A stretch of DNA of 57,632 nucleotides, taken from the IMG/VR virus record IMGVR_UViG_3300012943_000037, positions 1 to 57,632 of that record, one strand, 5' to 3'. A model generated the notes under the pieces. That model worked only from the letters and a program-made list of their open reading frames with translations, did no database searches and had not been told where the DNA came from. How positions within the stretch are numbered: position 1 is the stretch's first letter; every line of letters begins with the position of its first letter. The DNA is from a virus. Its lineage: Duplodnaviria > Caudoviricetes. This document shows, piece after piece, positions 1-57,632 of the stretch. Both the position numbers and the translations under genes were made by a program.

Positions 1-1
1 C

Positions 2-1660
2 CCTAAGACAGATAATGCATTCCTGAAAGCTTCTATTAAGAAGGCAGCAGAAACTACTGCATTAGGAAATGGTGCACTGAAATATACTACTACTGGAAAC
101 GATTTCGTAGACCAGTTTGGTAAGGCAACAATTTATAAGGCTCCTCGTACCTTTGCTGAAATAAGTAAAGATATGAGCTTGTTATTCTCACAAGATGGCC
201 TGACAGCAACTAAGTTTGCTACTTATTTGAGAATGATTACACGTGTGATCTCTTTCAGTGATGGAAGCAGAACAGAACATACACAACGTGGACAGGGCTT
301 GAAACATGAAGGTATATTCCGTATGATTTGGCTGGCACTAAACCAGCCTAACACATTCTGGAAGAATATCCACCTGTTTGTGGCTGCTGGTTCATGGAAG
401 GATGTTATCACCATGTTACAGTATGATTTAGTGTATAATGGATGGGATGGAAGAAAATTGGATTGGGATAATTTTGGTCAGTTAATTCTGGCTGGATTAG
501 AGAACCCACGTTCTTCTGAATTGTTGAAGAAATATCTGCCACAAATCAAGGCTAACTCAGCATGTACAACTGTTGAGAGTCAGGCTGACAACATGATTGC
601 TAAGTGGATATGTTCCCTTATCTTTGGATCAAAAGGTAATACTAATGATTCATCTAAGTATAAGGCATACAGAAAACTGAAGAGTGCAGGTACTGCCCAT
701 AAATGGCAACAGTTGATTAGCCAGAACAAGATGTTATCCATTGATTTCAACTCGATTCATGGTAGAGCATTGGCTAATTTAGTGAGTGGTAAATTCCTGA
801 AAAATGCAGGATTGGAGGCTTCATACCAGAAATGGATTGAAAGTAAACCAGTTGCAAAGTATACAGGTTACCCATATGAACTGATTGGGCCACTTAAGAC
901 AAGAACAGGAATGTCAATTAACCTGACTAAGTATCAGGAAGATACATTGAACAAACAGTTCATGACACTGGTAGAAGTTGCCAGAAATGGTATGGATGAA
1001 GGTGATACTGGACTGTTACCAGTTATTGATACATCTGCATCAATGACATCCTCAGTTCCTGGGACTAAGTGTAGTGCATTTTCTGTAGCTACATCTATGG
1101 CACTGTACTTCTCATACCTGTTAAAGGGTACATTTGAAGATCATTATGCTGAGTTCTCTAACTCATGTATTATGAGACAGTGGAAAGGTAAAGAACCAGT
1201 AGACAGAATCAGAAATCAGGATTCTTCTATCACAGCATCAACAAACTTCCAAGCAATTGGTGATTTATTTGTTGAGATGTTAAGAAAAGGAGTTCCTGAG
1301 AGTGAATTCCCAACTGGTATAATCTGTATCTCAGATGGTTGTTTCAATTCTACAGGTAGCAACAAGACAAACTACCAGACCTTGAAAACGAAACTAAGAT
1401 CAGGTGGTTTTTCACAGGAATATGTGGATAACTTCAAATGTATATTGTGGGATGTACCTAACTCCTACTATGCAAAGAAAGGAAATCAGGCATTTGAATC
1501 ATTTGCAGACCAGCCAAACCTATTCCATATAGGTGGTTTAGACCCTGCATCAATAGCCTTCATTACTGGTATCAAAGGTAGTGAAAGAATACCTCAAACA
1601 TCTGAAGAGTTGTTTGAAGCAGCTATGGAACAGGAAGTTTTGGAAATGATCCAACTTTAA
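2..1660 (+). CDS. DUF2828-family protein with C-terminal vWA domain (Ro60/TROVE-like RNA-binding protein); 5' end lies outside the window
   Basis: The frame is open from position 2 (PKTDNAF...TALGNGALKYTTTGNDFVDQF...) into ORF 173..1660. The NGA-x-Y-TTG-xx-VD-F start, GSWKD, AKW, vWA MIDAS DTSAS, STNF, ISDG-x-F and ILWDV motifs match DUF2828-type proteins. Confidence 0.8.
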   Translation, partial: PKTDNAFLKASIKKAAETTALGNGALKYTTTGNDFVDQFGKATIYKAPRTFAEISKDMSLLFSQDGLTATKFATYLRMITRVISFSDGSRTEHTQRGQGLKHEGIFRMIWLALNQPNTFWKNIHLFVAAGSWKDVITMLQYDLVYNGWDGRKLDWDNFGQLILAGLENPRSSELLKKYLPQIKANSACTTVESQADNMIAKWICSLIFGSKGNTNDSSKYKAYRKLKSAGTAHKWQQLISQNKMLSIDFNSIHGRALANLVSGKFLKNAGLEASYQKWIESKPVAKYTGYPYELIGPLKTRTGMSINLTKYQEDTLNKQFMTLVEVARNGMDEGDTGLLPVIDTSASMTSSVPGTKCSAFSVATSMALYFSYLLKGTFEDHYAEFSNSCIMRQWKGKEPVDRIRNQDSSITASTNFQAIGDLFVEMLRKGVPESEFPTGIICISDGCFNSTGSNKTNYQTLKTKLRSGGFSQEYVDNFKCILWDVPNSYYAKKGNQAFESFADQPNLFHIGGLDPASIAFITGIKGSERIPQTSEELFEAAMEQEVLEMIQL

Positions 1661-1673
1661 TAACAAAAATAAA

Positions 1674-1703
1674 GGATTGGCATAGTTTATGCTATGTCAA
1701 TCC
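1674..1703 (+). other. 12-bp hairpin between the DUF2828 gene and the RNA array (possible processing or stabilising element)
   Basis: GGATTGGCATAG-TTTATG-CTATGTCAATCC; no U-tract follows. Confidence 0.5.
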
Positions 1704-1708
1704 CACAC

Positions 1709-1778
1709 ACGGGAGTAGCTCAAGTGTATAGAGCACCAGAAATGGGGGTTGGTGGTTTGAATCCATCCTCCCGTGCCA
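1709..1778 (+). ncRNA. tRNA-like RNA whose anticodon arm is replaced by a 3-bp GAAA-tetraloop hairpin; encoded CCA end
   Basis: Acceptor ACGGGAG/CTCCCGT, D stem GCTC/GAGC, CCA-GAAA-TGG, T arm GGTGG-TTTGAAT-CCATC, then G-CCA. Confidence 0.8.
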
Positions 1779-1780
1779 CA

Positions 1781-1849
1781 AGATGATGTGCAGCAAACTT
1801 TTATCTATAATTCAGAATTTTACTTTGAAAACAGAAAACAACATCATCT
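1781..1849 (+). ncRNA. Array unit 1 (possible Gln-TTG anticodon-loop-like cargo)
   Basis: AGATGATGT...ACATCATCT stem, GCAGCAAAC; inner CTTTGAA at 1823-1829 has only a weak stem. Confidence 0.7.
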
Positions 1850-1853
1850 GATA

Positions 1854-1913
1854 GGGTTACTAACAGCAAATTCAACATTCAAATTTGGGTTTTGAAAAAC
1901 AAGATAGTAACCC
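1854..1913 (+). ncRNA. Array unit 2 with Pro(TGG) anticodon stem-loop
   Basis: GGGTTACTA...TAGTAACCC stem, ACAGCAAAT; TTCAAA-TTTGGGT-TTTGAA at 1878-1896. Confidence 0.75.
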
Positions 1914-1917
1914 GATA

Positions 1918-1977
1918 AGGTGACCAACAGCAAATCTAATTTACCTACTGCAAATTGGAAATAAAGGATGGTCACCT
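1918..1977 (+). ncRNA. Array unit 3 with Cys(GCA) anticodon-loop mimic
   Basis: AGGTGACCA...TGGTCACCT stem, ACAGCAAAT; CCTA-CTGCAAA-TTGG at 1944-1958 (imperfect stem). Confidence 0.72.
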
Positions 1978-1981
1978 GATA

Positions 1982-2114
1982 AGATTACCCCACAGTACAG
2001 CAAACTTTTGTATTTAACAATTATTAAACATTGGAGTTTTACAAAAAGTAACAAGGTGTGTGAATGGGAACTTCTCTCGGAAGGGAGTTAATAGGAGTTC
2101 ACACAGGGTAATCT
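1982..2114 (+). ncRNA. Array unit 4 (long unit with internal hairpins, cargo unassigned)
   Basis: AGATTACCC...GGGTAATCT stem, ACAGTACAGCAAAC; internal TTTTGTA/TACAAAA and GTGTGAAT/GTTCACAC pairings. Confidence 0.65.
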
Positions 2115-2185
2115 GATTTATATGTAGGAGGAAGGACATACAAGAGTCGTTAAACGTCTCCCAGAGTCCTTCTGACTACTCCAGA

Positions 2186-2321
2186 AGAATTCGTACAGCA
2201 AATAACTAGCAAATTCTAATCATAATAGAAGGTCACAGGTTCGATTCCTGTTCTCCCAACCAGTCTTACTGTCTGGGAGATAGTGTAGTGGAAACATCTA
2301 AAACGCAAAAAAACGAATTCT
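2186..2321 (+). ncRNA. Array unit 5 enclosing a circularly permuted tRNA with CAT anticodon (Met or Ile2)
   Basis: AGAATTCGT...ACGAATTCT stem. The 3' part at 2214-2262 (anticodon arm, T arm, TCTCCCA-A-CCA) precedes the 5' part at 2274-2298 (TGGGAGA, D arm). Confidence 0.82.
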
Positions 2322-2325
2322 GATA

Positions 2326-2530
2326 AGTGTACAGACAGCAAATTACAACGCAAATCCTTGTCACGGACGGGACAGAAGTTCGAATCTTCTACCCCCTGCA
2401 AAGGAATATCTAAGTATCCATGCAAATTGTATGTAACCTGAGGAGGCCATACTTGGAGAGTTTAGATATTCCCTACTTTATAGGGGGTTGGTGTAGTGGT
2501 TAGCATACGTAAAGCAAAAAAATGTACACT
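2326..2530 (+). ncRNA. Array unit 6 enclosing a circularly permuted tRNA-Asp(GTC)
   Basis: AGTGTACA...TGTACACT stem. The 3' part at 2355-2398 precedes the 5' part at 2482-2510; acceptor AGGGGGT/ACCCCCT, discriminator G. Confidence 0.82.
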
Positions 2531-2534
2531 GATA

Positions 2535-2716
2535 GGAAGAGATACAGCAAACAATTATTTAATTGTTCGAATCAATTCTTCCCCACACTTGCAAGTGGGA
2601 GATGATCTATGAAGGAGGGAGGTTGCTAAAACCTTAATACAATCCCCCGGAGGTTATCCAAACCCTGCAAATAAACAAATGGGGAAGCAATAGGGTGGTG
2701 GACACCCTGCTCTTCC
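2535..2716 (+). ncRNA. Array unit 7 with permuted, degenerate tRNA-like content (T arm first)
   Basis: GGAAGAG...CTCTTCC stem, ACAGCAAAC; T arm AATTG-TTCGAAT-CAATT, later hairpin AGGT-TGCTAAA-ACCT. Confidence 0.65.
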
Positions 2717-2720
2717 GTTA

Positions 2721-2783
2721 AGATGTGTAACAGCAAACATTCCCAATGACTCATAATCATTACCACACGGAAAATGCACATCT
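2721..2783 (+). ncRNA. Array unit 8 with CAT anticodon stem-loop
   Basis: AGATGTGTA...TGCACATCT stem, ACAGCAAAC; perfect AATGA-CTCATAA-TCATT at 2745-2761. Confidence 0.8.
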
Positions 2784-2787
2784 GATA

Positions 2788-2856
2788 GGATGCCAAACAG
2801 CAAACAATCTTTAAAACACAAGTAAGCAAAATTTGACAGTTTAAAAAGAGGCATCC
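2788..2856 (+). ncRNA. Array unit 9 (cargo unassigned)
   Basis: GGATGCC...GGCATCC stem, ACAGCAAAC; inner TCTTT/AAAGA pairing. Confidence 0.7.
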
Positions 2857-2863
2857 GTTTTTA

Positions 2864-2930
2864 AGGGCACACACAGCAAACACTTTAAGCATTCTACTTG
2901 TAATGGAAACACGCTAAAAGCATGTGCCCT
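2864..2930 (+). ncRNA. Array unit 10 with Thr(TGT) anticodon stem-loop
   Basis: AGGGCACA...TGTGCCCT stem, ACAGCAAAC; TTCTA-CTTGTAA-TGGAA at 2892-2908. Confidence 0.78.
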
Positions 2931-2934
2931 GTCA

Positions 2935-3050
2935 AGGTATCTAACAGCAAATAACTAGTCGTGTAGGTAGTTCAGTAGGTAGAACACAGGATGGTAAATC
3001 CTGAGGTCTGGGGTTCGAGCCCTCACCCATACAAAACTAAAATGATACCT
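2935..3050 (+). ncRNA. Array unit 11 enclosing a full, non-permuted tRNA-like cloverleaf (2961-3033) with atypical anticodon loop TGGTAAA
   Basis: AGGTATC...GATACCT stem, ACAGCAAAT; GTGTAGG/CCCATAC acceptor, GTTC/GAAC D stem, CAGGA/TCCTG anticodon stem, TGGGG-TTCGAGC-CCTCA T arm. Confidence 0.78.
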
Positions 3051-3055
3051 GAAGT

Positions 3056-3083
3056 CCTTCCTATATGGTGAAATATAGGAAGG
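3056..3083 (+). other. Hairpin between array units 11 and 12
   Basis: CCTTCCTATA-TGGTGAAA-TATAGGAAGG. Confidence 0.5.
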
Positions 3084-3089
3084 CATTTA

Positions 3090-3185
3090 AGTTGGCATAC
3101 AGCAAATTATTTGGTTTAACACAGAATCTCAAACATTCCACGTGAAGTCCCGGTTCAAATCCGGCAAACCCGAAAGGGGCCAACT
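3090..3185 (+). ncRNA. Array unit 12 with D-armless tRNA-like cargo (Leu CAA loop plus T arm)
   Basis: AGTTGGC...GCCAACT stem, ACAGCAAAT; GAAT-CTCAAAC-ATTC, CCGG-TTCAAAT-CCGG, GGTTT/AAACC. Confidence 0.72.
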
Positions 3186-3208
3186 GTTTTTTATTTAAAA
3201 TCAAGACT

Positions 3209-3472
3209 ATGAACGGAATTACTAATCCTAAAGAGTTAAGAGAAGCTATTGCACTAGCCAAAACTGGTGATAAAGAAGCTTTACATCAAATCCATCTGTA
3301 TAAGTGGTATAATTGGTATCAGAATATACATATAAAGGAGGGAACTCCTGAGGATATTGAGAATACCGAAATCTTTAATGATATTAAGGAAAATGATCCT
3401 GAATTACATAAAGAGATTGAAAAGATGATAGATGGTCAAATTTACAAACTTGTATCCACTGAATATTTGTAA
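3209..3472 (+). CDS. Small hypothetical protein embedded between array units 12 and 13
   Basis: 87-aa ATG ORF with composition typical of the genome. Confidence 0.65.
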   Translation: MNGITNPKELREAIALAKTGDKEALHQIHLYKWYNWYQNIHIKEGTPEDIENTEIFNDIKENDPELHKEIEKMIDGQIYKLVSTEYL

Positions 3473-3610
3473 GATTATCCACAGCATATCTATTTATAAT
3501 AAGAGCAACAAAGTTCAGCCACATTAATACCTTGTGGATGGAGCATGTACCCTTCTAAAAACACCAGTTTACTGGGACAGAAGAACGTGCAAAAGTTGGT
3601 ATGATAATCT
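3472..3610 (+). ncRNA. Array unit 13 (variant motif ACAGCATA)
   Basis: AGATTATC...GATAATCT stem followed by GA; CACAGCATAT just inside the 5' strand. Confidence 0.6.
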
Positions 3611-3636
3611 GAGTTTAGTGAATAAAAGTTTTGTTT

Positions 3637-3670
3637 TAGCCCTGATGTTTCCACATCGGGGTTATTTTTT
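3637..3670 (+). terminator. Intrinsic terminator closing the DUF2828/RNA-array transcript
   Basis: TAGCCCTGATGT-TTCC-ACATCGGGGTTA followed by a T run. Confidence 0.75.
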
Positions 3671-3687
3671 ACCTAAAATCTAATAAT

Positions 3688-3894
3688 ATGAAAACAATAC
3701 CAATATATAGTTCGAAGAACGGCAAGAAAACCATTCACAATGAAGAAGCCTATAAAAGTTTTTGTGAAAAGATTGACAATCTTGAAAAGTACAATATCAC
3801 AAAGGAAGTAATGGAAGATGAAGGTGAAAATAAAGGTAAAATAACAGTCCGTTTGACATTTGAAGAAAAACAACCTGAAAATCTTATTGTATGA
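3688..3894 (+). CDS. hypothetical protein
   Basis: 68-aa ATG ORF after the terminator. Confidence 0.6.
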   Translation: MKTIPIYSSKNGKKTIHNEEAYKSFCEKIDNLEKYNITKEVMEDEGENKGKITVRLTFEEKQPENLIV

Positions 3895-4020
3895 CAAACA
3901 ACGAATTATACACAGTTGCATTAATATCCCTAATACTAAATATTGTTGCACTATTCTGCTTATTCTCACCGAACATCTGTTACCTTTTACATAAAAAGTT
4001 TTTTAAATGGAGGGATAATT

Positions 4021-4677
4021 ATGATAAAACAGTATCCAATAATAAGGATTAAAGACCATTTATATATGGTTGATAAAGAGGCTGATATACCTGAAAAATA
4101 TCCTCAAATAGTTGTTGAGAAACTTACCACCGGAAATTACGACCTGTGGCAGATTGATACTCCTAATGATATTGATAAGAAGAATCAGTATGTTATAATA
4201 GCAACTACTGATGAAAAACTTGGTTTACCTCTATTACCTGCTATTGAGGAGAATATAACAAGAGAAGAAGCTAAAGAAGTTGCCAAAACTGTATTAAATC
4301 CTAGATTTTATGAAAGTATTCAAGGAGGAGAAATGCATTGTTTTCACGAAGGATATAATGCAGGTTACAAAGCAGCTTCTGCAAAGAAGTATACAGAGGA
4401 GGATATGAGGAAAGCCATAAAAGAGGCATTCAGAGGAGGGTTTGACTTAAGTGAATCTGAAGGAAATAGTTGGGATTATGGTAAGGTAAGGGATAATATC
4501 CTTAAATCAATGAATAGTACTCCAATAGCAGTAGAAGTTGAGATGGATTTTGTTCATTTCAGTAATGCAAGTTCCTCTGCTGAATTAATTTCTTTGGAAG
4601 GATTAAATGAATATACAAATATCTTCCCTAAAGCAGTAAACAATTTTGTAACAGTTAAAAAGTGGATATATGAGTAA
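4021..4677 (+). CDS. hypothetical phage protein
   Basis: In-frame ATG at 4021 within ORF 3943..4677; YTEEDMRKA segment. Confidence 0.65.
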   Translation: MIKQYPIIRIKDHLYMVDKEADIPEKYPQIVVEKLTTGNYDLWQIDTPNDIDKKNQYVIIATTDEKLGLPLLPAIEENITREEAKEVAKTVLNPRFYESIQGGEMHCFHEGYNAGYKAASAKKYTEEDMRKAIKEAFRGGFDLSESEGNSWDYGKVRDNILKSMNSTPIAVEVEMDFVHFSNASSSAELISLEGLNEYTNIFPKAVNNFVTVKKWIYE

Positions 4678-5278
4678 AGAAAATTGTCCTTACTGTGGTG
4701 AAAGGTGTTTTGAAGGAGAAGGGTGTGACGAATGGCAAGCTGGTGGCTTTCAAGACAAACCATACTTTGCAAAATACCTTCCTGTAGAAGGAGAGATAAA
4801 AATTGGAGATAGAGTTGAAAGTGAGTCATCTGGTAAGCAAAAAGTACTTGTAACAGGAATCACGAAGAGAGGTGATTATATTACAGATGAACCTGACTTT
4901 TATGAACCTGATTCTTATTTTGTATTACCCAAAAAGAAAGCTAAAAAGTTTTCAAAACAACTATTTCTATGTAGTAGAGATATACAGGTGGGAGATACCG
5001 TTAAGATGAAGTTCTCAGATGGATTAAAAGATTGGGAATGTTCTAATGTTGGCAGATTAGAAGCAGCTAAACATAATGGTTCATTCAAAGTAATAGGTGG
5101 AATATCATCGGAAGCTAAATGGGTTAAGGAAGGAGATGAGTTTGATGAGGATGAGATTGCATTTGCAATTCATGCACCGTGGGAAGAATGGGAACAGGTA
5201 TCTTACGAAGCATGGTTATTAGAGTATACCTTTTATAAGAACATAAAGGTAAAAGGTCATTGTGGTCACTTTCATTAA
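4670..5278 (+). CDS. hypothetical protein with N-terminal Zn-ribbon
   Basis: CPYCGERC...C at the N-terminus; overlaps the upstream stop. Confidence 0.65.
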   Translation: MSKENCPYCGERCFEGEGCDEWQAGGFQDKPYFAKYLPVEGEIKIGDRVESESSGKQKVLVTGITKRGDYITDEPDFYEPDSYFVLPKKKAKKFSKQLFLCSRDIQVGDTVKMKFSDGLKDWECSNVGRLEAAKHNGSFKVIGGISSEAKWVKEGDEFDEDEIAFAIHAPWEEWEQVSYEAWLLEYTFYKNIKVKGHCGHFH

Positions 5279-5287
5279 AAATATTTT

Positions 5288-5680
5288 ATGACAGGAATAG
5301 TAATAGGACGCTTCCAAGTCCCTTATCTACATGCTGGACATGTACATTTAATTACCTCAGCACTACGTCAGTGTAATAAGGTAGTTATATTCCTTGCCTG
5401 TAAATTGGAAGATGATGGCAAGAACCCATATACTATAGCTCATAGGAAACAAATTATAAAAGCTTTCTTTCCTCATGTAGAAGTAGTAACTTTGTGGGAT
5501 AGACAAAGTAATGAAGAATGGTCACAAATCGTTGATTTAGAGGCCGGTACATTTGAAAATCCTGTACTTTTTCATAGTAGGGATTCATTTGCTGTACATT
5601 ACAAAGGTAAACTGTCCCTCATAAAGGTTGGTGAGATTGAGGGTTATAGTGGTACAAAACTTCGTGCAGAAACAAAATAA
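5288..5680 (+). CDS. Cytidyltransferase-like / NMN adenylyltransferase (NadM-like) protein
   Basis: IGRFQVPYLHAGH (HxGH), KNPY and SGTKLR motifs. Confidence 0.8.
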   Translation: MTGIVIGRFQVPYLHAGHVHLITSALRQCNKVVIFLACKLEDDGKNPYTIAHRKQIIKAFFPHVEVVTLWDRQSNEEWSQIVDLEAGTFENPVLFHSRDSFAVHYKGKLSLIKVGEIEGYSGTKLRAETK

Positions 5681-5686
5681 AATTCT

Positions 5687-5893
5687 ATGAATACATTATT
5701 AATTATCTACTTGGTTTTCACAGGTTTATCATTAATCTGGACATTTGCTCATTGTGATTATTATAATGAGATAGAGACCTTGTGGGATTGGATTTGGTAT
5801 AGTGCACTATGGCCCAAATATGCAATATTATCGTTTTGGAAAATGTTAAAACATGATTTATGGAAAAACCGTTTGAAGTCGGACAAAGAGTAG
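5687..5893 (+). CDS. small membrane protein
   Basis: Hydrophobic N-terminal helix. Confidence 0.55.
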   Translation: MNTLLIIYLVFTGLSLIWTFAHCDYYNEIETLWDWIWYSALWPKYAILSFWKMLKHDLWKNRLKSDKE

Positions 5894-6180
5894 TCTGTAT
5901 AAGAAGAGCCCACTGGAGAGATATGGAGGTAGGACAGGTATTTACAGTAAAGTCAATGGAACAATTCCCTTGTGGATGTTGGGCTGTTAATGTTGGTCAT
6001 GAAGAAAATGGGGAAATGTGTAGTAAACATTTGACATATGTTGATAATCCTATTGGTAGAGGTGCACATCTATTTGCTCCTTATAAATCATCCAGTATAT
6101 GCAATTCAGTAACCAAGGAATTGGCAGAAAAAGCCATGAATGTTGGTGATACTGTTGAACAATACGAGTTAGTCAATTAA
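5860..6180 (+). CDS. hypothetical protein (KOW/SH3-like start FEVGQRVV)
   Basis: ORF track; gene packing. Confidence 0.55.
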   Translation: MEKPFEVGQRVVCIRRAHWRDMEVGQVFTVKSMEQFPCGCWAVNVGHEENGEMCSKHLTYVDNPIGRGAHLFAPYKSSSICNSVTKELAEKAMNVGDTVEQYELVN

Positions 6181-6191
6181 AACTAAACAAT

Positions 6192-6398
6192 ATGAAGATA
6201 CTACTATTATTTATGGTCACTATCATGATCTTCTTTCTCTACTTAATCCCTATAATATGGGATTTTAGCAGTAAAATATTACCCAGTGATGCATCAGTTG
6301 CTGGTTACTTTTTTTGGTATTTTATGGTTTTTATCCTGACACTTTGTTGGGGAGATATAGTAAAGAAGAATGGTTGTTGGTTCTTTGGTAAACACTAA
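6192..6398 (+). CDS. small two-helix membrane protein
   Basis: Two hydrophobic stretches. Confidence 0.55.
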   Translation: MKILLLFMVTIMIFFLYLIPIIWDFSSKILPSDASVAGYFFWYFMVFILTLCWGDIVKKNGCWFFGKH

Positions 6399-6409
6399 AA
6401 CAAAACATT

Positions 6410-7741
6410 ATGAAAAAAATCGTTGTAATAGGAGGAGGAACCTTCTCCCATGTAAGAAATCATTTAGCACTTGCTGCACCAGCATTTGGTCATACAGCAA
6501 CTGTTATTGCACAAACTTCCCTTGATAAATGGGGAGAAACAGCAGATGTAAGACTGTATTTGACAAAAATGGCTGATCCGTTTGATTTGTTTGGAGAACA
6601 ATCTGATCCTATTGTGACGAATGAAGATGTTGAAGAGTTAGCTAAGGAATGGGTTGAGGATTATGATGTTAAGGTAGTATTCTTCAATGCTGCTATCTGT
6701 GATTTTAAGGGTAATATCGCAGACAACAATCTGAAACCTACACAGTCCGGCAAGTATGAGGAGAGGTTGAAGACATCTACAGGTAACCAACTTATGATTC
6801 TGGAACCTTATGATAAGATAGTTGGTAGAATACGAAAGACCAGAAAGGACATATTCCTTGTGGCTTTTAAAACCACCTGTGGTGCTTCTGAAGATGAGAT
6901 GTATATTGCCGGGTTGGATATGTTGAAGAGAAACAGTTGTAATCTGGTATTATGTAATGATACATCAACCAGAAAGAATATGATTATTACCCCGGAAGAA
7001 GCCCGGTATCATGTAACTGATGATAGAGACCTGATTATCAGGGAGTTAGTTGAGATGGCATATTTACGTAGTCAACTGACATTTACACGTTCTACCGTTA
7101 TAGATGGAGAACGTGTAGGGTGGGGTGATAAAAGAATTCCTGCTACACTAAGAGCTATTGTTCACTGGTGTATAATGCAGGGAGCATATAAGGAATTTAA
7201 TGGAGCTACAGTTGGACACTTTGCTGTCAAACTAAATAACAATGAATTCCTGAGTTCTATAAGAAAAACTAATTTTAACAATATCGAAGAACATGGTATG
7301 GTTAGAATAGTAACAGATGGGCCGGATAATGTTATGGCTTTTGGAGCTAAACCATCCGTTGGAGGCCAGTCACAGAGGATTGTGTTCCATGACCATCCTG
7401 AATATGACTGTATAGTACACTTCCATTGCCCATTAAGGCCAGATCATACTGATGATATACCTGTTGTATCCCAAAGAGAATACGAATGTGGTAGTCACCA
7501 GTGTGGAGAAAACACAAGTAAGGGTCTGGGAAAGTTTGGTAATTTATCCTGTGTCATGCTGGATAATCATGGGCCAAACATTGTGTTTCATCACTCAATT
7601 GATGCTACCGAAGTTATGTCATTTATCAACAACAACTTCGATTTGACAAAAAAGACAGGAGGGTTGGTGTCAACTCCCACATTAACAGAACTTTCTAAAA
7701 AACTTGAGTATGATAACAAAGAGCCAGTTACAGAAGGCTAA
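6410..7741 (+). CDS. Fusion of CoaB-like (phosphopantothenate-cysteine ligase/DFP) domain and class II aldolase/adducin-like domain
   Basis: N-terminal GGGT...VR, NAAICDF, LVAFKT, LVLCND; C-terminal GHFAVK, KPS, IVHFHCP, LDNHG. Confidence 0.75.
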   Translation: MKKIVVIGGGTFSHVRNHLALAAPAFGHTATVIAQTSLDKWGETADVRLYLTKMADPFDLFGEQSDPIVTNEDVEELAKEWVEDYDVKVVFFNAAICDFKGNIADNNLKPTQSGKYEERLKTSTGNQLMILEPYDKIVGRIRKTRKDIFLVAFKTTCGASEDEMYIAGLDMLKRNSCNLVLCNDTSTRKNMIITPEEARYHVTDDRDLIIRELVEMAYLRSQLTFTRSTVIDGERVGWGDKRIPATLRAIVHWCIMQGAYKEFNGATVGHFAVKLNNNEFLSSIRKTNFNNIEEHGMVRIVTDGPDNVMAFGAKPSVGGQSQRIVFHDHPEYDCIVHFHCPLRPDHTDDIPVVSQREYECGSHQCGENTSKGLGKFGNLSCVMLDNHGPNIVFHHSIDATEVMSFINNNFDLTKKTGGLVSTPTLTELSKKLEYDNKEPVTEG

Positions 7742-8225
7742 GGGGTGGTTATATTCCTATATCTCAGATAAAGAGGTTATGATAATGAGTGGTTGGAAAT
7801 TCTATATCTTTGGTCAGACAATTGAGGACAGTGAGCAAATATGCTCACTTATTACCCCTATTGCCAAAAAATATAATCTGACTATGAAAGTTGCTAGTCA
7901 GAACATTATTAATAGGAATACAAATAAAAAGGGTATAGCATGGAGTGTTGGTATTATTTATCTAAATTCAGAACTGTTTGAAGATAAACGTGTACCAAAC
8001 CTCATAAGTGATATTGATAATGCTCTGAAAGATTACCAAAAAACAGGTGTAATTGTTGGAGCAAAGTCCATAAACGGCAAACTCCATTATCGTTATGATC
8101 TATCATTTCCCATCGATCCTGCAAAAGGAGTTGATTATCATGAGTATCTGAATGGATACAGAGGGGAAAGTGGTGATTATAATATCCCCGGAAATGAGGA
8201 CATTACATCATCTTTAAGTATTTGA
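7704..8225 (+). CDS. hypothetical protein (start uncertain)
   Basis: ORF track; GWKFYI motif. Confidence 0.55.
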   Translation: MSMITKSQLQKAKGWLYSYISDKEVMIMSGWKFYIFGQTIEDSEQICSLITPIAKKYNLTMKVASQNIINRNTNKKGIAWSVGIIYLNSELFEDKRVPNLISDIDNALKDYQKTGVIVGAKSINGKLHYRYDLSFPIDPAKGVDYHEYLNGYRGESGDYNIPGNEDITSSLSI

Positions 8226-8336
8226 TATGCATCAGCTAGTATGGGCACTTGGAAAAGTGCTTTTCGTAATATTCATGGTACTATTTGTGATTGGTGCTTG
8301 GGAGGCATTAAAAAACCCCCGTATCCCTAAAAAATA

Positions 8337-8795
8337 ATGGACTGCACAAAAGAAGTTATTATGCGTGGCTTGACACATGCCATAAGAAACTGTAATAGAA
8401 ATATCTACGAATGGATGGAAAAATCTAAACGTGGATCAACGTTCACTATCTCACATACAGAGGTACGTGGATTAGTCAAGAACTGGATTATACGTTCCCT
8501 AAAGGATACGATGGGGAATATACAGGCAGACAGAGTATTAAGAGTTGGTAATTTGTATGTATCTGTGGATGATATACATAACTGTATAGGTTTTATATCA
8601 TTATCATCTACAGATGAGTGGAGATCAGTACATAGGGATGTAGAGTTGGTTAAGGAGTGTATGACACAAATTAACTATAAGGCACTACGTTATGACCCTA
8701 AAGATTACCTATTGGATGGACTAACACCTGTTTCCATGAATTATGGACATCCTGCCAACATTGATTTATCATCTATTGAGAAAATTAAATTTTAA
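8337..8795 (+). CDS. hypothetical protein
   Basis: 152-aa ATG ORF. Confidence 0.6.
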   Translation: MDCTKEVIMRGLTHAIRNCNRNIYEWMEKSKRGSTFTISHTEVRGLVKNWIIRSLKDTMGNIQADRVLRVGNLYVSVDDIHNCIGFISLSSTDEWRSVHRDVELVKECMTQINYKALRYDPKDYLLDGLTPVSMNYGHPANIDLSSIEKIKF

Positions 8796-8812
8796 TACTT
8801 AAAACAAAACAA

Positions 8813-9253
8813 ATGGCAGACGAACAAAATCTCCAAAATGGAGAAGACAACGAATCTCCTGAACAAAAGGCCGACAAGGAAACGAAAAAGTACCTCAAGG
8901 TAATGGAAACAGTTAAGGCTGTAGTAGGTGGTGAGAAAAACCTGAGACCTCAGAAAAAGGTTGATGGTGACACTACTGCTGATATTGTTGCCGAACTATT
9001 TGCCGAAGAACAGGAAGAACTAAGGGTCAAGGTAAAAACTGGCCTGAAAGAGCTTCTGAAGAAACATGTTGAATTGGAAGCTGAAGTAGCTAAGAAGGAA
9101 AAAGAGCTTAAGGACTTACAACTCCAAAAGAGGAAAGAGTTCACTAAAGCTGCTAACAACTGGCTACAACAGATTGACCAGCAACAGGTTATGGCAGAAA
9201 GTTACACAAAGGCACTTGAAACAGCTTTTTCTAAGGAGAAAGAGGCCGAGTAA
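8813..9253 (+). CDS. coiled-coil hypothetical protein
   Basis: E/K-rich heptads; A-rich leader. Confidence 0.65.
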   Translation: MADEQNLQNGEDNESPEQKADKETKKYLKVMETVKAVVGGEKNLRPQKKVDGDTTADIVAELFAEEQEELRVKVKTGLKELLKKHVELEAEVAKKEKELKDLQLQKRKEFTKAANNWLQQIDQQQVMAESYTKALETAFSKEKEAE

Positions 9254-9283
9254 CACATTTTTTAACTTTTAAATTGTAACTTG

Positions 9284-9724
9284 ATGCAAGTGGTTAACAA
9301 CGAGCAGAAGTACAGGATATACTGGATGTATAATGATTCAGTATTTGCCGAACTCCTGAAAAGATCAGGATTCCCTCACGACAAAATTGAGGCAATGCAG
9401 GCAGTTCCCCTCAAAAAACAAATTGAGATGTGGAATGAATGGATGCCCCTAGATCAGGCAAGAAATAATGGTGTATCTCCTGATACAACATGGTGTTTCA
9501 TTACTGATGGTGAGAAGGTTATTGCACGTTCACGTGTAACACGTTATCACACAGATCGTGATGACAGAGACAGGGCCAGGAAGTACTCCTTAGCAAAGGC
9601 ATTGGTAACATTAGGGTTGTCCAAAGCAGAAAGGACAAAGTTCTGGGTAGCATATCTACAAAGAACAGTTATTGAACCAAAGGTAATGGCTCCATTAAGT
9701 GCTGTTGCCAAAGCAAGTTTGTAA
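9284..9724 (+). CDS. hypothetical protein
   Basis: ORF track; followed by a terminator-like hairpin. Confidence 0.6.
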   Translation: MQVVNNEQKYRIYWMYNDSVFAELLKRSGFPHDKIEAMQAVPLKKQIEMWNEWMPLDQARNNGVSPDTTWCFITDGEKVIARSRVTRYHTDRDDRDRARKYSLAKALVTLGLSKAERTKFWVAYLQRTVIEPKVMAPLSAVAKASL

Positions 9725-9725
9725 G

Positions 9726-9751
9726 AAAAGGCCATCTTAGAGTGGCCTTTT
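9726..9751 (+). terminator. Intrinsic terminator
   Basis: AAAAGGCCA-TCTTAGAG-TGGCCTTTT. Confidence 0.55.
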
Positions 9752-9762
9752 AAAATCTATCT

Positions 9763-9954
9763 ATGAAAAACTATACAGAAGAGGATGTAATTTGGACACT
9801 CGGAAGGAAGAGTGATGTCCGTATCCAAGGAAAACAAGTGCTGGTCATGAAGGGTTCAGCAGCCAAGAATGACATTGGGAATGGAAGTAAAGGAAAAATT
9901 GACTTCCTGTGCAGGCATAGGGGGTATACCTTAGTGTTTACCTCTAAGTTCTAA
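9763..9954 (+). CDS. hypothetical protein
   Basis: 63-aa ATG ORF. Confidence 0.55.
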   Translation: MKNYTEEDVIWTLGRKSDVRIQGKQVLVMKGSAAKNDIGNGSKGKIDFLCRHRGYTLVFTSKF

Positions 9955-9971
9955 CCCATAAAACTTCCCAC

Positions 9972-10316
9972 ATGAAAAAGCCCGTAGCTTCAAGCAAAGC
10001 AAATTCATCTATTGTAATGGTTATGAAGGATGGTAAGAGTATATATCATGTACGAAACCGTTTGATGACACAGGAAATAGAGATAACAGCTTGGGATTTA
10101 GCAAGAAGAAGGTACAGAAGGGCCATACGGATTTTCAGGGAATCTATTGATGAAATATTAAGGCAGAAATACAGTCCCATACCTGTATATAGGGACAGTT
10201 ATGTGACTGATATTATGCTTGTAATACGTAATCATAAGGGTGAAAACGACTTGGCTCTTGAGATTTTTAATTTGATAAGCAGTAAAGATGGTAGTAAAGA
10301 AAAAAGCTCCTGTTGA
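9972..10316 (+). CDS. hypothetical protein
   Basis: ORF track. Confidence 0.55.
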   Translation: MKKPVASSKANSSIVMVMKDGKSIYHVRNRLMTQEIEITAWDLARRRYRRAIRIFRESIDEILRQKYSPIPVYRDSYVTDIMLVIRNHKGENDLALEIFNLISSKDGSKEKSSC

Positions 10317-10854
10317 ACAGGAGGAACTCCCTTCATTATTTGAAGATGGGGATTATTTTGTGGCTCTCGTGAAAGTAAAAGGCAAGAGAGAACCAGTTAA
10401 GATCAGAGGTATTGTTGAAGAAGGGTATATAAGGGGTTTTGATTTATTCAACAATCAACATGGTGACGAAGTAGATTGTGATGAAAATGAACACTTCAGC
10501 TTTGTCATTCCTGTTGATGGTAGTACTCAGGCAGATTTGGATAGAGCAGGAATTGTAGAATTCTCTGTTCCAACAGATAAAAGGATTATCAAAGTTATTG
10601 AGAGTGATAAGCTCCCAAGAATTGCTGATAACGTTGCCAAAAAACGTAATGATGGGTCAATATCATTTGGCTGTGGAGCAATTGAATTTGAAAAAGAGGA
10701 AATTGCTGTATGGTTAGATGTATCAACTAAGTTACGCAAAATCAAAGGATGGGAAAAATTCAATGAAATGAATGAGAAAATCCTTGGTGAGATTAGTGTA
10801 TGGGAGTTCAATGATATTGATCTGGATGACGTTAAGAAACTCATCGAAGAATAA
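10288..10854 (+). CDS. hypothetical protein
   Basis: ORF track. Confidence 0.6.
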   Translation: MVVKKKAPVEQEELPSLFEDGDYFVALVKVKGKREPVKIRGIVEEGYIRGFDLFNNQHGDEVDCDENEHFSFVIPVDGSTQADLDRAGIVEFSVPTDKRIIKVIESDKLPRIADNVAKKRNDGSISFGCGAIEFEKEEIAVWLDVSTKLRKIKGWEKFNEMNEKILGEISVWEFNDIDLDDVKKLIEE

Positions 10855-11033
10855 TTTACCTTAAAACAAACTTTATGATTAAGATTTTAGGTTTAGCCAT
10901 GTTTTTGGTCATCGTATTAGATGGCTGGAGCAACAAATGGGCCATTATGAAGAGCATTGGTACTCTCTTCACAAATACATGGAAAAAAATCAGTGGTAAA
11001 CTGTAAAGTACCGGGGTTGGCAGGGAAAGCCTG

Positions 11034-11372
11034 TTGGTTCGATCCAACCAACCCCCTAAATTTATTGTTATGTTTGACGAGATAAGCAAAGATGATATGA
11101 ATGAACTTGAGAAAAAGTTCAAACAATTGATGGAAACTGGTAAAATGGGATCAGTTGAGAATTTATCACACCTACCTTTGGAGGAGAAAGAAAGGATTTC
11201 CAAAGAATTACTGAAGGAAGTGATGGAGAAATTGATGCGTAAATACCTGTCCTTAGGGTTGCTTGGTGAAGCAATATTAGGTGCTGAAGATGGATTTACT
11301 GGAAACAAGTATAAATTAATCTTTAAAGCAATGAGAAAGGATGACAAAGATGAACATTTTGACGGCAGATGA
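11034..11372 (+). CDS. hypothetical protein (start probably at ATG near 11070)
   Basis: ORF track. Confidence 0.5.
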   Translation: MVRSNQPPKFIVMFDEISKDDMNELEKKFKQLMETGKMGSVENLSHLPLEEKERISKELLKEVMEKLMRKYLSLGLLGEAILGAEDGFTGNKYKLIFKAMRKDDKDEHFDGR

Positions 11373-11913
11373 GTTTGAGAGAGCTCTTCTGTATGCAGCC
11401 AAAAAACACAGAGGTCAAAGGAGAAAGGGAGATGGTAGACCTTATATCATGCACCCTCTATCTGTGATGACCCGTATTCTCTCCATTAAGAAATCTAGTA
11501 ATGCATTTCTTTTGGGTACTGCTGCTGTACTACATGACGTAGTAGAGGATTGTGGAGTATCCATTAAGAAGATTGCTAAGAAGTTTGGTTATCATGTTGC
11601 TGCACTTGTAGCTGAACTTACACTGGACAAAACCCAATATGAGAAGATTGGGAAAACTGAATATCTCTGTCAGGAAATGATGGGTATGTCTTCTTATGCC
11701 TTGGCTATCAAGTTATGTGATAGACTGGATAATGTATGTGATATGAAGGGAATGGATGATGAGTTTAAGGAACGTTACATGAAGGAAACAGCAACTATTA
11801 TGCAGACCTTGTTTAAGAGGGAGAAGTTGACAAAAACACATCTGGCTTTGATGGAGATGATTGAAAAAGAGCTAATGAAATTTTATCATGAAAGAGACAA
11901 CCATGTTGCTTGA
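11341..11913 (+). CDS. HD-domain (p)ppGpp hydrolase-like protein (Mesh1/SpoT HD family)
   Basis: HRGQRRKGDGRPYIMHP, LHDVVED and IKLCDRLDN motifs. Confidence 0.85.
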   Translation: MTKMNILTADEFERALLYAAKKHRGQRRKGDGRPYIMHPLSVMTRILSIKKSSNAFLLGTAAVLHDVVEDCGVSIKKIAKKFGYHVAALVAELTLDKTQYEKIGKTEYLCQEMMGMSSYALAIKLCDRLDNVCDMKGMDDEFKERYMKETATIMQTLFKREKLTKTHLALMEMIEKELMKFYHERDNHVA

Positions 11914-12268
11914 TAAAACAGGCAACCAAATTAACACCATCTACCCCTACCGGACAAAAGGAGGTTGGGCTTTTGATGATGAGGAAGTAGGTTTAAAGAC
12001 TGAACCCTTTATTGCAGGTATCCCAGAAATCATTGATAGTATTGTTGGTAAAAGGGATAACTTTACAGCACATATCTCAGCATCTGTACTACCTAACTAT
12101 ACAGGACACCTGATAAAAGTGCCCCCAGAGGAAATGAATGATGACTATAAGGGGCCATCTACTGGTTGGTATATGTTAGAGGGTACAGAGATGATTGGCT
12201 GGTTGTGTCCTGCAACACTTAAGTACTTTAAGGATTATCCTGATTCTATCTACTTTAAAATTGAGTAA
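11888..12268 (+). CDS. DUF6717-like hypothetical protein
   Basis: PY...W-x-FDD...GL-x-x-EPF...GWLCPA-x-x-x-YF pattern. Confidence 0.6.
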   Translation: MKETTMLLDKTGNQINTIYPYRTKGGWAFDDEEVGLKTEPFIAGIPEIIDSIVGKRDNFTAHISASVLPNYTGHLIKVPPEEMNDDYKGPSTGWYMLEGTEMIGWLCPATLKYFKDYPDSIYFKIE

Positions 12269-12453
12269 TGAAAAAGAAGAAACAGGAGTCCAAAGAGGAC
12301 AAGATTAAGCATGAAGAAGAGTATGTTGCATTTCTACGTAAAAGACTGGACAGTGATAATTATAAAAATAATGTCACACCAGAAGAATACGAAAAGACCA
12401 AACAGAAATATGACAAAGCTAAACTAAAATTAAAGTTCCTTAAAGAAAGCTAG
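12268..12453 (+). CDS. small basic hypothetical protein
   Basis: TAATG coupling to the upstream gene. Confidence 0.55.
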   Translation: MKKKKQESKEDKIKHEEEYVAFLRKRLDSDNYKNNVTPEEYEKTKQKYDKAKLKLKFLKES

Positions 12454-12612
12454 TATGAAACCGAACAATGTTATAAAAAGGCTAAAAGCCAGAACAGATG
12501 AGTGGGAGGCAATGAAAGCATCAGATAGTAATTCTCCCAAGAAAAAAACAATTCATAAACCATCGGGTGGGGTTTTAGAATTTACAAGACCCGGCTCTTT
12601 AAAAAAGAAAGG

Positions 12613-13116
12613 ATGATATACATTATTATCATTGCAGTTTGTCTGCTACTGTTAACAGTCTTTGCTGAAAAGGGTGAATTTGGTTGGGCTATGGTTACAT
12701 TTGTAGCAGGAATAGCTATATGTACAGGTCTCAATAAAGCATTCACCTTCAAGCAATTATTCAGTTATATAAGTGATAACATAGGTATAATCATAGCTAT
12801 GTTAATAGCTTATATAATGTGTGGTGTAGGCTGGTCTTTAATTAAATGGAAATGGTACTGTAGAGACTGGTATAATGACCTGAATAGACGTTATAGAGTA
12901 AGTGACGTTGCATATGTCCCTGACGTACAAGCATCTAATAATAAGGGACGTATAACAGGGTGGATGCTCTGGTGGCCCACATCATTTACTTGGTTTATAC
13001 TACACGATCCTATAACCAAATTTTACAATTTTCTTTACAGAAATCTGACAACTATGTTTGATTCTATATCACTCGGTCAGAAAGAGAAGATTTTAAAGGA
13101 AAAAACCAAAAAATAA
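12613..13116 (+). CDS. membrane protein
   Basis: Three to four hydrophobic helices. Confidence 0.65.
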   Translation: MIYIIIIAVCLLLLTVFAEKGEFGWAMVTFVAGIAICTGLNKAFTFKQLFSYISDNIGIIIAMLIAYIMCGVGWSLIKWKWYCRDWYNDLNRRYRVSDVAYVPDVQASNNKGRITGWMLWWPTSFTWFILHDPITKFYNFLYRNLTTMFDSISLGQKEKILKEKTKK

Positions 13117-13427
13117 TGAATATCATGCACTTCACCAAAATGGAATGGTGGGGTAACAAGAATTCAGATGGACTTGGACATGTCTGTGTAGGATTTAGTT
13201 CTGATGGTAAGACATATCTTACATTTGACATTAGAAAGGCCGGGGATGATCTATTCCCGGTCTTCTCTAAGTTCTGTGAGATAGGAGGAAGGTATGGACA
13301 TTCAGAGAAAGCATACAAACATTACAGACATTTGTTTGATACACTGGATGGTTACTCTATTAATGAGATGATTGAGTGTGACTATGGTTTACTCAATGAT
13401 CCAAAAACTTATAAATTTGTAAGATGA
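13116..13427 (+). CDS. hypothetical protein
   Basis: Translationally coupled ORF. Confidence 0.6.
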   Translation: MNIMHFTKMEWWGNKNSDGLGHVCVGFSSDGKTYLTFDIRKAGDDLFPVFSKFCEIGGRYGHSEKAYKHYRHLFDTLDGYSINEMIECDYGLLNDPKTYKFVR

Positions 13428-13792
13428 TAAACATTTATTATATTTATCAGCTTTTTATTCATTGGTTTGCAGATTTTGTTCTACAAACTGATGAACAAGC
13501 TAAGAAGAAGTCCACATCAATTACTATGCTAACATATCATGTTTTAGTATACACATTAGTTTGGGCTGTAGCATCCTACTTTTATTTTCATGATGTAGGA
13601 AAATGCCTTATATTTGCAGGTATAACAGGTATATGTCATTGGATAACGGACTTTGTTACCTCAAGGGTACAAAAACCATTTTGGGATAAGAAGGATTATC
13701 ATAATGGCTTTGTTTTAGTGGGTTTTGACCAAGTTTTACACTATATACAATTGGATATGACAATAAAATGGGTACAAAATTTAGTATTATGA
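13424..13792 (+). CDS. DUF3307-family membrane protein
   Basis: HWFADFVLQT, HWITD and DQVLH motifs. Confidence 0.75.
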   Translation: MINIYYIYQLFIHWFADFVLQTDEQAKKKSTSITMLTYHVLVYTLVWAVASYFYFHDVGKCLIFAGITGICHWITDFVTSRVQKPFWDKKDYHNGFVLVGFDQVLHYIQLDMTIKWVQNLVL

Positions 13793-13880
13793 AAAAGGTT
13801 GATATTGGAGAAAGAGTGGTAGTAGGTATCATTGTGTTGGCAATATTTGTGTTGATGGCCTTTGGTAAATGTAGTTGATT

Positions 13881-16001
13881 ATGATATTAGCACAGGGTGT
13901 AGAAAAGAAAGTGGGCATCTGTGACATTGAGACAATGTTAGAGTTGTTTGATGTTGGTTGCTATGATCCAGATACAGGTGACTGGAAAGAATTTGAGGTT
14001 TCTGCATACAAAAATGAACTATATGAGTTCGTTAAATGGTATACATCTAAGCCTTGTGATTTTCTAGTCACCTTTAACGGGATAGGATTTGACCAACAGG
14101 TAATGCAATATGTGGTAGATGAACACCAGAAATGGTTTGATTTGACCAATTTAGAGGTATGTAAGAAGATTAGTGACTATGCTCAGAAAGTAATTGAGGA
14201 TAGTAAATTTGGGTTACCTCACAAATATAAGGAGAAAGATTTCTCCATACCACCTTTGGATGTTTTTCGTGTCCATCACATGGATAATGAGGCTAAAAGG
14301 ACATCCTTGAAATGGTGTGCATTTATGATGAATATGGATGTGGAGGAAATGCCCATCCATCACTTGAAGACTGATTTGACTAAGGAAGAGGTAGAGATGA
14401 CCAGAATGTACAGACGTAATGACTGTATAGTTACTTATGGTGTATTGCTGGTTACTTTGGGTAGATTAGAAGAGGTTGAAAAACTAAACGGTGGTTATTC
14501 CCTAGATGAGTTGAAGGATTACAGGGGAAAAAACATGATTCAGGATAGATATGATGTATGGAGAGAGACTGGTCTGTGGTGTTTAAACTGGAGTGATGTT
14601 AAGATTGGTGAAGAGTGGAATAAACAAGATTATAAATGGGCAGAGAAAATAAAGGATGAGGATGAGAGAAATCTGCTCTTTAGTAAGAAGATAAAGCATC
14701 CTTATGGACAACGTTTCCATAAGTTCTTTCCTTCTACTATGGATTTCAAAACTGATAAGCTAAAGAAATTCTTCAAAGATGTTGGTAATCAGTTTGTTAA
14801 AGCTGAAAAACAGGAGTTCCAAATAACAATTGGACAGACTACATATACCATAGCTAAAGGTGGATTACACAGTACTGAGAAACACAGGATTGTAGAACCA
14901 CCAGATGGTTATAATTATGATGACTTGGACGTTGGGAGTCAGTATCCCAATTCTATCTATAAGCTGAAGATATATGCACCTCACTTGACTATGACCATTA
15001 TGGATCAGTTCAAGGGTAAGATTGAGAAGAGGTTGATATATAAATCTAAAGCAAAAGAACTTAAGGCTCTTGGTGAAGTCGAGGAAGCTCGTAAATACAC
15101 CTCTGTACAAGACATGTTAAAATTATGTCTTAATGGTGGATACTATGGCAAATTAGGTCAGAAAGGTAGCTTCCTCGAATTCCCTGAGGGTTTGTTGAAG
15201 GTTTGTATGAGTAATCAGGTTGAGATTATGATGCTCATTGAGATGATGGAAGAGAGTGGATTTAGGGTATTATCAGGAAATACTGATGGTATTACTGTAT
15301 TATATCCTCAAAGTAGAAGAGAAGAGTTTCTGCAAATCTGTAAGGATTGGGAAAACAAGGTTGGTAATCATGAGATGGGTAAATTGGAGGAAACCAAATT
15401 TGCTAAGGTATGGCAGGAATCCATCAATCACTACTTAGCTAAGAAGATTGATTTGGATGAGAAGGGTAACTTTAAAGGATATTCTGCTAAGAAGAAGGGA
15501 CGTTTTGCTACTGAATTCTTACTTAATAAGAATAAATCTTCAAGGGTTATAAGTTTGGCAGTAGAAGCATACTTCATGCAAGGTGTTGATCCTGAACAAT
15601 TTATCAGGAATCATAAGAAAATATTTGACTTTACCATAGCTAAAAAGGCATCTGGTGGAATGTATTATGAGGAGGAGTGGAAAGAGGGTGGAAAAGTTCA
15701 GATAAAGAGACACAAAAAGCTGGTTAGATACTTTATCTCTAAGAAAGGTACAGTATTGTGGAAGAGAGGTAAGAATTTTGAGGGTGATGATATGAATAAT
15801 CAGTGTGAAGCCCCTAATGAGTTAGGACAACCTTTGGTTACCTACTTTAATAAGGCTTGGAAATCAGAGGATTATGGAATAGACTATGACCAGTATATCT
15901 ATAAGACTCTGAGTAGAATTGATAAGATTGAAAAAACGAGGAAAGCTGCGTCTTTTGTACAAAAGGCACACGGAACTCAACAAATGAGTTTGTTTGGATG
16001 A
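13881..16001 (+). CDS. polB: Family B DNA polymerase with 3'-5' exonuclease domain (crAss-like type)
   Basis: Exonuclease DIE, FNGIGFD, YRRND; polymerase DLDVGSQYP, KLCLNGGYYG, NTDG. Confidence 0.92.
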   Translation: MILAQGVEKKVGICDIETMLELFDVGCYDPDTGDWKEFEVSAYKNELYEFVKWYTSKPCDFLVTFNGIGFDQQVMQYVVDEHQKWFDLTNLEVCKKISDYAQKVIEDSKFGLPHKYKEKDFSIPPLDVFRVHHMDNEAKRTSLKWCAFMMNMDVEEMPIHHLKTDLTKEEVEMTRMYRRNDCIVTYGVLLVTLGRLEEVEKLNGGYSLDELKDYRGKNMIQDRYDVWRETGLWCLNWSDVKIGEEWNKQDYKWAEKIKDEDERNLLFSKKIKHPYGQRFHKFFPSTMDFKTDKLKKFFKDVGNQFVKAEKQEFQITIGQTTYTIAKGGLHSTEKHRIVEPPDGYNYDDLDVGSQYPNSIYKLKIYAPHLTMTIMDQFKGKIEKRLIYKSKAKELKALGEVEEARKYTSVQDMLKLCLNGGYYGKLGQKGSFLEFPEGLLKVCMSNQVEIMMLIEMMEESGFRVLSGNTDGITVLYPQSRREEFLQICKDWENKVGNHEMGKLEETKFAKVWQESINHYLAKKIDLDEKGNFKGYSAKKKGRFATEFLLNKNKSSRVISLAVEAYFMQGVDPEQFIRNHKKIFDFTIAKKASGGMYYEEEWKEGGKVQIKRHKKLVRYFISKKGTVLWKRGKNFEGDDMNNQCEAPNELGQPLVTYFNKAWKSEDYGIDYDQYIYKTLSRIDKIEKTRKAASFVQKAHGTQQMSLFG

Positions 16002-16534
16002 GAAGAGTATTATTTTTAGATGTGGATGGTGTTTTAAATAGCCACATCATAGCAGAGGAATGGTCACAGAGACCGGGACATATTGGATATGGAGGTTGGT
16101 TTGACGAAACAGACACAGCTACTAAGGAGAATGTAAAGTGGGGACATATTAATGTAGAGAATCTACGTGAGATAGTCGAAACTACTAAGTGTGAGATTGT
16201 TATATCATCTGCTTGGAGGAAATCATTCTCTATGGAGAAGATGAAGGAAATGTTTGCTGTGTATGGTTGGGAAGATGTTCCCATTATTGATAAAACAAGT
16301 GTTCTAAAAGATAGAGGACTTGAGATTGATGCATGGTTAGCTGAAAATCCTGATGTAACTAATTATGTTATATTAGATGATATTGACCAGTTCACAGTAG
16401 AGCAGCAAAAGAACTTCATACATACAAACCCTGAGTGTGGTTTGTTACATGAAGATGTAAATAAGGCAATAGAAATTTTAACAGGTATATATGAAACAGA
16501 TAGAGTTGACAACAAAACCCCAGTACGATCCTGA
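15998..16534 (+). CDS. HAD-family phosphatase (Swiss-Army-knife RNA-repair-like HAD)
   Basis: LFLDVDGVLN, IVISSAWR, RGLEIDAWL and YVILDD motifs. Confidence 0.82.
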   Translation: MRRVLFLDVDGVLNSHIIAEEWSQRPGHIGYGGWFDETDTATKENVKWGHINVENLREIVETTKCEIVISSAWRKSFSMEKMKEMFAVYGWEDVPIIDKTSVLKDRGLEIDAWLAENPDVTNYVILDDIDQFTVEQQKNFIHTNPECGLLHEDVNKAIEILTGIYETDRVDNKTPVRS

Positions 16535-16661
16535 GGATGAGGAAGAAGATGATGAGTTAGAGTGGGGAGAAGATGAGGTAGTAAGGATAGAGAAAGAAGA
16601 AGAAAGAGAAGACAAATTTGAGGTTGATTTTCCTTACGTACCCGGAGACCCATTTTGGTAA
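16491..16661 (+). CDS. very acidic 56-aa protein (not in the ORF track)
   Basis: ATG 16491 to TAA 16661: MKQIELTTKPQYDPEDEEEDDELEWGEDEVVRIEKEEEREDKFEVDFPYVPGDPFW. Confidence 0.5.
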   Translation: MKQIELTTKPQYDPEDEEEDDELEWGEDEVVRIEKEEEREDKFEVDFPYVPGDPFW

Positions 16662-16686
16662 CCAATTTTTTAACCAATAAATCAGT

Positions 16687-17280
16687 ATGCAACCAATTTT
16701 AAAGCCTCTAAGACCCGGTGGGAAACCCAGTGCCGTCTTAGGGGCTTCTTCGTTACTGTGGCACAGGATCAGTGAATATCAAATAGATGATCCAACGTCA
16801 GCACAGAAATTTTCTGATAGGTTAGCTAAAGAGCAACTATGGAGTAAAGATTACACCTTACGTGCTATTGAGGAGTATAAGCGTTTTATGTTCCTTGCTG
16901 TAGTAAGTAATAATCCTGTTACTCCATCTATCGAGGTAGATGAGGTGTGGCATTTACACATGTTATATACCAAAGATTATCAGGAATTTTGTACAATTCT
17001 GGGTAAATTCATCCATCATGGCCCCGGCAGAGGTGGCAAGGAGGATGATAAATTCGTTGATTGGTACTCACGTACCAAACTAACTTACTTTGTATGGTTT
17101 TCTGAAGAACCACCTGAAGACATTTGGCCCCCTTCAGCAGTACGTTTCAGACATGTACACTTTGCAAAGATTGATTTACTTACACATTGGGTAGTTCCTT
17201 CAGGAGATTGGAGAGGATTACTACAGTGTATGGGCCAGTTCATCAAATGGAAAATTAAAACTTTATGGCAACGACTTTAG
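16687..17280 (+). CDS. Glycine-rich-domain-containing (GRDP/DUF1399-like) protein
   Basis: FSDRLAKEQLW, AIEEYKRFMFL, PSIEVDEVWHLHMLYT, FIHHGP and PPEDIWP motifs. Confidence 0.8.
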   Translation: MQPILKPLRPGGKPSAVLGASSLLWHRISEYQIDDPTSAQKFSDRLAKEQLWSKDYTLRAIEEYKRFMFLAVVSNNPVTPSIEVDEVWHLHMLYTKDYQEFCTILGKFIHHGPGRGGKEDDKFVDWYSRTKLTYFVWFSEEPPEDIWPPSAVRFRHVHFAKIDLLTHWVVPSGDWRGLLQCMGQFIKWKIKTLWQRL

Positions 17281-17729
17281 TAATTATTGCTGTAGTTGGA
17301 GTAATTGGCATCCTGATCTATGCTTACAGGAGTGCTAGGAGAAAAGAAAGGGAACAGGAACAACAGAAACAGGAAGAGTACAGATTCCTATCACAGTCAC
17401 GTACTGAAAGGTTGAAGGAAATCCGTAGAGAAATTGACAGGAGTAAATCAAGCAGGGACAAGGAAATAAGGAGAGATTCTAATACTTGTGGAGGCTATCA
17501 TTCATCTAATAATGATCCTACATCACCACTATCTCCAACTCATCCAGCTTACATTCCTTTTGCAATTTGTGGTAGTGATCCTTCACCATCACATGATTCA
17601 TCTCCGTCCTGTTCTTCACATCACTCATGTTCCTCATCACCATCCTGTAGTTCAGCACCATCTTGTGGATCATCTTCTTCATGTGGATCATCCTGTGGTA
17701 GTAGCTGTGGAGGAGGTGGAGGAGATTAA
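17265..17729 (+). CDS. Membrane-anchored protein with Ser/Cys/Gly-rich tail
   Basis: N-terminal TM helix; C-terminal SCSSHHSCSSSPSCSSAPSCGSSSSCGSSCGSSCGGGGGD. Confidence 0.7.
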   Translation: MATTLVIIAVVGVIGILIYAYRSARRKEREQEQQKQEEYRFLSQSRTERLKEIRREIDRSKSSRDKEIRRDSNTCGGYHSSNNDPTSPLSPTHPAYIPFAICGSDPSPSHDSSPSCSSHHSCSSSPSCSSAPSCGSSSSCGSSCGSSCGGGGGD

Positions 17730-17869
17730 AACTAATTTATGGACATCTTATTTAAACTTCTTCTTGGACTGATTATCATCATGTTAGCTTATGACTTAAT
17801 CAATGGAGATGACGATGATACTCCTACAGGTGATGTCAAAGGTAGTGGTGGTTATGAAATGAAATAACT

Positions 17870-18391
17870 ATGGAAAAATCTATGATCTGTCTGACTAATC
17901 CTAAATATCCACACAATGTGGGAGCAGCTATACGTGCTTGTTCCTGTTGGGGTGTAGATAAGCTTGTATGGTCAGGAAACAGAGTTCCCCATCCTGAAGA
18001 ATGGAAAGATGATGAGGAACTTGGGCAATACAGAATGCCTAGAGAAGAAAGAATGAAGGGTTATAAGAGTGTTGAGTTAATAAGGACTGACAAATTCAAA
18101 GACTTGATTGTGCAGGGAATAACTCCTGTAGCAATTGAGGTAATGGAGGAGGCAGAATGCTTATTTGACTTTGAACATCCAGAAAATGCAATGTATATCT
18201 TCGGCCCTGAAGATGGAGGTTTAACATCCACTATTCTCCAACATTGTCACAGATTTGTCACAATTCCTACAAAGCACTGTCTCAACCTATCATGTGCTAT
18301 TAATGTAGTTATGGCACATCGTGCTCAACAAATCTATCAGAAAACAGGAAGTCGTTTATCTTTGGTTGAGGATAGAGGCTTCATAAACTAA
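17870..18391 (+). CDS. SpoU/TrmH-family (SPOUT) RNA methyltransferase
   Basis: PHNVGAAIRAC, YIFGPEDGGL and IPTKHCLNLS motifs. Confidence 0.85.
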   Translation: MEKSMICLTNPKYPHNVGAAIRACSCWGVDKLVWSGNRVPHPEEWKDDEELGQYRMPREERMKGYKSVELIRTDKFKDLIVQGITPVAIEVMEEAECLFDFEHPENAMYIFGPEDGGLTSTILQHCHRFVTIPTKHCLNLSCAINVVMAHRAQQIYQKTGSRLSLVEDRGFIN

Positions 18392-18396
18392 AAGAC

Positions 18397-18642
18397 ATGG
18401 GATTTTTTAGCAGCAAACCCAAACAGACTGATGTAGAGTTACTTCAGGAAAGATCACGTAACGTACTCGGTGTGTTCACCAAAACGATGGAAGACTTGAA
18501 GACAGTAAATGCTGAAATTGAGACTGCCAAAACTGAGAAAAATCAGTTAATTAACCAATTAACTATTGAAACTCAGGCATTGGAAACAACAATGGCAAAG
18601 AATAGCTTAGTCATTGACAAAATTCAAAAAATACTGGAATGA
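18397..18642 (+). CDS. coiled-coil hypothetical protein
   Basis: ORF track. Confidence 0.6.
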   Translation: MGFFSSKPKQTDVELLQERSRNVLGVFTKTMEDLKTVNAEIETAKTEKNQLINQLTIETQALETTMAKNSLVIDKIQKILE

Positions 18643-18977
18643 GAGTTTTCGAAACCAAACAAGAGATTATAGAACATTGTGCCTCAACCAATACTGAAGA
18701 GTTTAATTTTAATAAGACCATAGAGGAAATAGCTGAATTTCAAGAGGTTATGACAAAATTAAAGACCAAACATCCTACCAATAGCTCTAAACCTAAGAAG
18801 GAAGAGCTAGTTAAGGAATTTGGTGACCTCATATATCGAGGAATAGTCTACCTGAAACAGCAGTTTCCTGAAATGAGCTTAATGGAGTTAATTGAAAAGG
18901 TTGAAGCTAGGATAGAGAAAAAACTATCCCACCTTGAAGAATGGAAGAAGGCTGACTTATATAAGTCTGGTCTTTAA
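18639..18977 (+). CDS. MazG-like nucleotide pyrophosphohydrolase
   Basis: IEEIAEF...KEFGDL pattern. Confidence 0.6.
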   Translation: MRVFETKQEIIEHCASTNTEEFNFNKTIEEIAEFQEVMTKLKTKHPTNSSKPKKEELVKEFGDLIYRGIVYLKQQFPEMSLMELIEKVEARIEKKLSHLEEWKKADLYKSGL

Positions 18978-19044
18978 GCCCGTTTTTAATCCAATACTTA
19001 TTTAATCCGTACCCAACTTATTAAAAATTGTAAAATCAAACAAA

Positions 19045-19686
19045 ATGTCAGAACAAGCACAACAGGCTAAACAGAAGGCCAAAGGAACCAAAGTAACAGA
19101 ATTAATCATTGGAGCAGCTTCAAACAAAATGGTATCTGCCACTAAAGCATTGAATGATGCTGTGGCAAGTGCTGTGAAGTTAACAGAAACACTGGATGAA
19201 AATGCCCTGAAGATTGCAGATCAGGAAGAAAAGTTGCAAAACTTACAGCAAGAGTTCAACAACAAGAAAACACAGAACAAAATTGATCTGGATTTGGCTT
19301 ACAAAGCTGACCAAAAAGAATTTGCTGATAAATACTTGACTACCAACAGTTTAGTAGCTGTTGACAGAAAAGAGTATGAAGAATTACAGCAGGAAATTGC
19401 AGAATGGGAAGAAAAATTCCAGGAAAAAGTAAATGCCGAGGTTGGTAAGGCAAATGGTATTGCTGCAAGCAGAATAGAACAAGAAAAGAAACTTGTTGAA
19501 GCACAGTATCAGGCTAAAGAAGCACAGAATTTGGCTAAAATCCAAAATCTGGAAGCACAATTGGCTTTTGTTACTCAACAAGCTAAGACATGGGAATCTC
19601 AACTGAACTCTGAAAGAGAAGCTTCTATTGAAAGAAGTAAAAATCAGTCAGCAGTAGTTAATGTTGCCGGTCAAAACGGAAGATAA
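19045..19686 (+). CDS. long coiled-coil protein
   Basis: Q/E/K/A-rich heptads. Confidence 0.65.
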   Translation: MSEQAQQAKQKAKGTKVTELIIGAASNKMVSATKALNDAVASAVKLTETLDENALKIADQEEKLQNLQQEFNNKKTQNKIDLDLAYKADQKEFADKYLTTNSLVAVDRKEYEELQQEIAEWEEKFQEKVNAEVGKANGIAASRIEQEKKLVEAQYQAKEAQNLAKIQNLEAQLAFVTQQAKTWESQLNSEREASIERSKNQSAVVNVAGQNGR

Positions 19687-19693
19687 AAAACTT

Positions 19694-19712
19694 AAGGGGT
19701 GAAATGCCCCTT
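19694..19712 (+). terminator. Hairpin or weak terminator upstream of tRNA
   Basis: AAGGGGT-GAAAT-GCCCCTT. Confidence 0.4.
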
Positions 19713-19716
19713 CACA

Positions 19717-19799
19717 TGCAGGGTTAAGGAGAGGTCAACCTTGGAAGGCTCATAACCTTCTGTCTTAGGACACGTCCAGTTCGATTCTGGCCCCTGCTT
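19717..19799 (+). tRNA. tRNA with CAT anticodon (Met-like), long variable arm, unpaired 1:72
   Basis: TGCAGGG/CCCTGCT, AAGG/CCTT D stem, GAAGG-CTCATAA-CCTTC, TGTC-TTAG-GACA, CCAG-TTCGATT-CTGG. Confidence 0.8.
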
Positions 19800-19814
19800 C
19801 TAAAATTTAATAAT

Positions 19815-20027
19815 ATGGCAAGAGAATATAATGGAGAAGATGTAACTGATGAATCATTCTTTGGTGATCTATTTACCATAGAGGAATGGAATGAGGCTAT
19901 TGAAACCGGATGGATTACTAACTGGGATGGCTCAGGATACTGGGTAAAAGATGGTAAAGAAAGTGATGATGAGGTATTTAGTACACCTCAGGAGGATGCT
20001 ACCCATATTGCTTGGTATAATAAGTAA
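19815..20027 (+). CDS. small acidic hypothetical protein
   Basis: ORF track; DGSGY...THIAWYNK. Confidence 0.6.
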   Translation: MAREYNGEDVTDESFFGDLFTIEEWNEAIETGWITNWDGSGYWVKDGKESDDEVFSTPQEDATHIAWYNK

Positions 20028-20045
20028 ACAATTAAAACTAATATT

Positions 20046-20267
20046 ATGTTCAACGTATTTAAAAAGAAATCGACAATCTTCTGGATGACCTATGAGACAC
20101 ATAGAAACAAAGGTGACAGGAGAGAAATCTTCGAGGGAAAAAAGACTCTCCGAGACTTACACAACTGGGTTGAGGATCAACGTAATACGATCATGAAATC
20201 ACATAATGTTTGGCAAGACAACAACATTATGGTTACTAACATCGGAATGATAAAGGAAAATTACTAA
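20046..20267 (+). CDS. hypothetical protein
   Basis: ORF track. Confidence 0.55.
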   Translation: MFNVFKKKSTIFWMTYETHRNKGDRREIFEGKKTLRDLHNWVEDQRNTIMKSHNVWQDNNIMVTNIGMIKENY

Positions 20268-20269
20268 CT

Positions 20270-20476
20270 ATGGATGTTATTGTTAACAAATACCGGGTTC
20301 ATATGTCTGAAAATGATGGCACTTTAAGAAAATCAAAGACTGTTATAGCTTCAACTGAACAAGAGGCCATTGAAAAAGTAAGACATGATGAATGGTGGTA
20401 TGATGAAGGAAGAGGATATGACCACAAGTCTCTTAAGTGGCCTTTAACATTTAAAGCTGAGTTATGGAACAAATGA
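20270..20476 (+). CDS. hypothetical protein
   Basis: ORF track. Confidence 0.55.
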   Translation: MDVIVNKYRVHMSENDGTLRKSKTVIASTEQEAIEKVRHDEWWYDEGRGYDHKSLKWPLTFKAELWNK

Positions 20477-21078
20477 CAAATTTGGAATGGATAGCAGCAG
20501 GTAATACCGGCTGTACATTTGCAACATTGTTTGCAAAGAAACCTGAACAGGTTGGGTGGCAACATCTTACTCATAATCAGTTTGAGAACTGGAGAGTTTC
20601 CTATGCTGATGCTTTAGTAATGTCTATAGAGTTTCCCTCTGACTGGAGAGCTAAAGATGTAAGAAAATGGGCTCTTGAACATGAGGAGGATAAACAACCA
20701 GTATTTTATGAAGAAGAGGTCAATGATGAATGTTTGGGTCTTCGTATAAGAATGTATAATCCCCGTGGATCAAGTGACAACAAAGAATCTGCTCCAGCAT
20801 GGATTCAATACTTTGGGCCTGATAGTCATGCTGAGACACGTAAGACTCCTACTCCAATGCTTATGTTTACAAGGAAGGTAAATCCTGCGGGTTTCTTCAA
20901 ACAGGTAGGATGGAGTGGTGTATTACATCTGGCACATGCATTTGCATCCCATATTACTGACAAAATGGCTGATACTTTATGGAAAAGAAGCTATGAACAG
21001 ACTAAGAAAAAGTTGGGACATTCTCCAACAGATCATGAAGCTGCCAAGGTGACTTGGCTTAAAAAAGATTTACTATGA
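20464..21078 (+). CDS. hypothetical protein
   Basis: 204-aa ORF; GNTGCTFA motif. Confidence 0.6.
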   Translation: MEQMTNLEWIAAGNTGCTFATLFAKKPEQVGWQHLTHNQFENWRVSYADALVMSIEFPSDWRAKDVRKWALEHEEDKQPVFYEEEVNDECLGLRIRMYNPRGSSDNKESAPAWIQYFGPDSHAETRKTPTPMLMFTRKVNPAGFFKQVGWSGVLHLAHAFASHITDKMADTLWKRSYEQTKKKLGHSPTDHEAAKVTWLKKDLL

Positions 21079-21344
21079 GTAATGTAGTTGATTCCATCCA
21101 GACAGTTGCCAATGCAACTTCAAGCCTGACAAATCTTATTAATAAAGGTTTCAGGATAAAGATGTTTTTCATCGTAGGAATTTGTACCTTTGTACTGGGA
21201 CTAGGTTTAGGACTAACTGTAGGTGTCTACTATGGTTACAGAAAGTGGACAAGGAAGGTTGATGTTCTTATCGAACAGTCCAAACATTACTATAATAAAG
21301 ATGTGGTTGATAAAGTGAAGGATAGGATAAAAAGTAAGTTATGA
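21075..21344 (+). CDS. single-pass membrane protein
   Basis: Central hydrophobic helix. Confidence 0.6.
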   Translation: MSNVVDSIQTVANATSSLTNLINKGFRIKMFFIVGICTFVLGLGLGLTVGVYYGYRKWTRKVDVLIEQSKHYYNKDVVDKVKDRIKSKL

Positions 21345-22078
21345 CGTACAAAATCTACATTGAAGCATTAAATAATTTCCCTGTAGGGGATCATGGTGTT
21401 TCTGCATACCTTGGCTTTAAGGATAGAGGTACTGATATAATATTCTTTGAGGATATTGAGGATGTACCTACATCTAAGTGGAATATAATTGTAGCTGGTA
21501 TAGAAACAACAAATAAGTATCTTGAAAGGTTGGGAATAGGCCCAAAAATGTCATTGAATATACCTTCCTGTATTGAGAAATATGCAGATAGGAAAATTAT
21601 GCGTATGACTATGGGTGAATTTCGTAATCAATTAGATACACCATATTCTTATCCCTATTTCATCAAGCCGAATGGGAAAAGTAAGGAGTTCATTGGGGGT
21701 GTGATTAAGAGTGAGGAAGCTTTAGCTTTACACTTTAGAAATATCCCTGATGAATGTCCTATCTTGGTATCAGAAGTTGTTGATTTTATAACTGAATACA
21801 GATGTTATGTTTGTGAGGGTGAATTACTGGGTATCTACTGGTATTTAGGTGATTTCAGAGTATTTCCTGACGTTAAGGTAATAGATGAAGCTATTGCAGA
21901 ATACACAAAAGCAGGTGCTCCTGCTGGTTATTCCATAGATTTTGGGGTAACAAATGATGGCAGAACACTCTTAGTTGAGTGTAATGATGGTTGGTCTTTG
22001 GGCAATTATGGACTTGAACCATCCAAGTATTGTCGTCTACTTGGTAGAAGATGGCATGAAATGATGAAACCGTTTTAA
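21341..22078 (+). CDS. ATP-grasp domain protein (DUF4343/R2K-like)
   Basis: YFIKP, KEFIG, EYRCYV, YSIDFGV and LVECNDGWSLGNYG motifs. Confidence 0.82.
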   Translation: MTYKIYIEALNNFPVGDHGVSAYLGFKDRGTDIIFFEDIEDVPTSKWNIIVAGIETTNKYLERLGIGPKMSLNIPSCIEKYADRKIMRMTMGEFRNQLDTPYSYPYFIKPNGKSKEFIGGVIKSEEALALHFRNIPDECPILVSEVVDFITEYRCYVCEGELLGIYWYLGDFRVFPDVKVIDEAIAEYTKAGAPAGYSIDFGVTNDGRTLLVECNDGWSLGNYGLEPSKYCRLLGRRWHEMMKPF

Positions 22079-22079
22079 G

Positions 22080-22859
22080 ATGACATATTTAATGCTTGAG
22101 GATAGAAGGGAGAGAACTCCCGAAGTAATAGCTAACTATATATACCCCGTAGAGTTACGTGCTATGTATAGAAAAGAACAATGGCAAATTGTCAGGAGCT
22201 ATGATGAGTTTGTGGAATGGATTTTGAAGTATGGTTTACCTGATGTCATATCTTTTGACCATGATTTAGCTGATGAACATTATGCATTTGCAGGAAATTA
22301 CAATGTCTTCAGGTATGAGACTGGTTATGATGCAGCTAAATGGTTGTGTAAGTACTGTAAAGATAATAACAAACCACTACCACAATGCTATGTTCATAGT
22401 ATGAATCCTGTAGGTGCAGATAACATTCGTCACTATCTTGAAAACTTCAAAAAAGAAACAATGAGGAAGAATATTGAGATGAAATCACACGGATTAAAAT
22501 GTGACAATCCTAAATGTGACTGGAAAAGTGAAGATATTAAAGTGGAGGACGCTGAAAAATACCTAAACACACCATGTCCTAAATGTGGAGAAAACATATT
22601 AACTGAAGAAGATTTTAAAAACCTACAGGCAGTTATAAAGACAGCCGATTTTATTAATTCTTTATCACCAGAAGAGATAGATGAATTTGCTAAAATCACT
22701 GGTTTCCCTATAACAACAGAAGGTAAAGGTGGTGGATTATTCAGTATGAGTGTTGAAACACACAAGGAAATTAAAATATCAGAAATCAAAAAGGTTGAAG
22801 ATGAAGATACTGGTGATAGGTCAAGCACCCCCGGCACAGGAACAGGAACTACCATATGA
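22080..22859 (+). CDS. Cyclic-phosphate-processing receiver-like domain, in frame with a Zn-ribbon domain
   Basis: VRSYDEF, ISFDHDL, TGYD, VHSMNPVGA; C-terminal CDNPKC...CPKCG. Confidence 0.72.
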   Translation: MTYLMLEDRRERTPEVIANYIYPVELRAMYRKEQWQIVRSYDEFVEWILKYGLPDVISFDHDLADEHYAFAGNYNVFRYETGYDAAKWLCKYCKDNNKPLPQCYVHSMNPVGADNIRHYLENFKKETMRKNIEMKSHGLKCDNPKCDWKSEDIKVEDAEKYLNTPCPKCGENILTEEDFKNLQAVIKTADFINSLSPEEIDEFAKITGFPITTEGKGGGLFSMSVETHKEIKISEIKKVEDEDTGDRSSTPGTGTGTTI

Positions 22860-23226
22860 TACAACCATGATGTATGAGTGGTTGAATGAGATTGGCATTG
22901 ATGAGAAACAGGCTCAAGACATGTTTGAGTGGGAAGCATTGTATGATAAATTTCCGGGATATAACTGGAAAGGAGATCATAATGTTCCTAGTAAGAGACA
23001 ATGTGATGAGTACTGGGAAAAAGCACTCAAAGATAAGGTTAAGAATGCAGACAAAGTATGGTTGCTAGGTAAGGCTGCCCATGATTACTTCTTTTCAAAG
23101 AATGAGCAGTGGTCAGATAAGATGGAAGTTCTTGCAACAATACATCCATCAACCAGAAATAGGGCTCTCTACAGAAAAGACAAAGAGAGATTCCTTGAGT
23201 ATTTAAAAAACTTTATAAACAGTTGA
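22801..23226 (+). CDS. Uracil-DNA-glycosylase-superfamily protein (short UDG-like)
   Basis: ILVIGQAP, LLGK-x-A and HPS-x-RN motifs; in-frame ATG at 22801. Confidence 0.7.
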   Translation: MKILVIGQAPPAQEQELPYDTTMMYEWLNEIGIDEKQAQDMFEWEALYDKFPGYNWKGDHNVPSKRQCDEYWEKALKDKVKNADKVWLLGKAAHDYFFSKNEQWSDKMEVLATIHPSTRNRALYRKDKERFLEYLKNFINS

Positions 23227-23227
23227 C

Positions 23228-23644
23228 ATGCAAGTAATTATCAGGAGTAAGAGAGATGGGGTAACCATAAGGTACACTGTAGAGGATGATCCTACTCCGG
23301 GTACATTAGGTAGCCATCAACTGTTACTTGAAGCATATCGTCTACTGGAGAAGTCACTGCATTTTGAACAACTATTGTTCAATACATACTTTCTTCGTAA
23401 GATGAAAAGTAAACATAAAAAACTGCATTGTGTTTACTGTGGTAGAAAAAACTTACGTATCTACCATTGGAAAGAGTTTGCAGGAAAGAAAGATAATATG
23501 GCAACAGCAGATCATTTTATACCTAAATCCTTGAATCCCAAGGAATTTGCTATGAATGAAGATAATCTGAGGGTTGCTTGTCACAGGTGCAACAATAAGA
23601 AGGCAAATTATTACTGGGATGAAAAATTCCCATACCCTAAATGA
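23228..23644 (+). CDS. HNH endonuclease
   Basis: CVYCG, TADHFIPKS and NLRVACHRCNNKK motifs. Confidence 0.85.
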   Translation: MQVIIRSKRDGVTIRYTVEDDPTPGTLGSHQLLLEAYRLLEKSLHFEQLLFNTYFLRKMKSKHKKLHCVYCGRKNLRIYHWKEFAGKKDNMATADHFIPKSLNPKEFAMNEDNLRVACHRCNNKKANYYWDEKFPYPK

Positions 23645-23651
23645 AAACAAA

Positions 23652-23843
23652 ATGAAGAGGAAAGTTGTTAGTGTCTATGAAGTTACAGACTACAAGACAG
23701 GAAAAAGAGAAAGAGTATTTATTAATGCACAGGGACAGGAAGGTGCTAAGTTCATAGCATCTCAATATCCACGTTTTACCAAATTTGTTTTGGAAGGATT
23801 CGAAATTGATGGTAACTTTGTTGAATTAAAAACCAAAAGATGA
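23652..23843 (+). CDS. small hypothetical protein
   Basis: In-frame ATG within ORF 23574..23843. Confidence 0.5.
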   Translation: MKRKVVSVYEVTDYKTGKRERVFINAQGQEGAKFIASQYPRFTKFVLEGFEIDGNFVELKTKR

Positions 23844-24454
23844 TTTCACTGGATGTATATAAGAAAGTATTAGATAATGGATTGTTACTAGATCATTATA
23901 TGGTACTGTGCAATCTCAGAGATGGTGTAGAATTACCCAAAAGCAGGAGAATTGATGGTTTCATTAATCTTCTGAATAAGAAGGGATACATCGAGGATGG
24001 AGCTTTGACACAGAAGGCATTTGAGATTATTGATTTACATCCCGTTATAATCCTTAATAAAGGAGAAGTCGAGACACCTAAGTTTGACTTTGGTGGATGG
24101 GCCAGTCAATTACATGAAAAATGTAAACAGAAGATTATAGAACTGACTGGTAAACAACAGATTATATCTAAGATCAAGTCTACTGACAAAAAAGGATACC
24201 GTTTTATTGATGGTGTTAGTGATTTCTCTACACGTTTGTTTACGTGTATTCAGAAATATAAATTGAAGGATATGGATATGATTGAGAAGGTAATTCTTAA
24301 TCACATCGATACATGTCACTCAACTAATAACTGGTTTCCACTTATGAAATATTATATACATAAGCTAGGAGAGGGAAGTCCTATGGTGACAGATATTGAG
24401 AATGGAATTGAAACTGCTAGTGCAGCAGGGAAAAGTGCACAGAAGTTTGTTTAA
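23840..24454 (+). CDS. hypothetical replication-associated protein (possible winged helix)
   Basis: Coupled directly to the helicase gene; LLNKKGYIE. Confidence 0.55.
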   Translation: MISLDVYKKVLDNGLLLDHYMVLCNLRDGVELPKSRRIDGFINLLNKKGYIEDGALTQKAFEIIDLHPVIILNKGEVETPKFDFGGWASQLHEKCKQKIIELTGKQQIISKIKSTDKKGYRFIDGVSDFSTRLFTCIQKYKLKDMDMIEKVILNHIDTCHSTNNWFPLMKYYIHKLGEGSPMVTDIENGIETASAAGKSAQKFV

Positions 24455-25401
24455 TGGCAAGGTTTAGAAGTATGAAGGAGGTCATTGATGAGACCTTAGA
24501 GTATATTGTAGCCAGAAAAGAAGGAAGAATAAAATCACTTCGTACAGGTTATAAGAAGCTTGATAGGTCTATGATTGATGGCATTGAGTGGAATAGTACC
24601 CTAACCATAGGTGGTAGACCATCTGTGGGTAAATCTGCATACTCCGACTGTATTGTTGAGGGGTGCTTTGCCAATAATTTAGGGGAGGATGGTTATCCAG
24701 ATTTTGAAGTACTGGACTTTAACTGGGAGTTATCTGCACGTGTAATGTTATTACGTAGGCTGTCAGCAGCATTAAAGAAAACATACAAGGAGATTATCTC
24801 AGCAGGTGGGGAACAGTTAAGTGATGAGGATATGCAAAATATCATAGATGTTCTGATGGAAAAGTATGGACATTTACCAGTTACGTTCTGTGAAGAACCT
24901 TTGACTGTTAGAGAGTTTGTTGATACTGTTAGAAGATTCCGTGATGGAGTTGCTAAAAGGGGTAAGAAAGGATTGTTGGTTAGAGTTGACCACACTTTAC
25001 TTACCAGAATGTCTGCGTCTGAGGGAAGTCAGGTACAAATGCTTTTGAATCTATTGATGGAGAGTAACTCTGTTAAGAAAGAGGAGTTTCCCATCATATT
25101 CATGTTTCTTACTCAAATCAACAGAGAAATTGAGGAGAGACAGGAAGATGGTACTGATAGATCATTCCCAAGACAAGGAGATGTATATGGAGGTGATGCC
25201 TCAGCTATGTTTAGTGAGACAATTCTACTACTAAATAAACCATCAAAATATGGTATAAATTTCTATGGAAACAGAGGGACTGGCATGGTTGTTGAACCCA
25301 ATGATCTGTTTGCCCACATGGTTAAAAATAGAAATGCTGAGGGTGATCTAATATTACATTATAAAGAGAATTTTAAACACATGTCAATTAAGGAGGTGTA
25401 A
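24454..25401 (+). CDS. dnaB: DnaB-like replicative helicase (C-terminal ATPase domain)
   Basis: TGYKKLD, GGRPSVGKS, WELS, VDH, LTQINR and KNRN motifs. Confidence 0.88.
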   Translation: MARFRSMKEVIDETLEYIVARKEGRIKSLRTGYKKLDRSMIDGIEWNSTLTIGGRPSVGKSAYSDCIVEGCFANNLGEDGYPDFEVLDFNWELSARVMLLRRLSAALKKTYKEIISAGGEQLSDEDMQNIIDVLMEKYGHLPVTFCEEPLTVREFVDTVRRFRDGVAKRGKKGLLVRVDHTLLTRMSASEGSQVQMLLNLLMESNSVKKEEFPIIFMFLTQINREIEERQEDGTDRSFPRQGDVYGGDASAMFSETILLLNKPSKYGINFYGNRGTGMVVEPNDLFAHMVKNRNAEGDLILHYKENFKHMSIKEV

Positions 25402-25539
25402 CATGATGGATGATGCAGTTGAGGTTTTTGCTGAGATAGTCTCAGAAGGTCTGACTACTGAAAACAAAGGCTGTATCAGATTTGTCATTGCTGTAGTAGT
25501 GGCAGTTATACTGGGCCTATTGATTTACAAGTTAGTTTG

Positions 25540-25926
25540 ATGAAAAAGGAAGAGCTGTTTGAAAAATTGAAGGATTTAGGGATTGAAACAAAAAATGCGT
25601 TTCCCAAATCCTCATTTATCTACAACAAAGATGTTCACATCGGGTTGTATGAAAGAGAGATGAAAGATGATTTTTACTTCGTCAATAAGTATGACGGAAA
25701 GATTTACAGGTGGAATCATGATTTAGAGTCGTATGATTACGACGATAATACTGAAAAGTATATGATACCATTAAGTAGATGTAAGTTGGTTTGGGAAGAC
25801 AAACCATTTGTTGAAAAGCCTGATAAACCATTTAAGGAGATGACTTTAAGAGAATATGCATGTATTCACCTACAAGTCCCTGATAGTGGATTGGAGTGGC
25901 TTGACAATCTTATTTCAAAGAATTAA
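25540..25926 (+). CDS. hypothetical protein
   Basis: C-terminal MTLREYACIHLQVPDSGLEWLD motif. Confidence 0.6.
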   Translation: MKKEELFEKLKDLGIETKNAFPKSSFIYNKDVHIGLYEREMKDDFYFVNKYDGKIYRWNHDLESYDYDDNTEKYMIPLSRCKLVWEDKPFVEKPDKPFKEMTLREYACIHLQVPDSGLEWLDNLISKN

Positions 25927-25941
25927 AAAAAGAAAAAACCC

Positions 25942-26187
25942 ATGACGAAAGAAGAATGGGTTAGAGTAAGAGAAGAACCACATATCCCTTTGGGTGTGTG
26001 GTTTTCTTATTATAAGGAAAATGGAGGGACTATTGATGATCCTATTGAATTTGAGAAAAAGTTCAATGAGGTTGTCAGTAGTCCCTTTGTTACCTATAGT
26101 GAGTTATACAATACTCTTATGCACATAACCCCACAGTCAGCAAAGGCACGGTTGTTTAATTATTATGACTCAATTTATGACATATGA
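25942..26187 (+). CDS. hypothetical protein
   Basis: ORF track. Confidence 0.55.
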   Translation: MTKEEWVRVREEPHIPLGVWFSYYKENGGTIDDPIEFEKKFNEVVSSPFVTYSELYNTLMHITPQSAKARLFNYYDSIYDI

Positions 26188-26888
26188 GACATGACAAATA
26201 TGAAAGACGATATAAGGAATTTATTCGTCTTGACAAAGAGTTGGATGAGGTATGGCAGAAACAGAGACAATTACCTCTGATACCTTATGATAAACCTATC
26301 CAGAATGGCTGGACAATGGGTTATGAGTTGAGAAGTGACATTGCCAGAAGAGATGATGCTAAATGGATTCAGATGGCATTAGACACTGGTTATAAGCCTC
26401 AGTACCTGAGAAGTGTTAAACATGTACGCATGATAAGGGCTGGTCACAAAGGTTACTACGAAACCAACTATAAAGGTAAAAAATATTGGGTATCATTTGG
26501 CCCTGCTATTGTATGGCTTAAGAAAGAACAGTATGAGAAATTACATCCTGCTGTAAAGAAATACTTCTATAAGCCTATATGGGGATGGTGGGAATATCCC
26601 AACCATAGAAATCACTATAAGATTGAAATACCTCAATTTTGGCTTACTGTGAAGGTACGTCCTCATTATTTAACCCATTATCGAAACATTGATCCCAACT
26701 TACAGAGTAGGGAAAGATGGTTGAGAGATAAGTTAGATAGCTACTATAGAGAATTTGCACGTAGTTATCATAAATCTTATCCTGCATATAAGGATAGGGC
26801 TAAAGTAAGAACAGCCATCAAGAACTTTATGATAGGAGCTACGGAAGATATTCCTATTGAAAAAATCCCATTAGAGTACGATTTTTAA
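26184..26888 (+). CDS. basic hypothetical protein
   Basis: 234-aa coupled ORF. Confidence 0.6.
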   Translation: MRHDKYERRYKEFIRLDKELDEVWQKQRQLPLIPYDKPIQNGWTMGYELRSDIARRDDAKWIQMALDTGYKPQYLRSVKHVRMIRAGHKGYYETNYKGKKYWVSFGPAIVWLKKEQYEKLHPAVKKYFYKPIWGWWEYPNHRNHYKIEIPQFWLTVKVRPHYLTHYRNIDPNLQSRERWLRDKLDSYYREFARSYHKSYPAYKDRAKVRTAIKNFMIGATEDIPIEKIPLEYDF

Positions 26889-26898
26889 TTACCTTTGT

Positions 26899-27147
26899 AT
26901 GAGTAAAGAATTATTTAAAGAGAAAGCATATAAAATGTTGTACCAAAAGTACAAGAGCTTATATGAAACCATATACTTCAGAGCATCAAATGCTAAAGAA
27001 TATGGACAAAAAGATGACCAATTAAAGGTCATTGAGACGATCATCGAGAAAGATAAGTATCCACATATTGGAATACAGAGTGAGTCCGACAGAAAAATTA
27101 TTGAAATGTTGGAGTATCTTCTTGATGATAACCAAGTTGTTAAATGA
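26899..27147 (+). CDS. hypothetical protein
   Basis: ORF track. Confidence 0.55.
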   Translation: MSKELFKEKAYKMLYQKYKSLYETIYFRASNAKEYGQKDDQLKVIETIIEKDKYPHIGIQSESDRKIIEMLEYLLDDNQVVK

Positions 27148-28391
27148 TGTTGACGTTAAGAAAATACCAAGAGTTAGCTGTAGAGGCAGGATATAAATCC
27201 CTCAAACACTCAAAAAGTAATGAGGTAATTGTGGCTCCAACGGCTTCAGGAAAATCAGTGATAATCAGTGAATTATGTCATCGTTTAGACGAACCTACAC
27301 TGATTCTCCAACCTACCAAGGAAATATTAGAGCAGAATTACAGTAAACTGGTAAATAACTATGGTGTCTTAGACATCGGTATATACTCTGCCTCCATGAA
27401 CAGAAAGGATGTCGGCAAATTTACCTATGCTACGATTGGAAGTATATACAAGAAACCGGAACTGTTTAAACATTTTAAGTACGTATTAGTTGATGAGTGT
27501 CACTTGGTAAACCCTCAGGGTTTTGGTATGTATAAAACATTCTTCCAAGGAATCGGAAATCCCAAGGTATTGGGCTTGACTGCAACACCCTATAGGTTGT
27601 GTCAGAAGTATTTCCGTGATAAGGGGGATATGTATTATACGTCTATGCTACAGGTACTGAACAGGATACCACCTTTTTTCTTCAAATCTTTTGCGTTTAA
27701 AATAACGAATAAAAGACTGTTTGATGAGGGTTATCTTGCTCCCATTGATTATGTATATCCCGAAAAAGGGATGGATTTGAGTAGTCTGAAGCTCAACACG
27801 ACTGGTGCTGACTTTGATGAGGCTACTATGGAGAAGTTTATCAATTCTCCTTCAAATATAACAAATCTGGTGGAAGCTATAGTTCAGGAAGACCACAGAC
27901 TACGTAATAACCTGATCTTTTGTAGTTCCATAAAACATGCAACATTATCTGCTGAGATGTTAGCTGGAATGGGCTATGATTGTGAGGTATTAACTGGTAA
28001 AGACAGTTCAGAAAGGAGAACTCAGGTTCTGACAGATTTTAAAAGTGGCAAGATAAAAAGACTTCTTAACGTAGGAGTTCTCACAACGGGGTTTGACATG
28101 CCCACTTTATATGGGGTTACTTTGGCACGTCCTACCTTAAGTTTGGCACTCTACTATCAAATAGTAGGAAGGATGATTAGGTTAGACCCAGATAACCCCA
28201 ATAAGGTTGGGACATTCTTGGACATAACCAACGCTTCAAAAAGAATGGGCAGAATTGAAACTATCCGTCTTACTAAAGAGGATGGTGGATATAAGGATCA
28301 GGTAGAAACAGAAGTTGGTGTCCTGTCCGGTATGCCATTATTCACTTTCCAAATTACCAACAAAGAAAAGTTGTCACGATTAAACAAATAA
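27144..28391 (+). CDS. Superfamily 2 DExH helicase (RadD/UvsW-like)
   Basis: LRKYQ, APTASGKS, DECH, LTATP, LTTGFDMP and QIVGRMIR motifs. Confidence 0.92.
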   Translation: MMLTLRKYQELAVEAGYKSLKHSKSNEVIVAPTASGKSVIISELCHRLDEPTLILQPTKEILEQNYSKLVNNYGVLDIGIYSASMNRKDVGKFTYATIGSIYKKPELFKHFKYVLVDECHLVNPQGFGMYKTFFQGIGNPKVLGLTATPYRLCQKYFRDKGDMYYTSMLQVLNRIPPFFFKSFAFKITNKRLFDEGYLAPIDYVYPEKGMDLSSLKLNTTGADFDEATMEKFINSPSNITNLVEAIVQEDHRLRNNLIFCSSIKHATLSAEMLAGMGYDCEVLTGKDSSERRTQVLTDFKSGKIKRLLNVGVLTTGFDMPTLYGVTLARPTLSLALYYQIVGRMIRLDPDNPNKVGTFLDITNASKRMGRIETIRLTKEDGGYKDQVETEVGVLSGMPLFTFQITNKEKLSRLNK

Positions 28392-28393
28392 AG

Positions 28394-28705
28394 ATGGAAA
28401 CAACTGTAAAGAAACCCCCATTCGTGACTGAATTTGGGGGTTCAGCCATTATAGAAAGAGGAGAATGGCTTTATTGCATTGAGAAAAATGTTCAAATCCT
28501 AACATCAGCACTTACTGAGGCTATGAGTCTTGTAAACAAAAAACCTGTTTTACAGAAGTTTACAGTAGGTATACAGATAAAAGGAAATGAACATGTATTC
28601 TTATGGAGAGATGAATACAATATCCATATTGGATGTCTCAACGAACCAAAAATCGTTTTTAACAAAAAGTATCAGCAATTAATCAAACATTTAAATAGTA
28701 AATAA
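28394..28705 (+). CDS. hypothetical protein
   Basis: ORF track. Confidence 0.55.
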   Translation: METTVKKPPFVTEFGGSAIIERGEWLYCIEKNVQILTSALTEAMSLVNKKPVLQKFTVGIQIKGNEHVFLWRDEYNIHIGCLNEPKIVFNKKYQQLIKHLNSK

Positions 28706-30156
28706 TGTCAACACCAAACAAAGTGGCAGTAGTGCCTACAGGAAAAGCTACGAAAAAGAGTAAGTCAAAAATTGACGATGCTGATGCATACCTCAAACAA
28801 AAGTTGGTTGAGGTAGTCGGTAGTGATAAAAGTTATCATGATATTTTATCCTACATCAAGAATGAGATTACCGAGAGTACACGTATCATCTCATTCAATT
28901 ACAAAATCAAATGCTTCCTTGAAGATGGTGCTTATGCACTTAGCAGGGCAGTTGAGGAAATTCATGGTTTTACCACACAACAGGACAGAAAAGGCCCATC
29001 TGGTAATAACCCTCCTCAAATGATTGACGTGCGTTTTGCTGATGGTACTCGTGAGAAAGTTCCATTTGGTAAAATTTCCTTACCAGCCATTGGTGAAGGA
29101 GCACACGTTGATATGCAGTATGATGATAAATCTCAGTTACTACTGTTGAATGGACAGTGTGAAAAGAGATTTGTTCGTTTGATGGACGAAATTGTGGAAG
29201 AAACCACAAGACTGGTCAGAGAGGATTCTATCTACCGGGGTAAGGCAATCAAGATTGTTGATGAGAAGTCATCACCTTCATTCATTGATTTGTCTACGAT
29301 AGATCAAACTCCTCTGTTCCTTACACCTGATGCAGTGTTTGCTACACAGCCTATTGAGGCACGTATTGAACACACTGACAGATGTAAGAAAAATGGCATT
29401 GACCTGAAATTCGGTGTGTTATTGGAAGGTAATTATGGTACTGGTAAGACCCTCTACGCCTTTAAGTTGGCACTGAAAGCCATCAACAACGGTTGGTCAT
29501 TTATCTATTGCCCAAATCCGGAGAAAGCACTTTACGTATTGGAAGTAGCAGCAATGTTATCCAAAAATGGTAAAGGTGTGGTAATCTTCTTGGAAGATAT
29601 AGATAAAGTCCTGAATGAGAGAAATTCCGTGACAAACGAGATTTCCCTTATGATGGATGGTGGTGAGACCAAACATATGAACATCATCACAATTCTTACC
29701 ACCAATCACTTGGAGAGAATTGATCCTACCTTCATAAGAGGTAAAAGGATTGGTTCAATTGTTACCTTGTCATATCCTGACAAAGCAACTGCCAAGAAAA
29801 TGATTGAGAGGTATTTGGTAGATGAATTTGGCAACAGTCTTCTGGAGGAAGATTGTGAAGATGCTGCAATGGAAATTGAGAAACACAAAATCGTTCCAGC
29901 ATTTATTGCCGAGATTCTTGACAGAGTTAAATCACATCTGATCTATTCAGGTAGGACAACTGTAAACTGTCTGGACATCATTAACTCCATTAAGTCCTAC
30001 AAAAAACAAATGGAGATAGCAACAGTTAAGGTTGGTCAGGAATCAATCGATGAACTGTTTGTTAGATCATTCAAAACTATGGTTAATGCTCCAGAAGTGG
30101 ACATGACTAAGTTACGTGAAATGATGGGTGAAGTTCTTGCTGAAAGAGGCTTCTAA
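28705..30156 (+). CDS. AAA+ ATPase
   Basis: GNYGTGKT, IFLEDID and TTNHLERIDPTFIRGKRI motifs. Confidence 0.88.
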   Translation: MSTPNKVAVVPTGKATKKSKSKIDDADAYLKQKLVEVVGSDKSYHDILSYIKNEITESTRIISFNYKIKCFLEDGAYALSRAVEEIHGFTTQQDRKGPSGNNPPQMIDVRFADGTREKVPFGKISLPAIGEGAHVDMQYDDKSQLLLLNGQCEKRFVRLMDEIVEETTRLVREDSIYRGKAIKIVDEKSSPSFIDLSTIDQTPLFLTPDAVFATQPIEARIEHTDRCKKNGIDLKFGVLLEGNYGTGKTLYAFKLALKAINNGWSFIYCPNPEKALYVLEVAAMLSKNGKGVVIFLEDIDKVLNERNSVTNEISLMMDGGETKHMNIITILTTNHLERIDPTFIRGKRIGSIVTLSYPDKATAKKMIERYLVDEFGNSLLEEDCEDAAMEIEKHKIVPAFIAEILDRVKSHLIYSGRTTVNCLDIINSIKSYKKQMEIATVKVGQESIDELFVRSFKTMVNAPEVDMTKLREMMGEVLAERGF

Positions 30157-30162
30157 TTATTG

Positions 30163-30188
30163 AGAGGGAGAGAAATCTCCCTCTTTTT
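30163..30188 (+). terminator. Intrinsic terminator
   Basis: AGAGGGAGA-GAAA-TCTCCCTCT-TTTT. Confidence 0.75.
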
Positions 30189-30197
30189 ATCCTTTAA

Positions 30198-30677
30198 ATG
30201 ATTTGTATGAGTTTGAAACAACAAATTATGGAGAAATTATTCGCAGAAAAACCACTGACGAATGAGGAGATTCTCCATATTGGTAGTCGTCTAAGGGACG
30301 ATGACGAAGAAGTAAAAGAGGAAGGAGTAAAGAAAAGTAGAAAAAAGAAATCAACCCTTCCTGCCTTCAACCATGATGAGAAGGAAAGTCTACAAAAAGC
30401 ATGTGGCTTGACAGACAGTGATTTCGATCACATTAACAAATTACTCCGTTCAGAGGTTATGGACAGGAAAGATGAGTTGAGTTGTGATAGTAAGGTCATA
30501 GAGGTATATGAGAAAATTGCTTTGGCAAAACCTCAGAATATCCGGTTATTGATGTTCCAGTATGTGAGAATGAAACATAGACTGGAGAAGGGTGATGGAG
30601 GAATTGGCATAAAAATTGGTGGTAATGGTGGAAGCCTTGGAGATTTCCTTGACTTTCTGAGGAGAGGTGGACACTAA
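30198..30677 (+). CDS. hypothetical protein
   Basis: ORF track. Confidence 0.6.
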   Translation: MICMSLKQQIMEKLFAEKPLTNEEILHIGSRLRDDDEEVKEEGVKKSRKKKSTLPAFNHDEKESLQKACGLTDSDFDHINKLLRSEVMDRKDELSCDSKVIEVYEKIALAKPQNIRLLMFQYVRMKHRLEKGDGGIGIKIGGNGGSLGDFLDFLRRGGH

Positions 30678-30879
30678 TAAAACTAAAATAAATGTCCAAG
30701 AAAAAGAGGAAAATTGAAAAATATTCCTTACCTTTGTATACCAAAGTTGATAAAAAAGGGGTGGTTAAAACCCCTTTTCTTATCTTCAAAGGGCCAGTCT
30801 TCAGTCCAAAACTGAAGAAGAATGTTGTTGAAATGCTATGGCATTGGAACAACTGATGATGTGAAATTTTAATTTATAT

Positions 30880-31569
30880 ATGAGTGTAAAGAGTATTGTA
30901 AAAGAAGAACCCACTAAAGTTGGGGAGAATAGGAGAACAGATTTCGGAAAGGTGCTTGTTATTGGGCCTTCTGGGTATGGAAAATCTTACTTAGCTAAAA
31001 CAGCTAATCCAGAGACGACTGGATATATAAACGTTGAGAGGAAACCCCTTCCTTACAAAGGAGGATTCAAATTCACTGGCCGTCCTAAAACATGGAACGG
31101 ATTCTTAAGGAATCTGGAAGACTACGGCAAGAATCCTGAAGTTGTAGCAATCATAATTGACTCACAATCAATGGCTTTTGATATGCTTCACAAAGAAATG
31201 AAACAGGCTTATAAAGGCTTTGAGATATATGGTAAATATAACTCAGAGTTAACCCGTTACTTTGATTTGATGAAGGATATTGAGAAGGATATTATTGTGG
31301 TTAGTCATGATGAAACTGTTGTTGAAACAGGATTCAAGAAAAGAACTGCAAAGGTTCATGGTAAAGAATTTGAAGGACGTGTTGAGGCACAATACACAAC
31401 TGTATTGTTTGCTGATAAACGTTTAAGGGATGGTAAACCAGATCATTTTCTGAGAACATTTCAGGAAGATACTTCAACAAAAGTACCTGAGGGAATGTTT
31501 GGTGATGAAATGGAAATTCCTAACTCAGCAGAGTATATTTTTAAGGCACTGGAAGCCTACTATAGTTAA
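30880..31569 (+). CDS. AAA_24 / Sak4-like ATPase (ssDNA annealing)
   Basis: GPSGYGKS, IIIDS and VVSH motifs; adjacent to putative SSB and primase. Confidence 0.78.
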   Translation: MSVKSIVKEEPTKVGENRRTDFGKVLVIGPSGYGKSYLAKTANPETTGYINVERKPLPYKGGFKFTGRPKTWNGFLRNLEDYGKNPEVVAIIIDSQSMAFDMLHKEMKQAYKGFEIYGKYNSELTRYFDLMKDIEKDIIVVSHDETVVETGFKKRTAKVHGKEFEGRVEAQYTTVLFADKRLRDGKPDHFLRTFQEDTSTKVPEGMFGDEMEIPNSAEYIFKALEAYYS

Positions 31570-31597
31570 TAAGAAGAATTAAAATTTGCATAAGAAC

Positions 31598-32521
31598 ATG
31601 GCATTTAAGGGAAAAGCAAAGGAAAAGAGTAAAGAATTCACAAAGGATTTGTTTGTTGGATTTTCAAAAGTAAGAGTGGTGGCACTCAATCCTACAAGGG
31701 CTGAATTGAGTAAGCTTTTTGGTAAGAGTGAGGATGAAGAAGAAAAAGAAGAGTTTAAGTATTTGGATGAAGATAAAGACGGAAACAGACGTTTGAGATT
31801 GGCATTCTGGCTCTATGACGAAGATAATGATAAATACTTCGTCCAAAATCTTTCTTTAGTTGATGAAGAGAGAAAGAACAAGGAAGGAAATAAAGTACAA
31901 ATCATCAACTCTACATGTGGTACATCTTGGGTTCCTTATAAAGAGGATGCTAAAGGTAATATCACAGATGAAGTTGAGGAAGGTTTGATACAGGATTGGT
32001 TCATTCAGTTCACTGACAAGACTAAACAATTTCTTGGTAAGAAGAAATGGAAGAAAGCAATCAGAGGTGAAGAAGAGTTAGGTATATTCCTTAGAGCATG
32101 GTTAAACATGCAGTGGAATGATCCTGATACAGAAGTACTGGTTGATACTAAGAAACTGTTCCAAGAGAATTTGAAGGATTTCAAATCCATGATTGGTAAT
32201 GAAGAATTTACAAATGAATTCGTTATCTTGACTGGTGTAAGAACATCTGATGAAGATTCTACTAAGAAATATCAGGAGATTTTTAAGAAAGGTTACCTAC
32301 CACAAGGATTCATGATGTATATTAAAGCTGGCAATAAAATGTCAAATGAGTATACTAAAGGAGTCTGGAAGAAATTCACTGATAGTTTGAAGGGAGACTA
32401 TGGATTTTCATGTTTCCACAAACTGAAACCTTTAGAGAAATATAATGAGAAGGAAGACCCTGTTGGTTCAAACGCAGGTAAACCTGAAGTTCCTATTTCT
32501 CAAGAGGACAATGAATACTAA
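31598..32521 (+). CDS. putative single-stranded DNA-binding protein
   Basis: Position between Sak4-like ATPase and primase; VVALNPT...EL motif; acidic C-terminal tail. Confidence 0.5.
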   Translation: MAFKGKAKEKSKEFTKDLFVGFSKVRVVALNPTRAELSKLFGKSEDEEEKEEFKYLDEDKDGNRRLRLAFWLYDEDNDKYFVQNLSLVDEERKNKEGNKVQIINSTCGTSWVPYKEDAKGNITDEVEEGLIQDWFIQFTDKTKQFLGKKKWKKAIRGEEELGIFLRAWLNMQWNDPDTEVLVDTKKLFQENLKDFKSMIGNEEFTNEFVILTGVRTSDEDSTKKYQEIFKKGYLPQGFMMYIKAGNKMSNEYTKGVWKKFTDSLKGDYGFSCFHKLKPLEKYNEKEDPVGSNAGKPEVPISQEDNEY

Positions 32522-32543
32522 AATAGTACAGGTTAATAAATAC

Positions 32544-32574
32544 GGGGCTGCATTTCTATGCTGGCCCCTTTTTT
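32544..32574 (+). terminator. Intrinsic terminator
   Basis: GGGGCTGCAT-TTCT-ATGCTGGCCCC-TTTTTT. Confidence 0.7.
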
Positions 32575-32645
32575 GTCCCTATAGTTCAATGGAAGAACAA
32601 CAGATTTCTAATCTGTATATGGTGGTTCGACTCCACCTAGGGATT
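32575..32645 (+). tRNA. tRNA-Arg(TCT)
   Basis: GTCCCTA/TAGGGAT, GTTC/GAAC, ACAGA-TTTCTAA-TCTGT, GGTGG-TTCGACT-CCACC. Confidence 0.9.
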
Positions 32646-32658
32646 CTAATATATTATT

Positions 32659-33678
32659 ATGATTAAGGGTAAGACAAACAGCAGACTAACAAGGGAGAAT
32701 ATCTTATCTAAAATTACTACTTATGATATATACAGGTATTACCAAGGCCCATTTAAGCTAAATACAGTTCTAGTTAATAGACATAGGGGTGAGAAAGACC
32801 CTTCCCTGATAATTGGTAACAAACTATCTGATACTCTGACACATAAGGATTTTGGTGATAGAGCATGGAGAGGTGACTGTTTTGCTTTTGTACAGCAGAT
32901 ATTCTCCTGTGACTTCAGAATGGCACTATCCATAATCAATAGAGACTTTAATCTGGGATTAGATGGAACTCCTATTACAGAGGGTAAGAAGATAATTACA
33001 TGGACTACACCAGATATAGTGGTAAAACATCCACCTCTTATACAAATAGTCACACGTCCCTTAACTAAAGAAGAGTGGGATTATTGGGGCTGTTATCATC
33101 AGGGTGAGGAAGATATTACCAGAGAACATATATATGCACCAAGACAGATATGGAGAAATAAGAGAAGGATGTCTCTTGGAGACATGATGACATTCTGTTA
33201 TTATTATCCCGATCTGGATAAGTGGAAAATATATAGACCTCGTGCTCCTAAGAGAAGTAAAGATACACCTCCTAATATGTGGAAGTGGGATACTAATCTA
33301 CCTTTCAACTATGTGGAGAATATAGAAGCTGTAAGGAACGCAAAACTTGGAGTTTTAGGTAAGAGTAAAAAGGATAGAATGGTTCTAAGAAAAGCACTGG
33401 AGATAGAGAGTATAGCCAGTGTACAAGCTGAAGACCCATCCTGTATGACAGAAGAGGCTCTGGAAATATTTGATACATGCCAGAGAAAATTAGCTGTCAG
33501 TGATAATGATAAGAAGGGTAAGGATTTCAGTTGGTGGTTAACTGAGAATCATGGATTTAGACATTGTAACGTACCTGATAAGTATATAGCAGAGAACTGT
33601 ACAGATTTTGCTGATCTGTCCTGTGTATATGATTTAGATAAAGTTACACAACATTTCAAAAGAAAAAGATTTATCTAA
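32659..33678 (+). CDS. DNA primase (crAss-like, TOPRIM-type)
   Basis: R-x-EKDPS, KDFG...GDCF-x-FV, KSKKD, DNDKKG and TDFAD motifs. Confidence 0.8.
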   Translation: MIKGKTNSRLTRENILSKITTYDIYRYYQGPFKLNTVLVNRHRGEKDPSLIIGNKLSDTLTHKDFGDRAWRGDCFAFVQQIFSCDFRMALSIINRDFNLGLDGTPITEGKKIITWTTPDIVVKHPPLIQIVTRPLTKEEWDYWGCYHQGEEDITREHIYAPRQIWRNKRRMSLGDMMTFCYYYPDLDKWKIYRPRAPKRSKDTPPNMWKWDTNLPFNYVENIEAVRNAKLGVLGKSKKDRMVLRKALEIESIASVQAEDPSCMTEEALEIFDTCQRKLAVSDNDKKGKDFSWWLTENHGFRHCNVPDKYIAENCTDFADLSCVYDLDKVTQHFKRKRFI

Positions 33679-34163
33679 TGGAAACTAAAATCGAAAGAGA
33701 AAGAAAGTGGTTACTCAAAAGAGTGCCGGATGAGGCATATAATCACACGACAATGGATATAACTCAACTCTATACTGAAGATGGCTGGAGATATAGGGAA
33801 ACTGTACCTATATCAGATACTACAGAGCCTACCTATGAAAAATTAAAGAAAATTTCTGTAGGTAGAGGTATTAATCAGGAGGTTAATATACAGAAGATCA
33901 CAAGAGATGAATTTCTTGAAATTTATGAACAAGAGAACGTTAAAGGTGTTAGAAAGTACAGACATGTTGTAGATGGTCATATACATACATACGAATTTGA
34001 CGATTTCATTTCTTGTAATTTAGCTATACTTGAGGTAGAAGACGTGGATATGGATGATACCATAGTTTTTCCAGACTGGGTTGAAAAAGAGATCATTATG
34101 GAAGTTACAGGTAATCCACTATTTAGTAACGCAAATCTGGCAATAGATGCAAAAGAATTATGA
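33678..34163 (+). CDS. CYTH-domain (triphosphate tunnel) protein
   Basis: ERERKWL, KYR, EFD, LEVE and EVTGNP-x-FSN-x-NLA motifs. Confidence 0.8.
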   Translation: METKIERERKWLLKRVPDEAYNHTTMDITQLYTEDGWRYRETVPISDTTEPTYEKLKKISVGRGINQEVNIQKITRDEFLEIYEQENVKGVRKYRHVVDGHIHTYEFDDFISCNLAILEVEDVDMDDTIVFPDWVEKEIIMEVTGNPLFSNANLAIDAKEL

Positions 34164-34887
34164 AATTATTAAAGATGAGAAACTTCTTAGGGATTTTATC
34201 AACTGGCTACCAGATACTGAGGCTCATGAGCAGTACTATGTCTGTCTATTTGCCAGAAATAAATATTGCAAAGATATTAGTCACATCAAGAGTGACAAAG
34301 CTCAACTCAAAAGGTTTACGTCAACCAAAGAGAGGTTATTTGACAAAATTAGGCAATTGGAGTGCCCGATTGGTTCGTACAAACAGTACAAGACGGGGAA
34401 AGGGGAAACTATCGACATCCCACAAGAAGCATTAGCATTATATATTACTCCAACTCCAAGAGATTTGTGGGGTGCAACATTTGAATCACTAAGTAAGCTG
34501 GTTCAATGCATTAAAGATACCAATAAGAATATGAATCCTCAGGCTGAGGTCATGAGTGAGATTCAGAAATCTAAGGGTAAAACTAGGTATGCTCATTTTG
34601 ATTTGGATAGTGATGATCCTATCAAACTAAGTCAGGAAATAATTGATGTAACAAAGTATGTAAATAGGGAAGCTTTGACCTTGGTGAAAACCAGAGGTGG
34701 AGTTCACGTACTCATTGATCCTAAGAAAGTTACACAGGACTACAGACATACTTGGTATCAGAAAATTTCCAATATATCTTCATCTGACCAAGCTGGTGAC
34801 ATGATGTTACCTGTTATTGGTTGTACACAGGGCAATTACATTCCTCACTTTATAAATCCATTTAACAATGAGAGTATTCCAGCTTAA
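34147..34887 (+). CDS. hypothetical protein, possible AEP/primpol-like fold
   Basis: FDLD, TRGGVHV and D-MMLP pattern. Confidence 0.45.
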   Translation: MQKNYEIIKDEKLLRDFINWLPDTEAHEQYYVCLFARNKYCKDISHIKSDKAQLKRFTSTKERLFDKIRQLECPIGSYKQYKTGKGETIDIPQEALALYITPTPRDLWGATFESLSKLVQCIKDTNKNMNPQAEVMSEIQKSKGKTRYAHFDLDSDDPIKLSQEIIDVTKYVNREALTLVKTRGGVHVLIDPKKVTQDYRHTWYQKISNISSSDQAGDMMLPVIGCTQGNYIPHFINPFNNESIPA

Positions 34888-35065
34888 AGCTTCCCCAGTA
34901 AGAATGAGTCAGCATCATTTCTTTAATACTCATTCTCACACGATGAAAGGTCATCAACAACCAATCAGAACCAGAGTTTCTCCATTAGAGTATAAGAAAA
35001 GTCTTATGGAGATGTCACTGGAAGAGTTAAACAATTGTTTAATAAAGAAACCCCGAAAAAGATGA
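34868..35065 (+). CDS. small hypothetical protein
   Basis: ORF track. Confidence 0.4.
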   Translation: MRVFQLKASPVRMSQHHFFNTHSHTMKGHQQPIRTRVSPLEYKKSLMEMSLEELNNCLIKKPRKR

Positions 35066-35289
35066 AGAAATTTAAATTGGTAGGTACACATGGACGGTGG
35101 ATTACCGGCTTCTATATGGGAGTACAAATTGTACCTTCTGTAACTATTGATTACGATGGAATTAATATATTTGCAGGAGAGAGACCTACTCTTGTAAATA
35201 GTACAGATTTAATGCTTATCTATCATGATGAGAGTGGTTGTATTTGGACAGAAAAAATTGACGCAGGAGATCAAATTGAATTTTTATGA
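35062..35289 (+). CDS. hypothetical protein
   Basis: ATGA overlap start within ORF 35035..35289. Confidence 0.5.
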   Translation: MKKFKLVGTHGRWITGFYMGVQIVPSVTIDYDGINIFAGERPTLVNSTDLMLIYHDESGCIWTEKIDAGDQIEFL

Positions 35290-35774
35290 TTAAAAGAGAC
35301 GGTAGAGTTACCCCAGAAAATATTACCGAATTAAAGAAAGGACAAGTATTTGTATTCGGAAGTAATGAGAGTGGTATACATGGAGCAGGTGCTGCTCTAA
35401 CAGCTAAAGAAAAGTTTGGTGCAGAAATGGGTAAAGGATATGGGCCTACAGGCCAATGTTTTGCCATACCAACCAAGTCGTGGGATATTAAGGGTATATT
35501 ACCTATTCCTGTATTGGAGTGTTATATTGCACGTTTTACAGAGTATGCTATGATGCACCCTGAGAAAACATTCCTTGTAACTAAAATAGGTTGTGGATTA
35601 GCAGGTTATGAACCTAAGGACATTGCTCCAATATTTAGTGATTGTACTCATTTAAATAACATTCACTTACCAGAAGAGTTCTGGGATATTCTTAATGTAG
35701 TTACTAAAGAGGAGATGTATGACAGACTTAAAATCGACCATGACAACCCAAAAAATGAACTTTCAAACGTTTGA
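35286..35774 (+). CDS. Macrodomain-like protein (A1S_2505-type; candidate ADP-ribose hydrolase)
   Basis: VFVFGSNESGIHGAGAA, AIPTK and VTKIGCGLAG motifs. Confidence 0.8.
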   Translation: MIKRDGRVTPENITELKKGQVFVFGSNESGIHGAGAALTAKEKFGAEMGKGYGPTGQCFAIPTKSWDIKGILPIPVLECYIARFTEYAMMHPEKTFLVTKIGCGLAGYEPKDIAPIFSDCTHLNNIHLPEEFWDILNVVTKEEMYDRLKIDHDNPKNELSNV

Positions 35775-36543
35775 GAAACCTTTGGGAGGATGGGCACAGA
35801 AAATGAAGCCCTTTATTGAGAGTAAGGAAATGTGGGATTTATATCAGAAGATCAAGGCTGATGCCAAAACTGATATGATTGTACCCAGAAGTACTGAGAC
35901 TTTTAGGGCATTTGCTACATGTGCACCACATGAAGTAAAAGTAATATTCTTTCTACAAGACCCTTATCCAAGGCTGTATAAGAATGGTACACCACAGGCT
36001 TGTGGGATAGCTATGGATTGCAGGAATAGTCCTGATGGTAAAATCCAGCCATCCTTAGATTTGTGGTACGATGCCATAGATAGGTACTTGGAGAAAAACT
36101 GGGTAACTATGAAGGGGTATGAAAGGGAGACATATCCATACAAATGTGAGAGAAGTCCAAATTTGGATTATCTTCATCATCAGGGTGTTATGTTACTAAA
36201 TACAGATTTGACCTGTAAAATGGGTAAAACCAGCAGTCATGAGGGATATTGGAAGGAATTCTATAAGTATCTTTTAACTGAGGCTATGTATACCAACACA
36301 GGAACTATCTATGTATTGTGTGGAAAAACATCCCATAGTATGGAACAATTTATCAATCCACTGGGTAATTATATCTTTAAGCTGGAACATCCTATGGCTG
36401 CTGGTCATAGAGGTGATAACATCTGGAGAGATGAGGATATTTTTGCCAAAATAAATAAAATTCTGGAGGATAACAATGGAAAAGGAGCAAGAATCTGGTG
36501 GGACAAAAAAGACTGGGACTTCTACTCAGAACCACCTTTCTAA
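35719..36543 (+). CDS. ung: Uracil-DNA glycosylase, family 1-like
   Basis: VKVIFFLQDPYP, QGVMLLN, SHEGYW and EHP motifs. Confidence 0.82.
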   Translation: MTDLKSTMTTQKMNFQTFEKPLGGWAQKMKPFIESKEMWDLYQKIKADAKTDMIVPRSTETFRAFATCAPHEVKVIFFLQDPYPRLYKNGTPQACGIAMDCRNSPDGKIQPSLDLWYDAIDRYLEKNWVTMKGYERETYPYKCERSPNLDYLHHQGVMLLNTDLTCKMGKTSSHEGYWKEFYKYLLTEAMYTNTGTIYVLCGKTSHSMEQFINPLGNYIFKLEHPMAAGHRGDNIWRDEDIFAKINKILEDNNGKGARIWWDKKDWDFYSEPPF

Positions 36544-36907
36544 AGATGAAAGATTTGACGATATAATTCGTCGAAGGGAAATAATAATCAAAGAGATGGA
36601 AGAACTTAATAAGCTGGAAATCAATGCAGAAGTGCTTGATAAAAAGTTGGAGTGTCTTGGTAAAATAGTAGCCCTTCGTGGAGAGGCTATTGAATTAAAA
36701 TCAGAATTTAAAAAGAGAGCTGTTGTTCCATTTGAAGATGTAGAATGGAAAGATAAGTTTCAGGAAATAAAACAGGCAGGTCAGATAGATATTGAACTGT
36801 ACTCAGATATTGAGAAACTTATTATCCATTGGAATAATGATGGAACTAAGACAGCAGGTTGTTTAACAAGAAGAATTTTTCAGTTGTTAAATGATAAAGG
36901 AATATGA
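36476..36907 (+). CDS. hypothetical protein (start uncertain)
   Basis: ORF track. Confidence 0.5.
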   Translation: MEKEQESGGTKKTGTSTQNHLSKDERFDDIIRRREIIIKEMEELNKLEINAEVLDKKLECLGKIVALRGEAIELKSEFKKRAVVPFEDVEWKDKFQEIKQAGQIDIELYSDIEKLIIHWNNDGTKTAGCLTRRIFQLLNDKGI

Positions 36908-37194
36908 ACAAGAGAGAAAGACTGGAAAATGGGGAGAGCCTGATAACCAGTGAGAAGGGAAATAGTATGACCCCCTTAATTAAAAGTGGTCAGAAACATA
37001 AATTGGAGCCTTGTAAGTATGAGGATGTTGAGGTGGGAGATATTGTGTACTGTAAAGTAGCAGGAAGATATTTTACCCACCTAGTAACAGCCAAAAATGA
37101 ATCAAGAGGACTCCAGATTTCTAACAATCATGGTCATGTAAACGGATGGACTAAAAAGGTCTATGGGAAAGTGACAGAAGTATATAGTGAGTAA
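36904..37194 (+). CDS. S24/S26 peptidase-like small protein
   Basis: GNSMTPLIKSG, VGDIV and THLV motifs. Confidence 0.65.
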   Translation: MNKRERLENGESLITSEKGNSMTPLIKSGQKHKLEPCKYEDVEVGDIVYCKVAGRYFTHLVTAKNESRGLQISNNHGHVNGWTKKVYGKVTEVYSE

Positions 37195-37796
37195 TGGATT
37201 ATTTTAGTAGTGATTGGCATTTAGGACATGCCAATATCTTAAAGTTTGATAAGAGAGACTTTAAGAATGTACAAGAGATGGATGATTATATCATCAAGAT
37301 GGCTACCAGAACATTAAAGACTGGTGATAATTTCTATTATCATGGGGACTGGGCATTATGTCCACTACCTAAAGCAGAGGGTTATATGGCAGCTTTAGCA
37401 TCAACTGGAGCTAACTTATTCTTTATCAAGGGAAATCATGATAAGAAGGATAACATATCACTGTTTAAGAAGTATGGTACATTTCTGGGAGAACAGAAGA
37501 CTATTAACTTTAGGTTAAATGGTCAGGACTATCCTACTGTACTAAACCATTATGCAATGAGAGTATGGGATCGTTCTCATCATGGAGCATACCATTTATA
37601 TGGTCACTCTCATGATGGATTGGATAAGAATGGTGAAGTATGGGGCAGAAGTATGGATTGTGGTATTATGAGTGCTTTGAGAGTAAAAGGAGAATATTCC
37701 CTATTTACATTTGAGGATATTCATAATATACTTAGTAAAAGACAAATTAAAGTAATAGACCATCATGGTCTAAAGGAGAGGGGTTACACAAAATGA
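37194..37796 (+). CDS. Calcineurin-like metallophosphoesterase
   Basis: SDWHLGH, GD, GNHD and YGHSH motifs. Confidence 0.88.
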   Translation: MDYFSSDWHLGHANILKFDKRDFKNVQEMDDYIIKMATRTLKTGDNFYYHGDWALCPLPKAEGYMAALASTGANLFFIKGNHDKKDNISLFKKYGTFLGEQKTINFRLNGQDYPTVLNHYAMRVWDRSHHGAYHLYGHSHDGLDKNGEVWGRSMDCGIMSALRVKGEYSLFTFEDIHNILSKRQIKVIDHHGLKERGYTK

Positions 37797-38530
37797 GAGT
37801 GGTGCATATAAGTGATACTCACGCAAAACATAGGATTTTAAAAGTGCCTGAATGTGATGTGGTTTCCTTTACTGGGGATATGGGGACAAGAACTAACTTG
37901 TCAGAACTCAATGAATTTCTCATATGGTTTGAGAAATTACCAGCTAAAGTAAAAATCTTCATAGCAGGGAATCATGACATATGTTTGGATAAAAAGTGGG
38001 TACAAAAGGAGAAGAATGAGGGCTATATTCAAGGAATGTTAGCCAGTCAACACTGGCATGATGCCAGAGATTTGATTGCTCAATTTGACGTTAAGTATTT
38101 GGAAAACACAGATTATGTTTATGAGGGAGTGAAGTTCTATGGTTCACCATATTCTCCATCCTTTCATAGAAGCAGGTGGGTATTCAATGCTGATAGGGGT
38201 CAGGAAATCAAGACTATCTGGGGACGTATCCCTGATGATACTAATGTATTACTGACACATTCTCCAGCATTCGGAATATTAGATGAGGTTCCATTACAGG
38301 GACGTACAGATTGGCATAAGGATGGACATGTAGGTTGTGAGGATTTGATGGAAGTTATCCAGAAAAGGTTGACACAACTGAAATTGCACTGTTTTGGTCA
38401 TATTCATGACAATGCAGGTATTTTGATTAAGAAGGTTACAAAAACGAGGCAAGTAATATTTTCTAATGGTGCTTGTGTTAATAATCAATATCAACCAGTT
38501 ATTACCAAGCCGTTTATTATTGAGATATGA
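37793..38530 (+). CDS. Calcineurin-like metallophosphoesterase (MPPED-like)
   Basis: ISDTH, GD, AGNHD, THSP and FGHIH motifs. Confidence 0.88.
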   Translation: MRVVHISDTHAKHRILKVPECDVVSFTGDMGTRTNLSELNEFLIWFEKLPAKVKIFIAGNHDICLDKKWVQKEKNEGYIQGMLASQHWHDARDLIAQFDVKYLENTDYVYEGVKFYGSPYSPSFHRSRWVFNADRGQEIKTIWGRIPDDTNVLLTHSPAFGILDEVPLQGRTDWHKDGHVGCEDLMEVIQKRLTQLKLHCFGHIHDNAGILIKKVTKTRQVIFSNGACVNNQYQPVITKPFIIEI

Positions 38531-39621
38531 TGGAACAGATGGAATTACCTATCCTTTACAAGTACACAAGTAAAGGACAGGCCCAACAGTGGCAAATAGT
38601 TACTATGGATGATGCTTTCTATACAATAGAAGGTATTGTTGGTGGCAAGTTAACACAGTCATTACCAACATATTGTGTTGGAAAGAATGTTGGGAAAAAG
38701 AATGAGACAACACCTGTACAACAGGCCCAGAAAGAAGCTAAAGCTAAATGGCAGAAGAAAAAGGACAGTGGTTATAATGAGGTTTTGACAGATGAAAAAC
38801 CTTTCTTTGAACCAATGTTAGCAGAGAATTTGGAAGATAGGAAAGACTTACTCTTTACTGTTCCAACCTTTGTTCAGCCAAAATTGGATGGTTTAAGAGC
38901 AGATAGCTTTGGGAAAAAGTTGACAAGTAGAAATGGGAAACCATTTTTAGCCTGTCCCCATCTATATCAAAATGAGGTACGGTTGGATGGAGAGTTGTAT
39001 AACCACAGGTTAAAAGAGGATTTCAACAAGATTGTTTCTCTATGTAGGAAAACTAAACCTAGCAAAGCTGACATTGAAGATGCTCAGTATATGGTAGAGT
39101 TCTGGGCATATGATTTTCCAGATCATAAGGGTGTATTCAGTGAGAGATACAAGGCATTAGTTGCTTGGAAAAGACTGAATAATAACTCCAAAATCAAGGT
39201 TGTCCCTACTTATGCAGTATACTCTCAGGAGGATATTGATAAGTATCATGAACAATTCATTGAAGAGGGATATGAAGGAACTATTGTACGTCTGGATTTA
39301 GGGGAGTACGAGAATAAAAGAAGCAAACAATTGTTGAAATACAAGGACTTTGTGGACAGTGAGTTTGAGATAATTGGATATGAGGAAGGTGAAGGAGGTA
39401 GAACAGGTACTATTGGTAAGTTTATCCTGAAGCATGACACTAAAAAAGGGGTAACCTTCAAAAGTAATGTTAAGGGTAACTTTGATTATCTGAAGAAAGT
39501 GTGGGCTGAAAGAGACAGTTATATTGGAAAAACTGCAACAGTCAAACACTTTAAGAGAACCCCAGATGATATTCCTCGTTTTCCTTATGTAATTAAAGTA
39601 GCAAGAGAAGATTATGAATAA
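38527..39621 (+). CDS. ATP-dependent DNA ligase
   Basis: PMLA, QPKLDGLR, LDGELY, EGYEG, LLKYK and PRFP motifs; WGR-like N-terminal extension. Confidence 0.92.
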   Translation: MMEQMELPILYKYTSKGQAQQWQIVTMDDAFYTIEGIVGGKLTQSLPTYCVGKNVGKKNETTPVQQAQKEAKAKWQKKKDSGYNEVLTDEKPFFEPMLAENLEDRKDLLFTVPTFVQPKLDGLRADSFGKKLTSRNGKPFLACPHLYQNEVRLDGELYNHRLKEDFNKIVSLCRKTKPSKADIEDAQYMVEFWAYDFPDHKGVFSERYKALVAWKRLNNNSKIKVVPTYAVYSQEDIDKYHEQFIEEGYEGTIVRLDLGEYENKRSKQLLKYKDFVDSEFEIIGYEEGEGGRTGTIGKFILKHDTKKGVTFKSNVKGNFDYLKKVWAERDSYIGKTATVKHFKRTPDDIPRFPYVIKVAREDYE

Positions 39622-39868
39622 TTTAAAAGAAAACATAGAAGACTTCCTGAAAGGTGAAATGGAAGCTTTAGAAATTCCTATGACTCCAATCCGAGATGTA
39701 GAAGAAATTCTTAAGGAATTGGGATACAATGAGCTAGAACTTAATGGAGATGAAACAAATGGTTGGCAGGTAGATTTTTGGTACTATTTCTATAGTGAAA
39801 CACAACCAGTTCTACTTCTATCTGGAAGTCTACATTATGGAGATTTTAAATTATCAAAGGAAAAATAA
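39614..39868 (+). CDS. hypothetical protein
   Basis: TNGWQVDFW motif. Confidence 0.6.
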   Translation: MNNLKENIEDFLKGEMEALEIPMTPIRDVEEILKELGYNELELNGDETNGWQVDFWYYFYSETQPVLLLSGSLHYGDFKLSKEK

Positions 39869-39875
39869 GAGGATT

Positions 39876-40157
39876 ATGAGTAATTATTATGGTGATGTAG
39901 AAAGAGTAATCACAGATGTACCGACAGTAGAAAATATTGTACCGGTATTTGGCAATCCAGACCCATACGATATTGTATGTGCATATTGTGGATGTGACGC
40001 TGTTCAAGAGAAAGTATGGACAGAGATAAATTCAGGAAGAACTCATGATTCATGTGATGACGGAGAAGTATACTGTCCTGATTGTGAGGAACATGTAGCA
40101 ACTCTTGAAAGGCATGAATGGGAAGACAGAGATGATGATGAAGATGATGACAATTAA
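39876..40157 (+). CDS. acidic Zn-ribbon protein
   Basis: CAYCG...CPDC; in-frame ATG near 39876. Confidence 0.6.
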   Translation: MSNYYGDVERVITDVPTVENIVPVFGNPDPYDIVCAYCGCDAVQEKVWTEINSGRTHDSCDDGEVYCPDCEEHVATLERHEWEDRDDDEDDDN

Positions 40158-40167
40158 AATTAAGTAA

Positions 40168-41373
40168 ATGTCTCAGAAGGATTACAAAAAGCTTATTATG
40201 GTTACAGGTGATAACAATAATAAGTTTTATGAAATGATCTGGGAGGGAGGTTCCACCTTTACCGTTAAATACGGTAGGGTGGAGGCCACCTCTACAACAA
40301 TCACCTACCCTTATTCTCAATGGAACAAAAAATACAACGAGAAAGTTAAGAAGGGCTACAAGGACGTGACTGATTACGTTTCTGTAGAAGTGGTAGATAA
40401 TGGAAAAGGTGGTACAAATTATGCCAAAATATCGAACAATACTGTACATGAATTTGTTGAATTGATGAGACAGTATAGAGATAATTTGGTACAAGCTACC
40501 TACTCTGTTAAAGCTGAGTCAGTTACTCAGAAGCAAATTGATGATGCACAATCTATCATAGATGACTTAAATAAGTTAGCATCAGTTAAACAAACTGCTC
40601 AGGTTCAGGAAACTATTAAAGTTTACCTACTTAGATTGTATGGTACAATTCCCAGAAAAATGAGGAATGTAAAAGATCATTTGCCCCCAAATATTAAATT
40701 GGTAGAGGTACTAGATGATGAACAGGATAAGTTGGATGCTATGGCATCACAGGTTAATGCAAATAAACCTAAGGGTAAGAATGTAAAAACTGCTAAAGAG
40801 ATAACCATTCTCGATGAGATTGGTGTAACCATGACACCTTGTAAGGAGGAAAAGGAGATAAAATACCTAACTGACCAAGTTGCCAAGTTACCAAATAGGG
40901 CATCTATCAAGCAAATATTCCGGGTAGATAAGCCGGGTGAGAATATTACTTTTGAAGATTGGTTGAAGAAACAGAAGAATAAGGAGACACGTATTCTAAT
41001 ACATGGAACTAAATGTGAATCTGTTCTACCAATACTGGATATTGGGTTGAAAATCAGGCCCAAAGGTAATTTCCAATTCTCAGGTAAGGTATATGGTGAT
41101 GGGAACTACTTCTCAGAAACTATGAGCAAGTCTCTGAATTATACTGGATGGGGTACTGATAAGGTAATTTTGGTTTACGAAGTACATGTCGGTAAACCAT
41201 TTGTATATGATGGATGGTATAGAGGTAACTCTTTCTCATTGAATTACAAGGAGTTACAGTCAAGAGGATATGACTCTACCTTTGTTAAAGCTGGTGGAGG
41301 ATTACTTAACACCGAGATTATTGCCTATAAAGAGGAACAATGTCGGATAAAATATGTTATATGGCTGAAGTAG
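40168..41373 (+). CDS. Poly(ADP-ribose) polymerase-like protein (WGR + helical regulatory + catalytic domains)
   Basis: NNNKFYEM, YGRV, EKVKKGY (WGR); YGTIP (regulatory); HGT, G-x-VYGDGNYFS, KSLNY, TEIIAY...Q-x-RIKY (H-Y-E triad). Confidence 0.88.
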   Translation: MSQKDYKKLIMVTGDNNNKFYEMIWEGGSTFTVKYGRVEATSTTITYPYSQWNKKYNEKVKKGYKDVTDYVSVEVVDNGKGGTNYAKISNNTVHEFVELMRQYRDNLVQATYSVKAESVTQKQIDDAQSIIDDLNKLASVKQTAQVQETIKVYLLRLYGTIPRKMRNVKDHLPPNIKLVEVLDDEQDKLDAMASQVNANKPKGKNVKTAKEITILDEIGVTMTPCKEEKEIKYLTDQVAKLPNRASIKQIFRVDKPGENITFEDWLKKQKNKETRILIHGTKCESVLPILDIGLKIRPKGNFQFSGKVYGDGNYFSETMSKSLNYTGWGTDKVILVYEVHVGKPFVYDGWYRGNSFSLNYKELQSRGYDSTFVKAGGGLLNTEIIAYKEEQCRIKYVIWLK

Positions 41374-41672
41374 TAAAGTTAACAAGATACAAATGCAGTA
41401 AATGTGGTGCATTGTATGGTAGTCAAACAGATGCAGAATCTTGTGAAAGTCGTCCTATCACAAAAGATAAAGGTGCAAAGGTTGGTGATATTGTAACCAT
41501 CCTTAATGGTGAGGGTGCAGGACAAAAGGCAAAAGTTACCAATGTTCATGTTATTGACAGAGAATGGGGACATTATGCTTGGGAAAGATACTGGCATACT
41601 GTATCTGTAACTGCTGATCTGGTAGATGGATATGGTACAAGACATTTAACGTTTGATAGTTATAAGGTATGA
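41361..41672 (+). CDS. Zn-finger/KOW-like hypothetical protein
   Basis: CSKCG; KVGDIVTILNG. Confidence 0.55.
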   Translation: MAEVVKLTRYKCSKCGALYGSQTDAESCESRPITKDKGAKVGDIVTILNGEGAGQKAKVTNVHVIDREWGHYAWERYWHTVSVTADLVDGYGTRHLTFDSYKV

Positions 41673-42145
41673 GTAAATTTAAAGTAGGAGATATTGTTGA
41701 GGTTACAGATAATTCTACGAACTCCTATAAGAAAGGAGAACATGTCAAAATAATTTCGACAGGTCTCAAAGGCATATATGGCTGTCTCAATTCCGACAAC
41801 CTTCTCCAATCTATGGCTGAATATCAGATAAAACGTCTGCATGGAGAAGAACCTGATGAGGTAAAGGTAGGAGACAGTGTACTAATCATAAAGAATGAGG
41901 GTTATCATGTAATCCCTGTAGGTAGTGTTTGTAAAGTAAATAAAATATATAAAACATCAGGTCAAATCCGAGTTGATTTTTTATATCTTGGTACTCAAAT
42001 AGAACAGTATCTAAACAAGGAACATTACGAAAAAGTATATCATTTTCCAGAATCAACTCAATTGAAGACACCGAAAAAAAGACCTCAACGAAGAATTCAG
42101 GAAGAAACAACAAACGATAAAAACAAAAGTTTGTATGGTATATAA
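41669..42145 (+). CDS. protein with two KOW/SH3-like repeats
   Basis: FKVGDIVEV and VKVGDSVLI. Confidence 0.55.
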   Translation: MSKFKVGDIVEVTDNSTNSYKKGEHVKIISTGLKGIYGCLNSDNLLQSMAEYQIKRLHGEEPDEVKVGDSVLIIKNEGYHVIPVGSVCKVNKIYKTSGQIRVDFLYLGTQIEQYLNKEHYEKVYHFPESTQLKTPKKRPQRRIQEETTNDKNKSLYGI

Positions 42146-43004
42146 TTTATATAAGATATTGGATAAAGTCCAGATAATCCACAATAATAGTAAACATCCC
42201 TTTAAATTAAGAGAGGTTGTTACTATATTCCGTGTATTTGCTGACAATACATTTGATGTATGTAATGCAAATGGAGATTGCTGGAGAGTAAATGTAACAG
42301 AAATTTTTAAACTTGAAGACCCGATGAAACAAATGACAGAAGCTGTTATCAATACAGCTAAAGCACTGTGCAAAGCACAGAACCAAGTGACTACCTTAGA
42401 AATTAAGACTGAGGTGATGAGTAAATTCAAGCACTTTCACTGGACTCAGAATTATGTATCAGCAGTAATGGATGATGCATACAAGGCTGGTATGTTCACT
42501 TTTGTAGAAAGTGATGGTATATCAGCACCAAGACACAGAATTTATTCTGAAACAGGTGTAGTTATAAAAAATGTAAAAGTAAAAAAACCAATGAAAAAAG
42601 CATTGACAGTAGCAAAGAAAACAAAAACTGCTACTAAAGCAGTAACGAAACCTAAGGTTTCCGTAACACCCACTGTAAGAACTGTTCCAGCATCCAAAAC
42701 AATTAGCAAAACTAAGGCTTTGGAGTTGATGAAAAACAACAAAGGTCACTTCTTCACAGCCACTTTTATCAAAAAAGAGGGTGATGTAAGGACTATGAAC
42801 TGCCAGTATTTGAAAGATCAGTCCACATCTGAACTGGGATATGTAAAAGTAAAAGAGGCTATTAAAGCCAAAGTTGCTAAAAATGCAGCTAAAAAAGCTG
42901 TGGCTTCCAAGAAAAGGATGCCAAAAGAAGATGCTATCAGACAAATCAACATTCAGACTCTGAAAGAGTTGAAAATAGCTGGTAATAGCTACAAAGTGAA
43001 GTAA
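42135..43004 (+). CDS. basic K/A-rich protein with C-terminal SH3-barrel-like domain
   Basis: AKKTKTATKAVTKPK linker; FFTATFIKKEGDVRTMNC. Confidence 0.55.
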   Translation: MVYNLYKILDKVQIIHNNSKHPFKLREVVTIFRVFADNTFDVCNANGDCWRVNVTEIFKLEDPMKQMTEAVINTAKALCKAQNQVTTLEIKTEVMSKFKHFHWTQNYVSAVMDDAYKAGMFTFVESDGISAPRHRIYSETGVVIKNVKVKKPMKKALTVAKKTKTATKAVTKPKVSVTPTVRTVPASKTISKTKALELMKNNKGHFFTATFIKKEGDVRTMNCQYLKDQSTSELGYVKVKEAIKAKVAKNAAKKAVASKKRMPKEDAIRQINIQTLKELKIAGNSYKVK

Positions 43005-43011
43005 TTCACCG

Positions 43012-43049
43012 GGTTCTCATAAAGATTTCGTATCTTTGTGAGAACCTTT
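43012..43049 (+). terminator. Long hairpin (terminator-like) overlapping a TAnnTTTG promoter-like element
   Basis: GGTTCTCATAAAGAT-TTCGT-ATCTTTGTGAGAACC-TTT; TATCTTTG at 43031-43038. Confidence 0.55.
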
Positions 43050-43080
43050 CTACTTATGTGGAGAGGGAAAATTATTCACA

Positions 43081-43725
43081 ATGAGTAGAAAAACACCAAA
43101 GAAAACAAAGAGTAGGAAGACACCTGCTAAGAAAATTAAGAAACCAAAAGAACCAAAGGTCGGTAAATATTTAGGATTAGAGTATGAAAGCTTCTGTGAG
43201 TTATCCTGTCTGTTTTTTGCAGAGGAATTAATGAAGGAAGGTTACGTAGCAAAGGTAGAAAGATCACCATCATATGTTTTGTGTGATCCAGTTCAAAACA
43301 CATATGCTGAACAACTAAAGAAGAGCAGCAAACAAGTTACCCAGACAATCAGCTTGGGAGTAACATATACACCTGACTACGATATATATTTTACTGAAAA
43401 AGCCTTAGGGAAATTCTGTTGGGAATTAGGCAGTGGGGAAAAGTGGAGTAAAAATTTACTTGTAACCCAGAAAGTTGGAGATCATTATAGAGCTTGCTGT
43501 GAAGTAAAGCCAGACTTCCAACGTGCTTCAACTACCCCCAAATCTGTACAATCAATGAAATGGCTTATGCAGAGGAGGGGAGTATTCGTCAACTTGTTCC
43601 GTCCTAATAGAATGTTTGAAGGTTTATTTGTCCCAGACAAGTACCGAATAACAGAGAGGGGAACACCTAGAGTATTGAAATTCAAGGCATTAACATTACA
43701 ACAGTATATAAAAACTAAATTATGA
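43081..43725 (+). CDS. PD-(D/E)XK endonuclease-like protein
   Basis: YES-x-x-E, YTPDY and EVK motifs. Confidence 0.65.
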   Translation: MSRKTPKKTKSRKTPAKKIKKPKEPKVGKYLGLEYESFCELSCLFFAEELMKEGYVAKVERSPSYVLCDPVQNTYAEQLKKSSKQVTQTISLGVTYTPDYDIYFTEKALGKFCWELGSGEKWSKNLLVTQKVGDHYRACCEVKPDFQRASTTPKSVQSMKWLMQRRGVFVNLFRPNRMFEGLFVPDKYRITERGTPRVLKFKALTLQQYIKTKL

Positions 43726-44642
43726 GTGATAATAGAGTAGTCTATACGCAATGGCTGAAACGTGGAACTAACACATTCTTACCTACAGATAATGCAATTA
43801 CTGTAGGAAAGGTAGAAAGTGGTGTATATCATATACGTTTCAGTGACAATATGGGATTCTATCTGGTAAAGAAGGATTTACATTTGGATGATCTGATTAA
43901 CTTACCCAATCCTGAGGGTATGAAAGTAATGGAAGGTATCAAAACCTTCTGGCAAAGAAAGGACAAATTCAAAGAGTATGGATACTCTTACAAGAGAGGT
44001 ATTTTATTATATGGTGTTCCCGGAGGTGGTAAAACATCCATCATAAACTTGTTATGTAGGGAGTTGGTTGAGAATATGGAAGGTGTAGTTTTCACTATAT
44101 CTTCTGATGAAGACCTATCTTTATATAAGAATTTTATGGCTGAAATTTACAGAGTAATTGAGCCAGAAAGACCTATCATCACAATCATCGAGGATATTGA
44201 TGGTTTGTGTCAGCACAAAGAAACAGAGACAAAACTGTTGAATGTGCTGGATGGTATTGAGCAATTAGAGAATGTAGTCTATGTGGCTACAACCAATTAC
44301 ACTGAGAGATTATCAGAACGTATTCTGAACAGACCTAATAGATTTGATATTAGGATTGAGGTTAAGTCACCTAATGATGAGTGTCGTAGAATGTATTTAC
44401 GTCATAAAATCAAAGAAAATGACTTGACAGATGAACAATTAGAAGAATGGGTAACCCAAACCAAAGGTATGACAATGGCTCACTTAGGTGAAGTTATTAA
44501 GAGTGTTCTTATCTTAGGAAATTCCTTTGAGGAGACTATTAAGAATCTTAATGAGTTGAAAATCACCCCTGTTAGCAGAAATTATGATGCTGAGTTCAGT
44601 GAGAAAATTGGTTTTGGAATTGCTCCTAAAAAGACATACTAA
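43722..44642 (+). CDS. AAA+ ATPase (BCS1-like signature)
   Basis: YKRGILLYGVPGGGKTS, IEDID, LLNVLDG, TTNY and RPNRFD motifs. Confidence 0.9.
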   Translation: MSDNRVVYTQWLKRGTNTFLPTDNAITVGKVESGVYHIRFSDNMGFYLVKKDLHLDDLINLPNPEGMKVMEGIKTFWQRKDKFKEYGYSYKRGILLYGVPGGGKTSIINLLCRELVENMEGVVFTISSDEDLSLYKNFMAEIYRVIEPERPIITIIEDIDGLCQHKETETKLLNVLDGIEQLENVVYVATTNYTERLSERILNRPNRFDIRIEVKSPNDECRRMYLRHKIKENDLTDEQLEEWVTQTKGMTMAHLGEVIKSVLILGNSFEETIKNLNELKITPVSRNYDAEFSEKIGFGIAPKKTY

Positions 44643-44929
44643 TGTATAGAGGAAACATGGGAGATTTTGTCCAGAAGGTTTCCGATTACATAAAAAGGAA
44701 TTATGACTGTATTATCCACTTCACAAGAGTGGGTAGTACAGGTAATTCCTACTATGTAGCATTCTTTACACCGGGACAAATGGGTTCATTAGGGTATCAG
44801 GTATATGATACTGAGAACTTTGAGGAACAGGTATATGATTTTGTAAACAAAAATCTTGAAGACTATGTACAAGGGGAACATGATCGATTTTTTGACGAAC
44901 CTTCAGACCTATTTGGAGAAGAATTATGA
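44642..44929 (+). CDS. small paralog family member 1
   Basis: MYRGNMGDFVQKVSDYIKRNYD...DTENFEEQVY. Confidence 0.65.
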   Translation: MYRGNMGDFVQKVSDYIKRNYDCIIHFTRVGSTGNSYYVAFFTPGQMGSLGYQVYDTENFEEQVYDFVNKNLEDYVQGEHDRFFDEPSDLFGEEL

Positions 44930-45143
44930 TCTTACATTTAGAATATTATCATGGCCCGGCCCAGACTCAAAATGGGGAGATAGTAATACTTGGGTTGACC
45001 ATATGTTCTTTCTTAAATTATCTGAGGTTACAACAAAACGTGCATTAGCTATAGGTGGGGCACTACTGATTGAGGATACTCATGATTTTGAGGAGAAAGT
45101 CTACAGACATATTAATTGCATATTAAAAATGATGTATGTATAA
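44865..45143 (+). CDS. small paralog family member 2
   Basis: MYKGNMIDFLTNLQTYLEKNYD...DTHDFEEKVY. Confidence 0.65.
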   Translation: MYKGNMIDFLTNLQTYLEKNYDLTFRILSWPGPDSKWGDSNTWVDHMFFLKLSEVTTKRALAIGGALLIEDTHDFEEKVYRHINCILKMMYV

Positions 45144-45456
45144 ACAAAATATGTATGAGTTTGTTGAGAAAGTAAGTGAATTTGTTGAGAAACATTATGG
45201 TAAAAAATGTATGCTTGATACATTTAGGTGTTGTATTAACTTAGACGATGTGTTATATCGGAGAAAGAAAGCTCAATTTAAAAAAATATTAGTATTTTAT
45301 GTACAACATTCGGAATCATCATATCATGGTAACGAGGTTACAGATAGTTGGGATTTTGAGGAACGAGTATATGAAATATTGAAAGATGCTCTTGAAGAAA
45401 CAAGAATCTTGAGTAAATTACCCTATTCAAAACATTATTATAAAGGTAGAAAATGA
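45136..45456 (+). CDS. small paralog family member 3
   Basis: MYKQNMYEFVEKVSEFVEKHYG...DSWDFEERVY. Confidence 0.65.
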   Translation: MYKQNMYEFVEKVSEFVEKHYGKKCMLDTFRCCINLDDVLYRRKKAQFKKILVFYVQHSESSYHGNEVTDSWDFEERVYEILKDALEETRILSKLPYSKHYYKGRK

Positions 45457-45701
45457 CAGTAAAAGATTTTGTAGGTAGCAATAATAAGGTTACCTTTGAC
45501 AGTTACAGGCAGGGACATTTTTATTATAATGTACCTCGTTTAGCAGTAGACGAAGATGATGTATTCTTAGATGTCTACCAGTTTACAGTACCAATAGAAG
45601 ATATAGGTACAGCCACATTGTTGGCAGAGGATAAAGCCATCACCTTTATGAGGTGGATAAGAAAGGCTATTGAGGACGGAACATTAACAAAAGTACTATG
45701 A
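45453..45701 (+). CDS. hypothetical phage protein
   Basis: F-x-VPIEDIG-x-A...KAI-x-FMRWIRK. Confidence 0.65.
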   Translation: MTVKDFVGSNNKVTFDSYRQGHFYYNVPRLAVDEDDVFLDVYQFTVPIEDIGTATLLAEDKAITFMRWIRKAIEDGTLTKVL

Positions 45702-45940
45702 CACAATATGAATATGTGCAGGAATTATCCAATTACATGCTAAAGAATTATGATACTACTGTCACACTATCTAAAAATGAACAGTGGTTTGGAGGTTATC
45801 ATCTGACATTTTCTGGAAGGTTTAATAGGAGCACGTATTTTTTGGCAGAGGAAGAAAATTGGAAGGATGTATTGATTGCAATGACAAATAATGTAATTGA
45901 CAACAAAGATCCAAGACAAGATATAGAAGGTTATATATGA
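45698..45940 (+). CDS. possible divergent paralog family member 4
   Basis: YEYVQELSNYMLKNYD. Confidence 0.55.
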   Translation: MTQYEYVQELSNYMLKNYDTTVTLSKNEQWFGGYHLTFSGRFNRSTYFLAEEENWKDVLIAMTNNVIDNKDPRQDIEGYI

Positions 45941-47073
45941 TTAAGGGAAAAGCAAAACAGAGAACAGGAGAAACTCCAACAGTAAATTACAGGAAGTTAG
46001 ATGCTTTAAATCAGTCTATGATTAAGTTATTTGACAGTGATCCTGTTAAGTTTTTTGAGGAGTTTAAGTTAGGAAAGAGAAGGGATGATGATAAGAAGTC
46101 AACTTCTCTTATTATTGGAGATTTGGTTGACTTCTATCTATTGTCCTGTAGAGGGGATGATGATGAGTTTCACAACCGTTTTGATGAGAAATTTGCCTTG
46201 ATGAAGGGTGACAAAGGAAGTGGTCAGGTATTTTTATTAGCTGATACAATTCTGGAGTTGACTAAGAGGGATACTGATCCTGATAGTGGTAAAGTAAAAA
46301 CATCTTTTGAGACACGTTTCTCAGAAGCAGTACAGAGAGTTCAGGCTGATGGTAAGTATAAAGGTAAAACTGCTGATAAAATATTAGAGGACTTTGAGAA
46401 GAATGGTATGGATTATTTCCAGACATTAATTGATAACATTGGAAAGACTGTTATTGATACTTCATTGATTGACAAGGCTTTATCAGTAGCTAATAGAATA
46501 AAGAATGACGAATTTACCAGAGATTATTTTGATTTTGATGTACTGGAAAATACTGATGGACATAATGAGTTACTGACTCACGTACCTATTCAGTGGCAGT
46601 ACAGGATTGATGACAAGAGAGTTGTGGAATGTAAGAGTGAGATTGATATGATATTCATTGACCATGAGGGTAAAACAATATATCCACGTGACTTAAAAAC
46701 ATCCTATGATAATGAGTCATTTGATTATATGTATATCAAAAATAGTTACTATCTACAGAACGCTTTCTATTGGAAAGCTGTCAGACTATGGGCATTAGAG
46801 AATGGACTGGGAGATTATAAGGTAATGCCTTTAGACTTTATTGTGGGTGATACATCTGCAAATAACAGAAAACCTCTGATTTACCAGACATCTATGGAAG
46901 ATGTAGAGAAAGGTTTAAAAGGCTTTGATCTAAGAGGTAACCATTATAGAGGTATTGAGGAATTAATTGATGAGATTGCTTGGTGTGAAGAAAAAGATAT
47001 TTGGGACTGCTCAAGAGAGTCCTATAATAAGATGGGAGTCATGAAGTTAAATGTTAAGTATGATACAGTTTGA
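45937..47073 (+). CDS. PD-(D/E)XK exonuclease-like protein (RecE/DUF3799-like)
   Basis: YRKLDALNQSMIK, KSEIDMI, DLKTS and YYLQNAFY motifs. Confidence 0.72.
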   Translation: MIKGKAKQRTGETPTVNYRKLDALNQSMIKLFDSDPVKFFEEFKLGKRRDDDKKSTSLIIGDLVDFYLLSCRGDDDEFHNRFDEKFALMKGDKGSGQVFLLADTILELTKRDTDPDSGKVKTSFETRFSEAVQRVQADGKYKGKTADKILEDFEKNGMDYFQTLIDNIGKTVIDTSLIDKALSVANRIKNDEFTRDYFDFDVLENTDGHNELLTHVPIQWQYRIDDKRVVECKSEIDMIFIDHEGKTIYPRDLKTSYDNESFDYMYIKNSYYLQNAFYWKAVRLWALENGLGDYKVMPLDFIVGDTSANNRKPLIYQTSMEDVEKGLKGFDLRGNHYRGIEELIDEIAWCEEKDIWDCSRESYNKMGVMKLNVKYDTV

Positions 47074-47299
47074 GTGTGAATTTTGTGGTAAAGAAATATG
47101 TGAGTGTGAAGAATTAGTAGATATGGGAGAATCTCCCACCGTTATATCAGTAAAAAAGTGCCACGAGATTCTGGATGCTGCTAAAGAGCATGGTTTGGAG
47201 GTAGAGGTAGTTGTATGGGCACTTGAATATATGCAGAGTAATCCGGGATTACTTCCTGAAGAAGCACTGATGATGGGTTTTGATGAATGGATAAAATAA
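47060..47299 (+). CDS. small Cys-containing hypothetical protein
   Basis: CEFCGKEICEC. Confidence 0.55.
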   Translation: MIQFECEFCGKEICECEELVDMGESPTVISVKKCHEILDAAKEHGLEVEVVVWALEYMQSNPGLLPEEALMMGFDEWIK

Positions 47300-47311
47300 A
47301 AATTTAAATAT

Positions 47312-47857
47312 ATGGGATTGGACATGTATTTATATAGGAAGACCTATATAAAAAGTTGGGGTGATGAGGAAGAATTTAAAATCACTCTAAAACACAAAGG
47401 AAAAAATATCAAGTTAACTAATCCAAAAGAGATTAGTGAAGAAGTGGGATATTGGAGAAAGGCAAATCAGATACACAATTGGTTTGTTGAGAATGTACAG
47501 GACGGAGAGGATAATTGTCAACCATATGAGGTGAGCAGGAGACAGTTAAAAGAGCTTTTAAATTTATGTTTAGAAGTAAAAGAGAAGGCTATATTGATTA
47601 GTGGTAAAGTTGTAACTGGAATGGTTTATGAAAAAGGAGAATCAAGAAAGCAGGAACAAGATGGTCTTATAATTGAAAATGCTGAGGAGATAGAGGAATT
47701 GTTACCTACAACCTCAGGATTCTTCTTTGGTGGTACTGAGTATGATGAGTTCTACATGAATGATATTAATGAAACAATAGAAATTTTAGAGAAAGTACTA
47801 AATGAAGATTCTCCTGAGGGAGTATCACAATGGTATGAGTATCGTTCAAGTTGGTAA
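47312..47857 (+). CDS. conserved phage hypothetical protein
   Basis: MGLDMYL, YWRKANQIHNWF, LPT-x-SGFFFG and Y-x-SSW motifs. Confidence 0.7.
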   Translation: MGLDMYLYRKTYIKSWGDEEEFKITLKHKGKNIKLTNPKEISEEVGYWRKANQIHNWFVENVQDGEDNCQPYEVSRRQLKELLNLCLEVKEKAILISGKVVTGMVYEKGESRKQEQDGLIIENAEEIEELLPTTSGFFFGGTEYDEFYMNDINETIEILEKVLNEDSPEGVSQWYEYRSSW

Positions 47858-47858
47858 G

Positions 47859-48743
47859 ATGATTAAGGCAGAAATTATAGCTGACTCTATCAGCAGTAAG
47901 GGGAAAAGATTAACTACTTTTGTATTACACTTTCCCCGTATAGTGTTAGCAGAATTCAACACCCATAGGGCGTTGAGTAGAAATAGTGCTTCAAGTAGAG
48001 CCATTCCGTTTAAGAAAATGATGAAGTTGGTTAAAGAAAACCCCTTCATACCCATGAAATGGATGAAAGAACACACAGGAATGCAGGGTTCAGAGTATTT
48101 TGGAGAAAAGGAGTCTTCAGTCTTGGAGACTTTGTGGTTAGAGAGTAGAGATAGTGCAGTTGCTAAAGCAGAAGCTTTGTCCCAATGGGGTCTTACCAAG
48201 CAATTTTGCAACAGATTACTCGAACCTTTTATGTGGCATACTGTTATATGTACAGGTTCTGAATGGGAGAATTTCTTTGCATTGAGATCACATCCAGATG
48301 CAGAGATACATATACAGGCTTTGGCAGATAAAATGCTTGAAGTTTACAACAATAGTGTACCCACGAAGTTAGAAGGAGGTGAGTGGCATATCCCATTCGG
48401 TGACAGCTTTGATCCTGAAAGACTTCGTGAGTATGCTTTTAAAAAGAGTGATGGATTAGTTAGAGGTAGAACACCTATAGAAGATGCCAAAATCAGGATA
48501 GCTACAGCACGTTGTGCCAGAGTTAGTTACCTGAATTTTGAAGGAAAGGATGATTATGATGCTGACCTAGAATTACATGATAGGTTATGTCAGAGTGGTC
48601 ACATGTCTCCTTTTGAACACTGTGCAATGAACATGGAGGACGAAGAAGTGTATGGTAACTTTATAGGATGGAAACAATATAGGAAACATTTTAACAAGGA
48701 GAACAGAACAGATGAAAGAGTTAAAAAATATAATAGTAGCTAA
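47859..48743 (+). CDS. thyX: Flavin-dependent thymidylate synthase (ThyX-like)
   Basis: EFNTHRALSRNSASSRAIP, NRLLEPF, ARCARVSY and H-x-SPFEH motifs. Confidence 0.85.
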   Translation: MIKAEIIADSISSKGKRLTTFVLHFPRIVLAEFNTHRALSRNSASSRAIPFKKMMKLVKENPFIPMKWMKEHTGMQGSEYFGEKESSVLETLWLESRDSAVAKAEALSQWGLTKQFCNRLLEPFMWHTVICTGSEWENFFALRSHPDAEIHIQALADKMLEVYNNSVPTKLEGGEWHIPFGDSFDPERLREYAFKKSDGLVRGRTPIEDAKIRIATARCARVSYLNFEGKDDYDADLELHDRLCQSGHMSPFEHCAMNMEDEEVYGNFIGWKQYRKHFNKENRTDERVKKYNSS

Positions 48744-48984
48744 GTATGGACTGTTCCTGACTGCATTAATACAGGTATTCTTTGTAGCTATGCAGCCCTT
48801 GTTTATTATTAACCACAGAATAGCACCTATGTTAGTCTGTGGATTTTGCATTAGTCTTATCTGGACTATGAATGTGAAGAGAGTAGCATTTGGTGGATGG
48901 ACTGACAGGATTGTATATGCATTAGGTGCTATGTGGGGAACAGGATTGGGATATTTATTAAGTGATTATATAGTAGGTATATGA
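48712..48984 (+). CDS. small membrane protein
   Basis: Three hydrophobic helices. Confidence 0.6.
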   Translation: MKELKNIIVAKYGLFLTALIQVFFVAMQPLFIINHRIAPMLVCGFCISLIWTMNVKRVAFGGWTDRIVYALGAMWGTGLGYLLSDYIVGI

Positions 48985-49352
48985 AGAAGCAAAAGCAGAA
49001 AGAGGATAAATCTCCTGAAGTTCAGGCTCCTAAGTTGGAGTTATCACCTAAGGAAATTTTAGATAATCGTCTGAAAAGGGTTGAAATCCTTAAGAAAATT
49101 GACGAGATCAAATTAACTAGGGAGAAGGATGAACTGGAAGTCCAGAAGAGAAAATTGGAGAATGAAGAGGCTAAGAAGAGAGGAACTGGATGGAGAAGTC
49201 CAATCGGTGAATTACTTGATGTAGCACAGACTTGGATAATTGATAATAGTAAAAGTGTAATAGGTGGTGAGCCAGTATTGATTAGTCTATGGACTGATGA
49301 TGAGATGGAAGAGATTAAACACCTTATACTCAAGAAAGTGAGGAGCTTATGA
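48981..49352 (+). CDS. hypothetical protein
   Basis: Coupled ORF. Confidence 0.6.
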   Translation: MKKQKQKEDKSPEVQAPKLELSPKEILDNRLKRVEILKKIDEIKLTREKDELEVQKRKLENEEAKKRGTGWRSPIGELLDVAQTWIIDNSKSVIGGEPVLISLWTDDEMEEIKHLILKKVRSL

Positions 49353-49717
49353 AGATAGCAATAGATTTTGATGGTACATGCGTCATACATGACTATCCTG
49401 CAACTGGTGATAATATTGGTGCAGAAGAAGTATTAAAAGAATTAGTAGAGAAAGGTCACCAGTTGATTCTATATACAATGAGGACTGGTGTAGAGTTACA
49501 TTTTGCACGTAGATGGTTTGATGAACATAAGATTGAGTTGTATGGAGTTCAGTATGATCCTGAACAAACAAAATGGACATCTTCTAATAAGTGTTATGCA
49601 CATTTATACATAGATGATGCAGCTTTAGGAATCCCCTTGATTTACCCAGAAAATAAGAGACCTTATGTTGATTGGATAAAAGTTAGGGAAATGTTGGTAG
49701 AAAAAGGTATTCTATGA
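49349..49717 (+). CDS. HAD-family phosphatase (BT0820-like)
   Basis: IAIDFDGT, LYTMR and K-x-YAHLYIDD motifs. Confidence 0.82.
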   Translation: MKIAIDFDGTCVIHDYPATGDNIGAEEVLKELVEKGHQLILYTMRTGVELHFARRWFDEHKIELYGVQYDPEQTKWTSSNKCYAHLYIDDAALGIPLIYPENKRPYVDWIKVREMLVEKGIL

Positions 49718-50367
49718 TTATAGGAATTAGTGGTTATATGCATAGTGGTAAGGATACTCTTGGTCAGATTATATTAGATTTGACTAAAGTTAAGAACCAT
49801 ACTGTGATAGAAGACGAGTTTGGCCGACCCCAAACCGATACCAAAGGTAATTACGTTACCTATCCAGATATATCTACTTTTAAGATTAGGAAGTTTGCAG
49901 GAAAGTTAAAGGAGATGGCATCTCTTATGACTGGTATTCCTGTAGAAAAGTTTGAGGATCAAGAGTTTAAGAGTGGTTATATGCCATCTGAGTGGGGTGA
50001 TATGACTGTAAGACAATTCCTACAACGTCTTGGTACTGATGCCGTTAGGCATCATTTACACACAGATGCTTGGGTTATTTCAGCTATGGCTGGATACACC
50101 GAAAGTGATAATTGGGTATTTACAGACTGTAGGTTTCCCAATGAGGCACAAGCTATCAAAGATAGAGGTGGAATAATTATCAGGATTAATAGGTATCCTC
50201 CGGGAATGTCCCCTGTATTTATGGATAGGACAGAAAGTGAGGTTAGTTTAGATAATTGGGAATTTGACCACGTTATTTACAACGTAGGTACAATTGATGA
50301 TTTAAGAGCACAGATTAAAAACATACTAAGTGAGGAGCTTTTTAAGATGAAAAATTATGCAAATTAA
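49714..50367 (+). CDS. Deoxynucleoside monophosphate kinase
   Basis: IIGISGYMHSGKDT, FAGKLK, RQFLQRLGT and DCRFPNE motifs. Confidence 0.88.
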   Translation: MIIGISGYMHSGKDTLGQIILDLTKVKNHTVIEDEFGRPQTDTKGNYVTYPDISTFKIRKFAGKLKEMASLMTGIPVEKFEDQEFKSGYMPSEWGDMTVRQFLQRLGTDAVRHHLHTDAWVISAMAGYTESDNWVFTDCRFPNEAQAIKDRGGIIIRINRYPPGMSPVFMDRTESEVSLDNWEFDHVIYNVGTIDDLRAQIKNILSEELFKMKNYAN

Positions 50368-50405
50368 TTTTGCCATGTGATGAAAGTGACGTAATTTAGT
50401 ATACC

Positions 50406-50435
50406 AAGCCGGGGTAATTCTACCTCGGCTTTTTT
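50406..50435 (+). terminator. Intrinsic terminator-like hairpin
   Basis: AAGCCGGGGTA-ATTC-TACCTCGGCTT-TTTT. Confidence 0.65.
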
Positions 50436-50452
50436 AATCTAAAGATGAAAGA

Positions 50453-53029
50453 ATGACAGTAAAAGAATATTTTAACGGAGACGAATTGGCAGCAGATGTA
50501 TGGCTGTCAAAATATGCTATAGAGGGAGAAAAAACACCCTATGATATGCATTTAAGAATGGCAGAAGAGTTAGCCAGAATGGAGAAGGAACTTGAGAAAA
50601 ATGTGCCAATAGTAGAAGTTAACCAATTATCCGAATTTGGTGAGAAGTTGTTCGAGAAAGGTGAACTATCTGTAGACGACATAATGTGGTACTTTGATAA
50701 CTTTAGGTATATTGTTCCACAGGGCTCAATTATGACTATGCTTGGTAACAAACACAAGATTGGTAGTTTGAGCAATTGTTTTGTAATCCCTTCACCAGTA
50801 GACAGTTATGGAGGTATTCTGAAGACTGACCAGCAATTGGTTCAGTTAATGAAGAGAAGAGGTGGTGTAGGTACAAATATCAATACCCTGAGACCTTCTG
50901 ATACCCCTGTTTCTAACGCAGCAGGTACCTCTACAGGAGCAGTTTCTTTCATGCATAGGTATTCTAACTCAACCAGAGAAGTAGCCCAGAATGGTAGGAG
51001 AGGGGCTCTCATGTTATTAATTTCCTGTAAGCACCCAGATGTGTTCAAATTTGTGAATGTTAAGAAGGATAGGACAGCCGTAACTGGTGCTAATATCTCA
51101 GTAATGTTGACAGACAAATTTATGGAGGCTGTAAAGAAGGATGGAGATTTTATTTGCACTTTCCCTGTTGATATAGATGATAATTTTGATACAAACACTC
51201 CTTATAATAAATTAGTTTATTTTGGGACTGGTTGGATTATGAGGATCAGGGCAAAAGAGTTGTTTGACCAGATTGTTGAGAATGCTTGGGATAATGCTGA
51301 ACCCGGTGTAGCTTTCATGGATAGGGTACGTGAGTATTCTCCAGAAGGTGTATATGAACAGTTCAGAGCTATTGCTAGTAATCCTTGTGGTGAACAATGG
51401 ATGCAAGCTTATGATGCATGTAGGTTATTGGCACTCAATTTATTTGGGATAGTAAACAATCCATTTACAGATAAGGCTGAGATTGACTGGAGTAGGTTAT
51501 ATGAAATAGCATATATCCAGCAGAGATTGGCAGATGATATTGTGGAATTGGAAATTGAGTATGTAGATAGAATCATTGCTAAAATCAAGAGTGACCCTGA
51601 ACCAACTGATATTAAGAGAGACGAGTTAGAGTTGTGGAAGAAGGTCAGGGAAACAGCTAAAGCATCCAGAAGAACAGGTTGTGGTTTTACAGGCTTGGGT
51701 GATATGTTGGCAGCATTAGGTCTGAAATATGACAGTGATGAGGCTTTGTATATTACTGAAAAGGTAGTAAAAGAGAAGATGAGGGCAGAATTAGACTGTA
51801 CTATTGACTTGGCTATTCTAAGAGGTACATTTGAAGGATGGAATACAAACTTAGAATTTGTACTGGATGATGACAGAAAATTGTGGGGAGGTAATAATGA
51901 ATTCTATAATATGTTATGTTCTGAATTTCCTGAGCAAGTCTCAAGAATGAGACAGTATGGTAGGAGAAATGTTAGCTGGTCTACAGTTGCACCTACTGGT
52001 ACTGTGTCTCTTATGACTCAGACAACCAGTGGTTTAGAGCCTTTATTCATGGGATTCTATATGAGGAGAAAGAAAATTAACCCATCTAACAAAGATGCTA
52101 GAGTTGATTTTGTGGATCAGAATGGTGACAGTTGGCAGGAGTTTCCTGTACTACATCCTAAGTTTAAGGATTGGTTACAAGAGAAATACAAAGGTCATGA
52201 GATGGATATTACCCTAATGTTAGAGACTGGAGAATTAGGAAGAGAGAGAATTGATGAGGAATTTGAGAAATCTCCTTGGTATAACTCTACGGCTAATGAT
52301 ATTAGTTGGGAGAAAAGGATTGCTATACAGTCTGTTATCCAGAAGTATACAACCAATGCTATTAGTAGCACAATGAATTTACCTAGTGATGTGAGTAAGG
52401 AAACTGTAGCTGGTATATACTTTAAAGCTTGGGAATCAGGCTTGAAGGGTGTAACTATCTATAGAGATGGATGTAGATCAGGTGTATTAGTGGCAGATAC
52501 TGCCAAAAAGTCTTCTTTTGATTACAGTGATGCTGTAAAAAGACCTAAAGAAATTAACGGAAATTTACACGTAGTTTCTGTCAAAGGAGTAAAATATGGC
52601 GTGATTATTGGTCTGGTAGATGATCGTCCATATGAATTATTTGCATTTAACTTACCAGAAGATATTAAAGATTCATGCAATGGTAAAATTGTGAAGGTCA
52701 AAAAAGGACACTACAACTTTGAGTGTGAAGATGGTACTCTTAAAGATTTACAGGAAGCAGCAGTTAAGAGTGATGAATTGGTTCTCACTCGTCTTGTGTC
52801 CGGTATGCTTAGACATGGTGCTAAACCTCAGTTTGTTATGGAACAGATTGATAAGTGTGATTTGGAAGTGGTTAGTTTTGGTAAAGCTGTGGCTAGGACT
52901 TTAAAGAAATATGTAAAGGATGAGGACATGGTTGCAAGAAACTCCTGCAAAGATTGTGGTAGTAGTAATGTGAGAATGCAGGAAGGATGCTTAACTTGTC
53001 TGGATTGTGGATCAAGTAAATGTGGATAA
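50453..53029 (+). CDS. nrdJ: Class II (adenosylcobalamin-dependent) ribonucleotide reductase
   Basis: SLSNCFV, QNGRRGA, ANIS, NPCGE, APTGT; C-terminal Zn ribbon C-x-x-CG...EGC-x-x-C-x-x-CG-x-SKC; no NrdB partner nearby. Confidence 0.92.
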   Translation: MTVKEYFNGDELAADVWLSKYAIEGEKTPYDMHLRMAEELARMEKELEKNVPIVEVNQLSEFGEKLFEKGELSVDDIMWYFDNFRYIVPQGSIMTMLGNKHKIGSLSNCFVIPSPVDSYGGILKTDQQLVQLMKRRGGVGTNINTLRPSDTPVSNAAGTSTGAVSFMHRYSNSTREVAQNGRRGALMLLISCKHPDVFKFVNVKKDRTAVTGANISVMLTDKFMEAVKKDGDFICTFPVDIDDNFDTNTPYNKLVYFGTGWIMRIRAKELFDQIVENAWDNAEPGVAFMDRVREYSPEGVYEQFRAIASNPCGEQWMQAYDACRLLALNLFGIVNNPFTDKAEIDWSRLYEIAYIQQRLADDIVELEIEYVDRIIAKIKSDPEPTDIKRDELELWKKVRETAKASRRTGCGFTGLGDMLAALGLKYDSDEALYITEKVVKEKMRAELDCTIDLAILRGTFEGWNTNLEFVLDDDRKLWGGNNEFYNMLCSEFPEQVSRMRQYGRRNVSWSTVAPTGTVSLMTQTTSGLEPLFMGFYMRRKKINPSNKDARVDFVDQNGDSWQEFPVLHPKFKDWLQEKYKGHEMDITLMLETGELGRERIDEEFEKSPWYNSTANDISWEKRIAIQSVIQKYTTNAISSTMNLPSDVSKETVAGIYFKAWESGLKGVTIYRDGCRSGVLVADTAKKSSFDYSDAVKRPKEINGNLHVVSVKGVKYGVIIGLVDDRPYELFAFNLPEDIKDSCNGKIVKVKKGHYNFECEDGTLKDLQEAAVKSDELVLTRLVSGMLRHGAKPQFVMEQIDKCDLEVVSFGKAVARTLKKYVKDEDMVARNSCKDCGSSNVRMQEGCLTCLDCGSSKCG

Positions 53030-53316
53030 TGGCAAAAAGTTATGATATAGGGATCAGTTTAATGGTAAATGTTAATTTAGATGATCCAGAAGATAATCAG
53101 GAAATTGCAAGGAAAATTAAACCGAAAGTTCAGGAACTTATTAATGAATCCATTGGAGATTATATTGATAGTGTTGAACTATATGATGATAGAATGTTTC
53201 CTTGTGATAACTGTGATATAGGAGAGATGATATATGATTACTCATCTCCTACACAAAGAGAGACAATTACACATTACAGGTGTAATGAATGTGGACATAC
53301 ACAATCATTTCCATGA
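53029..53316 (+). CDS. Zn-ribbon hypothetical protein
   Basis: CDNC...CNECG. Confidence 0.55.
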   Translation: MAKSYDIGISLMVNVNLDDPEDNQEIARKIKPKVQELINESIGDYIDSVELYDDRMFPCDNCDIGEMIYDYSSPTQRETITHYRCNECGHTQSFP

Positions 53317-53591
53317 GTCAAAAAGAGATAAAACTAAGCCCTAATATAGGTGAGAATGATATTTCTTACAGGGTTAAACAGGCAAATAAATTTCTGGAAA
53401 AGGGTCACCAAGTAAAGGTGACTCTTACTTTCAGAGGCAGAGAAAGAGTACATGAGGATATTGGTTTAAAAACTATTGAGGAGTTTATAACTTCATGTAC
53501 ATCAGGGGTTAAGAATGGACAACCCCGGATCACAGATGGGAAACGTAAGTTTATTACAGCCCACTTAAATCCAAAGGTTAAACAGAGTTGA
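53313..53591 (+). CDS. Translation initiation factor IF3 C-terminal domain protein
   Basis: KEIKLSPNIGENDISYRVKQANKFLEKGHQVKVTLTFRGRE. Confidence 0.85.
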   Translation: MSQKEIKLSPNIGENDISYRVKQANKFLEKGHQVKVTLTFRGRERVHEDIGLKTIEEFITSCTSGVKNGQPRITDGKRKFITAHLNPKVKQS

Positions 53592-53596
53592 TATAT

Positions 53597-54664
53597 ATGG
53601 CAAAAGAACAGAAAAACGAGCAGAACAATGAAGACAAAAGTAAAAAACTTTCTGACTTCATGAAAAAGATGGAAAAGGACTTTGGTGAAGGTTCAGTAAT
53701 GGGTTTGAACGACAAACCTACAACACATGAATTTGTACCTACAGGTTCAATTGGATTAGACAAAGCACTAGGTATTGGTGGCTTACCAAAGGGTAGAATT
53801 ATTGAGATATATGGCCCTGAGAGTAGTGGTAAAACCACATTAACAATGCATGTAATGAAGGAGGCATTGAATGCTGATCCAGAAGCACAGTGTGCTATTG
53901 TTGACGTAGAGCAGTCCTTTGATAGGAATTATGCTGAAAAACTTGGGTTAGATATTAACCGAGTTAAGATCAGCCAACCAAATTATGGTGAGGAAGCACT
54001 TGAGATCACAAGATCATATGTTGAAAGTGGTTTATTTGCTGTAGTAGTATTGGATAGTGTAGCAGCATTAGTTCCAAAGAGTGAGTTAGAGGGTGAAGTT
54101 GGTGATGCACAGATGGGTAAACAAGCACGTATGATGAGTCAAGCTCTTCGTATGATAACACCCTCTGTAAATAAAACTAACACAGTCTTAATATTCACCA
54201 ACCAATTACGTGCCAATATAGGTGGTTATGGTAATCCAGAAACTACTACAGGTGGTAATGCACTGAAGTTCTATACTTCAATAAGATTGGATATAAGACG
54301 TTCGGTTACCAAAGAGAATAGTTTAATGGATGGTGATGTGAAAATTGGTAATCTGACTAAGGTTAAGGTACTCAAAAACAAAGTTGCACCTCCTTTTAGA
54401 GAATGTGAATTTAACATTATTTATAATGAGGGAATTGATAAGTTTGGAGAGATTCTTGATGTAGCAGTGGAGACAGGAATTATCACAAAGAGTGGTTCAT
54501 GGTTCTCTTATAATGGTGACAAAATTGGACAAGGGTTTGATACAGTTAGATTACTCATGAAAGATAACGATGAATTATATCAGGAGATAAAGAAAAAAGT
54601 TGAGGAAACCTTTGTTCCTAAGGAGTTTATTCCTACAGAACAGGATATAAAAAATGCAGAGTAA
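53597..54664 (+). CDS. recA: RecA recombinase
   Basis: TGSIGLDKALGIGGLPKGRIIEIYGPESSGKTT, DSVAAL, QARMMSQALR and KNKVAPPF motifs. Confidence 0.97.
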   Translation: MAKEQKNEQNNEDKSKKLSDFMKKMEKDFGEGSVMGLNDKPTTHEFVPTGSIGLDKALGIGGLPKGRIIEIYGPESSGKTTLTMHVMKEALNADPEAQCAIVDVEQSFDRNYAEKLGLDINRVKISQPNYGEEALEITRSYVESGLFAVVVLDSVAALVPKSELEGEVGDAQMGKQARMMSQALRMITPSVNKTNTVLIFTNQLRANIGGYGNPETTTGGNALKFYTSIRLDIRRSVTKENSLMDGDVKIGNLTKVKVLKNKVAPPFRECEFNIIYNEGIDKFGEILDVAVETGIITKSGSWFSYNGDKIGQGFDTVRLLMKDNDELYQEIKKKVEETFVPKEFIPTEQDIKNAE

Positions 54665-54993
54665 TGTTGACAGTGAATGAATATGGAGAAAGAGCCATGA
54701 TTACAGCCATGTATGGAGAGGGTAATAAAGTCGGATACCCTATCCTTGGGTTAGTAGGTGAGGCAGGAGAGATAGCCAATAAGTATAAGAAGGTATTACG
54801 TGATGATGGAGGCATTCTCTCAGAGGAGAAAAGGAAGGCTCTTATAGATGAATTAGGAGATGTATTATGGTATTGTGCTGCTTTAGCCAGAGATTTGGAG
54901 ACCAACTTAGAGGAGGTATGCAGAATTAACCTCAGTAAGTTAGGAGCCAGACTTGCTAAAGGCACTATCAAAGGAAGTGGAGACAACAGATGA
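54664..54993 (+). CDS. MazG-like nucleotide pyrophosphohydrolase
   Basis: GLVGEAGE, ELGDVLWY and GSGDNR motifs. Confidence 0.88.
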   Translation: MLTVNEYGERAMITAMYGEGNKVGYPILGLVGEAGEIANKYKKVLRDDGGILSEEKRKALIDELGDVLWYCAALARDLETNLEEVCRINLSKLGARLAKGTIKGSGDNR

Positions 54994-55403
54994 GTGATGC
55001 AGTAAGTCAGATGTACAAAGACACAGATTTATGGAAGCTGACAGAAAGAAAGGAGATGCCCTTGATTGATCTTAGTGGTCAATCATGTGGCTCCCCTTTT
55101 CAATTACCCCAACGGAAAGTTTATGGGGAACCCTTCAGTCTGGATTTATTGACTGAAGCTATTAGAGATTTTGAATTTAAAAAAGTTGAGATGAGAAAGA
55201 AACCTTTTCAGTACATGGTATTACTCCATGAGTATGAAACAAAAGATGGAAGTAAGGAGTATAAAGACTCCAAAGTTATCATAGATTTGAAAACTGTGAT
55301 GGCAAAAAGTGAGAAAGAGTTGGTGTTTAAGATTACTAGGGAAATTCCTGAGGAATTTGCAGGTGAACCTGATAACGTGGAGATTATCATACGCCCTTTT
55401 TAA
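54990..55403 (+). CDS. hypothetical protein ending at a slippery site (alternative start ATG 55191)
   Basis: ORF ends CGC CCT TTT TAA. Confidence 0.6.
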   Translation: MSDAVSQMYKDTDLWKLTERKEMPLIDLSGQSCGSPFQLPQRKVYGEPFSLDLLTEAIRDFEFKKVEMRKKPFQYMVLLHEYETKDGSKEYKDSKVIIDLKTVMAKSEKELVFKITREIPEEFAGEPDNVEIIIRPF

Positions 55404-55726
55404 GTAACCCTATAGCCGAGGCAAAGAAAACTGCTGCAAAGAGAGGTAAAGGGTTATATGAACAATTGGGTAGTGTAGATAGTTTGGAAGAATTAGCTTC
55501 AATAGACTACTCCTCTTTTAAGAGCACATGGGGTGACCAAGAGAAATACAGATCAGCACCTGTTGGATTAAATACACTCGGAACTCCGGGTATATTTACT
55601 GGACAGGTATCAACTGGTGGTTATGCCCAATCTATAGGGACTACAGACAATGCATTCATGATTAATACATCAGATGCAGGATTATCAAACTCATATTCGT
55701 TGACATCGGCAATGAATATGAAATAA
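55394..55726 (+). CDS. Open -1 frame continuing the upstream gene (candidate frameshift extension)
   Basis: Frame open from the slippery site to TAA at 55726, with no early ATG. Confidence 0.5.
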   Translation, partial: PFLSNPIAEAKKTAAKRGKGLYEQLGSVDSLEELASIDYSSFKSTWGDQEKYRSAPVGLNTLGTPGIFTGQVSTGGYAQSIGTTDNAFMINTSDAGLSNSYSLTSAMNMK

Positions 55727-55730
55727 TAAA

Positions 55731-55764
55731 AAGCCCTCTCTGCTTGGAAAAGTAGAGGGGGTTT
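55731..55764 (+). terminator. Terminator-like hairpin
   Basis: AAGCCCTCTCTGCTT-GGA-AAAGTAGAGGGGGTTT. Confidence 0.6.
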
Positions 55765-55773
55765 CTTATCTTT

Positions 55774-55980
55774 ATGAAACAAGAAAAGCAGGTAATTGAT
55801 TTTACCGATAAATTTGATAAGCTACTGAATTCCAAGCCTAAGAGTGGTAGCTTAAAAGAATGGAATAAAAAATGGGATTTACTGACAAAGGAGTTTTTGA
55901 ATGAAGAGTCAGAAGGAAAGAACACAGGAAAGAAGAGAAAGAAAAAGGCAGCAAAAGGAAAGAATGTGGGAGGTGTTTAA
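55774..55980 (+). CDS. small basic hypothetical protein
   Basis: ORF track; overlaps the next ORF. Confidence 0.4.
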   Translation: MKQEKQVIDFTDKFDKLLNSKPKSGSLKEWNKKWDLLTKEFLNEESEGKNTGKKRKKKAAKGKNVGGV

Positions 55981-56218
55981 GGAAATTTGGGAAGAGAGAC
56001 CACATTATAGTGAAATAAGCTGGACTCCCTTAGGAAGAGAAATTCTATCAATATATTTCCATCACATCCTACCTAAATCTACATGGGAAGAAGCCATGTT
56101 TGATAAAGACAATATCATCCTTCTTAGTGGGGATGAACACACTCTGGTGGAGAATGATCCAACCAGATATGAGGAGATTAATAAAAGGCGTGAAAAATTG
56201 AAGGAAAAATATGGTTGA
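55901..56218 (+). CDS. HNH-like nuclease
   Basis: FHHILPKS...NIILL...EH. Confidence 0.6.
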   Translation: MKSQKERTQERRERKRQQKERMWEVFKEIWEERPHYSEISWTPLGREILSIYFHHILPKSTWEEAMFDKDNIILLSGDEHTLVENDPTRYEEINKRREKLKEKYG

Positions 56219-56807
56219 TATTGAATTATTTAAAAAAGAATATTGGAGTAAGAGTGAGGCATTCTTATTACCTTTAACTGGTATCGGAAGCTCACATAAA
56301 TTCCCCGTAGAAACTTATCTATTTTGGGACGACTACTCCATAGAGAACTTTAACTTAATGGTAAAATTCTCCTATAAAGACTATGATGAATTTGTCAGCT
56401 ATTGTCAAAAGATCATCTTCCCTGTATGGGATAAAGGTGGATATGTTGTAGAAAGTTATGATTTTGGGAAGGAGACTGTATTTATTTTAGATATAAGTGA
56501 GTGGGCTTTAGATGTACAGATGTTTCTAGCAGGTAAATATAGTAAATTCAGCAGGGAAGCAAAGAGTATGATACAGGATTATCACATATATTATACTAAG
56601 GGAAAACCTCAGATTGATATTGAGATAGCTGGTATTCTTGATCCTATGAGAAGACATGCTGTTTTAGAGGATATGAACTGTATAGAATATGTAAGTGAGT
56701 ACTATGGATTACCTCTGCCAGAATTGCAGAAGTTAGGTGAGATTGGAAGTATCTACAACAAGGAAAAGGAAACATTGTCATACATTTCTGCTAAATTGGC
56801 AGATTGA
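56211..56807 (+). CDS. hypothetical protein
   Basis: FLLP...F-x-x-GKYSKFS-x-EAK pattern. Confidence 0.65.
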   Translation: MVDIELFKKEYWSKSEAFLLPLTGIGSSHKFPVETYLFWDDYSIENFNLMVKFSYKDYDEFVSYCQKIIFPVWDKGGYVVESYDFGKETVFILDISEWALDVQMFLAGKYSKFSREAKSMIQDYHIYYTKGKPQIDIEIAGILDPMRRHAVLEDMNCIEYVSEYYGLPLPELQKLGEIGSIYNKEKETLSYISAKLAD

Positions 56808-56846
56808 TAAGAAAGGTACTATTTTTGGACTATATAAAGAGTAATT

Positions 56847-57212
56847 ATGGATTTTAACCCCCTGTTCGATAGATTATGGGGAGCAGATGGAGTTCACCCT
56901 TTTGGTGATCCTTACAAATTTGACGAGTATATGACAGGTGAGATAGAATATGAGAAATTGGATGAAGAGATTTGTGAGTACTTAAAGGGTGACTTCAAAA
57001 CTACCATTATCTGTAAATTTAACAAACAAGGATATTTAGTATCCCATACAGCAGAATCTATTGATATAAGTGAACCTAGGGCTATTATGGAACAAACAAG
57101 AACAGAATTGTTCAAGGCACTTGATGAAGATAGATTTGAAGATGCCAAGATTTGTCAGGATAAGATAAATCAATTGAGGCAAATATTAGAATTAAGAAAA
57201 CCAACATTATAA
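56847..57212 (+). CDS. hypothetical protein with C-terminal UVR-like motif
   Basis: ALDEDRFEDAKICQDKINQL. Confidence 0.6.
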   Translation: MDFNPLFDRLWGADGVHPFGDPYKFDEYMTGEIEYEKLDEEICEYLKGDFKTTIICKFNKQGYLVSHTAESIDISEPRAIMEQTRTELFKALDEDRFEDAKICQDKINQLRQILELRKPTL

Positions 57213-57223
57213 ACCAACTAAAC

Positions 57224-57252
57224 AGGGGAGTCTCAGTAGGACTCCTCTTTTT
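57224..57252 (+). terminator. Intrinsic terminator
   Basis: AGGGGAGTCT-CAGT-AGGACTCCTCT-TTTT. Confidence 0.7.
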
Positions 57253-57257
57253 ATTTT

Positions 57258-57440
57258 ATGATTACATACGACGAAAGAAACAAAACAATTAACGTTCCAG
57301 ATGGTACGTCATTGAATGAATTGGCATGGTTTCTGAACAAGCATTCACATTTAGAAGATTTTAAAGTTATGATATATGGAGGAAGTGACACGCAAACAAA
57401 TCTTGGATACAGGGCTGGTATTCCCAACGGAACTGGTTAA
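57258..57440 (+). CDS. small hypothetical protein
   Basis: 60-aa ATG ORF. Confidence 0.45.
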   Translation: MITYDERNKTINVPDGTSLNELAWFLNKHSHLEDFKVMIYGGSDTQTNLGYRAGIPNGTG

Positions 57441-57632
57441 ACTGATCCCGACAAGACATTTTATAGAAAGGTTGGAAGAGAGGAGCTTAGGCTTAGACTG
57501 TATCCCAACTATGGTGAGAGTGACTAAAGAAAACATTCACTCAGGTAAGACAGAGGACGGAAAGACTCTTAAAAGCGTAGTAGTCCGACTGAAATACAGT
57601 CCGACTAAATATATATTTTTAGTATTTAATCC

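What the first reader, a model, noticed from the sequence alone, without database searches (positions are those of the whole stretch)
1781..3185. Array grammar: covarying terminal stems, invariant CAGCAAA and 4-nt GATA spacers imply precise processing
Stem sequences differ from unit to unit yet stay complementary (AGATGATGT/ACATCATCT, GGGTTACTA/TAGTAACCC, AGGTGACCA/TGGTCACCT, AGAATTCGT/ACGAATTCT, AGTGTACA/TGTACACT, GGATGCC/GGCATCC, AGGGCACA/TGTGCCCT), which indicates selection on RNA structure rather than DNA repetition. Every unit begins with RG and ends with CY followed by G. Adjacent units are joined by exactly four nucleotides: GATA at 1850, 1914, 1978, 2322, 2531 and 2784, GTTA at 2717, GTCA at 2931. 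This resembles a polycistronic precursor cut into monomers, a CRISPR-like logic with structural instead of sequence repeats.
Basis: partly seen in the sequence, partly recalled or inferred. Interest (0 to 1): 0.85.

Follow-up and report, generated by a model that had tools for sequence, protein, structure and literature searches.

The report
Phage Ro60-like protein's handle-tagged RNA array
A large phage carries twelve back-to-back small RNA genes that share one short "handle" and hold pieces of tRNA, placed right after a gene for a Ro60-like RNA-binding ring protein, so this is probably an undescribed relative of the Ro60/Y-RNA particle used in the fight over tRNAs.

Summary
Twelve units at 1781-3185 (+) each have a 7-9 bp terminal stem of different sequence, CAGCAAA on the 5' side, RG...CY ends and a following G. 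Eight of 11 junctions are exactly 4 nt. Across 130 loci, 4 nt is the sharply preferred spacer (64 cases against at most 6 for any other length).

The array follows a 5'-cut gene whose model matches Ro60/Rsr over its full length (Z 12.6-15.1). The same gene-plus-handle pairing recurs in relatives and in distant phages of Leptolyngbya, E. coli, Listeria, Bacillus and Campylobacter.

The cargo is tRNA-derived: anticodon-arm mimics (20 of 49 short units canonical; shuffles 2.75), permuted tRNA bodies and one tRNA-Tyr.

The handle nearly reaches Rfam's threshold for Dictyostelium Class I RNA (39.3 against 41.5 bits).

Best reading: Y-RNA-like partners of a divergent Ro60-like protein, made from one precursor and cut in the spacer. 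Binding, processing and function are inferred, because no RNA data were available. The CRISPR analogy is not supported.

This scan noted the same system earlier in several other phage genomes. I found no paper on it.

The parts
2..1660 (+). Ro60-like protein gene (Pfam DUF2828/DUF7788 type: helical ring plus vWA domain). It is cut at its 5' end by the contig end; full-length homologs are 565-578 aa.
   Evidence: PHROG 850 'RNA-binding protein', E 6.7e-32. DUF7788 at 24 bits, under the 27.1 cut-off; homologs carry PF11443 and PF25043. AF2 model pLDDT 77.9, pTM 0.75. The top 9 Foldseek hits are Ro60/Rsr. VIA-align gives Z 12.6-15.1 over 381-438 residues for 8 Ro60/Rsr entries; the next hit is Z 9.2 and covers the vWA domain only. 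D343, S345 and S347 are invariant, which I read from recall as a MIDAS-like DxSxS.
1709..1778 (+). tRNA-like RNA with no anticodon. It has acceptor, D and T arms and an encoded CCA, but the anticodon arm is only CCA-GAAA-TGG.
   Evidence: Rfam tRNA 42 bits with 4 nt where the model has 11. ARAGORN does not call it. Fold.
1781..1849 (+). Unit 1: 9-bp stem, motif at 1791, hairpin with 7-nt loop ATTTTAC.
   Evidence: Rfam Dicty_Class_I_RNA 20.5 bits
1854..1913 (+). Unit 2: 9-bp stem, anticodon-arm-like hairpin with loop TTTGGGT.
   Evidence: model R1 59.5 bits, but this is a training sequence
1918..1977 (+). Unit 3: 9-bp stem, 8-bp hairpin with a 9-nt loop.
1982..2114 (+). Unit 4: 9-bp stem, motif 16 nt from the unit start (the only exception to 10 nt), two-hairpin cargo.
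2115..2185 (+). 71-nt structured spacer (hairpin, -24 kcal/mol) between units 4 and 5, with no motif.
2186..2321 (+). Unit 5: a whole tRNA-like cloverleaf, circularly permuted at about position 26/27. The order is handle, anticodon arm (loop ATCATAA), GGTC, T arm, acceptor 3' strand with A-CCA, 11-nt linker, acceptor 5' strand, D arm, handle.
   Evidence: MFE fold; Rfam YrlA 18.3 bits at 2231-2297 and Class I 18.1 bits
2326..2530 (+). Unit 6: permuted tRNA-like RNA. The T arm and acceptor 3' strand come first and the acceptor 5' strand and D arm last, with a linker of about 85 nt. Rejoining the ends would rebuild an arm with loop TTGTCAC (GTC).
   Evidence: the rejoining idea comes from sibling note e1-6296996 and was checked only by reading
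2535..2716 (+). Unit 7: 7-bp stem; T-arm-first tRNA-like cargo with a long insert in the closed acceptor.
2721..2783 (+). Unit 8: 9-bp stem (one G-U pair); anticodon-arm mimic with loop CTCATAA (CAT).
2788..2856 (+). Unit 9: 7-bp stem, followed by GTTTTT.
   Evidence: R1 45.2 bits, training sequence
2864..2930 (+). Unit 10: 8-bp stem; anticodon-arm mimic with 5-bp stem and loop CTTGTAA (TGT).
2935..3050 (+). Unit 11: 7-bp stem enclosing an unpermuted tRNA-Tyr(GTA) at 2961-3033. Its loop TGGTAAA has G where U33 is usual.
   Evidence: ARAGORN; Rfam tRNA 53.4 bits
3051..3089 (+). 39-nt hairpin spacer (-17 kcal/mol).
3090..3185 (+). Unit 12: 7-bp stem; cargo has a T-arm-like hairpin and a GAAA-capped hairpin. 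It is followed by GTTTTTTATTT, a possible end of the transcript.

Best explanation
The array is a row of genes for small structured RNAs built as handle plus cargo.

The handle has four parts:
- a 7-9 bp stem joining the two ends of the unit, kept in structure but not in sequence;
- a single-stranded A-CAGCAA-A that begins 10 nt from the 5' end;
- an A-rich strand before the 3' stem strand;
- fixed flanking bases (A before the unit, AG...CU at its ends, G after it).

The cargo is a piece of tRNA: an anticodon arm alone, a permuted tRNA body, or a whole tRNA.

I infer that the handle is the binding site for the Ro60-like ring protein encoded just upstream. Ro60 holds Y RNAs in a comparable way, through a motif on the 5' strand next to the terminal helix. 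I also infer that the array is transcribed as one precursor and cut once in each 4-nt linker, giving monomers with about A-AG at the 5' end and CU-G(A) at the 3' end. The particle would then serve the phage in the conflict over tRNAs, by showing tRNA parts as decoys or substrates to host tRNA-cutting or tRNA-handling enzymes, or by guiding RNA quality control and repair.

Shown here: the grammar, its conservation, its linkage to the gene, the fold of the protein and the tRNA-like cargo. Inferred: transcription as RNA, protein binding, the cut sites and the function.
For: Grammar in the window.

Spacing: 64 junctions of 4 nt against 0-6 at any other length from 0 to 15.

Handle consensus from 86 chained units: A(-1) 85/86, A1 80/86, A10 80/86, CAGCAA 86/86 (by selection), G(+1) 85/86. 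Spacers are GATA in 48 of 61.

Linkage to the gene:
- All 5 loci fetched through the protein alone (L010-L014, 50-61% identity) carry + strand units downstream.
- Of 9 array loci found through DNA alone, 5 hold the gene on the same strand; in the other 4 the gene does not appear in the stretch fetched, and in three of them (L066, L068, L126) the array lies at its edge.
- Leptolyngbya phage Lbo-JY46 has 5 units starting 8 nt after the CDS.

Distant phages: a model built only from the cyanophage-type units finds units beside the DUF2828 gene in Listeria P100plus, Campylobacter F336, E. coli SUSP1 and Bacillus FADO. E-values are 5.6e-5 to 3e-3 in 132.6 kb, and all 16 hits are on the gene's strand.

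Protein: Ro60/Rsr are the top 8 structural matches over the full length.

Precedent: Y RNAs lie within 4 kb of Ro60 on the same strand, carry a motif near the 5' end and often a T-arm / closed-acceptor / D-arm domain (Chen 2014, PMC4201824, sections 5 and 6 read). A Thermus phage Ro60 binds two phage Y-like RNAs (PMC12135203, passages read).

Cargo: 34 of 49 short units have a hairpin of 4 bp or more with a 7-nt loop (shuffles mean 15.8, largest 25). Twenty have U33 and R37 (shuffles mean 2.75, largest 8). Partial YrlA hits reach 42, 33 and 28 bits in relatives.

Context: the gene sits at tRNA clusters and near RNA ligases in other phages. The window also encodes HAD_SAK_2, R2K ATP-grasp and cREC domains, Pfam families whose descriptions name RNA repair (HAD_SAK_2) and cyclic-phosphate processing (cREC).
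Against: - No RNA or binding data exist: no RNA run was available, so transcription, ends and binding are all inferred.
- The protein does not hit Pfam TROVE, and sequence and profile searches of PDB found nothing; the likeness to Ro60 is by fold only.
- The Ro60-binding motifs of known Y RNAs (GNCGAAN0-1G, GGUCCGA) are absent from the handle.
- The Erwinia jumbo phage with a DUF2828 gene showed no clear unit within 6 kb. In Vibrio phage QD01 the handle-bearing RNAs lie about 14 kb from a distant homolog.
- The covariation count is partly circular, because units were chosen for stems of 7 bp or more.
- Many loci were found with a pattern containing GATAAG and CAGCAAA, which biases the consensus at those positions.
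- 15 of 49 short units have no hairpin with a 7-nt loop.
Confidence: 0.7

Rival explanations
1. The handle is a processing element of broken-up tRNA genes. The terminal stem brings the two tRNA parts together, an endonuclease and an RNA ligase cut the handle out and join the ends through a circular intermediate, and RNase P and 3' trimming then release a working tRNA. This is how the permuted tRNA genes of the red alga Cyanidioschyzon are matured (recalled, not from a call).
For: Units 5 and 6 hold all parts of a tRNA in permuted order, and unit 5 has an encoded CCA. Vibrio phage QD01 has the unpermuted form: tRNA-like genes in which a hairpin with a GATA or GACA loop, followed after 10 nt by CAGCAAC or CGGCAAT, is inserted near the anticodon arm. 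BLAST homology between the two runs straight through the window's unit 6 / GATA / unit 7 junction. Closed handles occur 16 times in the loci against 1 in the control. RNA-repair-type genes are in the window.
Against: Most units carry only an anticodon arm or an odd hairpin, so there is no tRNA to assemble. The junction is a large A-rich internal loop, about 21 by 13 nt in unit 6, and not a bulge-helix-bulge. In E. coli phage SUSP1 the acceptor stem of the tRNA-like unit is closed by a tetraloop. Unit 11 already holds an unpermuted tRNA. No RNA ligase family was seen among the 57 window ORFs scanned, though the record is only 31% complete.
Confidence: 0.12
2. The units are free-standing decoys or sponges that show anticodon arms and tRNA bodies to host anticodon nucleases or tRNA enzymes. 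They work without the Ro60-like protein, and the shared handle serves only folding, stability or processing.
For: Canonical anticodon loops are strongly enriched, and the commonest is CTTTTAA, seen in 5 of 49 units. A tRNA body without an anticodon heads the array. tRNA cleavage as a host defence, answered by phage tRNAs and RNA repair, is described in PMC7824862 (passages read).
Against: This does not explain why the handle sequence is kept beside the same protein family in phages of cyanobacteria, Proteobacteria and Firmicutes. It is also compatible with the best explanation as the downstream function.
Confidence: 0.12
3. A DNA-level repeat element, such as a CRISPR-like array, recombination sites or a replication origin, and not RNA genes.
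For: The arrangement is tandem and regular, with inverted repeats.
Against: Repeats are 60-75% identical and irregularly spaced. The motif and the tRNA-like parts are strand-specific. Stem sequences vary while pairing is kept, with occasional G-U pairs. No Cas or integrase family appeared among the Pfam hits of the ORFs scanned.
Confidence: 0.03

Closest known systems
Ro60 (Rsr) with Y RNAs YrlA/YrlB of bacteria and phages (Rfam RF02553; Chen et al. 2014, PMC4201824; Thermus phage phiLo Ro60 with Yrl1/Yrl2, PMC12135203)
   Same: A ring-plus-vWA protein gene has small RNA genes next to it on the same strand. The RNAs are closed by a 5'/3' terminal stem and have a conserved single-stranded motif near the 5' end. 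Some carry a T-arm / closed-acceptor / D-arm tRNA-like domain. There are several RNAs per locus.
   Different: The protein belongs to Pfam DUF2828/DUF7788 and not to TROVE, and resembles Ro60 only by fold. The motif is ACAGCAAA and not GNCGAA(N)G or CGAA. Up to 12 units are joined by 4-nt spacers. The cargo includes bare anticodon arms, fully permuted tRNAs and a whole tRNA. The Rfam YrlA score is far below threshold (18.3 bits in the window, at most 42 in relatives, against 69).
Class I RNAs of dictyostelid social amoebae (Rfam RF01414; Kjellin et al. 2021, PMC7919456, passages read)
   Same: Both are about 60 nt long, with a short terminal stem kept by compensatory changes. A motif ending in ACAGCAA lies directly after the 5' stem strand, with the same distance from the 5' end, and the second half is A-rich. 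The ends are AAG...CUG(U) in the amoebae and A|AG...CU|G(A) in the phages. One phage unit matches CUUACAGCAA at 10 of 10 positions and scores 39.3 bits.
   Different: Class I RNAs are separate eukaryotic genes with a DUSE promoter. Their known binder is the RRM protein Rnp1A, and the paper reports them from no other organism. The phage units are tandem, carry tRNA cargo, sit beside a Ro60-like gene and stay below the gathering score (41.5). Whether the likeness reflects common descent, a shared partner or convergence is open.
Circularly permuted tRNA genes of Cyanidioschyzon merolae (recalled; no paper read here)
   Same: In units 5 and 6 the 3' part of the tRNA lies upstream of the 5' part, and the transcript ends pair with each other.
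   Different: There is no bulge-helix-bulge junction, and no splicing endonuclease is known in bacteria. Most units hold no complete tRNA.
Phage tRNA gene clusters (for example E. coli phage SUSP1, Listeria phage P100plus)
   Same: Tandem, same-strand, closely spaced RNA genes without internal promoters. The DUF2828 gene sits at the edge of such clusters.
   Different: Only one unit holds a tRNA that passes Rfam's threshold. The units share a non-tRNA handle.

Membership tests
Ro60/Y RNA system (YrlA/YrlB type) | Partner protein is a Ro60 ortholog (TROVE HEAT-repeat ring plus vWA domain) | tested here: inconclusive
   The fold matches Ro60/Rsr over its full length (Z 12.6-15.1; Foldseek E 4.8e-7). 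However, Pfam gives DUF7788/DUF2828 and not TROVE, and there is no sequence hit in PDB.
Ro60/Y RNA system (YrlA/YrlB type) | RNA genes within about 4 kb of the protein gene, on the same strand | tested here: met
   The array starts 121 nt after the stop codon on the same strand. The same holds in L010-L014, L136, L035, L079, L089 and L114.
Ro60/Y RNA system (YrlA/YrlB type) | Terminal stem formed by the 5' and 3' ends | tested here: met
   12 of 12 units
Ro60/Y RNA system (YrlA/YrlB type) | Ro-binding motif GNCGAAN0-1G (bacteria) or GGUCCGA (animals) near the 5' end | tested here: not met
   The first 20 nt of every unit read stem-N-CAGCAAA, and no CGAA motif is present there.
Ro60/Y RNA system (YrlA/YrlB type) | tRNA-like domain in the order (V), T arm, closed acceptor, D arm | tested here: met
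   Units 5, 6 and 7, with partial YrlA model matches. The other units do not have it.
Ro60/Y RNA system (YrlA/YrlB type) | Reaches Rfam RF02553 gathering score (69 bits) | tested here: not met
   18.3 bits in the window; best in relatives 42 bits
Ro60/Y RNA system (YrlA/YrlB type) | RNA physically bound by the protein | not testable with these tools
   No tool here models protein-RNA binding, and no RNA run was listed.
Dictyostelid Class I RNA (RF01414) | About 42-65 nt with a short terminal stem kept by compensatory changes | tested here: met
   The six short window units are 60-69 nt with 7-9 bp stems. The commonest lengths among all 86 chained units are 50-75 nt.
Dictyostelid Class I RNA (RF01414) | 11-nt motif CCUUACAGCAA next to the 5' stem strand, with U3, C6, C9, A10, A11 nearly invariant | tested here: inconclusive
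   ACAGCAA is invariant and at the same place. The position equal to U3 is T in 38 and A in 31 of 86 units. One relative has CUUACAGCAA.
Dictyostelid Class I RNA (RF01414) | Reaches Rfam gathering score (41.5 bits) | tested here: not met
   Window best 20.5 bits. Relatives reach 39.3, 35.8 and 30.7 bits, with 11 hits in 67.8 kb, all on units.
Dictyostelid Class I RNA (RF01414) | Single genes with a DUSE promoter in a dictyostelid genome; binds Rnp1A | tested here: not met
   The window is a virus record and the units are tandem with 4-nt spacers. Binding could not be tested.
CRISPR array | Near-identical direct repeats at regular spacing, with cas genes | tested here: not met
   Repeats are 60-75% identical with spacing from 64 to 1102 nt. 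No Cas family appeared among the Pfam hits.
Permuted tRNA genes (Cyanidioschyzon type) | 3' half upstream of 5' half, with the ends forming a bulge-helix-bulge for the splicing endonuclease | tested here: not met
   The permuted order is met in units 5 and 6. The junction, however, is a perfect 8-9 bp stem next to a large unpaired A-rich loop and is not a BHB.

The most novel reading that the evidence does not exclude
The phage handle and the Class I RNAs of social amoebae may be the same RNA module: a terminal stem, ACAGCAA 10 nt from the 5' end, and AAG...CUG ends. If so, Class I RNAs, whose function has been unexplained since their first description (cited in PMC7919456 as Aspegren et al. 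2004), would be Y-RNA-like partners of a DUF2828-type Ro60-like protein. Phages would use the module as a programmable handle that presents chosen tRNA anticodon arms (Lys-, Thr-, Met- and Arg-like loops), tRNA bodies or whole tRNAs to host tRNA-cutting defences. The GAUA linker would be both the cut site and, in unpermuted or circularised forms, the hairpin loop.
Probability: 0.25. Interest if true: 0.9.

Novelty: new variant of a known kind. Interest (0 to 1): 0.8.

Why it matters
Ro60 with its Y RNAs is a conserved RNA-surveillance particle and a human autoantigen, and what it does in bacteria and phages is still being worked out. This locus shows a second, sequence-divergent Ro60-like family that is present in 304 of 50,697 deposited phage records. 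These include well-studied Listeria, E. coli/Salmonella, Staphylococcus, Bacillus and Campylobacter phages.

The family comes with its own unannotated RNA family. In GenBank records the units lie in gaps or under doubtful small CDSs. The handle-plus-cargo design, with cargo made of tRNA parts, points to a way for phages to answer host attacks on tRNA.

The arrays also offer many natural variants for defining what the protein reads. The near-threshold match to Dictyostelium Class I RNAs gives those RNAs a first testable lead to a partner protein. All of this can be tested in E. coli K-12 with phage SUSP1.

Tried and rejected
- Coding region: rejected. There is no + strand ORF of 50 aa or more in 1660-3209, only short minus-strand ORFs.
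- CRISPR-like or other DNA repeat: rejected.
- Known Rfam family at the gathering threshold: only two tRNAs in the whole window.
- Self-cleaving ribozyme in the window's array: none appeared among the E <= 10 hits.
- Alternative hairpins across the junctions: rejected. Only 2 of 58 junctions have 5 contiguous pairs, and most have 1-3, which follows from the AG/CU ends.
- Sequence and profile searches of PDB with the protein found nothing useful.
- The genome search with PF11443 on the window's own record found no match, and nothing rang in the controls, so that answer is uninformative.
- The ESM Atlas gave only viral DUF7788/DUF2828 clusters. I therefore could not test whether Dictyostelium has such a protein.
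- A scan of genome contigs with a two-unit pattern gave 29 stretches. None has a real array or a Ro-like gene, and the one 6-bp candidate (L148) is coding sequence. The GATAAG-type arrays were thus seen only in virus records.
- RNA evidence: no RNA holder was listed.
- Complex prediction was not used, because it does not take RNA.
- The default filters of the R1 search missed several of its own training units in the window, so that search undercounts.
- Papers: 10 searches found no description of this RNA family, nor of DUF2828/DUF7788 function.
- Burroughs and Aravind 2016, Sim et al. 2020 and Avesson et al. 2011 are not held. What they say about TROVE-like phage proteins, or about the four Class I-binding proteins, is therefore unseen.
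- Supplements are closed. Supplemental Table S2 of Chen 2014, which lists the 22 phages, might bear on whether any DUF2828-type phage was covered.


Full report
**What is there**

The window is a whole IMG/VR virus record of 57,632 bp, estimated 31% complete. Between 1781 and 3185 the + strand carries 12 copies of CAGCAAA. The window has 29 in all against 7.5 expected.

Each copy sits in a unit closed by a 7-9 bp stem. The 5' strand of the stem begins exactly 10 nt before the motif in 11 units, and 16 nt before it in unit 4. The stems differ from unit to unit. Every unit starts AG or GG, ends CT or CC, and is followed by G.

Eight of the 11 junctions are 4 nt long: GATA six times, GTTA once and GTCA once. 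The other three are 71, 7 and 39 nt, and two of these fold as hairpins. There is no + strand ORF of 50 aa or more. Direct repeats are only 60-75% alike.

**Is it more than chance?**

A single 7-9 bp stem somewhere within 300 nt is not rare: 3 to 164 of 500 shuffles reach the observed length. The combined grammar is different.

- In 130 loci (1.19 Mb, both strands), 63 units end exactly 4 nt before the next unit's start. Two controls, one with reversed sequence and one with a reversed motif, give 0.
- The spacer-length histogram has 64 cases at 4 nt and 0-6 at every other length from 0 to 15.
- Over 86 distinct chained units, the base before the unit is A in 85, the base after it is G in 85, position 10 is A in 80, and 48 of 61 spacers are GATA.

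Two caveats apply. Loci L016-L135 were found with a pattern that contains TGATAAG and CAGCAAA, so one unit per locus is biased at those positions. The pair count on 47 aligned short units gives 96.9% paired against 60.6% shuffled and 34-46% when slid, with 129 double changes against 37. That count is partly circular, because units were picked for stems of 7 bp or more.

**The neighbour**

The ORF at 2-1660, cut by the contig end, hits PHROG 850 'RNA-binding protein' (E 6.7e-32). Its homologs are 565-578 aa and carry Pfam DUF2828 and DUF7788.

An AlphaFold model (pLDDT 77.9, pTM 0.75) has Ro60 and bacterial Rsr as its nine best Foldseek hits. A second look places eight Ro60/Rsr entries on top, with Z 12.6-15.1 and 381-438 aligned residues spanning the model. 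The list then drops to Z 9.2 for matches to the vWA domain alone. Sequence and profile searches of PDB find nothing. This is a Ro60-like protein by fold and not a TROVE-family member by sequence.

**Conservation and linkage**

- All five viral contigs fetched through the protein alone (50-61% identity) have the same units downstream on the same strand, again with GATA spacers.
- Nine array-bearing loci were found through DNA alone. Five hold the gene on the same strand. In the other four the gene does not appear in the stretch fetched, and in three of them (L066, L068, L126) the array lies at its edge.
- The closest named phage, Leptolyngbya phage Lbo-JY46 (46% identity), has five unannotated units starting 8 nt after the CDS.
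- The protein family occurs in 304 deposited phage records. In E. coli phage SUSP1, Listeria phage P100plus, Bacillus phage FADO and Campylobacter phage F336, units with the same handle lie next to the gene, among or beside tRNA genes.
- A covariance model built only from the cyanophage-type short units finds these distant units at E 5.6e-5 to 3e-3 in 132.6 kb. All 16 hits are on the gene's strand.
- One Erwinia jumbo phage showed no clear unit within 6 kb.
- A two-unit pattern found no real array in 185,579 prokaryote genomes.

**The cargo**

- Unit 11 encloses a tRNA-Tyr(GTA) that has G at position 33.
- Unit 5 folds as a complete cloverleaf permuted at about position 26/27. The order is anticodon arm, T arm, acceptor 3' strand with CCA, linker, acceptor 5' strand, D arm. 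Units 6 and 7 are similar.
- SUSP1 has the same layout with a tetraloop-closed acceptor.
- Among 49 distinct short units, 34 carry a hairpin of 4 bp or more with a 7-nt loop (shuffles 15.8, largest 25). Twenty have U33 and R37 (shuffles 2.75, largest 8). The loops include CTTTTAA (five units), CTTGTAA, CTCATAA and CTTCTAA. Fifteen have no such hairpin.
- A tRNA body with a three-pair, GAAA-capped stub in place of the anticodon arm heads the array at 1709-1778.

The units are thus one handle joined to different tRNA parts.

**GATA as linker and as loop**

Vibrio phage QD01 has unpermuted tRNA-like genes. In these a hairpin with a GATA or GACA loop, followed 10 nt after the loop by CAGCAAC or CGGCAAT, is inserted next to the anticodon arm. 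The BLAST match between the window and this phage runs through the unit 6 / GATA / unit 7 junction. The window's open handle is therefore a circular permutation of that closed one.

Closed handles occur 16 times in the fetched loci against once in the control, and six of them have GATA loops. Across the window-type junctions only the conserved CU/AG ends can pair. This fits cutting in the linker. It also leaves room for end-joining, which would recreate the closed form. I could not test either.

**Comparison with known families**

Y RNAs share several features with these units: genes beside Ro60 on the same strand, a terminal stem, a 5' motif contacted by the protein, and often a T-arm / closed-acceptor / D-arm domain (PMC4201824, sections 5 and 6). 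A phage Ro60 binds phage Y-like RNAs (PMC12135203, passages). Here the motif differs, the protein family differs, and the YrlA model scores far below threshold.

Unexpectedly, Rfam's model of Dictyostelium Class I RNA hits the units. It scores 20.5 and 18.1 bits in the window. In six related loci it gives 11 hits, all on units, with a best of 39.3 bits against a threshold of 41.5; that unit matches CUUACAGCAA at 10 of 10 positions and has the terminal CUG. Kjellin et al. (PMC7919456, passages) describe Class I RNAs as follows: about 60 nt long, AAG...CUGU ends, a 6-bp stem kept by compensatory changes, the 11-nt motif next to the 5' strand, and no counterpart outside dictyostelids. This is a resemblance in design. 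Membership fails on score and on context.

**How it most likely works**

Shown: a conserved handle-plus-cargo RNA gene family linked to a Ro60-like gene.

Inferred:
- The protein binds the handle.
- The array is one transcript. No promoter-like site lies inside it, and a T-run follows unit 12.
- The transcript is cut once per linker.
- The particle acts on or against enzymes that handle tRNA. Three observations point that way: the gene sits at tRNA clusters and near RtcB or other RNA ligases in other phages; the window itself encodes HAD_SAK_2, R2K and cREC domains; and tRNA cleavage as a host defence, answered by phage tRNAs and RNA repair, is described in PMC7824862 (passages).

The cut-and-ligate route to real tRNAs remains possible for the permuted units only.

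**Earlier notes and the literature**

They are unchecked AI notes and do not count as independent support. I reached the Ro60-like, Y-like and Class I points before reading them. The suggestion that unit 6 can be rejoined came from one of them.

Ten paper searches found no description of this RNA family. Three relevant papers are not held, and supplements were closed.

Noticed in passing
window 15998-16534, 17870-18391, 21341-22078, 22080-22859: Genes with Pfam HAD_SAK_2 ('Swiss Army Knife RNA repair' HAD domain, E 1e-27), SpoU methylase, R2K ATP-grasp (E 8e-42) and cREC (cyclic-phosphate processing receiver, E 1e-20). Together they look like an RNA-repair or modification set, 13-19 kb downstream of the array.
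   Followed up: partly
window 19718-19798 and 32575-32646: Two further tRNA genes far from the array. tRNA-Met(CAT) is 81 nt and is called by ARAGORN only. tRNA-Arg(TCT) scores 69 bits in Rfam.
   Followed up: no
L011 4655-4742: A RAGATH-1 hammerhead ribozyme match (49 bits, threshold 56.3, E 4e-5) lies 43 nt before a lone handle unit (4786-4847), just upstream of the Ro60-like gene. Self-cleavage may set an RNA end there.
   Followed up: no
L011 6513-6881: A weak tmRNA match (23.4 bits, E 1.7e-5) lies directly after the Ro60-like gene of a related phage.
   Followed up: no
L001 3228-3914 (Vibrio phage QD01) and L137 6511-6681 (E. coli phage SUSP1): Deposited annotations place very short 'hypothetical protein' CDSs over tRNA-like and handle RNA regions. 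These are probably not genes for proteins.
   Followed up: partly
window 6410-7741 and 5288-5680: One ORF combines a DFP (pantothenate metabolism flavoprotein) domain with a class II aldolase domain. A small cytidylyltransferase-like ORF lies just downstream of the array.
   Followed up: no
window, one of the 20 ORFs between 31586 and 56807: A PARP-type ADP-ribosyltransferase catalytic domain (E 1.4e-19) sits beside RecA, ThyX, DNA ligase and ribonucleotide reductase. I did not determine which ORF carries it.
   Followed up: no
window 2115-2185 and 3051-3089: Two stable hairpins without the motif interrupt the array where the 4-nt rule fails. Their role (terminator, processing signal or degenerate unit) is unknown.
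   Followed up: partly

What the first reader, a model, noticed from the sequence alone, without database searches (positions are those of the whole stretch)
1854..2930. Isolated anticodon stem-loops of different identities displayed in the short units
The 60-70 nt units carry hairpins with 7-nt loops of canonical Y-U-NNN-R-N form: Pro TGG (TTCAAA-TTTGGGT-TTTGAA, 1878-1896), Cys GCA (CCTA-CTGCAAA-TTGG, 1944-1958), CAT (AATGA-CTCATAA-TCATT, 2745-2761) and Thr TGT (TTCTA-CTTGTAA-TGGAA, 2892-2908). A weaker Gln TTG loop lies at 1823-1829. They have no acceptor, D or T arm, so they cannot act as tRNAs. Inference: they are a panel of decoys for anticodon nucleases, synthetases or modification enzymes.
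Basis: partly seen in the sequence, partly recalled or inferred. Interest (0 to 1): 0.85.

Follow-up and report, generated by a model that had tools for sequence, protein, structure and literature searches.

The report
Anticodon-arm mimics on Ro60-linked RNA scaffolds
A phage gene for a Ro60-like RNA-binding protein is followed by a row of small scaffolded RNAs, and several of the shortest carry only the anticodon arm of a tRNA, which suggests baits for proteins that read or cut tRNA anticodons.

Summary
The observation largely holds. Window 1781-3185 holds 12 units of one grammar: a 7-9 bp closing stem, CAGCAA placed 10 nt from the stem base, a payload, and a GAUA-type linker. They lie directly after a Ro60-fold gene (2-1660). 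The same gene-plus-array arrangement recurs in more than 30 phage contigs.

Of the five hairpins claimed:
- 2745-2761 (CUCAUAA) and 2892-2908 (CUUGUAA) are solid. Each has a 5-bp stem and a loop identical to real phage tRNA-Met or tRNA-Thr anticodon loops. Each is also nested in a helix with D-stem sequence.
- 1878-1896 (UUUGGGU) is real but belongs to a separate conserved "GGU-loop" class, 6/7 identical to tRNA-Pro loops.
- 1944-1958 (CUGCAAA) is imperfectly paired.
- 1823-1829 is not a loop.

Across homologous short units, anticodon-like loops occur in 26 of 79, against 4.7 expected from shuffles. In the strict census, 20 of 25 such loops have U36 (Lys, Thr, Arg, Met or Asn types).

Best reading: Y-RNA-like modules bound by the Ro60-like protein that display tRNA lower-limb mimics. 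A decoy or bait role against anticodon-directed host enzymes is plausible but untested. It is a new variant of a known kind (Ro60/Y RNA tRNA mimicry). Other notes of this scan had already described the array on this same window.

The parts
2..1660 (+). Ro60-like (TROVE-fold ring + vWA) protein gene, 5' end cut by the contig start (about 20-25 codons missing)
   Evidence: phrog_850 'RNA-binding protein' at 6.7e-32. AF2 model pLDDT 79, pTM 0.79. The 13 best Foldseek PDB hits are all Ro60/TROVE. VIA-align Z 14.5-16.9 over 399-422 residues for the ten Ro60/TROVE entries, against <=11.2 for vWA-only matches. Pfam: DUF2828 in 12 of 14 and DUF7788 in 13 of 14 family members; no TROVE family listed.
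1709..1775 (+). tRNA-like element with acceptor, D and T arms but a truncated anticodon arm (CCA-GAAA-TGG), ahead of the array
   Evidence: Rfam tRNA 42 bits, with 11 model positions of the anticodon arm replaced by 4 nt. Not called by ARAGORN.
1781..1849 (+). Short unit U0. Central hairpin 1811-1829 with loop AUUUUAC (1817-1823): Lys-UUU-like but with A32
   Evidence: in MFE and centroid.
1854..1913 (+). Short unit U1. Hairpin 1878-1896 with loop UUUGGGU ('GGU-type' class; 6/7 identical to phage tRNA-Pro loops UUUGGGA)
   Evidence: The MFE prefers another fold.
1918..1977 (+). Short unit U2. CUGCAAA at 1948-1954 flanked by an imperfect stem (U.U mismatch). The loop letters equal those of 4 of 4 phage tRNA-Cys examined
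1982..2114 (+). Long unit U3 (payload 101 nt, 7-nt spacer before CAGCAAA); content not identified
2186..2321 (+). Long unit U4: YrlA-order (circularly permuted) tRNA-like payload with anticodon arm TTCTA-ATCATAA-TAGAA
   Evidence: Read from sequence; unit limits; weak Rfam tRNA and YrlA hits.
2326..2530 (+). Long unit U5: permuted tRNA-Asp(GUC)-like payload
2535..2716 (+). Long unit U6: T arm, acceptor-like stem and D arm
2721..2783 (+). Short unit U7. Anticodon arm 2745-2761 (loop CUCAUAA), nested in outer helix TTCC/GGAA (2740-2772)
   Evidence: The loop is identical to the window's own tRNA-Met at 19718-19798. CM R1 scores 51.9 bits.
2788..2856 (+). Short unit U8. Hairpin 2819-2835 with loop AAGCAAA (no U33)
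2864..2930 (+). Short unit U9. D-stem-like helix AGC/GCU, then A, then anticodon arm 2892-2908 (loop CUUGUAA), spanning 2888-2915
   Evidence: The loop is identical to tRNA-Thr(UGU) of L039 and L042. CM R1 scores 65.6 bits.
2935..3050 (+). Unit U10 enclosing a non-permuted tRNA-Tyr-like cloverleaf (2961-3033) with loop UGGUAAA (G at position 33)
   Evidence: ARAGORN; Rfam 53.4 bits; loop.
3090..3185 (+). Unit U11: anticodon-arm-like hairpin GAAT-CTCAAAC-ATTC plus a T arm, followed by a T-run
3472..3610 (+). Possible 13th unit with variant motif CAGCATA, after a small ORF (3209-3472)
   Evidence: Not followed up.

Best explanation
The short units are modules of a Ro60-associated, Y-RNA-like array.

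The scaffold is a 7-9 bp closing stem starting with RG, with CAGCAA fixed 10 nt from the stem base, an A-rich 3' side and a GAUA-type linker. It is the handle that the adjacent Ro60-like protein binds (inferred). The payload is the part on display.

In one class of short units (U7 and U9 here) the payload is the lower limb of a tRNA. It consists of a 3-4 bp helix with D-stem sequence, one A at the place of position 26, a 5-bp anticodon stem, and a 7-nt loop C/U-U-NNU-A-A. That loop is letter-for-letter an anticodon loop of tRNAs reading ANN codons (Lys, Thr, Met, Arg-UCU, Asn, Ile).

A second class (U1 here) shows a 7-nt loop ending in GGU that resembles Pro, Gln or His anticodon loops.

The units cannot be charged or decode. 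They most likely act as protein-binding baits that bring anticodon-arm-recognising proteins to the Ro60 particle or hold them there. Such proteins include host anticodon nucleases of the PrrC or PARIS kind, and modification enzymes.

Shown here: the anatomy, its conservation, its linkage to the Ro60-like gene, and loop identity with real tRNAs.
Inferred: Ro60 binding, processing into single units, and the bait/decoy role.
For: Linkage to the Ro60-like gene:
- The protein has the Ro60 fold.
- Arrays of the same unit lie within about 0.1-5 kb of its homologues on the same strand, in IMG/VR contigs and MAG contigs.
- A covariance model of the unit gave 146 hits at E<=1 in 603 kb, 145 of them on the Ro60 strand. 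All 8 window hits lie in 1781-3189. In a complete 178-kb relative, the 169 kb outside L021 gave only two hits at 12.46-12.58 kb and one at E 0.81.
- A strict unit finder found 0 units on the window's minus strand.

Scaffold:
- Stem plus spacer equals 10 nt in 153 of 182 non-redundant units.
- ACAGCAAA occurs 15 times in the window (11 in the array) against 2.3 expected.
- In several relatives the Ro60 start codon sits in a scaffold-like hairpin, as expected for a protein that binds this motif.

Anticodon-arm likeness:
- 26 of 79 homologous short units have a Y-U-NNN-R-N loop on >=4 bp, against 4.7 +/- 2.0 in shuffles.
- 7-nt loops on >=5 bp occur in 38 of 89 short units, against 10-23 for loop sizes 3-6 and 8-11.
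- CT..TA[ACT] is flanked by >=4 pairs in 14 of 21 occurrences in short units, against 70 of 1654 in background.
- 22 of 94 short-unit hairpin loops are 7/7 identical to anticodon loops of 102 free-standing tRNAs of the same phages, against 135 of 15,455 background hairpins.
- Covariation: 5 of 5 inner-stem pairs and 8 of 8 closing-stem pairs change on both sides, with 88% of cells paired against 58% shuffled.
- The outer helix reads AGC/GCU or AAC/GUU followed by A, like ...GAGCA or ...GAACA before the anticodon stem of the phages' real tRNAs.
- Longer units carry the same arm at the same place, followed by T arm, acceptor and D arm. This is the YrlA order (PMC4201824, passages read).

Precedent (literature):
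- Phage Ro60 binds adjacent Y-RNA-like RNAs that have a terminal stem and an internal-loop motif (PMC12135203, abstract and passages).
- Lys-UUU, Thr-UGU and Asn-GUU tRNAs sharing U36-A-A-U39 are the targets of PARIS AriB (PMC12409363, abstract and sections 22-23).
- 22 of the 30 best class-B hits have U39.
Against: - No RNA data: no listed sequencing run is RNA, so transcription, processing and folding are unshown.
- The scaffold motif CAGCAA is not the GNCGAAN0-1G / CGAA motif of described bacterial and phage Y RNAs.
- Rfam YrlA scores only 18.3 bits against a gathering score of 69.
- The protein has no Pfam TROVE hit.
- Only 25 of 98 short units have a strict anticodon-like hairpin. 33 of 98 have no 7-nt-loop hairpin with >=4 bp at all. 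The display of anticodon arms is therefore one payload type among several.
- Stems of the mimics are A/U-rich and weak. Whole-unit z-scores are only -1.5 to -1.8 for U0, U7 and U9.
- Units were selected by pairing criteria, and the phages are related, so counts and covariation are inflated to an unknown degree. The 30-of-30 U36 figure among top CM hits leans on a model built from such loops.
- AriB also needs contacts outside the anticodon arm (section 22 of PMC12409363), so an arm alone may be a poor decoy for that enzyme.
- The host is unknown, so host tRNA arms could not be compared.
Confidence: 0.6

Rival explanations
1. tRNA-operon processing cassettes. The scaffold is only a processing or stability signal for a phage tRNA island, for example helices cut by host RNases. 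The short units would be decayed leftovers of tRNA-like payloads that kept their anticodon arm by descent, with no function of their own.
For: Units are interleaved with ordinary tRNA genes in several relatives, e.g. L035, L036, L039 and L042. One window unit encloses a whole tRNA-like cloverleaf. A third of short units have no clear 7-nt-loop hairpin.
Against: The class-B module is kept across phages whose Ro60-like proteins are only 44-62% identical. Stems change by compensatory pairs while the loop stays fixed. Loops remain exact copies of working anticodon loops. Strict linkage to one protein gene and the start-codon mimic point to a protein partner rather than a generic RNase signal.
Confidence: 0.15
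2. Parts for cut-and-ligate tRNA biogenesis or repair. Payloads are excised and circularised or joined. Permuted tRNAs become functional tRNAs, and anticodon-arm units serve as spare arms for anticodon-less or damaged tRNA bodies such as 1709-1775.
For: Permuted tRNA-like payloads and an anticodon-less tRNA-like element lie in the same array. Host nucleases that remove or cut anticodon arms exist (PMC12445682 title and abstract in a search listing only; PMC12409363).
Against: No consistent ligase in 5 records, 3 of them complete: RtcB 0 of 5, Rnl2-type 2 of 5, Rnl1-type 1 of 5, CCA-adding enzyme 2 of 5. One complete 178-kb genome has none of them. A host ligase is not excluded. No splicing-type motif or ribozyme was found by Rfam at E<=10. 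The class-B unit closes its own D-stem-like helix, which suits a self-contained fold rather than a fragment to be inserted.
Confidence: 0.1
3. Loop-loop or antisense regulators. The 7-nt loops pair with other RNAs, such as complementary anticodons or mRNA sites, rather than mimic tRNA for proteins.
For: Anticodon loops are good kissing partners (general knowledge, recalled). Loops are the most conserved payload part.
Against: The triplets are those of common tRNAs, not their complements. The conserved positions are 32, 33 and 36-38, which frame an anticodon, rather than the middle triplet. No target was sought or found.
Confidence: 0.05
4. Chance hairpins in A/T-rich spacer DNA.
For: A/T-rich sequence gives many weak hairpins. 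Shuffles still give 33.5 of 79 units with some 7-nt-loop hairpin of >=4 bp.
Against: Every enrichment test exceeded all shuffles, the background controls and the slid-partner controls.
Confidence: 0.02

Closest known systems
Bacterial and phage Y RNAs of the YrlA/YrlB type with Ro60 (Rsr) (Chen et al. 2014, PMC4201824)
   Same: Small RNAs encoded next to, and on the strand of, a Ro60-fold gene. A terminal stem with a conserved single-stranded 5'-side motif. Long members carry a tRNA-like domain in the order variable region, T arm, acceptor stem-loop, D arm. Short members lack it, like YrlB.
   Different: Up to 12-13 units head to tail, against one to a few described. The motif is CAGCAA at a fixed 10 nt instead of GNCGAAN0-1G. 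Rfam YrlA is not reached (18.3 of 69 bits). Many units keep a full anticodon arm, and some consist of that arm only. YrlA as described has no anticodon arm.
Thermus phage phiLo Ro60 with Yrl1/Yrl2 (PMC12135203)
   Same: A phage-encoded Ro60 with adjacent Y-RNA-like genes. Stem, internal loop and motif architecture. It is the best structural match of the window's protein (9kop: Foldseek E 1.7e-8; VIA Z 16.9).
   Different: Two RNAs lying upstream, a CGAA motif, no anticodon-arm payloads reported in the passages read, and only about 14% sequence identity of the proteins in the structural alignment.
Deinococcus radiodurans Yrn1
   Same: Can be drawn with an 'anticodon arm' of 5 bp (passage of PMC4201824).
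   Different: Its loop has 6 nt, not 7, it sits in a single Y RNA, and no identity with real anticodon loops is reported.
Phage tRNAs that defeat tRNA-cleaving defences (T5 tRNA-Lys, -Thr and -Asn against PARIS; PMC12409363, PMC11464382)
   Same: Phage-encoded RNAs with Lys-UUU, Thr-UGU and Asn-GUU anticodon loops, the same loop set that dominates the class-B modules.
   Different: Those are complete, chargeable tRNAs that replace the cut host tRNAs. The modules here are arms without acceptor or T arm, and would have to work by binding, not by decoding.
Circularly permuted tRNA genes of the red alga Cyanidioschyzon merolae (recalled, not read here)
   Same: The 3' part of the tRNA is encoded before the 5' part, as in units U4 and U5.
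   Different: Eukaryotic, processed through a bulge-helix-bulge motif and a circular intermediate. No such motif or machinery was seen here. Concerns the long units, not the short ones.

Membership tests
tRNA (functional adaptor) | Acceptor stem with 3' end, D arm and T arm | tested here: not met
   Short-unit payloads are 34-45 nt. ARAGORN and Rfam tRNA call nothing inside the six short units.
tRNA (functional adaptor) | Anticodon arm: 5-bp stem, 7-nt loop, U33, purine 37 | tested here: met
   Met for 2745-2761 and 2892-2908, whose loops are 7/7 identical to real tRNA-Met and tRNA-Thr loops. 1878-1896 has a 6-bp stem, U33 and G37. 1944-1958 is imperfectly paired.
Y RNA (YrlA/YrlB type) | Encoded within a few kb of a Ro60 orthologue, on the same strand | tested here: met
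   145 of 146 CM hits are on the Ro60 strand and near the gene.
Y RNA (YrlA/YrlB type) | Terminal 5'/3' stem plus internal loop carrying the motif GNCGAAN0-1G (CGAA) | tested here: not met
   The stem and internal loop are present, but the motif is CAGCAA[A/U/C] in 173 of 182 units and CAGCAT in 9. The defining motif is taken from PMC4201824 and PMC12135203.
Y RNA (YrlA/YrlB type) | Rfam YrlA (RF02553) gathering score | tested here: not met
   Best hit 18.3 bits at 2231-2297 against a gathering score of 69.
Y RNA (YrlA/YrlB type) | Bound by the Ro60 protein | not testable with these tools
   Indirect only: linkage, the 10-nt ruler and the start-codon mimic.
Ro60 / TROVE protein | HEAT-repeat ring plus vWA domain fold | tested here: met
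   The 13 best Foldseek hits are all Ro60/TROVE (E 1.7e-8 to 2.3e-4). VIA Z 14.5-16.9, rmsd 4.1-6.1 over 399-422 residues.
Ro60 / TROVE protein | Pfam TROVE domain by sequence | tested here: not met
   No TROVE family is listed at E<=1 for any of 14 members. DUF2828 matches 12 of 14, DUF7788 13 of 14, and vWA_Ro60 1 of 14 at E 0.22. phmmer against PDB sequences gave nothing at E<=1.
Ro60 / TROVE protein | MIDAS-type DxSxS in the vWA domain | tested here: met
   D343, S345 and S347 are invariant in 14 sequences.
Anti-defence decoy for anticodon nucleases | Carries the sequence that the nuclease recognises (for PARIS AriB: U36-A-A-U39 in Lys, Thr or Asn arms) | tested here: inconclusive
   22 of the 30 best class-B hits have U39 after ..UAA. 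However, AriB also needs distal contacts (PMC12409363, section 22), and neither the host nor its defences are known.
Anti-defence decoy for anticodon nucleases | Inhibits or absorbs the nuclease | not testable with these tools
   Needs cleavage and competition assays.

The most novel reading that the evidence does not exclude
A phage RNP in which a Ro60-like ring protein holds a programmable panel of tRNA lower-limb mimics (D-stem plus anticodon arm of Lys, Thr, Arg, Met and Asn types, and a second Pro/Gln/His-like class). The panel would capture or neutralise host anticodon-directed defence nucleases. That would be an RNA-based anti-defence system whose specificity is written in 7-nt loops.
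Probability: 0.25. Interest if true: 0.9.

Novelty: new variant of a known kind. Interest (0 to 1): 0.7.

Why it matters
What the tRNA-like domains of bacterial Y RNAs are for is still open. Here the same kind of RNP appears in large phages as a modular array. The tRNA is taken apart into a whole mimic, an upper part without anticodon, and a lower limb with anticodon.

The lower-limb modules are biased to the very anticodon loops (Lys-UUU, Thr-UGU, Asn-GUU types) that known defence nucleases cut. This gives a direct, testable link between Ro60/Y RNA biology and the phage-host conflict over tRNAs. It also provides small defined RNAs of about 60 nt with which to test it.

If the modules only tether modification or processing enzymes, they still define a compact natural mimic of the D-stem plus anticodon-arm domain.

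Tried and rejected
Chance: rejected.

Known ribozyme or other Rfam family in 1500-3800: at E<=10 only tRNA, weak YrlA and unrelated weak hits; no self-cleaving ribozyme.

Tandem DNA repeat, CRISPR-like or integron-like array: Tandem Repeats Finder reports nothing inside 1781-3185. The units share grammar, not sequence.

My own idea that CUGCAAA is a second copy of the scaffold's GCAAA motif rather than a Cys loop: not settled. It is weakened because 4 of 4 phage tRNA-Cys examined have exactly CUGCAAA.

My idea that GGU-type loops mimic a D-loop or pair with the tRNA NCCA end: not tested. The nearer match is to Pro, Gln and His anticodon loops.

Single-linkage clustering of payloads at 70% identity gave 25 clusters, 5 with an ASL-like hairpin. 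It lumps A-rich sequences and was not used for inference.

Expression: no RNA holder listed.

Host tRNA comparison: the host is unknown. The MAG contigs carrying the gene bear inconsistent taxon labels, so phage tRNAs were used instead.

Print search. Four searches (YrlA/Rsr/tRNA-like/phage; Ro60/Y RNA/phage/tRNA; DUF2828; anticodon stem-loop/decoy/phage/anticodon nuclease) listed no paper describing anticodon-arm-only Y-RNA modules or such arrays. A fifth (permuted tRNA/bacteriophage) listed none on permuted tRNAs in phages. Supplements were closed, so the phage lists in the supplementary tables of PMC4201824 could not be checked for relatives of this phage.
Full report
**What is there.**
Reading 1-5000 shows an ORF running from the contig start to 1660. 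Between 1781 and 3185 lies a row of units with one grammar:
- A 5' strand beginning RG.
- After 10 nt, the word CAGCAA(A).
- A payload of 34-180 nt.
- The complement of the first 7-9 nt.
- A 4-nt linker, mostly GAUA.

A script found 12 such units in the window, plus a possible 13th at 3472-3610.

ACAGCAAA occurs 15 times in the window, 11 of them in the array on the + strand, against 2.3 expected. Tandem Repeats Finder sees nothing in the array, because the units share grammar and not sequence.

Six units are short (59-69 nt): 1781-1849, 1854-1913, 1918-1977, 2721-2783, 2788-2856 and 2864-2930.

**The neighbouring protein.**
- The ORF hits PHROG 850 'RNA-binding protein' at 6.7e-32.
- By Pfam it matches only DUF2828 and DUF7788 (12 and 13 of 14 family members). 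There is no TROVE hit.
- An AlphaFold model built on 14 homologues has pLDDT 79 and pTM 0.79.
- Its 13 best Foldseek matches are all Ro60/TROVE structures, including the Ro60 of Thermus phage phiLo.
- VIA-align gives Z 14.5-16.9 over 399-422 residues for the ten Ro60/TROVE entries. Matches that cover only the vWA domain reach at most 11.2.
- A DxSxS motif is invariant.

It is therefore a Ro60-fold protein of a sequence family not filed under TROVE.

**Relatives.**
- The protein has homologues (44-62% identity) on 32 IMG/VR loci and 9 MAG contigs.
- Nearly all of these have arrays of the same unit within a few kb on the same strand, most downstream and some upstream.
- After removing identical copies there are 182 units. 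Stem plus spacer is exactly 10 nt in 153 of them.
- A covariance model of one unit class, searched over 603 kb on both strands, gave 146 hits at E<=1, 145 on the Ro60 strand.
- All eight window hits lie in the array.
- In a complete 178-kb relative, everything outside the Ro60 neighbourhood gave one hit at E 0.81.
- In several relatives the units are interleaved with ordinary tRNA genes.

**The claimed hairpins.**
- Three exist as written with perfect stems: 1878-1896, 2745-2761 and 2892-2908.
- 2745-2761 and 2892-2908 are in the minimum-energy fold of their units. 1878-1896 competes with another fold.
- 1944-1958 has a U.U mismatch and is not in the predicted fold.
- The 'Gln' loop at 1823-1829 is really the 3' strand of a 6-bp hairpin whose loop is AUUUUAC, at 1817-1823.

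**Is the anticodon likeness more than chance?**
- In 79 non-redundant short units from the relatives, 26 have a Y-U-NNN-R-N loop of 7 nt on at least 4 pairs, against 4.7 +/- 2.0 in dinucleotide shuffles. With 5 pairs the figures are 19 against 1.7. For the narrower form CUNNUA[A/C/U] they are 14 against 0.2. No shuffle out of 300 reached the observed values.
- Seven is the preferred loop size: 38 of 89 units with >=5 pairs, against 10-23 for other sizes.
- Chosen without regard to pairing, CT..TA[ACT] is flanked by >=4 pairs in 14 of 21 cases in short units, against 70 of 1654 elsewhere in the same loci.
- ARAGORN tRNAs in the same phage sequences, and only one of them lies inside a scaffold unit. 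Against these, 22 of 94 short-unit hairpin loops are identical in all seven letters to a real anticodon loop, compared with 135 of 15,455 background hairpins.
- The window's CUCAUAA equals the loop of its own tRNA-Met (19718-19798). CUUGUAA equals the tRNA-Thr loops of two relatives. CUGCAAA equals 4 of 4 tRNA-Cys loops. UUUGGGU differs at one position from 5 of 5 tRNA-Pro loops.

**Two classes.**

*Class B (U7 and U9 here).* It has a fixed build: AAC or AGC, one A, a 5-bp stem, C/U-U-NNU-A-A, the stem's complement, three or four bases (often ACAC), then GUU or GCU.
- The outer helix has the letters of a tRNA D-stem, and the single A sits where position 26 does. Compare ...GAGCA or ...GAACA before the anticodon stem of the phages' real tRNAs. 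The module therefore copies the lower limb of the tRNA L.
- In an alignment of 16 such units, all 5 inner-stem pairs and all 8 closing-stem pairs show changes on both sides. 88% of cells pair, against 58% after shuffling and 32-43% with slid partners. The outer helix was misaligned by MAFFT in part (62% paired).
- In the unbiased census, 20 of 25 strict ASL-like loops have U36: UUU 10, CUU 2, UGU 2, CGU 2, UCU 2, CAU 1, GUU 1. Free-standing tRNAs have U36 in 35 of 102.
- The 30-of-30 U36 figure among top model hits leans on the model's own consensus.

*Class A (U1 here).* 19 of 98 short units have loops ending in GGU or the like (UUUUGGU, UUAUGGU, UUGUGGU and others). Some equal real Gln or His loops. 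By my reading of the loop list, only about half keep U33, and position 38 is U where the real tRNAs mostly have A.

*The rest.* 21 of 98 short units have another 7-nt-loop hairpin, and 33 of 98 have none by the strict test.

**Link to longer units.**
Longer units carry the same arm at the same place after the motif, followed by part or all of T arm, acceptor stem-loop and D arm. This is the order described for YrlA (passages of PMC4201824). The short class-B units therefore look like the long ones without the upper half.

**How it most likely works.**
*Shown:* anatomy, conservation, linkage, and loop identity.

*Inferred:* the Ro60-like protein binds the scaffold. Three observations support this.
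- The constant 10-nt distance fits a protein that measures from the stem base.
- In L002, L003, L004, L012, L014, L051 and L054 the protein's own start codon lies in a scaffold-like hairpin with (C)AGCAAA. This hairpin is absent in L006, L007, L008, L013 and L017.
- Phage phiLo Ro60 binds its adjacent Y-like RNAs (PMC12135203).

*Further inferred:* the payload acts as a bait for proteins that recognise anticodon arms.
- The bias to Lys-UUU, Thr-UGU and Asn-GUU types with U36-A-A-U39 matches the target set of PARIS AriB (PMC12409363). Lys-UUU is also the PrrC substrate (title and abstract of PMC1484252 in a search listing).
- This makes the decoy reading attractive, but it is not shown. AriB also needs contacts outside the arm.
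- RNA-repair genes are not consistently present: RtcB 0 of 5 records, Rnl2-type 2 of 5, Rnl1-type 1 of 5, CCA-adding enzyme 2 of 5. This weakens a cut-and-ligate model that relies on phage enzymes.

**Comparison and novelty.**
- Ro60 with adjacent tRNA-mimicking Y RNAs is known in bacteria and phages (PMC4201824, PMC12135203). TROVE proteins were noted in some jumbo phages in an RNA-repair context (PMC7824862, passage).
- New here: long head-to-tail arrays, a different scaffold motif at a fixed distance, and modules that display only a D-stem plus anticodon arm with authentic anticodon loops.
- The literature searches listed nothing describing this. Supplements were closed.
- Other notes of this scan on the same window had already described the array, the permuted tRNAs and the anticodon-less mimic. 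I re-derived these features from my own reading of the sequence before seeing those notes.

**Limits.**
- There are no RNA data, no binding data, and the host is unknown.
- Units were chosen by pairing rules, and the phages are related, so the counts are not independent events.

Noticed in passing
L002:26-75, L003:5942-6003, L004:5741-5793, L012:5936-5991, L014 (start at 5935), L051:3943-3998, L054:4445-4497: The start codon of the Ro60-like gene lies inside a scaffold-like hairpin (AGATGTT(T) .. (C)AGCAAA .. AACATCT then G). This suggests the protein binds and regulates its own mRNA. The hairpin is absent in L006, L007, L008, L013 and L017. The window's own start is cut off by the contig end.
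   Followed up: partly
window 1781-3185 and all related arrays: The distance from the first base of the closing stem to CAGCAA is 10 nt in 153 of 182 units. Shorter stems have longer spacers (9+1, 8+2, 7+3).
   Followed up: yes
window 1709-1775: A tRNA-like element (Rfam tRNA 42 bits) with acceptor, D and T arms and a G-CCA end, but only a 3-bp stem plus GAAA in place of the anticodon arm. It sits just before the array.
   Followed up: partly
window 2961-3033: The scaffolded tRNA-Tyr-like cloverleaf has the anticodon loop UGGUAAA, with G at position 33 instead of U.
   Followed up: partly
window 3472-3610: A possible further unit with CAGCATA and a 114-nt payload, separated from the array by a small ORF (3209-3472) with no family hit.
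   Followed up: no
L049:6796-6870: ARAGORN calls a tRNA with a four-base anticodon (taat) inside the array region of a relative.
   Followed up: no
L009:8862-9219: A tmRNA gene lies directly after the array in a relative, followed by tRNA genes.
   Followed up: no
L041:6725-6795, L043:6528-6593, L017:7981-8045: The covariance model finds units whose scaffold word is CUGCAA or CCGCAA instead of CAGCAA, so the motif tolerates changes at its second base.
   Followed up: partly
window 1982-2185: Unit U3 (101-nt payload, odd 7-nt spacer) and the 70-nt stretch after it (2115-2185) contain further G+C-richer hairpins that match no family searched.
   Followed up: no
window 3601-3698: Weak minus-strand Rfam matches to the Bacteroidetes sRNAs GibS and FopS (23-24 bits, far below gathering). 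At most a faint hint of a Bacteroidota host.
   Followed up: no

What the first reader, a model, noticed from the sequence alone, without database searches (positions are those of the whole stretch)
2326..2530. Circularly permuted tRNA-Asp(GTC) split within the anticodon stem, with an 83-nt structured linker
The 3' part (2355-2398: TCC-TTGTCAC-GGACG, GGAC, AGAAG-TTCGAAT-CTTCT, ACCCCCT-G) precedes the 5' part (2482-2509: AGGGGGT, TG, GTGT-AGTGGTTA-GCAT, A, CG). Joining CG to TCC rebuilds a perfect CGTCC/GGACG anticodon stem, and the G73 discriminator fits Asp identity. The linker between the acceptor strands is itself a hairpin (GGAATATCTAA/TTAGATATTCC). A second independent permuted tRNA with complementary halves makes chance unlikely.
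Basis: seen in the sequence. Interest (0 to 1): 0.85.

Follow-up and report, generated by a model that had tools for sequence, protein, structure and literature searches.

The report
Rearranged tRNA-Asp mimic in phage RNA
A phage small-RNA gene holds every part of an aspartate tRNA in swapped order inside a conserved "handle", and it is most likely a tRNA look-alike that works with the neighbouring Ro60-like protein, not a tRNA used to make protein.

Summary
At 2355-2398 and 2482-2509 lie the 3' and 5' parts of a complete tRNA-Asp(GTC) cloverleaf in swapped order, broken after position 28 or 29 of the anticodon stem. An 83-nt hairpin closes the acceptor end. A strict scan finds this unit and its neighbour (2186-2321, CAT) and nothing in 100 shuffles.

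It is not a stand-alone permuted tRNA gene. It is unit 6 of a roughly 12-unit array (1781-3185). Each unit is a terminal stem, then ACAGCAAA, then a payload, with GATA spacers between units. The array follows a gene whose predicted fold matches Ro60.

The same gene-plus-handle pairing occurs in 25 of 34 loci (33 IMG/VR relatives plus this window) and beside the gene in 7 of 9 cultured phages examined. Thirteen units are permuted cloverleaves, mostly broken at the same place. Some have sealed acceptor stems. Four carry Ser, Leu or Tyr anticodons on short-variable-loop bodies. Other units carry only an anticodon hairpin. Rfam's YrlA model hits four of the six relatives' units it matched at E 6.5e-6 to 0.004, all below its threshold.

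Best reading (0.65): a Y-RNA-like tRNA mimic bound by the Ro60-like protein. I found no splice motif and no RNA data, so maturation to a working tRNA is not excluded.

This scan has met the same system before on at least 10 other genomes. My paper searches found no description of it.

The parts
173..1660 (+). Gene for a 495-aa Ro60-fold protein (DUF2828/DUF7788 type), the presumed partner of the array RNAs
   Evidence: phrog_850 'RNA-binding protein', E 6.7e-32. Pfam DUF7788 at 24.4 bits, below the 27.1 cut-off. Nearest Atlas clusters are DUF7788/DUF2828. AlphaFold2 model has pLDDT 88 and pTM 0.85. The top 13 Foldseek PDB hits are all Ro60/TROVE, E 7.3e-8 to 4e-5, TM 0.36-0.57. The frame is open from base 2; relatives align from the ATG at 173.
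1781..3185 (+). Array of about 12 handle units (terminal stem, ACAGCAAA, payload, terminal stem). It ends in a stem followed by a T run.
   Evidence: ACAGCAAA occurs 11 times on the + strand between 1863 and 3106, and 15 times in the window against 2.3 expected. No sigma-70-like promoter lies inside the array.
2322..2325 (+). GATA spacer before the unit
   Evidence: GATA follows 61 of 125 array units in the census, which includes this window's units.
2326..2333 (+). Terminal stem, 5' strand (pairs with 2523-2530)
   Evidence: Eight Watson-Crick pairs between the first and last 8 nt of the stretch bounded by the two GATA spacers.
2335..2342 (+). Handle motif ACAGCAAA, unpaired, directly 3' of the stem
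   Evidence: The first seven letters, ACAGCAA, are the same in 11 of the 13 permuted units.
2343..2354 (+). A-rich leader joining the handle to the tRNA part
   Evidence: No helix with the trailer beyond chance.
2355..2369 (+). Anticodon arm piece: positions 29-31, 7-nt loop with GTC (2360-2362), positions 39-43
2370..2390 (+). 4-nt variable region and T arm (5-bp stem, TTCGAAT loop)
2391..2398 (+). Acceptor 3' strand and discriminator G; no encoded CCA
2399..2481 (+). 83-nt linker closing the acceptor end; long imperfect hairpin (arms 2403-2413 and 2462-2472)
   Evidence: Linkers in the 13 units range from 3 to 173 nt.
2482..2509 (+). tRNA 5' part: acceptor 5' strand, U8-G9, D arm, A26, positions 27-28 (CG)
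2510..2522 (+). A-rich trailer back to the handle
   Evidence: The trailer begins with T in 12 of 13 units.
2523..2530 (+). Terminal stem, 3' strand
2531..2534 (+). GATA spacer after the unit
2186..2321 (+). Sister unit 5: permuted cloverleaf with CAT anticodon, break at 26|27, 14-nt linker, ACCA after the acceptor strand
   Evidence: Rfam YrlA 18.3 bits at 2231-2297.

Best explanation
Unit 2326-2530 is one small RNA of a phage Y-RNA-like family.

Proposed architecture:
- Its two ends pair into an 8-bp terminal stem. That stem and the unpaired ACAGCAAA next to it form a conserved handle.
- The neighbouring Ro60-fold (DUF2828-type) protein most likely binds this handle.
- Two unstructured A-rich linkers hang the payload from the handle. 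The payload is a complete tRNA-Asp-shaped module.
- The chain enters and leaves that module at the backbone between positions 28 and 29 of the anticodon stem. An 83-nt hairpin closes the acceptor end.
- The L-shape, the anticodon loop and the elbow can therefore all form with no cutting or joining.

Proposed function: the module acts as a tRNA mimic. It is either a decoy or an adaptor for a protein that recognises tRNA-Asp, such as a tRNA-targeting nuclease, a modification or repair enzyme, or a defence sensor. It does this as part of a ribonucleoprotein that helps the phage. It is not a decoding tRNA.

Shown here: the sequence anatomy, its recurrence and conserved break point in relatives, the Ro60 fold of the neighbour, and the co-occurrence of handle and gene.

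Inferred: that the protein binds the handle, that units are released at the GATA spacers, and that the module acts by mimicry.
For: 1. The unit has the handle grammar shared by about 12 tandem units behind the gene.

2. The neighbour's model (pLDDT 88) matches Ro60/TROVE structures over its full length; the top 13 hits are all Ro60/TROVE.

3. The pairing recurs. Twenty-five of 34 loci (33 distinct IMG/VR relatives plus the window) have at least 2 abutting units, 125 units in all. Units lie beside the gene in 7 of 9 cultured-phage loci examined: Leptolyngbya Lbo-JY46, Listeria A511, Klebsiella KP2025, E. coli SUSP2, Staphylococcus S-CoN_Ph16, Bacillus Tsamsa and Campylobacter CP39. Yersinia fHe-Yen9-04 and the Vibrio QD01 gene locus have none.

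4. Thirteen permuted cloverleaf units have a rebuildable anticodon arm, and the break follows position 28 or 29 in 11 of 13.

5. The payloads form a continuum that a decoding role cannot explain:
- L014 and L037 keep a canonical anticodon loop although a 3-nt linker seals the acceptor stem (a 4-nt loop counting the discriminator).
- Four of 13 carry TGA, TGA, GAG or GTA on bodies with 4-5-nt variable loops. The canonical Ser, Leu and Tyr tRNAs of relative G003 are 81-83 nt.
- G003 holds a canonical tRNA-Tyr(gta) beside its permuted GTA unit.
- At least 9 further permuted bodies lack a standard 7-nt anticodon loop (one, L013, has a 9-nt loop). In at least three of them (L008, L024, L010) the handle takes the loop's place.
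- Short units carry only a 5-bp/7-nt hairpin. Sixty-four of 125 units have one, T arms included, against a mean of 8.3 and a maximum of 19 in 200 shuffles.

6. Vibrio phage QD01 has the unpermuted counterpart: tRNA-shaped genes with a 15-20-bp extended acceptor helix and the handle as a hairpin after position 28 or in place of the anticodon loop. QD01 also has a homologue of the protein (E 1e-28).

7. Rfam's YrlA model hits sister units: 42, 39.5, 35.7 and 32.4 bits, E 6.5e-6 to 0.004. The tRNA-like core aligns in T arm, closed acceptor, D arm order.

8. In print (passages read):
- YrlA is a tRNA mimic encoded beside Ro60, and the M. smegmatis form is cut by RNase P and receives CCA (PMC4201824).
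- Bas63 gp130 is Ro60-like, lies upstream of the tRNA genes and counters the Ppl defence (PMC11482910).
- The Rsr-like protein of Listeria phage CKA15 lies downstream of the three most transcribed unannotated regions, which are near the phage's tRNA genes (PMC12282133).
Against: - No RNA or binding data exist for this locus. No RNA run was listed, so expression, unit ends and protein binding are all inferred.
- This unit, unlike some sisters, has everything a real tRNA-Asp needs: a 7-bp acceptor stem, G73, U33, GTC, C38, a class I body and a long linker that RNase P could remove. M. smegmatis YrlA shows that such cleavage and CCA addition happen in vivo.
- The break lies in a helix, where a nick could be sealed. 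An Rnl2-type RNA ligase domain (PF09414) is present in 5 of 5 relatives' records searched.
- Neither this unit nor any sister reaches Rfam's YrlA gathering score. The handle motif differs from the GNCGAA motif of YrlA.
- The protein is not a Pfam TROVE match. A profile of it finds no PDB sequence at E<=1.
- The terminal stems taken singly are not significant in a lenient shuffle test: 15 to 186 of 300 shuffles reach the observed length, and 73 of 300 for this unit. Their support comes from exact tiling with the spacers and from relatives.
- The target of the mimicry is unknown.
Confidence: 0.65

Rival explanations
1. It is a true permuted tRNA gene. RNase P and 3' trimming open the acceptor end. 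The leader and trailer are removed back to the nick at 28|29, and an RNA ligase seals the nick. The product is a linear (or first circular) tRNA-Asp that is charged and decodes GAC/GAU. On this reading the handle is a new kind of removable intervening element.
For: - The rejoined parts give a flawless class I cloverleaf with GTC, U33, C38 and G73.
- The break position in the helix is conserved, and the flanks are single-stranded and A-rich. This would suit trimming followed by nick sealing.
- PF09414 RNA ligase domains occur in 5 of 5 relatives' records.
- Sister unit 5 and L029 encode CCA after the discriminator.
- In Vibrio phage the same element sits like an intron after position 28.
- In distant phages the protein gene lies in or beside ordinary tRNA clusters.
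Against: - There is no helix between leader and trailer, so no BHB-like motif. Twelve of 13 units are at chance.
- No tRNA-splicing endonuclease, RtcB or RNA ligase domain was found in this record, but it is only 31% complete. RtcB is in 0 of 5 relatives.
- Sisters have sealed acceptor stems, class II anticodons on class I bodies, no standard anticodon loop, or an anticodon hairpin alone. These cannot become tRNAs, yet they share the handle.
- The Vibrio forms have 15-20-bp acceptor helices, and one has no anticodon loop at all.
- The phage encodes ordinary tRNAs in ordinary form elsewhere.
- RNA ligases are common in large phages.
Confidence: 0.12
2. It is a two-piece, handle-tethered tRNA-like RNA. 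RNase P and 3' trimming or CCA addition excise the 83-nt linker, but the handle stays. The two fragments are held together by the acceptor stem, the terminal stem and tertiary contacts. The product has a free CCA end that may be charged or bound by CCA- or acceptor-recognising proteins while it stays on the Ro60-like protein.
For: - The 7-bp acceptor stem stacked on the T arm is the RNase P determinant named for M. smegmatis YrlA, which is cut and receives CCA in vivo (PMC4201824 passages).
- Long structured linkers (83, 72 and 173 nt) occur only in units with 7-bp acceptor stems.
- ACCA is encoded in unit 5 and in L029.
- Two-piece permuted tmRNA is a bacterial precedent (recalled, not checked here).
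Against: - No data exist on cleavage.
- Several sisters close the acceptor stem with 3-5-nt linkers, so an open end is not general.
- This unit encodes no CCA.
Confidence: 0.12
3. It is a processing signal or a decayed by-product. Either tRNA-like folds merely mark cleavage sites for RNase P or Z in a long array transcript, or the unit is a rearranged tRNA pseudogene left by recombination in a tRNA cluster.
For: - The array appears to be one transcript ending in a terminator-like stem and T run.
- tRNA clusters flank the protein gene in distant phages.
Against: - All stems are perfect, and the anticodon loop keeps U33 and R37.
- The same permuted design with the same break recurs in 13 units of 10 phage records (9 relatives plus this window), with different stem sequences.
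- Only some units have tRNA-like parts, while all have the handle and spacers.
Confidence: 0.05

Closest known systems
YrlA-type Y RNAs with bacterial and phage Ro60/Rsr (Rfam RF02553; Chen et al. 2014, PMC4201824, passages read)
   Same: - A small RNA encoded next to a Ro60-fold protein.
- The RNA's ends pair in a stem that takes the place of, or attaches at, the anticodon stem.
- The tRNA-like domain is in T arm, closed acceptor stem, D arm order with tRNA tertiary nucleotides.
- The YrlA model hits sister units at E 6.5e-6 to 0.004.
- RNase P and CCA addition are known for one YrlA.
   Different: - It has a complete anticodon hairpin with a true anticodon as a side branch.
- It has a 7-bp acceptor stem with an 83-nt insert.
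- The handle motif is ACAGCAAA, not GNCGAA.
- There are about 12 tandem units with mixed payloads instead of one or two RNAs.
- The protein is of DUF2828/DUF7788 type, with no Pfam TROVE match.
- Scores are below Rfam's gathering score: none for this unit, 18 bits for unit 5, 24-42 bits in relatives.
Circularly permuted tRNA genes of Cyanidioschyzon merolae, some green algae and nucleomorphs, and Thermofilum (recalled from Soma et al. 2007 and later work; not read here, seen only as a term in search listings)
   Same: The 3' part lies upstream of the 5' part on one strand. The acceptor ends are joined by an intervening stretch. The rejoined parts give a canonical cloverleaf.
   Different: - Those genes have a bulge-helix-bulge at the leader/trailer junction, cut by the splicing endonuclease, and pass through a circular intermediate.
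- Here the flanks do not pair and no such enzyme was found.
- The host world is bacterial.
- The unit is embedded in a protein-binding handle, in an array whose other members cannot be tRNAs.
Two-piece (circularly permuted) tmRNA genes of alpha-proteobacteria and some cyanobacteria (recalled, not checked here)
   Same: A bacterial tRNA-like domain encoded with its acceptor 3' strand upstream of its 5' strand. It is matured by excision of the intervening loop into two base-paired pieces.
   Different: tmRNA has no anticodon arm. It is charged with alanine and acts on ribosomes with SmpB. It has no handle and no array.
Class I RNAs of dictyostelid amoebae (Rfam RF01414; Kjellin et al. 2021, PMC7919456, passages read)
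   Same: This concerns the handle only. Both have a short stem joining the 5' and 3' ends, an unpaired conserved motif containing ACAGCAA next to the 5' strand, a variable remainder and a length near 60 nt. The model gives 20-32 bits on short units. The authors took 25 bits plus a stem as a candidate.
   Different: All hits are below the gathering score of 41.5. Class I RNAs are eukaryotic, separately transcribed genes with a known RRM partner. This 205-nt unit itself is not hit.

Membership tests
Permuted tRNA gene (Cyanidioschyzon type) | 3' part upstream of 5' part on the same strand, rejoining to a canonical cloverleaf | tested here: met
   0 of 100 shuffles give such a pattern
Permuted tRNA gene (Cyanidioschyzon type) | Leader and trailer at the junction pair into a bulge-helix-bulge for the splicing endonuclease | tested here: not met
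   The longest leader/trailer helix is 3 bp, reached by 202 of 500 shuffles. Twelve of 13 sister units are at chance. There is no PF01974 match in the record, which is 31% complete.
Permuted tRNA gene (Cyanidioschyzon type) | Circular intermediate and mature, charged linear tRNA | not testable with these tools
   No RNA run was listed.
YrlA / Y RNA (RF02553) | Encoded beside a Ro60 orthologue | tested here: inconclusive
   The neighbour has a Ro60 fold. It is of DUF2828/DUF7788 type with no TROVE Pfam match and no PDB sequence match.
YrlA / Y RNA (RF02553) | tRNA-like domain ordered T arm, closed acceptor stem, D arm, attached to a terminal stem at the anticodon-stem position | tested here: met
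   alignment of a sister unit to the model
YrlA / Y RNA (RF02553) | Reaches Rfam's gathering score (69 bits) | tested here: not met
   No hit on 2326-2530 at E<=10, and 18.3 bits on unit 5. Relatives score 24-42 bits.
YrlA / Y RNA (RF02553) | Conserved GNCGAAN0-1G motif in the Ro60-binding module (Chen 2014 legend) | tested here: not met
   The motif beside the stem is ACAGCAAA.
Canonical tRNA (RF00005) | Contiguous cloverleaf found by tRNA finders | tested here: not met
Stem-CAGCAA handle RNAs beside DUF2828 genes (no published name; defined by this scan) | Terminal stem of 7-9 bp, unpaired (A)CAGCAA(A) directly 3' of the 5' strand, A-rich 3' linker, tandem units a few nt apart, next to a DUF2828-type gene | tested here: met
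   The same features occur in 25 of 34 loci (33 relatives plus the window) and 7 of 9 cultured-phage loci.
Dictyostelid Class I RNA (RF01414) | Reaches Rfam's gathering score (41.5 bits) | tested here: not met
   This unit is not hit. Neighbouring short units score 18-20.5 bits and relatives score up to 32.5 bits.

The most novel reading that the evidence does not exclude
The handle is a new, protein-dependent intervening element of tRNAs. Once the acceptor end is opened, the A-rich leader and trailer are trimmed back to the nick at 28|29. The Rnl2-type ligase that these phages carry then seals the nick, giving a working tRNA-Asp. That would make these the first permuted tRNA genes, and the first tRNA 'splicing' not based on a self-splicing intron, in the bacterial and phage world. 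The Ro60-like protein would act as the assembly platform.
Probability: 0.1. Interest if true: 0.9.

Novelty: new variant of a known kind. Interest (0 to 1): 0.68.

Why it matters
Ro60 and its Y RNAs are known from animals, some bacteria and a few phages. What the tRNA-like part of bacterial Y RNAs does is still open.

This is a second, much larger branch of the same idea:
- a different Ro60-fold protein family (DUF2828), found in 304 of 50,697 deposited phage records;
- a different RNA handle;
- whole arrays of RNAs that display tRNA parts, up to complete cloverleaves with true anticodons such as this tRNA-Asp unit.

One homologue (Bas63 gp130) is reported to counter a bacterial defence, with no RNA partner identified (preprint passage).

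Units with different anticodons on the same body point to a set of tRNA look-alikes aimed at tRNA-recognising proteins. This can be tested in cultured phages of E. coli, Bacillus, Listeria, Staphylococcus and Leptolyngbya.

The finding also has a practical side. tRNA finders miss these genes, and annotators turn them into small hypothetical proteins.

Tried and rejected
- ARAGORN as a test of the junction: rejected. It calls tRNAs for many wrong join offsets once the acceptor, T and D arms are good.
- Overall identity to annotated tRNAs as a test of Asp identity: not discriminating.
- Hammerhead, C/D-box and other ribozyme readings of ACAGCAAA and CTGATARG: considered by eye and dropped. Part of CTGATARG is the stem end plus the GATA spacer, and Rfam gave no ribozyme hit in 1600-3300 at E<=10.
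- Reading the 5' part of one unit with the 3' part of the next as a split tRNA: rejected, because the acceptor strands of neighbouring units do not pair.
- RNA evidence: no RNA holder was listed for 1680-3200.
- Sequence search of the protein profile against PDB chains: 0 hits. The fold search did find matches.
- RNA ligase, RtcB and splicing-endonuclease domains in the window's own record: none, but the record is estimated 31% complete. Twenty ORFs scanned in PHROGs and Pfam gave only DNA-metabolism functions.
- Stop-codon reassignment in relative G003, to see whether its TCA unit is needed: my ORF-length count was too crude to say.
- Shuffle test of single terminal stems: not significant under lenient rules.
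- From the 17 rows with a rebuildable anticodon arm I kept 13. I dropped L015 8342 (a duplicate of L014), L016 6998 (all-T/all-A stem), L019 5848 (inside the protein gene) and L033 7150 (doubtful acceptor stem). The requirement of 5 of 5 anticodon-stem pairs selected these units, so the pair counts for that stem are not an unbiased covariation test.
- MAFFT alignment A3 was out of register for the helices, so I did not use it for pair counts.
- Whether the three highly transcribed regions of Listeria phage CKA15 are the three handle units I see upstream of A511 gp57 could not be settled from the passages. The one region whose coordinates are given seems to lie further upstream.
- Whether dictyostelids encode a DUF2828 protein was not tested here.
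- Supplementary tables of Chen et al. 2014 (lists of phage YrlA RNAs) are closed and might already include relatives of these units.
- Searches for prior description found no paper describing stem-CAGCAA handle RNAs or permuted tRNAs in phages. Two papers only speculate that RNAs near Ro60-like phage genes are Y RNAs.
This call repeats it with that field added.
Full report
**What is there**

The window is a 57.6-kb phage record, estimated 31% complete. It has DNA polymerase, helicase, ligase, RecA and ribonucleotide reductase genes, all on the + strand.

The finding lies in a 1.5-kb stretch without long ORFs. This stretch follows the first gene (173-1660) and ends in a stem plus T run at 3185-3200.

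- 2355-2398 holds positions 29-31, a 7-nt loop with GTC, positions 39-43, a 4-nt variable region, a T arm with a TTCGAAT loop, the acceptor 3' strand and G73.
- 2399-2481 is an 83-nt linker that folds into a long imperfect hairpin.
- 2482-2509 holds the acceptor 5' strand, U8, a D arm with GG, A26 and positions 27-28.

**Is it more than chance**

ARAGORN and Rfam see nothing at 2326-2530. When a script joins 2482-2509 to 2355-2398 by coordinates, ARAGORN calls tRNA-Asp(gtc) of 72 nt. ARAGORN accepts many other join offsets too, so I wrote a strict scan for a complete permuted cloverleaf.

That scan finds two places on the + strand: this unit and 2186-2321 with CAT. It finds none on the - strand and none in 100 dinucleotide shuffles of the whole window.

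The break can be read after position 28 or 29, because the trailer starts with the same base as the 3' part.

The Asp label rests on the anticodon loop, G73 and G10-U25. Overall identity to 22 annotated phage tRNAs does not single out Asp.

**The unit is part of an array**

ACAGCAAA occurs 11 times on the + strand between 1863 and 3106. It occurs 15 times in the window, against 2.3 expected and at most 6 in 100 shuffles.

Each occurrence follows a 7-9-nt segment whose complement lies 50-300 nt downstream. Consecutive units are mostly separated by exactly GATA.

For this unit:
- the 8 nt after the GATA at 2322-2325 (2326-2333) are the exact complement of the 8 nt before the GATA at 2531-2534 (2523-2530);
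- ACAGCAAA is at 2335-2342;
- a 12-nt leader and a 13-nt trailer, both A-rich, connect this handle to the tRNA parts.

A lenient shuffle test shows that single stems of this length are not rare by chance: 15-186 of 300 shuffles, and 73 of 300 for this unit. The support for the stems comes from their tiling with the spacers and from relatives, not from any one stem.

Other units of the array carry:
- only a 5-bp/7-nt hairpin with U33 and R37 (for example 1781-1849, 2721-2783, 2864-2930);
- a contiguous tRNA-Tyr-like cloverleaf (2961-3033);
- a T arm with a capped stem (3090-3185);
- a degenerate permuted body (2535-2716).

An anticodon-less tRNA with CCA (1709-1775, 42 bits) precedes the array.

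**The neighbouring protein**

- PHROGs calls the 495-aa product an RNA-binding protein (E 6.7e-32).
- Pfam gives only DUF7788, below its cut-off.
- The protein atlas places it with DUF7788/DUF2828 clusters.
- An AlphaFold2 model from 32 relatives has pLDDT 88 and pTM 0.85.
- Its 13 best Foldseek matches in the PDB are all Ro60/TROVE structures, matched over the full length. They include Xenopus and human Ro60, Deinococcus Rsr and the Thermus phage Ro60 (E 7.3e-8 to 4e-5, TM 0.36-0.57).
- A sequence profile finds no PDB chain.

**Relatives**

Thirty-five IMG/VR loci encode relatives at 37-61% identity.

Of 34 loci (33 distinct IMG/VR relatives plus the window; two duplicates were dropped), 25 have at least two abutting handle units. 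That is 125 units in all, 61 of them followed by GATA. Lengths fall into two groups, 49-80 nt and about 90-300 nt.

tblastn finds the protein in 304 of 50,697 deposited phage records, from Listeria, Salmonella, Escherichia, Staphylococcus, Enterococcus, Bacillus, Vibrio and other hosts.

I looked at nine cultured-phage gene loci:
- Handle units lie beside the gene in seven: Leptolyngbya Lbo-JY46, Listeria A511, Klebsiella KP2025, E. coli SUSP2, Staphylococcus S-CoN_Ph16, Bacillus Tsamsa and Campylobacter CP39.
- They are absent within 4 kb in Yersinia fHe-Yen9-04 and at the Vibrio QD01 gene locus.
- In A511, KP2025, SUSP2, Tsamsa and CP39 the gene sits in or next to the phage's tRNA cluster.

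**Permuted cloverleaves are a recurrent payload**

Thirteen units, including the two here, rebuild a 5-bp anticodon stem with a 7-nt loop. The selection and the dropped rows are given under Tried and rejected.

The part of the 5' strand supplied by the downstream piece is 2 or 3 nt in 11 of the 13 units, 0 nt in one and 5 nt in one. The break therefore sits after position 28 or 29 almost everywhere.

Acceptor, T and terminal stems differ in sequence between units but stay paired. Acceptor linkers run from 3 to 173 nt. The trailer starts with T in 12 of 13 units.

At least nine further permuted bodies lack a standard 7-nt anticodon loop. One of them (L013) has a 9-nt loop. In at least three (L008, L024, L010) the handle stands in place of the loop.

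**Why I read it as a mimic and not a tRNA gene**

1. Two sisters with canonical anticodon loops (L014 GGT, L037 GAG) have acceptor stems sealed by a 3-nt linker, a 4-nt loop counting the discriminator. The SUSP2 and KP2025 units are closed in the same way. The anticodon loop is therefore kept where no acceptor end exists.

2. Four of 13 units carry TGA, TGA, GAG or GTA on bodies with 4-5-nt variable regions. Bacterial Ser, Leu and Tyr tRNAs have long variable arms (textbook knowledge). The canonical ones in relative G003 are 81-83 nt. G003 also has a normal tRNA-Tyr(gta) beside its permuted GTA unit.

3. Units with only an anticodon-type hairpin are common. Sixty-four of 125 units have such a hairpin, T arms included, against a mean of 8.3 and a maximum of 19 in 200 shuffles.

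4. Leader and trailer do not pair. For this unit the longest helix is 3 bp, reached by 202 of 500 shuffles, and 12 of 13 units are at chance. There is no bulge-helix-bulge.

5. Vibrio phage QD01 has the same composite unpermuted. Its tRNA-shaped genes have 15-20-bp acceptor helices. The handle is a hairpin with a GAYA loop, either inserted after position 28 or, in one gene, replacing the anticodon loop. QD01 also encodes a homologue of the protein 14 kb away. The window's form and the Vibrio form are circular permutations of one RNA design.

6. Rfam's YrlA model hits sister units at 42, 39.5, 35.7 and 32.4 bits (E 6.5e-6 to 0.004). Two weaker hits score 26.1 and 24.2 bits (E 0.25 and 0.89). 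All are below the gathering score of 69. The alignment matches the T arm, closed acceptor, D arm core.

**What keeps the tRNA reading alive**

This particular unit lacks none of the features of a class I tRNA-Asp. Its 7-bp acceptor stem with a long linker is what RNase P needs. M. smegmatis YrlA is cut by RNase P and receives CCA in vivo (PMC4201824, passages).

The break lies in a helix between single-stranded flanks, where trimming and nick sealing are conceivable. PF09414 RNA-ligase domains occur in 5 of 5 relatives' records searched. RtcB occurs in 0 of 5 and Rnl1 in 1 of 5. No RNA run was listed, so none of this can be decided here.

**Function of the particle**

Passages read in two papers bear on distant homologues.
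- Bas63 gp130 is structurally like Ro60 and lies directly upstream of tRNA genes. It counters the Ppl defence, and the authors guess that some of the neighbouring tRNA genes are Y RNAs (PMC11482910).
- The Rsr-like protein of Listeria phage CKA15 is found in virions. It lies within 2 kb downstream of the three most transcribed regions of the genome, which are unannotated and near the tRNA genes (PMC12282133).

I therefore commit to a counter-defence or tRNA-surveillance particle. In it the protein holds the handle, and the payload imitates a tRNA for some tRNA-recognising protein. Which protein that is remains unknown.

**Novelty**

My paper searches found no description of the handle, of these arrays or of permuted tRNAs in phages. 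Supplements of Chen et al. 2014 were closed.

Notes of this scan show that the same system has been met on at least 10 other genomes, with similar readings. Those notes are unchecked and were not used as evidence.

Against the literature this is a new variant of the Ro60/Y-RNA kind. What this unit adds is a full cloverleaf, with a true anticodon arm, attached to the handle at a conserved point in the anticodon stem.

Noticed in passing
window 1782-1850; L024 6622-6680, 6996-7048, 4784-4842; L014 10847-10912; L037 6826-6886: Rfam's Dictyostelium Class I RNA model gives repeated sub-threshold hits (20.5 to 32.5 bits; gathering score 41.5) on short handle units. The architecture is the same: terminal stem, ACAGCAA beside the 5' strand, about 60 nt. 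Kjellin et al. took 25 bits plus a stem as a candidate. I did not test whether dictyostelids encode a DUF2828 protein.
   Followed up: partly
L006 2590-3265 (Vibrio phage QD01): Three tRNA-shaped genes have 15-20-bp acceptor helices and carry the handle as a hairpin after position 28 or in place of the anticodon loop. The record annotates the region as small hypothetical proteins. Two related Vibrio phages (VS1, VS2) matched the same 70 nt.
   Followed up: partly
L046 5399-5457, 6014-6084, 6104-6225; L048 2092-2214, 3312-3371, 3701-3761; L047 5223-5438; L050 3351-3489; L044 3913-4178; L045 5618-5738; L042 6409-6760: Unannotated handle units lie beside the DUF2828 gene in cultured phages of E. 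coli, Bacillus, Staphylococcus, Campylobacter, Listeria, Klebsiella and Leptolyngbya. The SUSP2, Tsamsa and KP2025 loci include permuted tRNA-like units.
   Followed up: partly
window 1709-1775: A tRNA-like gene (Rfam tRNA, 42 bits) with full acceptor, D and T arms and an encoded CCA, but an anticodon arm cut down to a few nucleotides. It lies just before the array.
   Followed up: no
window 2935-3050: Handle unit holding a contiguous cloverleaf (2961-3033, Rfam 53 bits, ARAGORN Tyr gta). It has G instead of U at position 33 and a short variable region, unlike bacterial tRNA-Tyr.
   Followed up: no
window 2535-2716: Handle unit with a T arm, an 8-bp acceptor-like helix interrupted by a linker of about 95 nt, and a 5-bp hairpin in place of a D arm. 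It has no anticodon arm.
   Followed up: no
table: L016 6704 vs L018 6731 vs L033 6874: Units that look orthologous in related phages have identical anticodon-stem sequences but differ in the anticodon (TGA vs TCA). The D arm TG-GTGT-AGTGG..-GCAY recurs on scaffolded units of this window and of Vibrio, E. coli and Bacillus phages. This suggests a shared body with swappable anticodon loops.
   Followed up: no
L037 6969-7533: A group I intron (91.9 bits) lies directly after a tmRNA-like hit (29 bits, below threshold), downstream of that relative's handle array.
   Followed up: no
L049 (Yersinia phage fHe-Yen9-04); L047 and L048: In the jumbo phage, an RNA ligase gene lies two genes upstream of the DUF2828 gene and a tRNA nucleotidyltransferase gene lies downstream. 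In the Staphylococcus and Bacillus phages, a gene annotated as an exonuclease lies downstream of the DUF2828 gene, separated by one or two small genes.
   Followed up: no
G003 (L051-L058) 148830-148903: The 159-kb relative carries a canonical tRNA with anticodon CTA (amber-reading) among its 23 tRNAs, and a permuted handle unit with TCA. My crude ORF count could not tell whether any stop codon is reassigned.
   Followed up: partly
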